From positions 1 through 5,950 of IMG/VR virus record IMGVR_UViG_3300020029_000036: a stretch of 5,950 nucleotides of DNA; one strand, 5' to 3'. Shown one piece after another: positions 1 to 5,950 of the stretch (positions within the stretch are counted from its first letter, which is position 1; the number at the start of each line of letters is the position of its first letter). Position numbers and translations under genes: made by a program. The notes beneath the pieces were generated by a model. It had not been told where the DNA came from, did no database searches, and worked only from the letters and a program-made list of their open reading frames with translations. Origin of the DNA: a virus.

Positions 1-121
1 GCACCGGAAGAAGCAGCCGACTGACCAAGAGCCTGACCAAAAGAGGCGGGAGCGACAACAGGAGCAGGCATACTAAATGTTCGTTAAATTGTTAGAACGA
101 ATAATATAATCAACACGAACA
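1..121. repeat. Terminal redundancy, left copy. Exact duplicate of 5830..5950, created by linearising a circular 5829-nt genome. Contains the first 71 nt (minus strand, ATG at 71..69) of the VP2 gene and the 3' end of the 100-aa ORF.
   Basis: Base-by-base comparison: 1..121 (gcaccggaagaagcagccgactgacc...caacacgaaca) matches 5830..5950, offset 5829. Confidence 0.97.
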
Positions 122-375
122 GTATCGATGTGAACACCACTGCGCTGCATCCTAGCCTGAGCCGAACAAGACGCAAGAAAAAACGCAGATAAAGCGGCTA
201 TTATAGATGAAATAAGAGTCCAAAATGCTTTAGACTTATAGAAAGGTTGTTTAGTAGCAGACATAAAAGTAAAATTTAAAGAACGATAGAAAAATGCGCG
301 GCCTCTCCAGCAGTCGTTACCAATAACCTTCAGCAATTCACGAACTCTTACCGAAGGGGTCCGCGCACGTAGCAT
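73..375 (-). CDS. Small membrane protein, 100 aa. Arg-rich N-terminal 37 aa, one hydrophobic helix (about aa 50-68) ending in a lipobox-like L-A-S-C (aa 67-70, nt 166..177), and a 30-aa C-terminal tail. An alternative start at M38 (ATG 264..262) would give a 63-aa lipoprotein precursor. Function unknown; candidate lysis or exclusion protein.
   Basis: Open frame on the coding strand. It sits 22 nt after the upstream ORF stop, and its stop is 1 nt before the VP2 ATG (TAGTATG). Hydrophobic stretch AFWTLISSIIAALSAFFLA followed by C. CTT GCG TCT TGT verified at 177..166. Confidence 0.55.
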   Translation of the reverse strand: MLRARTPSVRVRELLKVIGNDCWRGRAFFYRSLNFTFMSATKQPFYKSKAFWTLISSIIAALSAFFLASCSAQARMQRSGVHIDTVRVDYIIRSNNLTNI

Positions 376-397
376 ATATCGTCAAGTAAAGTTAGTA

Positions 398-694
398 CTA
401 TTTTTCTTCAGAATTAGAGGGTTTCGAGGTATGCTTCGATCTATCTAACTCTGAATCAATAAGTTCCTGACCAACCTCGAGGCCATCAAACTTATCCATA
501 CGAGAATATGAGTTAGGGTCAAAATCAATTTCGGGATTAAACCTCTCGCCCTTATCAAAATCAGAGGGTTCTACCAGTACGTCTGGACGACCAGGAAGAA
601 CATCAACAGAACCAGAACCATCGAGAACAGAGAGAATACGTTGACCACGAGAAACGTAGGCAGGAGCATCCTCAAGAAGCCAATCAAGTGCCAT
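398..694 (-). CDS. Hypothetical acidic protein, 98 aa, D/E-rich, immediately downstream of the capsid gene. Possible scaffolding-type protein (inference only).
   Basis: ATG lies 12 nt after the VP1 stop, on the same strand as all hallmark genes. No competing ORF other than an antisense one. Confidence 0.6.
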   Translation of the reverse strand: MALDWLLEDAPAYVSRGQRILSVLDGSGSVDVLPGRPDVLVEPSDFDKGERFNPEIDFDPNSYSRMDKFDGLEVGQELIDSELDRSKHTSKPSNSEEK

Positions 695-706
695 AAAATC
701 AATATA

Positions 707-2497
707 TTAGCGGTTAGACAAACGGGTAGCAAATGTTTTATTTACCAAATTCTTCTTCTGAATAGAATACGAAAGATTGACGAAGAAATTGTCTTCTCTC
801 TTAGAGGCGAACGGCGAGTTCACTTGATCCATATCCACAAACAAGAGACTGTAGTACTTATTGTAGCTCGCCGACAAAACACGCTGTTGAACCCAATAAG
901 AATAAAGGGGTACGGTGGTAGCAGAGACTTGGAATCGAGACAGCTGACCAAGAACCTCATCGTAAGAGGATCGAAATTCGTTAAAACACGGTTCGTAAGC
1001 CACGGCTTCCGAGGCTGAAGTTGTTCCAAAACCAAACTGAAATCCAGGAACGTCCTGATATCCAATGTCGTTATAGATCGGATTGAAATAGTCGGGACCA
1101 GTGTAATGAAGATAATCGGGATAAACACCAGCCCAATAGTAAACAGGACGAATGCTCAGCATGTCGATCATATAACCAGGTTCACGGAAATAGTAGGATT
1201 GACGACGACCGAGGCGCTCATTAAAGGCTATAGCGCCGCCTTGCTGGCCAAGAGGTCCGTTACTAGGAGAAGGGGAGAAATTGTTTTGTCCCGACTGACT
1301 CATAACAATCTGTACATTGACGGTCTGGGAGGCACTAAAGAGAAGCTTCGGGCGATCAACGTGCTCAATCTTAGAAGCAAAAAACGTCTCTAACCAATCA
1401 CTATAACGACTACCGCCAGCGCCAAGCAAATCCTTGTATTCCTGAAGTCGAGAAGCAATGGCCAGCTGCGGTATGGTAGAAACGCCAGACATAGAAACAC
1501 CATCAGAGCTACCAACAGGAAGCAGGCGGCTATAACGATCAGGATTCGAAGGCACGACGGCCATCGGGTGAGAAATAAGAAATGCTCCGAGCGTAGTGAC
1601 GGTTGTGGTACCAGCATCAACAGCGTATTGATCCGATGGACCTGCGGTGGTCAATGAGGTGCTACCGGGATAGATAGTAGAGACGGGGTAACCATTCTTA
1701 GAAGCAGTAATCGTGGCACCGAGATCCGAAAGAACTATCTGAGAGAAAAGATTTCCTCTATTATACGTATTATTCGAAGACGGCACGGCCGAAGGATAAA
1801 ACTGACTCTCGAAGTAGGCATCCAGGAACTCGAGGTTGCCAAACCTTTGCGAAAAGAACGTCGACTCGTCTCCAAACTGAAGAACATTATACGCAGAACC
1901 AGCACTATTGGGAATAAAATACCAAGTACTGGGCCAAGCAAAAGAGTAGAGACCCCACTGGGAGTAACTGTAGTAATTGCGAACGATATCCCAATAGGCG
2001 AGATAAGTGTCGGCGGTACACCAACCTAAAGGATACGTCAACTGAGCGGCCGAGAGATTCGGCGACATGGGGACATTACTGGAGGTTGGCGTCGGGATAG
2101 AAGCAGGAATGATGCGCAACCAACGAAGAAGTGAATTGGAATAGGGATAGTTATTGGTGGTATACGCATAAGACCCGGTCGACGAGGCGGCAACAAAGTT
2201 TAAACTCAATTCATTCATATCGAACTTACTGCTATTCGTCCTCATCTCGGGATGATAAAGCTGCAACGGCACCCAAAAACGATGAAGCCGAACAGTGTAG
2301 GGGTTGAATGTCGGAACGGCAAGGGGATTGCTACGAACGTCAATACCCTGCTCGATAGACACACGATCGCGAGCATTAATAAAATCAATCCGCACCGGAT
2401 ACAAAATACCCGGTGTGCACGTAAAAGCTTTGCTCTCAGGAACATCGTAACGAGAGTAGCCGTTCACGGCGTGAGAAATAAAAGGTTGTTTTCCCAT
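707..2497 (-). CDS. VP1: Microviridae major capsid protein (VP1 / F-like), 596 aa.
   Basis: The N-terminal pattern YDVPESKAFTCTPGILYPVRIDFINARDRV...VRSNPLAVPTF...VRLHRFWVPLQLY matches the F-protein N-terminal signature (FD.S....T...G.L.P......PGD...R..P...P......FFVP.R). LAYWDIVRNYY and RLQEYKDLLGAGGSRYSDWLETFFASKIEHVDRPKLL match conserved capsid blocks. Size is typical of non-phiX microviruses. Confidence 0.95.
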   Translation of the reverse strand: MGKQPFISHAVNGYSRYDVPESKAFTCTPGILYPVRIDFINARDRVSIEQGIDVRSNPLAVPTFNPYTVRLHRFWVPLQLYHPEMRTNSSKFDMNELSLNFVAASSTGSYAYTTNNYPYSNSLLRWLRIIPASIPTPTSSNVPMSPNLSAAQLTYPLGWCTADTYLAYWDIVRNYYSYSQWGLYSFAWPSTWYFIPNSAGSAYNVLQFGDESTFFSQRFGNLEFLDAYFESQFYPSAVPSSNNTYNRGNLFSQIVLSDLGATITASKNGYPVSTIYPGSTSLTTAGPSDQYAVDAGTTTVTTLGAFLISHPMAVVPSNPDRYSRLLPVGSSDGVSMSGVSTIPQLAIASRLQEYKDLLGAGGSRYSDWLETFFASKIEHVDRPKLLFSASQTVNVQIVMSQSGQNNFSPSPSNGPLGQQGGAIAFNERLGRRQSYYFREPGYMIDMLSIRPVYYWAGVYPDYLHYTGPDYFNPIYNDIGYQDVPGFQFGFGTTSASEAVAYEPCFNEFRSSYDEVLGQLSRFQVSATTVPLYSYWVQQRVLSASYNKYYSLLFVDMDQVNSPFASKREDNFFVNLSYSIQKKNLVNKTFATRLSNR

Positions 2498-2500
2498 AAA

Positions 2501-3571
2501 TTAAATAATTAGTTGAAGTTTATAATGATCACTCCAAAACTGGAGAATGTCCATATCCAGCCAAGCAGGGGGATCGAAATCGGGCATCTTACGAGAGGAA
2601 GCAGAGAAGCGCATCATTTGCTTTTGCTCCCACGAATATACCGCTCTACGGGATACGGCGGAATCGAGGGAGAACCGCTTAACACACAGAGAAGCAATAC
2701 GTTGAACCAAAGAAGACTTGCTAAAACGTGCGTAAGCATCAGCAGCGGCAACCGAACGAGTAACTTCGTCTTCCGGTTTAAGATATCTAAGATAGTAGCG
2801 AGGGATCGAGTAGTTATAGCTAATCCGCCTTTCAGGATCAAAGTAAGACCACGACGAAACGCGAGCAGAAGGACGAGGCATGTAGCCAAGAAAATCACCA
2901 ACGCCAGCAGATACGAATTTTCGCGTATAACGGCGATGTTGGAGGAGGCAAGATAAAGGTGTAGGATTTCCATTTACGGTAACATATTTATCCGAAATTT
3001 CTTCGGGATTGAACTGAATTTGCTTAGTAACATATTTAACACAGTACCGAGCGCGCTTGTGGGTGGCCTTCGCTAGCCAAACAAAGCCAAGATCTCGAAC
3101 AGCGGAGCGAATAGTATTATAAAGAGTATTCGTAGAAAACAGGAAACCATGAAAATGTAATCGAGGTTCACTTCCCGTCTCAGGGTGAGTACCAAACTCC
3201 TGAAAGAAGGCGTGCTTAAACGAATGACCGAGCTTATGGCGCAAACGCTCGTTGAATCGACGAATGAACCGAGAAGGATCGAGTAACGCTTCGTTATAAT
3301 ACTGCGGAGCAATAGTTATAGTGATAAAAATAGCCTGCTGGCCATTAGCCTTACAACTGGCTAGCTCCCGCTCTAAGCGAACAAACCAATCATTGCGCTG
3401 GCGGCGCAGACAGTCCTCGCATTTACCGCACGGAACCATAAGCCATTGACGAGCGATGTCCCAAGGGCGGAGAGCTAAGGCCGACTTAGCAACATCGGAA
3501 CCATCTCGGCAAGGGTTCTTTTTGTCGAAATAGCGACGATTACGTATCCATATGGGAGATGAGCAGGCCAT
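2501..3571 (-). CDS. VP4: Rolling-circle replication initiator, HUH endonuclease (VP4 / A-like), 356 aa.
   Basis: Motif I-like FITITIAP (aa 82-89). HUH motif H139-F-H141 (CAT TTT CAT verified at 3157..3149). Catalytic tyrosine pair Y176-C-V-K-Y180-V-T-K (TAC TGT GTT AAA TAT verified at 3046..3032), as in phiX174 A (YVAKYVNK). N-terminal PCGKCEDCLRRQRNDW Cys cluster typical of gokusho-like VP4. Confidence 0.93.
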   Translation of the reverse strand: MACSSPIWIRNRRYFDKKNPCRDGSDVAKSALALRPWDIARQWLMVPCGKCEDCLRRQRNDWFVRLERELASCKANGQQAIFITITIAPQYYNEALLDPSRFIRRFNERLRHKLGHSFKHAFFQEFGTHPETGSEPRLHFHGFLFSTNTLYNTIRSAVRDLGFVWLAKATHKRARYCVKYVTKQIQFNPEEISDKYVTVNGNPTPLSCLLQHRRYTRKFVSAGVGDFLGYMPRPSARVSSWSYFDPERRISYNYSIPRYYLRYLKPEDEVTRSVAAADAYARFSKSSLVQRIASLCVKRFSLDSAVSRRAVYSWEQKQMMRFSASSRKMPDFDPPAWLDMDILQFWSDHYKLQLII

Positions 3572-3771
3572 TAGAAAAAGCTTCGTAGGATATCAAATTT
3601 GATACTAGGATGATCAAGACGGCAGCGAATAAGATAATCATTTGCAGGCTCTTCATCGGAGAACCAAGCAATAATAACGCGCTTCTTACCGCGATACGCC
3701 GCAACAGAGAAACGGTAGGAAATATTGTTAATTACAGGGGAAAAACGAGGGCGAAAATCAAAATAATCCAT
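3571..3771 (-). CDS. Hypothetical protein, 66 aa. Its stop overlaps the VP4 start by 1 nt (TAATG).
   Basis: Coding-strand ORF beginning directly after the structured intergenic region. The TAATG junction with VP4 suggests translational coupling. Confidence 0.6.
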   Translation of the reverse strand: MDYFDFRPRFSPVINNISYRFSVAAYRGKKRVIIAWFSDEEPANDYLIRCRLDHPSIKFDILRSFF

Positions 3772-3785
3772 AAAAAAAGTATATA

Positions 3786-3863
3786 CGGGTTAAATGGAAG
3801 AACCCGCAGGGGGGTACCTTACCGCTTCGCGGTGGCCACAGCCTTCGGCTGTCCCCTGGGGTT
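3786..3863. other. GC-rich nested stem-loop element in the 137-nt intergenic region 3772..3908. Hairpin 1: 3786..3791 pairs with 3801..3806, with a 9-nt loop. An outer stem (3807..3812 with 3853..3858) encloses hairpin 2 (3821..3825 with 3829..3833) and hairpin 3 (3838..3843 with 3847..3852). Candidate complementary-strand origin and/or transcription terminator.
   Basis: Complementarity checked base by base. The region is visibly more GC-rich than the rest of the genome and lies in the largest non-coding gap. Confidence 0.6.
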
Positions 3864-3908
3864 CGATTAATTTAAAGAACTTTTCCACCAAGCGGACGGG
3901 TTACTACT

Positions 3909-4232
3909 CTAGTTCCCTTTCCTTTCTTCTTCCGACGGGCTTTCATTGCGATCGATATTAAAATCAAACATAAGAACAAGTGTGTTGTCGAAAAACTCAA
4001 CCGAGAACTTCGGGTAAGAAGCCAGGGTCGCCACGAAGCCGGCGACTGACTGGTGCTTGACGTAGGGTGATTTCGAAATATCCGAAGTCAAGAAATAATC
4101 AAAAACAGGAGTGTCCGAAAGAATATCAAGAGGCAGCTGCGAAAACTGGCCATCCTTAATACAGCCGACCTGGACGAGGTCAATGTCAAGAGCCGGATTT
4201 ACACGGCGAAGAACAACATGAATCTGTGTCAT
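3909..4232 (-). CDS. Hypothetical protein, 107 aa, with an acidic C-terminal tail (ESPSEEERKGN).
   Basis: Coding-strand ORF starting 11 nt after the upstream ORF stop. No recognisable motif. Confidence 0.65.
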   Translation of the reverse strand: MTQIHVVLRRVNPALDIDLVQVGCIKDGQFSQLPLDILSDTPVFDYFLTSDISKSPYVKHQSVAGFVATLASYPKFSVEFFDNTLVLMFDFNIDRNESPSEEERKGN

Positions 4233-4243
4233 AACAACATAAT

Positions 4244-4561
4244 TTAAAATTCCTTTCGAAGATTAATACAAAAACGACGCCAGTCGGAAGAAATGCCGGA
4301 CCAAAAGTCGAGGCCTTCAGGCGTTCTGTTAAATACAAAACTGCTAGTAATAAGATCGCTTATACCGAGACTAGACGCGAGAAGCAGAATACGAATTTGG
4401 CAGCGAAGCGAATCCCGAAATGAGATAACAACATCCTTAGTCAAGCTGTAATTCGACTTAAAGGCGGAAAACACCCCTCGACGACAAAGCCACTCGATAA
4501 ACAGGTGCTCTACGAAATCGACCGGCAATTCACTAATACTTGAATCTTTGTTCTTTTTCAT
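4244..4561 (-). CDS. Hypothetical protein, 105 aa, from MKKNKD (ATG 4561..4559). The frame stays open upstream to an ATG at 4693 (149 aa), which would overlap the VP2 3' end by 53 nt. C-terminal Trp/Phe-rich motif FVFNRTPEGLDFWSGISSDWRRF.
   Basis: Coding-strand ORF. I prefer the shorter start because the extension runs through the promoter-like intergenic region and into VP2. The start remains ambiguous. Confidence 0.6.
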   Translation of the reverse strand: MKKNKDSSISELPVDFVEHLFIEWLCRRGVFSAFKSNYSLTKDVVISFRDSLRCQIRILLLASSLGISDLITSSFVFNRTPEGLDFWSGISSDWRRFCINLRKEF

Positions 4562-4586
4562 AATAATGTGGTTATTGGTTACGATG

Positions 4587-4617
4587 CAAACGTACAACGC
4601 AGGGCCCAAAATGCAAA
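4587..4617 (-). promoter_or_regulatory. Candidate Bacteroidetes-type promoter. On the minus strand, TTTG (4617..4614), a 19-nt spacer, then TACGTTTG (4594..4587), about 25 nt upstream of the ATG at 4561.
   Basis: The plus strand reads caaacgta-N19-caaa. Among the TAnnTTTG matches I found by eye, this is the only one in a non-coding gap and the only one with a correctly spaced -33 TTTG. Confidence 0.4.
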
Positions 4618-4640
4618 GTTCAAAAAGTCGAAAAAGTTGT

Positions 4641-5900
4641 CTAATTTCGCCTAAACATACTGCGACGAGTATGTGTGGCGCCAATCTGATCACCGTCAGG
4701 ACCGTAAAACTCTTTCATTTCATCATAACCTTCCGGGCCGGCGGGGCCTGCCGCCTTACGGCCAACATAGGAGGCGCCGGCGATACCTGCAGCAGTAGCG
4801 AAAGATCGAAGAATGTCATAACCAAGGCGGTTTTTCGAATTCCGCAAATCCCAACGAACATTGCCAGTTTCAAGTTGAGCAGTTTCAGCAGCAGAAGCCT
4901 TTAGAATAGCCAAAGTTTCGGCCACTTTCATTACCCTCGTCTCAACAACTTCGCCTTTATCATTGCGAATCTGTACGGGAACTTCCTTTTCCCAGTTCAG
5001 CTCGTACCACTTCTGCAAATCCTTGAGTTGCTGAGCGTTAAGTTCAATACGAGACTCTGATTCAGCGGCTGCCGAAAGGTGAGCAAGAGCAGAACTCCAG
5101 GCGACAGCAAGTGACGCGCCGGCTTCGGGTTCGAACCAATCATTGGTTTTGCGAAGGTTTAGATACTTCTCTTCTAGAATACCGGCCATAGCCATAATGG
5201 AAGACAACTTATAACCTTGCGTAATGTTGGCTAGATAAGCGTCGATCGCCACAATTTGCGCCTGCGCCTCGCGAAGATTGGCAAGCTCACGAGCGTCCTT
5301 AACATTGTGCTCGGCAATCTGCAACTCAAGTCGATCCATTTGCTCTCGCCAGTCTTGAGTGTGAGTATTACCTCGAAGATTATCAGCTTCTGCCTCATCT
5401 CGATCAGCGGCGGCAGTATTACGATCAACCGTAGATTGTGCAACCATATTTTGCGCGATAGCAGAAGGGTCGCCCGGAGCGAAGCCACCGGGAGCGATCG
5501 GGGAGCCGCCCGAAGGTCCAGAAGCAGCGGGCGTAGACGCGGAACCACCTGACATAGTAGCGTTTACACCAACACCAGAAGAACCTAAAACAGCAGCAGG
5601 AGTTACGCCAGCCTTCAAATAACGATCGAAAACCTTTGTAGGGTCATTGTAGGCATTCTCATAATCGAACTGTTTTTGCCAGTTAGAATAGGAAAGTTCA
5701 GATTGTTTTTGCATCTGCTCTAAAGCGTACCTCTGCTGAAGAGCCATTTGTTTTTGCTGAAATTTCCATTGCCGGCGGGCGTTCATACCTCCGAAAAGCT
5801 GACCGAGGGCGCCGGAGATCAAACCCGTAGCACCGGAAGAAGCAGCCGACTGACCAAGAGCCTGACCAAAAGAGGCGGGAGCGACAACAGGAGCAGGCAT
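4641..5900 (-). CDS. VP2: Minor capsid / DNA pilot protein (VP2 / H-like), 419 aa.
   Basis: Gly/Ala/Ser-rich N-terminus and a Q-rich segment. YENAYNDPTKVFDRYLKAGVTPAAVLG resembles the conserved VP2 block (N.AY......lk.AG.NP). Long central region rich in charged residues, Ala and Leu that looks predicted-helical or coiled-coil. Size and position relative to VP1 and VP4 fit. Confidence 0.85.
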   Translation of the reverse strand: MPAPVVAPASFGQALGQSAASSGATGLISGALGQLFGGMNARRQWKFQQKQMALQQRYALEQMQKQSELSYSNWQKQFDYENAYNDPTKVFDRYLKAGVTPAAVLGSSGVGVNATMSGGSASTPAASGPSGGSPIAPGGFAPGDPSAIAQNMVAQSTVDRNTAAADRDEAEADNLRGNTHTQDWREQMDRLELQIAEHNVKDARELANLREAQAQIVAIDAYLANITQGYKLSSIMAMAGILEEKYLNLRKTNDWFEPEAGASLAVAWSSALAHLSAAAESESRIELNAQQLKDLQKWYELNWEKEVPVQIRNDKGEVVETRVMKVAETLAILKASAAETAQLETGNVRWDLRNSKNRLGYDILRSFATAAGIAGASYVGRKAAGPAGPEGYDEMKEFYGPDGDQIGATHTRRSMFRRN

Positions 5901-5950
5901 ACTAAATGTTCGTTAAATTGTTAGAACGAATAATATAATCAACACGAACA
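5830..5950. repeat. Terminal redundancy, right copy (identical to 1..121).
   Basis: Exact 121-nt identity with the window start. Confidence 0.97.

Follow-up and report, generated by a model that had tools for sequence, protein, structure and literature searches.

The described systems that come closest, in size and logic, to the gene studied here are the colicin lysis proteins or BRP, such as ColE1 Kil and CloDF13 BRP. They are made as precursors of ~45-60 aa with a SPase II signal, mature to peptides of ~28-35 aa, are encoded on tiny replicons and have an unusually conserved or stable signal peptide; the quasi-lysis that they cause, via activation of outer-membrane phospholipase, amounts to envelope permeabilisation and release. 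Entericidin B, a bacteriolytic lipoprotein with a ~48-aa precursor and a very short, amphipathic-helical mature peptide, belongs to a chromosomal toxin/antidote pair of Enterobacteria. Among phages, T5 carries the small lipoprotein Llp (mature size ~60 aa), which acts on FhuA, and Cor is its analogue in lambdoid phages, while the proline-rich o-spanins of the Rz1 type are lipoproteins of 40-60 aa that take part in the last step of lysis. phiX174 E and the other Sgl proteins or 'amurins' are small membrane-targeted proteins of tiny lytic phages without endolysin. E itself lies inside gene D in another reading frame and gives a transmembrane protein, anchored at its N-terminus, that is not cleaved.

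Microviruses rank with the most abundant phages in the mammalian gut. Only phiX174 among them has a known lysis mechanism (PMC3394797), and it was not until late 2025 that a first microvirus isolate infecting Bacteroidota was described (PMC13064476). Single-gene lysis proteins typically evolve fast and are lineage-specific, and the paper on single-gene lysis from which this generalisation is taken does not mention lipoproteins (PMC7693330).

We analysed a window of 5,950 nt, that is, the whole stretch of DNA available to us (IMG/VR record IMGVR_UViG_3300020029_000036), in which a small gene with a predicted lipoprotein signal lies directly upstream of the pilot-protein gene VP2. With a 63-aa precursor and a predicted 31-aa mature peptide on a 5.8-kb replicon, its product is near the colicin lysis proteins and entericidin B in size. 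As in the colicin lysis proteins, its signal peptide is unusually conserved or stable, and envelope permeabilisation with release is the outcome that we propose here too. However, the phages carrying it appear to infect Bacteroidota rather than Enterobacteria, no colicin operon is present, four members of the lipoprotein family gave no match to the Pfam profile Lysis_col, and the core of its mature peptide resembles a specific binding motif, whereas the colicin lysis peptide is Gly/Ser-rich. The Pfam family of entericidin B is also unmatched, and the mature peptide here is more likely to have a strand-like alternating pattern than to be amphipathic-helical.

The likeness to Llp and Cor lies in a small phage lipoprotein, predicted to face the periplasm and carried by both lytic and temperate phages, that could bind an outer-membrane receptor from the inner face. 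Nevertheless, our mature peptide is about half the size of that of Llp, no homology to Llp or Cor appeared in Pfam, PHROGs, NCBIfam or PDB-sequence searches, and the gene behaves as a core gene whose type is independent of the capsid and pilot proteins. In size it is similar to the Rz1-type spanins, but it is not proline-rich, has no C-terminal transmembrane segment such as unimolecular spanins possess, and is accompanied in the window by no i-spanin partner, endolysin or recognised holin. With E and its like it shares the small membrane-targeted product, the tiny lytic phage without endolysin and possibly the action as a 'protein antibiotic'. Unlike E, the gene stands alone between a non-coding element and VP2 instead of overlapping another gene out of frame; it also has a lipobox and is highly conserved and horizontally shared, whereas known single-gene lysis proteins are typically fast-evolving. 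The out-of-frame architecture of E is found in a different gene of the same genome, ORF-M, described below.

Results

The Genome and the Prolipoprotein Gene

The genome is a circle of 5,829 nt, with positions 1-121 of the window recurring at 5830-5950. An earlier note on this DNA had assigned it to a microvirus, which is borne out by the matches of its Phage_F capsid, Rep and pilot protein (PF02305, PF23343, phrog_514, phrog_942 and phrog_8689). An F-type capsid, a HUH Rep, a pilot protein, a circle of ~5-6 kb and genes all on one strand are what a Microviridae genome shows, and this genome has all of them; 64 microvirus relatives were found in GenBank. The genome has no recognisable endolysin, in agreement with the gap in lysis genes that the note had implied.

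The prolipoprotein gene occupies positions 73..264 of the minus strand, with its ATG at 264-262 and 63 codons followed by TAG (75-73), and translates as MSATKQPFYKSKAFWTLISSIIAALSAFFLASCSAQARMQRSGVHIDTVRVDYIIRSNNLTNI; the note had its coordinates and sequence right. We compared 81 distinct relatives of the locus, and in all of them the gene measures 192 nt. Its initiator Met, which is M38 of a longer ORF called at this place, and Cys33 are both invariant (81/81). Variation is mainly confined to third codon positions (entropy of 0.25/0.13/1.07 at positions 1/2/3), and the dN/dS ratio is 0.064 overall, 0.039 in the hydrophobic core and 0.008 in residues 43-59. The ORF was intact in all 81 loci as well as in the 16 family-bearing complete genomes examined, so that absence or disruption in relatives, which the note had named as refuting its reading, did not occur. 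Judged by these sequence comparisons, it is a real gene under strong purifying selection, and we regard it as very probable that its product is an exported, Cys-dependent small membrane protein or lipoprotein.

A single base separates its stop codon from the ATG of VP2 (69..71, minus strand; CDS 5900..4641, equivalent to 71.. across the circle), giving the junction TAG-T-ATG. An equivalent stop-N-ATG junction (TGA-T-ATG) is present between lipoprotein and VP2 in L196, an unrelated microvirus of 5.0 kb. No Shine-Dalgarno motif was found, and therefore termination-reinitiation from the lipoprotein gene into VP2 is a plausible form of coupling. VP2-like proteins have been reported to possess N-terminal transmembrane domains (PMC3394797).

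Signal Peptide and Mature Peptide

The predicted signal peptide (residues 1-32; 169..264, minus strand) is composed of the n-region MSATKQPFYKSK, which contains three Lys (K5, plus K10 and K12), the core AFWTLISSIIAALSAFF (residues 13-29) and the lipobox L-A-S (residues 30-32). Cys33, the predicted site of acylation and cleavage, is encoded by TGT at 166..168, and the predicted mature lipopeptide of 31 aa, CSAQARMQRSGVHIDTVRVDYIIRSNNLTNI (76..168, net charge ~+2), includes a conserved core in residues 43-59, GVHIDTVRVDYIIRSNN (88..138), all on the minus strand. We screened for lipoproteins with a scripted emulation of the PROSITE PS51257-style pattern (K/R in the first seven residues, [LVI][ASTVI][GAS]-C, Cys at 15-35). 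Translated from M38, the small ORF fits this rule with a core from A13 to S32 and L-A-S-C33, although the uncharged hydrophobic stretch is long (20 residues, 13-32) and the Cys at 33 is near the upper limit. Genome-wide, only two ORFs that start with Met and reach 30 aa or more fit the rule, namely the lipoprotein gene and an out-of-frame ORF inside VP1, and thus the lipobox motif alone corresponds to about one chance match per genome; it is conservation (81/81, codon periodicity and dN/dS) that raises the lipoprotein gene above chance level. The out-of-frame ORF inside VP1 is unconserved.

The lipoprotein-type signal with its LASC lipobox, proposed in the earlier note, held up well, its lipobox and Cys being conserved family-wide, and the predicted mature part is of the length given there. 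The Cys is retained in 269 of the 276 retrieved sequences having the FW signal-peptide motif, the seven exceptions being one C-to-S variant and frameshifted, truncated or unrelated sequences. Residue -1 is S, G or A in 261/269 and residue -3 is L in 207/269, while seven family members have Glu at -2. F14, W15, T16, L17, A24, L25, A27 and F29 were invariant in the alignment across mature types (A2). AlphaFold2, run on an alignment of 16 sequences, gave a helix over residues 12-40 (pLDDT ~89), with the mature part at pLDDT <50; no second hydrophobic segment occurs in the mature peptide.

Surface lipoproteins of Bacteroidota bear an acidic export signal after the Cys, such as K-(D/E)2, Q-A-(D/E)2 or SDDDD (PMC5080379). 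Residues +2 to +6 read SAQAR in our protein, and D or E at +2 to +5 was found in none of the 269 family members, so that the family lacks this signal. Following the rule of that study (PMC5080379), the mature lipopeptide is therefore predicted to face the periplasm.

The Upstream Structured Element

A structured and conserved non-coding element extends over 265..397 on the minus strand. Its outer stem pairs 383-377 with 288-282 and its inner stem, after which a T-run occurs, pairs 368-361 with 301-294. Both comparative and structural data bear on the 100-aa ORF (375..73), which might be taken as the true product, with a basic cytoplasmic N-domain of 37 residues. This longer ORF is called by gene callers in most relatives and is open in ~83% of them. 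However, the 111 nt upstream of M38, its supposed codons 1-37, fall within the element, show no codon periodicity (entropy of 0.26/0.27/0.30) and vary less than coding third positions do. They contain compensatory changes in the stems (e.g., UA in 52 and CG in 16; CG in 38, UA in 20 and UG in 13), and in ~14/81 relatives stops, indels of 1-2 nt or insertions of 30-100 nt interrupt them, the frame-breaking indels sitting in the loop, while the part from M38 to the stop remains intact. Moreover, the Cys would fall at position 70, beyond any lipoprotein rule. On these comparative data we reject the 100-aa ORF, whose chance of being the true product is very small indeed, and agree with the earlier note that the real product starts at M38.

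The element had no Rfam match and contained no tRNA according to ARAGORN in the window searched. A simple terminator scan does not call the hairpin, whose loop exceeds the length limit of the rule. We consider the element a candidate replication origin or attenuator.

A Widespread Family of Exchangeable Modules

The earlier note had taken either proposed role to be unusual for Microviridae, but such a lipoprotein is no rarity among them: the family numbers at least 575 proteins, which group into 77 clusters at 50% identity and are distributed in at least three microvirus lineages. Every context examined was that of a microvirus. The three lineages have VP1 and Rep <30% identical, but the lipoprotein module that they have in common is ~70% identical, and the core motif GVHIDTVRVDYIIRSNN also occurs in phages with VP1 <30% identical. 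Signal-peptide and mature modules have been recombined with the junction exactly at the Cys (hybrids P0205, P0213 and P0215). Moreover, the same mature peptide also follows unrelated signal peptides in which the lipobox is the sole common feature (P0280, P0283, P0284, P0286, P0289 and P0290), and is thus independent of any one signal sequence. As far as sequences can tell, the family is built of two exchangeable modules joined at the Cys. At least three to four exchangeable types of mature peptide exist among close relatives, and the type varies independently of VP1 and VP2 similarity. The lipoprotein frame of lineage 2 frequently continues into a J-like basic tail, with long forms of ~200 aa; these may simply result from the scarcity of stops in an overprinted frame.

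Searches of Pfam, PHROGs, NCBIfam and PDB sequences assigned the 63-aa protein and its relatives to no family, and four family members gave no Pfam match at E up to 10; the sole family matches were weak, sub-threshold ones to lipoprotein signal regions in NCBIfam. Two nr records are named 'MAG TPA: lipoprotein [Microviridae sp.]', an automatic label, and no description of the family was found in the published literature on lipoproteins, signal peptides or lysis of microviruses or Alpavirinae. Many database records are affected, some being miscalled as 100 aa, some lacking annotation and some assigned to a 'similar to VP2' feature.

A search of 185,579 species genomes with the lipoprotein profile returned a single prophage copy, within a 5.73-kb prophage with 21-nt direct repeats at its ends in the chromosome of Alistipes montrealensis (Bacteroidota), where the lipoprotein gene adjoins the attachment repeat. 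VP1 of the window had no prophage match in the same genomes, the lipoprotein profile being the only one that matched a genome. No Shine-Dalgarno motifs were found in any lineage carrying the gene. The lipoprotein-carrying phages thus appear to infect Bacteroidota, with gut Bacteroidales as the probable hosts and Alistipes as the probable host genus. phiHBP1, a microvirus of Bacteroides fragilis, was considered as a relative and set aside; it belongs to a different lineage, bears an M15 peptidase and, as is also the case of two phages related to it, has no member of the lipoprotein family.

A Second Membrane Gene Embedded in Rep

The earlier note was mistaken in taking the lipoprotein for the only convincing membrane protein of the genome. 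ORF-M (2614..2973, minus strand), in the +1 frame of Rep, encodes 119 aa with two to three predicted helices and a basic C-tail. Its frame is free of stops and keeps its ATG in 76/76 IMG/VR relatives as well as nine GenBank genomes. Over Rep nt 540-960 the entropy at third positions of Rep falls from ~1.0-1.1 to 0.13-0.74, returning to 1.05 at the embedded stop, so that synonymous variation is depressed from ~60 nt upstream of the ORF-M ATG through the ORF-M stop. The length of ORF-M alone is not significant (173 of 5000 synonymous-codon shuffles of Rep), and the case for it therefore rests on conservation and on the suppression of synonymous change. ORF-M accompanies the lipoprotein throughout lineage 1, whereas lineages 2 and 3 have the lipoprotein without it. 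By analogy with phiX174 E, ORF-M is an equally good lysis candidate in lineage 1.

Discussion

Our preferred function for the lipoprotein is that of an effector of host lysis or progeny release, to which we assign a probability of about 0.4. The precursor would be exported via Sec, modified with diacylglyceryl by Lgt and cut by LspA before Cys33, leaving a 31-residue lipid-anchored peptide. Having no acidic Bacteroidota surface-export signal, the peptide would remain in the envelope facing the periplasm, and its near-invariant core GVHIDTVRVDYIIRSNN would bind a conserved host envelope component. It might act there as a lipid-anchored 'protein antibiotic' against a wall-synthesis step exposed to the periplasm, or destabilise the envelope as the colicin release lipoproteins do. 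It would probably be produced at low level along with VP2, from a position downstream of the structured element.

Several observations are in keeping with such a function. None of the 16 family-bearing genomes contained an M15 peptidase or another recognisable lysin, while phiHBP1 and its two relatives show the reverse situation, an exclusivity that derives from a small sample (16 vs 3 genomes) and that chance alone would produce in about one case out of ten. Among the genes called in the minimal genome of L196, only the lipoprotein has a hydrophobic segment. The sharing of the gene across three divergent lineages, with a mature type that is independent of VP1 and VP2, also counts in favour of lysis. 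On the other side stand ORF-M as a rival candidate, the contrast between this conserved, shared module and the typically fast-evolving, lineage-specific lysis proteins of single-gene systems, and the fact that neither sequence nor profile searches linked it to a known lysis lipoprotein.

Some of the same features would be compatible with superinfection exclusion or progeny protection, in which the periplasm-facing lipopeptide would bind the outer-membrane receptor or the route of the VP2 pilot tube, blocking related phages and sparing released virions from inactivation on debris or outer-membrane vesicles. The predicted topology is that of Llp, a small phage lipoprotein without surface-export signal, and the gene lies directly upstream of the pilot gene in two unrelated lineages. 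The exchangeable mature types of close relatives follow a pattern common in genes of the host interface, the gene moved horizontally among microviruses that are distant from each other but probably have hosts in common, and the prophage copy adjoins an attachment repeat. Nevertheless, the gene behaves as a core rather than an accessory gene, none of the 81 loci and none of the complete genomes examined in the clade lacking it. One and the same mature peptide goes with capsids <30% identical, and the independence of mature type from VP1 and VP2 is unexpected if specificity must match the phage's receptor-binding proteins. Only one prophage copy turned up among the species genomes, and neither Pfam nor PHROGs revealed similarity to Llp or Cor families. 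On balance we regard exclusion as unlikely, although it is the alternative to which we give most weight. A role elsewhere in the envelope is considerably less likely, be it as a helper of VP2 or of the J-like peptide in assembly or DNA delivery, or as one part of a two-component release system in which a holin-like ORF-M would permeabilise the inner membrane and the lipopeptide would hit the wall or the outer membrane. The co-occurrence with ORF-M throughout lineage 1, the adjacency to VP2 through the stop-N-ATG junction and the J-like tail frequently found in lineage 2 would agree with one or another of these roles. However, ORF-M is missing from lineages 2 and 3, cytoplasmic assembly would be out of reach for a periplasmic lipopeptide, and the long forms may be by-products of overprinting, as mentioned above.

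The protein might also not be cleaved at all, in which case it would be a bitopic membrane protein held by a signal anchor (N-in, C-out) and acting through its transmembrane helix, like phiX174 E or a small holin/antiholin, with the Cys conserved for, e.g., disulfide formation or helix packing. This is conceivable because of the long core, constrained to the same degree as that of the mature peptide, with 20 residues, a low dN/dS and eight residues invariant across mature types, and because the AlphaFold helix runs continuously through the lipobox; the Glu at -2 of some members points in the same direction. On the other hand, the Cys always comes three residues after a small-residue lipobox, residue -1 is almost always S, G or A, the boundary between modules falls exactly on the Cys, and one mature peptide is attached to signal peptides that are alike only in the lipobox. 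An uncleaved anchor is, in our view, improbable.

Returning to lysis or release, the fuller claim is more tentative than the function itself: the family may be what a large group of microviruses from gut Bacteroidales uses for lysis or release, acting as a lipid-anchored 31-residue peptide on the periplasmic side against a conserved envelope target. If so, it would be, to our knowledge, the first single-gene lysis protein of the lipoprotein type, and the first lysis gene for non-phiX microviruses lacking an M15 peptidase; ORF-M would then be either its partner or a second, independent lysis gene. If it were an exclusion factor instead, it would be smaller than any known and without precedent in Microviridae. 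For this 5.8-kb genome, 'lysis gene unknown' gives way to two cloneable candidates, the lipoprotein gene of 63 codons and ORF-M of 119 codons. As a lysis effector, the lipoprotein would mark, through its near-invariant 17-residue core, a conserved and periplasm-accessible weak point of the Bacteroidales envelope.

A Small Gene under Purifying Selection

The 63-codon ORF at 264..73 on the minus strand (ATG 264-262, TAG 75-73), whose translation in the earlier note was reproduced exactly when we re-translated it, is a genuine gene, subject to strong purifying selection. A protein search returned 407 homologues, and our comparative set, made up of 80 IMG/VR loci and GenBank genomes, comprised 81 distinct sequences. 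The ORF measures 192 nt in all 81, with Met1 and Cys33, the predicted acylation residue, invariant. Entropy at codon positions 1, 2 and 3 is 0.25, 0.13 and 1.07, and Nei-Gojobori dN/dS is 0.064 overall, being 0.035 in the n-region, 0.039 in the hydrophobic core and 0.008 at residues 43-59; relaxed constraint (0.49) is confined to the last four residues. Absence or disruption of the ORF in close relatives, which the earlier note had named as speaking against its proposal, was not found.

Of all Met-initiated ORFs with 30 aa or more on the two strands of the window, just two pass a scripted rule modelled on PROSITE PS51257 (K/R in residues 1-7, six residues without charge, a lipobox, Cys at 15-35), so that the lipobox motif alone is weak evidence. 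One is the 63-codon ORF; the other lies out of frame within VP1 and is unconserved.

The window represents a microvirus genome in circularly permuted form. The circle measures 5,829 nt, and through a terminal redundancy of 121 nt (1-121 = 5830-5950) the lipoprotein gene's 3' end (73-121) occurs twice. All genes lie on the minus strand, of which T makes up 31.8%. Rep/VP4 (3571..2501; PF23343, phrog_942) is followed by the major capsid protein VP1 (2497..707; PF02305, phrog_514), an acidic 98-aa ORF (694..398), a 133-nt intergenic element, the lipoprotein gene and the pilot protein VP2 (phrog_8689), which runs from 71..1 to 5829..4641 across the genome end, with an uninterrupted copy at 5900..4641. 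After VP2 come ORFs of 105 and 107 aa, a 24-codon ORF (3872-3946) reading MKARRKKKGKGTRVVTRPLGGKVL, and a 66-aa ORF. By composition, we take the 24-codon ORF to resemble protein J, the small basic protein that binds DNA in phages of the phiX174 group; two related genomes (L087, L088) have equivalents, and the annotation of relatives omits it. No Shine-Dalgarno motif precedes any window gene and A+T content upstream of the genes is 68-88%, as would be expected if the host belongs to the Bacteroidota.

Start Codon and Upstream Element

Gene callers mostly predict a 100-aa protein starting at 375. The earlier note had preferred Met38 of that frame (M38), and four lines of evidence bear this out, showing the 37-codon extension to be noncoding. 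In the upstream 111 nt, variation does not follow a codon period (0.26/0.27/0.30), and conservation exceeds that of third positions in coding sequence. The 100-aa frame is interrupted in about 14 of the 81 relatives by stops (among them a TAA immediately preceding the ATG), indels of 1-2 nt in a loop or insertions of 30-100 nt, while M38 to the stop is intact in every one. Folding of the region gives a long, imperfectly paired hairpin (-37 kcal/mol, z = -2.1), and the RNAalifold consensus of 72 distinct sequences reveals compensatory changes at several of its pairs (UA 52/CG 16; CG 38/UA 20/UG 13; AU 51/GC 10/GU 9; GC 59/GU 7/AU 6). Aperiodicity, broken frames, folding and compensation together leave a 100-aa product a practically negligible probability.

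The stretch 265-397 (minus strand), which separates the lipoprotein gene from the 98-aa ORF, is a structured noncoding element. It is highly conserved, with nested stems, a T-run and a conserved 5' sequence, CTTTACTTGACGATATATGCTACG, and has no Rfam or tRNA match. Its role may be that of a replication origin, of a site for priming the complementary strand, or of a leaky terminator or attenuator. In six close relatives (L046, L065, L068, L071, L072, L074), the conserved element and the lipoprotein ATG are separated by an additional GC-rich stretch of about 96 nt that has hairpins of its own (e.g. GCGGTTCGGAGAACCGC); L040 and L070 have a shorter version.

Lipoprotein Signal and Modular Structure

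The precursor has an n-region with three Lys (MSATKQPFYKSK), a 20-residue uncharged core, L-A-S-C33 and a 31-aa mature peptide containing four Arg, two Asp and one His. Among 276 retrieved sequences carrying the signal-peptide motif F14 W15, the Cys is kept in 269, the exceptions being one C-to-S variant and frameshifted, truncated or unrelated sequences; in Cys-keeping members, position -1 is S/G/A in 261 and position -3 is Leu in 207.

Two types of signal peptide, A (KSKAFWTLISSIIAALSAFFLASC) and B (SKKFWTLVASIVAALAAYFATSC), and at least three mature types occur in the family: type 1, SAQARxxRSGVHIDTVRVDYIIRSNN; type 2, TARHYVVQSASSxKSGDTTRTTITYEQxGNFKRP; and type 3, AAATYTRSHGVHCDTVLIExKSRTKNY. 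Some proteins are hybrids joined exactly at the Cys (P0205, A with 2; P0213 and P0215, B with 1), and in more distant members of the family (P0280, P0283, P0284, P0286, P0289, P0290) the same mature peptides stand behind unrelated signal peptides with only the lipobox in common. Module swaps at the Cys are expected if it is the processing and anchoring point between two functional units, and this modularity, judged from sequence comparison, is the strongest argument for the predicted lipoprotein identity.

Surface-bound Bacteroidota lipoproteins require K-(D/E)2, Q-A-(D/E)2 or SDDDD after the Cys (PMC5080379). Since D and E are absent from positions +2 to +5 in all 269 members, the mature peptide is predicted to face the periplasm.

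Distribution among Microviruses

A 16-member profile matched 575 proteins in a 90%-clustered collection; when 1.84 billion representatives were searched, its matches fell into 77 clusters at 50% identity. With tblastn, we found the gene in 32 GenBank microvirus records, in most of which it is unannotated, 'hypothetical' or under a 'similar to VP2' feature. Annotation is inconsistent in MG945498, MG945680, MG945683, MG945716 and others, the call being mostly of 100 aa; the ORF in L178 has its own stop. Automatic naming has labelled two nr records 'MAG TPA: lipoprotein [Microviridae sp.]'; another is spuriously called 'chitin synthase regulator'.

Every family context inspected is a microvirus, and the gene is spread over at least three lineages. 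Lineage 1, that of the window, has the order Rep-VP1-~100 aa-lipo-VP2 and VP1 60-75% identical to the window's. Lineage 2 has VP1-~100 aa-VP2-small ORFs-lipo-X-Rep, with VP1 and Rep less than 30% identical. Lineage 3 (L194/L196, 5.0-kb genome) has the gene directly before VP2, with a stop-N-ATG junction as in the window. A single base separates the lipoprotein stop from the VP2 start both in the window (69-75, TAG-T-ATG) and in the unrelated L196 (3319-3325, TGA-T-ATG). This gap and the absence of Shine-Dalgarno motifs in all three lineages suggest that VP2 translation is coupled to the small ORF by termination-reinitiation.

A lineage-2 copy lies in a 5.73-kb prophage flanked by host genes on an 840-kb scaffold of Alistipes montrealensis (Bacteroidales, Rikenellaceae). 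The VP1 of this prophage is 23% identical to the window's, its lipoprotein module 73%. The prophage (lipo-X-Rep-VP1-112 aa-VP2) is bounded by 21-nt direct repeats, TTACTATTATGTTAAAT(A/T)ATA, at 5878-5898 and 11608-11628 of L089 (A. montrealensis kh20 scaffold1), 5,730 nt apart, which resemble attachment or dif-like sites; a diverged third copy is found at 4935-4955. From the inspected contexts, the prophage, the VP1 and lipoprotein identities and the missing Shine-Dalgarno motifs, we conclude that the module is microvirus-specific and mobile between distant microviruses, and is probably restricted to Bacteroidota hosts.

In a lineage other than the window's, the lipoprotein frame is often open for about 130 more codons, across what looks like a real gene, X, in a different frame, as far as a conserved J-like tail just before Rep, RRGGRKGRPKGTKTVPLGGSHL, which lacks an ATG of its own (L170 1512-2114; L174 4670-5317; L089 5977-6585; L180-L185 ~301-891). 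This frame may encode a candidate product of about 200 aa.

A Probable Overlapping Gene within Rep

The earlier note took the lipoprotein for the only convincing membrane protein in the genome, a view refuted by a conserved multi-helix ORF. Scanning eight complete genomes for all out-of-frame ORFs with hydrophobic segments, we found that ORF-M (2973..2614, minus strand; 119 aa, ATG start; MEILHLYLASSNIAVIRENSYLLALVIFLATCLVLLLAFRRGLTLILKGGLAITTRSLATILDILNRKTKLLVRLPLLMLTHVLASLLWFNVLLLCVLSGSPSIPPYPVERYIRGSKSK), in the +1 frame within Rep 2501-3571, stood out: it is open end to end in all eight (116-129 aa), and both its ATG and its frame are kept in 76 of 76 distinct IMG/VR Rep genes. In these genes, Rep third-position entropy falls from about 1.0-1.1 to 0.13-0.74 over Rep nt 540-960; the dip begins about 60 nt before the ORF-M ATG (nt 598), and entropy is back to 1.05 exactly at its stop (nt 958). 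ORF length taken by itself proved not significant in a synonymous-codon shuffle (173/5000), so the case for a probable overlapping gene is built on conservation and suppressed synonymous change.

Homologues of ORF-M occur in two more divergent lineage-1 genomes and in none of lineage 2; in lineage 3, among the called genes, none but the lipoprotein has a hydrophobic segment. ORF-M has no Pfam or PHROG match. With two to three predicted helices and a basic C-tail, it is holin-like or E-like in shape, and is a rival candidate for lysis.

Possible Functions

The lipoprotein is a candidate for lysis or release, a tentative reading to which we assign a probability of about 0.4. Its gene has the behaviour of a core gene in each of the three lineages, and no other called gene of the minimal genome L196 has a hydrophobic segment. 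An M15 peptidase, used by more than 100 GenBank microviruses, or another recognisable lysin was found in none of 16 family-bearing complete genomes, and the family is absent from the M15-bearing Bacteroides fragilis microvirus phiHBP1 and two relatives, although this exclusivity comes from a small sample (16 vs 3 genomes). Mature type does not track VP1/VP2 similarity, the VP1 nearest to the window's coming from a type-2 phage, which also counts for lysis or release. In dimensions, with no homology implied, the protein matches colicin release lipoproteins and entericidin B. Against lysis, most single-gene lysis proteins known so far are diverse and confined to particular lineages (PMC7693330), and the existence of ORF-M lowers our confidence in the lipoprotein alone as the lysis gene of the window phage.

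Superinfection exclusion is a somewhat less likely alternative. It has the Llp-like predicted topology in its favour, as well as the position next to the pilot gene, the exchangeable mature types, the horizontal transfer of the module and the copy within a prophage. Other or two-component roles seem unlikely to us. The lipoprotein reading itself carries caveats: the hydrophobic core is long and constrained as tightly as the mature core, and Glu stands at position -2 in seven members. AlphaFold2 predicts one helix over residues 12-40 (pLDDT ~89) and no confident fold for the mature part. That the protein remains an uncleaved membrane anchor we consider improbable.

Colicin release lipoproteins and T5 Llp-type exclusion lipoproteins would be closest in working to the window protein, but it belongs to neither family and gave no profile or sequence match to them; nor has its gene a spanin or E-type architecture. 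Our literature search found no description of microvirus lipoproteins, the sole trace being the automatic database label. The protein is a predicted small lipoprotein of the phage or plasmid type, with a sequence family of its own, in a virus family without a described one. Together with ORF-M, it makes the exit of non-phiX microviruses from their hosts, or the protection of those hosts, directly testable.

Follow-up and report, generated by a model that had tools for sequence, protein, structure and literature searches.

A conserved three-way-junction element behind a J-like gene in uncultivated microviruses: a candidate terminator hairpin with an accessory single-stranded DNA signal

Introduction

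To our knowledge, how second-strand DNA synthesis starts is unknown for the thousands of uncultivated gut microviruses, and experiments have been done almost only with phiX174 and G4 in E. coli. The microvirus genome analysed here carries a GC-rich cluster of hairpins (3786-3863) between two of its genes, and this raises the question of whether the cluster is a start signal for the complementary strand, a transcription terminator, or something else. The original prediction proposed either of the first two roles. Here we assess the fold of the cluster, its conservation in relatives and its distribution among genomes, and weigh what these say about its function.

Results

Genome layout and the intergenic gap

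The window, meaning the whole stretch of 5,950 nt that was analysed, covers a circular microvirus genome of 5,829 nt with a terminal redundancy, positions 1-121 being identical to 5830-5950. All genes in the ORF list lie on the minus strand of the window. Because Microviridae package the mRNA-sense strand, the minus strand is both the virion strand and the transcript sense. The assignments of VP1, VP4 and VP2 (Table 1) were backed by Pfam and PHROG matches, and further minus-strand ORFs of 105, 107 and 98 aa were found together with a small ORF beside VP2. Judged by eye, the genes lack Shine-Dalgarno sequences. Upstream of the 66-aa ORF there is a conserved CGTATATAC motif, a possible promoter box of the -10 type.

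The hairpins had been placed in a 137-nt gap, said to be the largest in an otherwise packed genome, and neither statement held. The first 37 nt of this gap are coding and belong to a 24-codon ORF, leaving a gap of 100 nt (3772-3871). Minor-allele counts for this ORF by codon position were 52/49/344 among 65 distinct relatives, with the third position dominating. The ORF overlaps the end of the 107-aa ORF and encodes a small basic protein; a PHROG search with the 24-aa product gave no match, and the product is called J-like by analogy only. As to size, the non-coding stretch at 265-397 (133 nt) is larger, and a second stretch at 4562-4640 (79 nt) is also free of any assigned gene. As a larger non-coding stretch exists, the positional argument for an origin in the largest gap of a packed genome fails. 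The J-like stop and the 66-aa ORF lay 61 to 228 nt apart in 68 distinct relatives, and a GC-rich hairpin always opened this gap. L122 and L123, which are relatives of the genomes described below that carry the core at a second position, have zero gap between the two ORFs.

The stretch at 265-397 was annotated as the start of a "100-aa ORF" (73-375). The first 37 codons of this ORF showed no codon periodicity (266/286/264) and contained in-frame stops in 23 of 89 relatives, and we therefore take 265-397 to be non-coding and the largest stretch of its kind. It holds a 31-mer, CTTTACTTGACGATATATGCTACGTGCGCGG, which hardly varies even between genomes that share only 65-70% identity overall. This is followed by a covarying fold of roughly 100 nt, closed by GCGCGG..CCGCGC, and a T-run. 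The structured element was present in 48 GenBank relatives, runs through the whole family and is far better conserved than the two-hairpin core of the cluster described below. The ACTTGAcgATAT part of the 31-mer resembles the phiX174 origin core ACTTG^ATAT, and region 265-397 is a stronger candidate for an essential origin than the two-hairpin core. Annotation of this genome family has thus been corrected twice, once for a missed 24-aa J-like gene and once for a spurious 5' gene extension that masked a conserved non-coding element.

Fold of the element

The individual stems listed in the original prediction at 3786-3863 are present in the bases exactly as claimed, as is the TATATAC followed by seven T residues on the coding strand after the last hairpin and before the ATG at 3771. 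The fold of the 137-nt stretch was moderately more stable than those of its dinucleotide shuffles (z = -2.5 to -2.7). For the 65-nt core (3800-3864) z was -4.6 and none of 200 shuffles was as stable, using DNA parameters on both strands and RNA parameters on the minus strand. The minus-strand RNA fold had an energy of -38 kcal/mol (z about -4.5). Every predicted minimum-energy fold paired GAACCC-CAGGGG (3864-3853) with CCCCTG-C-GGGTTC (3812-3800) to form a 12-bp closing stem with two small hairpins, A and B, inside it, giving a three-way junction. Nine of the 12 closing pairs are G-C, and the stem starts 7 nt past the stop codon of the J-like ORF. Its one-base bulge is kept in relatives while the position of the bulge slides (6+6, 7+5 and 8+4 registers). 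The sequence enclosed by the closing stem reads GG-ACAGCC-GAA-GGCTGT-GG-CC-ACCGC-GAA-GCGGT-AAGGTACC.

The first hairpin of the original prediction, proposed as a separate structure beside the others, is better described as an alternative conformer. It competes with the 12-bp stem for bases 3801-3805, which pair with 3859-3863 in the long stem. Across relatives 84% of its cells were paired as compared to 96% for the long stem, and it showed mismatches and one-sided changes only. DNA parameters placed the two conformers 1-3 kcal/mol apart, and RNA parameters favoured the long stem by 5-8 kcal/mol.

Known structured RNAs were also searched for. Rfam 15 covariance models run over the whole window at E <= 10 gave no matches, and a tRNA/tmRNA scan with ARAGORN gave no calls. 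By reading the sequence, a hammerhead-like core was rejected, as the junction strands (0 nt, GG and TACC) do not match CUGANGA/GAAA. An extension of hairpin B by a CC/GG helix was rejected on covariation, with 8 and 5 of 22 cells unpaired.

Table 1. Positions of the genes and of the parts of the three-way-junction element in the window
Feature	Position	Strand	Basis
VP2 pilot protein	4641-5900	-	
VP4 replication initiator	2501-3571	-	
VP1 capsid	707-2497	-	
66-aa ORF, overlaps VP4 start, downstream of the element	3571..3771	-	ORF list; protein kept in all relatives
Conserved CGTATATAC motif, upstream of 66-aa ORF	3779..3787	-	CCGTATAATAC or CCGGTATAT in other intergenic variants and distant relatives
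Small basic J-like ORF, 24 aa, MKARRKKKGKGTRVVTRPLGGKVL; stop codon directly before the gap	3872..3946	-	Codon-position variation
Three-way-junction (Y) element: closing stem, hairpin A and hairpin B	3800..3864	-	Minimum-energy fold, covariation
Closing stem, 5' arm, GAACCCCAGGGG	3853..3864	-	Pairs with 3800-3805 and 3807-3812; 12/12 pairs compensatory
Closing stem, 3' arm, CCCCTG-C-GGGTTC, one-base bulge at 3806	3800..3812	-	Fold and covariation
Hairpin A, ACAGCC-GAA-GGCTGT, holds CCGAAGG heptamer	3838..3852	-	100% of cells paired; 5/6 pairs covary
Hairpin B, ACCGC-GAA-GCGGT, holds GCGAAGC heptamer	3821..3833	-	Loop rule in 17/17 distinct cores
Near-invariant junction GTGGCCAC, 8-nt palindrome, end of hairpin A to start of hairpin B	3832..3839	.	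Invariant in alignments A1 and A2
Conserved junction strand AAGGTACC, hairpin B to closing stem	3813..3820	-	GGTAAGGNAC conserved across contexts
Pyrimidine-rich tail TTCCATTT, directly 3' of closing stem	3792..3799	-	5/8 bases T
Hairpin 1 of the original prediction, alternative conformer competing with closing stem	3786..3806	-	Covariation, energies

Conservation and covariation

The element was found in 8 GenBank microviruses from pig, deer and civet faeces, seven of them at 87-90% identity and the eighth at 78%, in genomes that are overall only about 73-77% identical. Carriers also came from IMG/VR (about a dozen contigs) and from metagenomes (four contigs), and wider scans of IMG/VR and metagenomes for the core returned members of the same clade only. 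When 20 distinct carriers were aligned with MAFFT, the junction with the long stem was 96% paired and 8 pairs were changed on both sides. A covariance model was trained on close carriers and then used to recover divergent versions. These included a subclade with a wholly different closing stem (GAAGCAGGTGCGG/CCGCGCCTGCTTC) as well as versions in Tortoise microviruses, Peromfec virus RodF5_9 and a second set of relatives. The GGCCACC of the junction was kept in Tortoise microvirus 102 and in Peromfec virus RodF5_9.

In a 22-sequence alignment (A6), 95.9% of cells were paired and 18 of the 25 pairs showed compensatory changes; this alignment was fitted to the model, which somewhat inflates pairing, and the unfitted alignment agrees in direction. 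On four of five measures none of 500 shuffles reached the observed value, on the fifth (further pair types) one of 500 did, and slid controls were 33-48% paired. The covariation that the original prediction called for was therefore seen in the junction stems (18 of 25 pairs) but not in hairpin 1, which had no two-sided changes. Wobbles in the main helices were G-T seven times and A-C never, indicating that the fold is selected on the minus strand. G-U pairs were scarce, at about 1% of cells. This strand test is unable to separate a function in ssDNA from one in mRNA, as both have the same sense. Together these data show that the hairpin cluster is real and evolutionarily conserved.

The closing stem and the terminator reading

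About 57 relatives have, between the J-like and 66-aa ORFs, a plain stem of 10-15 bp with a short loop, followed by a T-run, for example GAGCCCCAGGAGA-TTCCCC-TCTCCTGCGGGTTC-TTTTTTATTC. In relative L010 this plain hairpin is the best terminator-like site of the whole genome (11 pairs, CTTTTTCTTT). The closing arms in the window, GAACCCCAGGGGA...CCCCCTGCGGGTTC, are the same sequence as the arms of the plain hairpin, conserved bulge included. The 5' arm is homologous to GAGCCCCAGGAGA, the 5' arm of the terminator hairpin of the relatives, and 40 nt stand in place of the short loop of the plain hairpin. The tail is TTCCATTT in the window and TTCCTTTT in many carriers, with CC interrupting the T residues. 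T content of the tail was 5-6 of 8 in most carriers of the window's clade (two outliers had 4 and 3) and typically 6-8 in relatives with the plain hairpin.

The element therefore has the GC-rich stem of an intrinsic terminator, on the transcribed strand and just downstream of a gene. It lacks the short apical loop of about 3-8 nt, as the loop is a 40-nt branched insert, and for this reason a scan with a simple terminator consensus did not call it. The terminator reading of the original prediction is supported by the homology of the closing stem and tail, in position and sequence, to the canonical hairpin and T-run; against it, a branched loop is atypical of intrinsic terminators and CC interrupts the tail. 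The closing stem is a terminator-type hairpin, with uncertain efficiency in its branched form.

Distribution of the two-hairpin core

Most close relatives lack the core, and 13 of these carry the plain hairpin only, with no extra module anywhere in the genome. The cassette is therefore accessory and dispensable. Within the clade, the intergenic regions fall into those with the present core, those with the plain hairpin only and those with other GC-rich hairpin modules. These types are scattered over the tree of the 66-aa protein and VP4, implying frequent exchange. One of the other modules is a second three-way junction (M3) in relatives, GGCCGA[GACGC-GNA-GCGTC][CAGCC-GTTA(A)-GGCTG]TCGGCC.

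Ten other GenBank relatives, bajarodmic, Sigmofec and Dipodfec viruses and MG945151 among others, carry the core elsewhere in the genome. At this second position it covers the 3' end of the 98-aa ORF homologue, with the TGA stop inside the junction GGTAAnTGAC and no T-run after it. Peromfec virus RodF5_9 has a different gene order and only 25% identity in VP1 and 32% in Rep, and carries the core, closed by a stem of its own, 25 nt past a strong canonical terminator. Such independence of position, with a terminator in front of the core in one case and the end of a translated ORF beneath it in another, is easier to reconcile with a cis-element of the genome than with an RNA signal tied to one gene. 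The element has the gene (virion) sense in every carrier, and by an unsystematic look none of the genomes examined has more than one copy. In these genomes, then, structured non-coding modules are traded as cassettes.

A search of 185,579 bacterial genomes gave neither copies of the core nor prophages with a relative of VP1. These results, together with the lack of AT-rich dif-like arms, led us to reject a XerCD/dif-like ssDNA attachment site.

Loop sequences of the two hairpins

The loop of hairpin B was C-GNA-G in all 17 distinct cores (GAA 13, GCA 2, GTA 1 and GGA 1). In hairpin A it was C-GNA-G in 13 of 17 and otherwise sometimes AAC, AAA or ATA, and the 17 cores had ten different hairpin A stems. 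In the second junction module one loop is GCA, GTA, GAA or GGA and the other is C-GTTA-G. When all intergenic hairpins were counted there were 61 C-GNA-G triloops, and their reverse complements were not among the common loop types listed. The viral strand of the window has GCGAAGC at 3824-3830 and CCGAAGG at 3842-3848; GNA heptamers as such are not rare across the window, the other strand included, with 19 found as compared to 11 expected. Both hairpins have the GNA triloop, the C-G closing pair and the further G-C pairs of d(C-GNA-G) minihairpins. The sequences d(GCGNAGC) and d(GCGNNAGC) form extraordinarily stable DNA minihairpins, GCGAAGC melting at 76 C, while their RNA counterparts are far weaker (PMC13037366). 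Two adjacent minihairpins bind SSB poorly (PMC13037366).

Discussion

The reading we favour, tentatively and with somewhat less than even confidence, is a composite one, in which a terminator hairpin carries a two-hairpin core that acts as an accessory ssDNA priming signal. At the RNA level the closing stem and the TTCCATTT tail would end or attenuate the VP2-105aa-107aa-J transcription unit. In packaged or injected ssDNA the twin d(GNA) minihairpins would remain folded and resist coating by SSB, leaving a fixed landmark of duplex and junction at which a host priming enzyme, either primase or RNA polymerase, would begin the complementary strand. The cassette would then be an exchangeable accessory ssi signal, analogous to a G4-type origin, to ssiA or to a plasmid sso. 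The GNA loop rule, the chemistry of the minihairpins, the position independence of the core and the few wobble pairs are why a role in ssDNA is favoured, and an accessory start signal for second-strand DNA synthesis is a plausible function for the two-hairpin cassette.

The proposal of a complementary-strand origin in the original prediction gains comparative support in that the core behaves like an ssDNA cis-element, being fixed to the viral strand, found at varied positions and provided with C-GNA-G loops. As expected of a G4-type origin, the viral strand carries a stable cluster of stem-loops in non-coding DNA, with minihairpins of the GCGNAGC/GCGNNAGC type. The proposal does not extend to a sole origin, which should be present in every member of the group; most close relatives are without the core and 13 have no module at all. 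Simple exclusion of SSB leaves both the near-invariance of the junction bases and the GTGGCCAC palindrome unaccounted for.

The strongest rival to the composite reading places all function in RNA, with the Y structure an elaborated terminator or attenuator and 3'-end stabiliser whose extra hairpins only resist 3' exonucleases. We consider this rather unlikely. It agrees with the homology of the closing stem to the canonical terminators of relatives, with the retained T-rich tail, with the position of the element just behind the final gene of what is probably an operon, and with the stability of the RNA fold (-38 kcal/mol, z about -4.5) and the clear preference of RNA parameters for the long stem. 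It does not agree with the second position of the core, where there is no T-run and the core overlies the end of a translated ORF, or with the core in Peromfec virus RodF5_9, which follows a strong terminator. Branched terminators are unusual as well, G-U pairs make up about 1% of cells, and the loops obey the DNA-specific GNA rule rather than the GNRA or UNCG rules of RNA (PMC13037366). The same conserved bases could instead form a recognition element for a protein or ligand unconnected with priming or termination, such as a regulatory RNA or DNA motif or a dsDNA operator on the GTGGCCAC palindrome. The junction bases (GG-AC, TGTGGCCACC and GGTAAGGNAC) are nearly invariant while the stems covary, a pattern typical of a specific 3D fold or binding site, and the palindrome is kept in very distant carriers. 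Such a role nevertheless seems improbable to us, as the Rfam search (E <= 10) came out empty, no partner protein stands out and the cassette does not follow the phylogeny of Rep or of the 66-aa protein; for a duplex operator in particular, covariation reflects selection for intramolecular pairing, which an operator does not need.

Mobility by itself could point to a selfish or nearly neutral palindromic cassette that spreads by recombination and has no function for the phage, and the patchy distribution, the two insertion positions, the carriage by an unrelated microvirus and the genomes without the element would all fit. Against this stand strong purifying selection on sequence and structure with compensatory changes, a single orientation, never more than one copy in the genomes examined, the tight packaging limits under which small ssDNA genomes rarely keep useless DNA, and the lack of any transposase or visible target-site duplication, and we judge a cassette of this kind to be a poor prospect. 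The idea that the element is the viral (+) strand origin, nicked by VP4, was rejected and we give it next to no credence. It lies about 200 nt upstream of VP4 and HUH endonucleases often nick in or beside hairpins, but relatives with 85-91% identical VP4 lack it and in others it sits at a different position, and the phiX174-like 31-mer in 265-397 is the better candidate.

A bolder form of the composite reading is that the core is a portable, self-contained and SSB-resistant origin cassette, recognised by the priming enzyme of a gut bacterium, that has moved by recombination from place to place within one microvirus family and into an unrelated lineage; this is possible but doubtful. If true, uncultivated, non-enterobacterial Microviridae would have their first defined complementary-strand initiation signal, and such signals would be exchanged like plasmid sso cassettes. 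If the cassette is only terminator decoration the result is an ordinary one. The 65-nt candidate is compact and synthesisable, is backed by covariation and has a DNA-specific loop signature.

The intergenic regions of phiX174 have Rho-independent terminators, such as T_J after gene J, and in the Ff phages the intergenic hairpin A is at once a terminator and an ssDNA signal. Like these, the present element has a GC hairpin, and it comes straight after a gene for a small basic J-like protein. Unlike these, its loop is a 40-nt branched insert, its U-tract is interrupted and its dual use is one that we infer. Among microviruses, intergenic hairpins near Rep with compensatory substitutions have been proposed as negative-strand initiation sites of uncertain function in reekeekee- and roodoodoo-microviruses (PMC9865509). 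Those belong to other clades and are simple hairpins, and no junction, minihairpin loops or mobility were reported for them (PMC9865509). Our literature searches found no description of the present element.

Closer in loop chemistry are the complementary-strand origins of G4 and of St-1/alpha3, which contain GCGAAAGC and GCGTTAGC (PMC13037366). As in these primase-dependent Bullavirinae, the stem-loops of the present element are clustered between genes on the viral strand and contain minihairpins of the GCGNNAGC or GCGNAGC type, which are thought to stay free of SSB (PMC13037366). The element differs in being a three-way junction within a terminator hairpin as opposed to three tandem hairpins, and in being accessory and exchangeable, and the likeness seen is one of structure and loops. 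The hairpin of RSF1010 ssiA is capped by the identical CCGAAGG minihairpin and works on ssDNA only and in one orientation (PMC13037366). Unlike ssiA, which is read by the plasmid-encoded primase RepB', the present element occurs in a genome with no primase gene, and its architecture and flanks are different.

The single-strand origins (sso) of plasmids are non-essential for viability and are swapped as cassettes between related replicons. In rolling-circle plasmids they are strand- and orientation-specific folded ssDNA elements read by host enzymes (PMC5714925). An ssoA-type origin in the strict sense was rejected for the present locus, as the CS-6 motif TAGCGW is absent from 3772-3871. In its general behaviour the two-hairpin cassette would nonetheless be much like a plasmid sso, as a strand- and orientation-specific folded ssDNA element that is accessory and cassette-like, with the difference that the replicon here is a phage.

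The junction element at its second position and hairpins near the J-like ORF

In the GenBank relatives that carry the three-way junction at a second position, the element coded for the C-terminal tail of the 98-aa protein homologue and the stop codon of this homologue fell inside the junction. Compensatory changes in the stems altered the amino acids encoded by the element, so nucleic-acid structure ranks above coding at this position. Downstream of the element a remnant of the original ORF end, GAAGAAAAATAG, was kept as non-coding sequence.

Between the J-like ORF and the 66-aa ORF, the IMG/VR relatives (L004-L080) had a gap of 61 to 228 nt that held interchangeable GC-rich hairpin modules, whose types were scattered across the Rep tree. 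Several lineages had another conserved hairpin, GxTCGCAGTnnGC-TTG-GCnnAATCGAxC, on the 3' side of the junction element, usually followed by CCGTATAATAC. The window retains only the CCCGTATATAC part of this hairpin region, which could be a -10-like promoter box.

Positions of the features in the window and in related genomes
Feature	Genome	Position	Length	Strand	Remark
Junction element, second position	L116	2991-3067			
Junction element, second position	L122	2126-2202			
Junction element, second position	eight similar GenBank records				
Non-coding structured region	window	265-397	133 nt	-	conserved family-wide
ORF MKARRKKKGKGTRVVTRPLGGKVL	window	3872-3946	24 aa	-	highly basic; unannotated; conserved
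'100-aa ORF'	window	73-375		-	5' end artefactual
Probable true gene	window	73-264	63 aa		begins MSATKQPFYKSKAFWTLISSIIAALSAFFLASC...
Hairpin 3' of junction element	L112	~835-865			
Hairpin 3' of junction element	L114	2578-2610			
Hairpin 3' of junction element	L121	4255-4285			
Hairpin 3' of junction element	L124	~5247-5276			
CCCGTATATAC part	window	3779-3789			
Gap between VP2 and 105-aa ORF	window	4562-4640	79 nt		
Gap module	L004-L080				CCGGCTTTGCCGG+TATAT
Gap module	L004-L080				second three-way junction, GNA and GTTA loops
Gap module	L004-L080				GCGCTCGAAAG..CTTTCGAAGCGC
Gap module	L004-L080				long palindromic, with GATATCGCGGACGCGAGATC
Exact terminal repeat	window	1-121 = 5830-5950	121 nt		

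Revised gene content, translation leaders and host

The ends of the window repeat exactly; its sequence is that of a 5,829-nt circular genome and was read on past the start of that genome. The J-like ORF at 3872-3946, which was also without annotation in GenBank relatives, and the end of the 107-aa ORF overlap in different frames. The J-like ORF was strongly conserved with variation at third positions, and within the overlap the constraint was tighter on its frame. By analogy it probably encodes a J-like protein for DNA binding or packaging. Codon periodicity was absent from the first 37 codons of the '100-aa ORF', in-frame stops occurred within these codons in 23 of 89 relatives, and the 5' end of this ORF is an artefact. 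The product of the probable true gene has a lipobox-like LASC as well as a stretch resembling a signal peptide, so this gene may encode a lysis protein or a lipoprotein.

No Shine-Dalgarno-like sequence was visible by eye upstream of the window genes looked at and the leaders of the 66-aa ORF, VP1 and VP2 were AT-rich, which may indicate that the host, e.g. one of the Bacteroidota, does not depend on Shine-Dalgarno pairing. A VP1 search found no prophage relatives among 185,579 genomes. The gap between VP2 and the 105-aa ORF, where no strong predicted structure was seen by eye, could be a promoter site.

A conserved structured region

The non-coding structured region contains a near-invariant 31-mer, CTTTACTTGACGATATATGCTACGTGCGCGG, followed by a covarying fold with the closing stem GCGCGGaCC../..GGcCGCGC and a T-run. 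The element was found in 48 GenBank relatives, for the most part without annotation, and Rfam gave no match to it. We consider this region a candidate essential origin or small RNA because it includes ACTTGAcgATAT, which is similar to the core of the phiX174 (+) origin.
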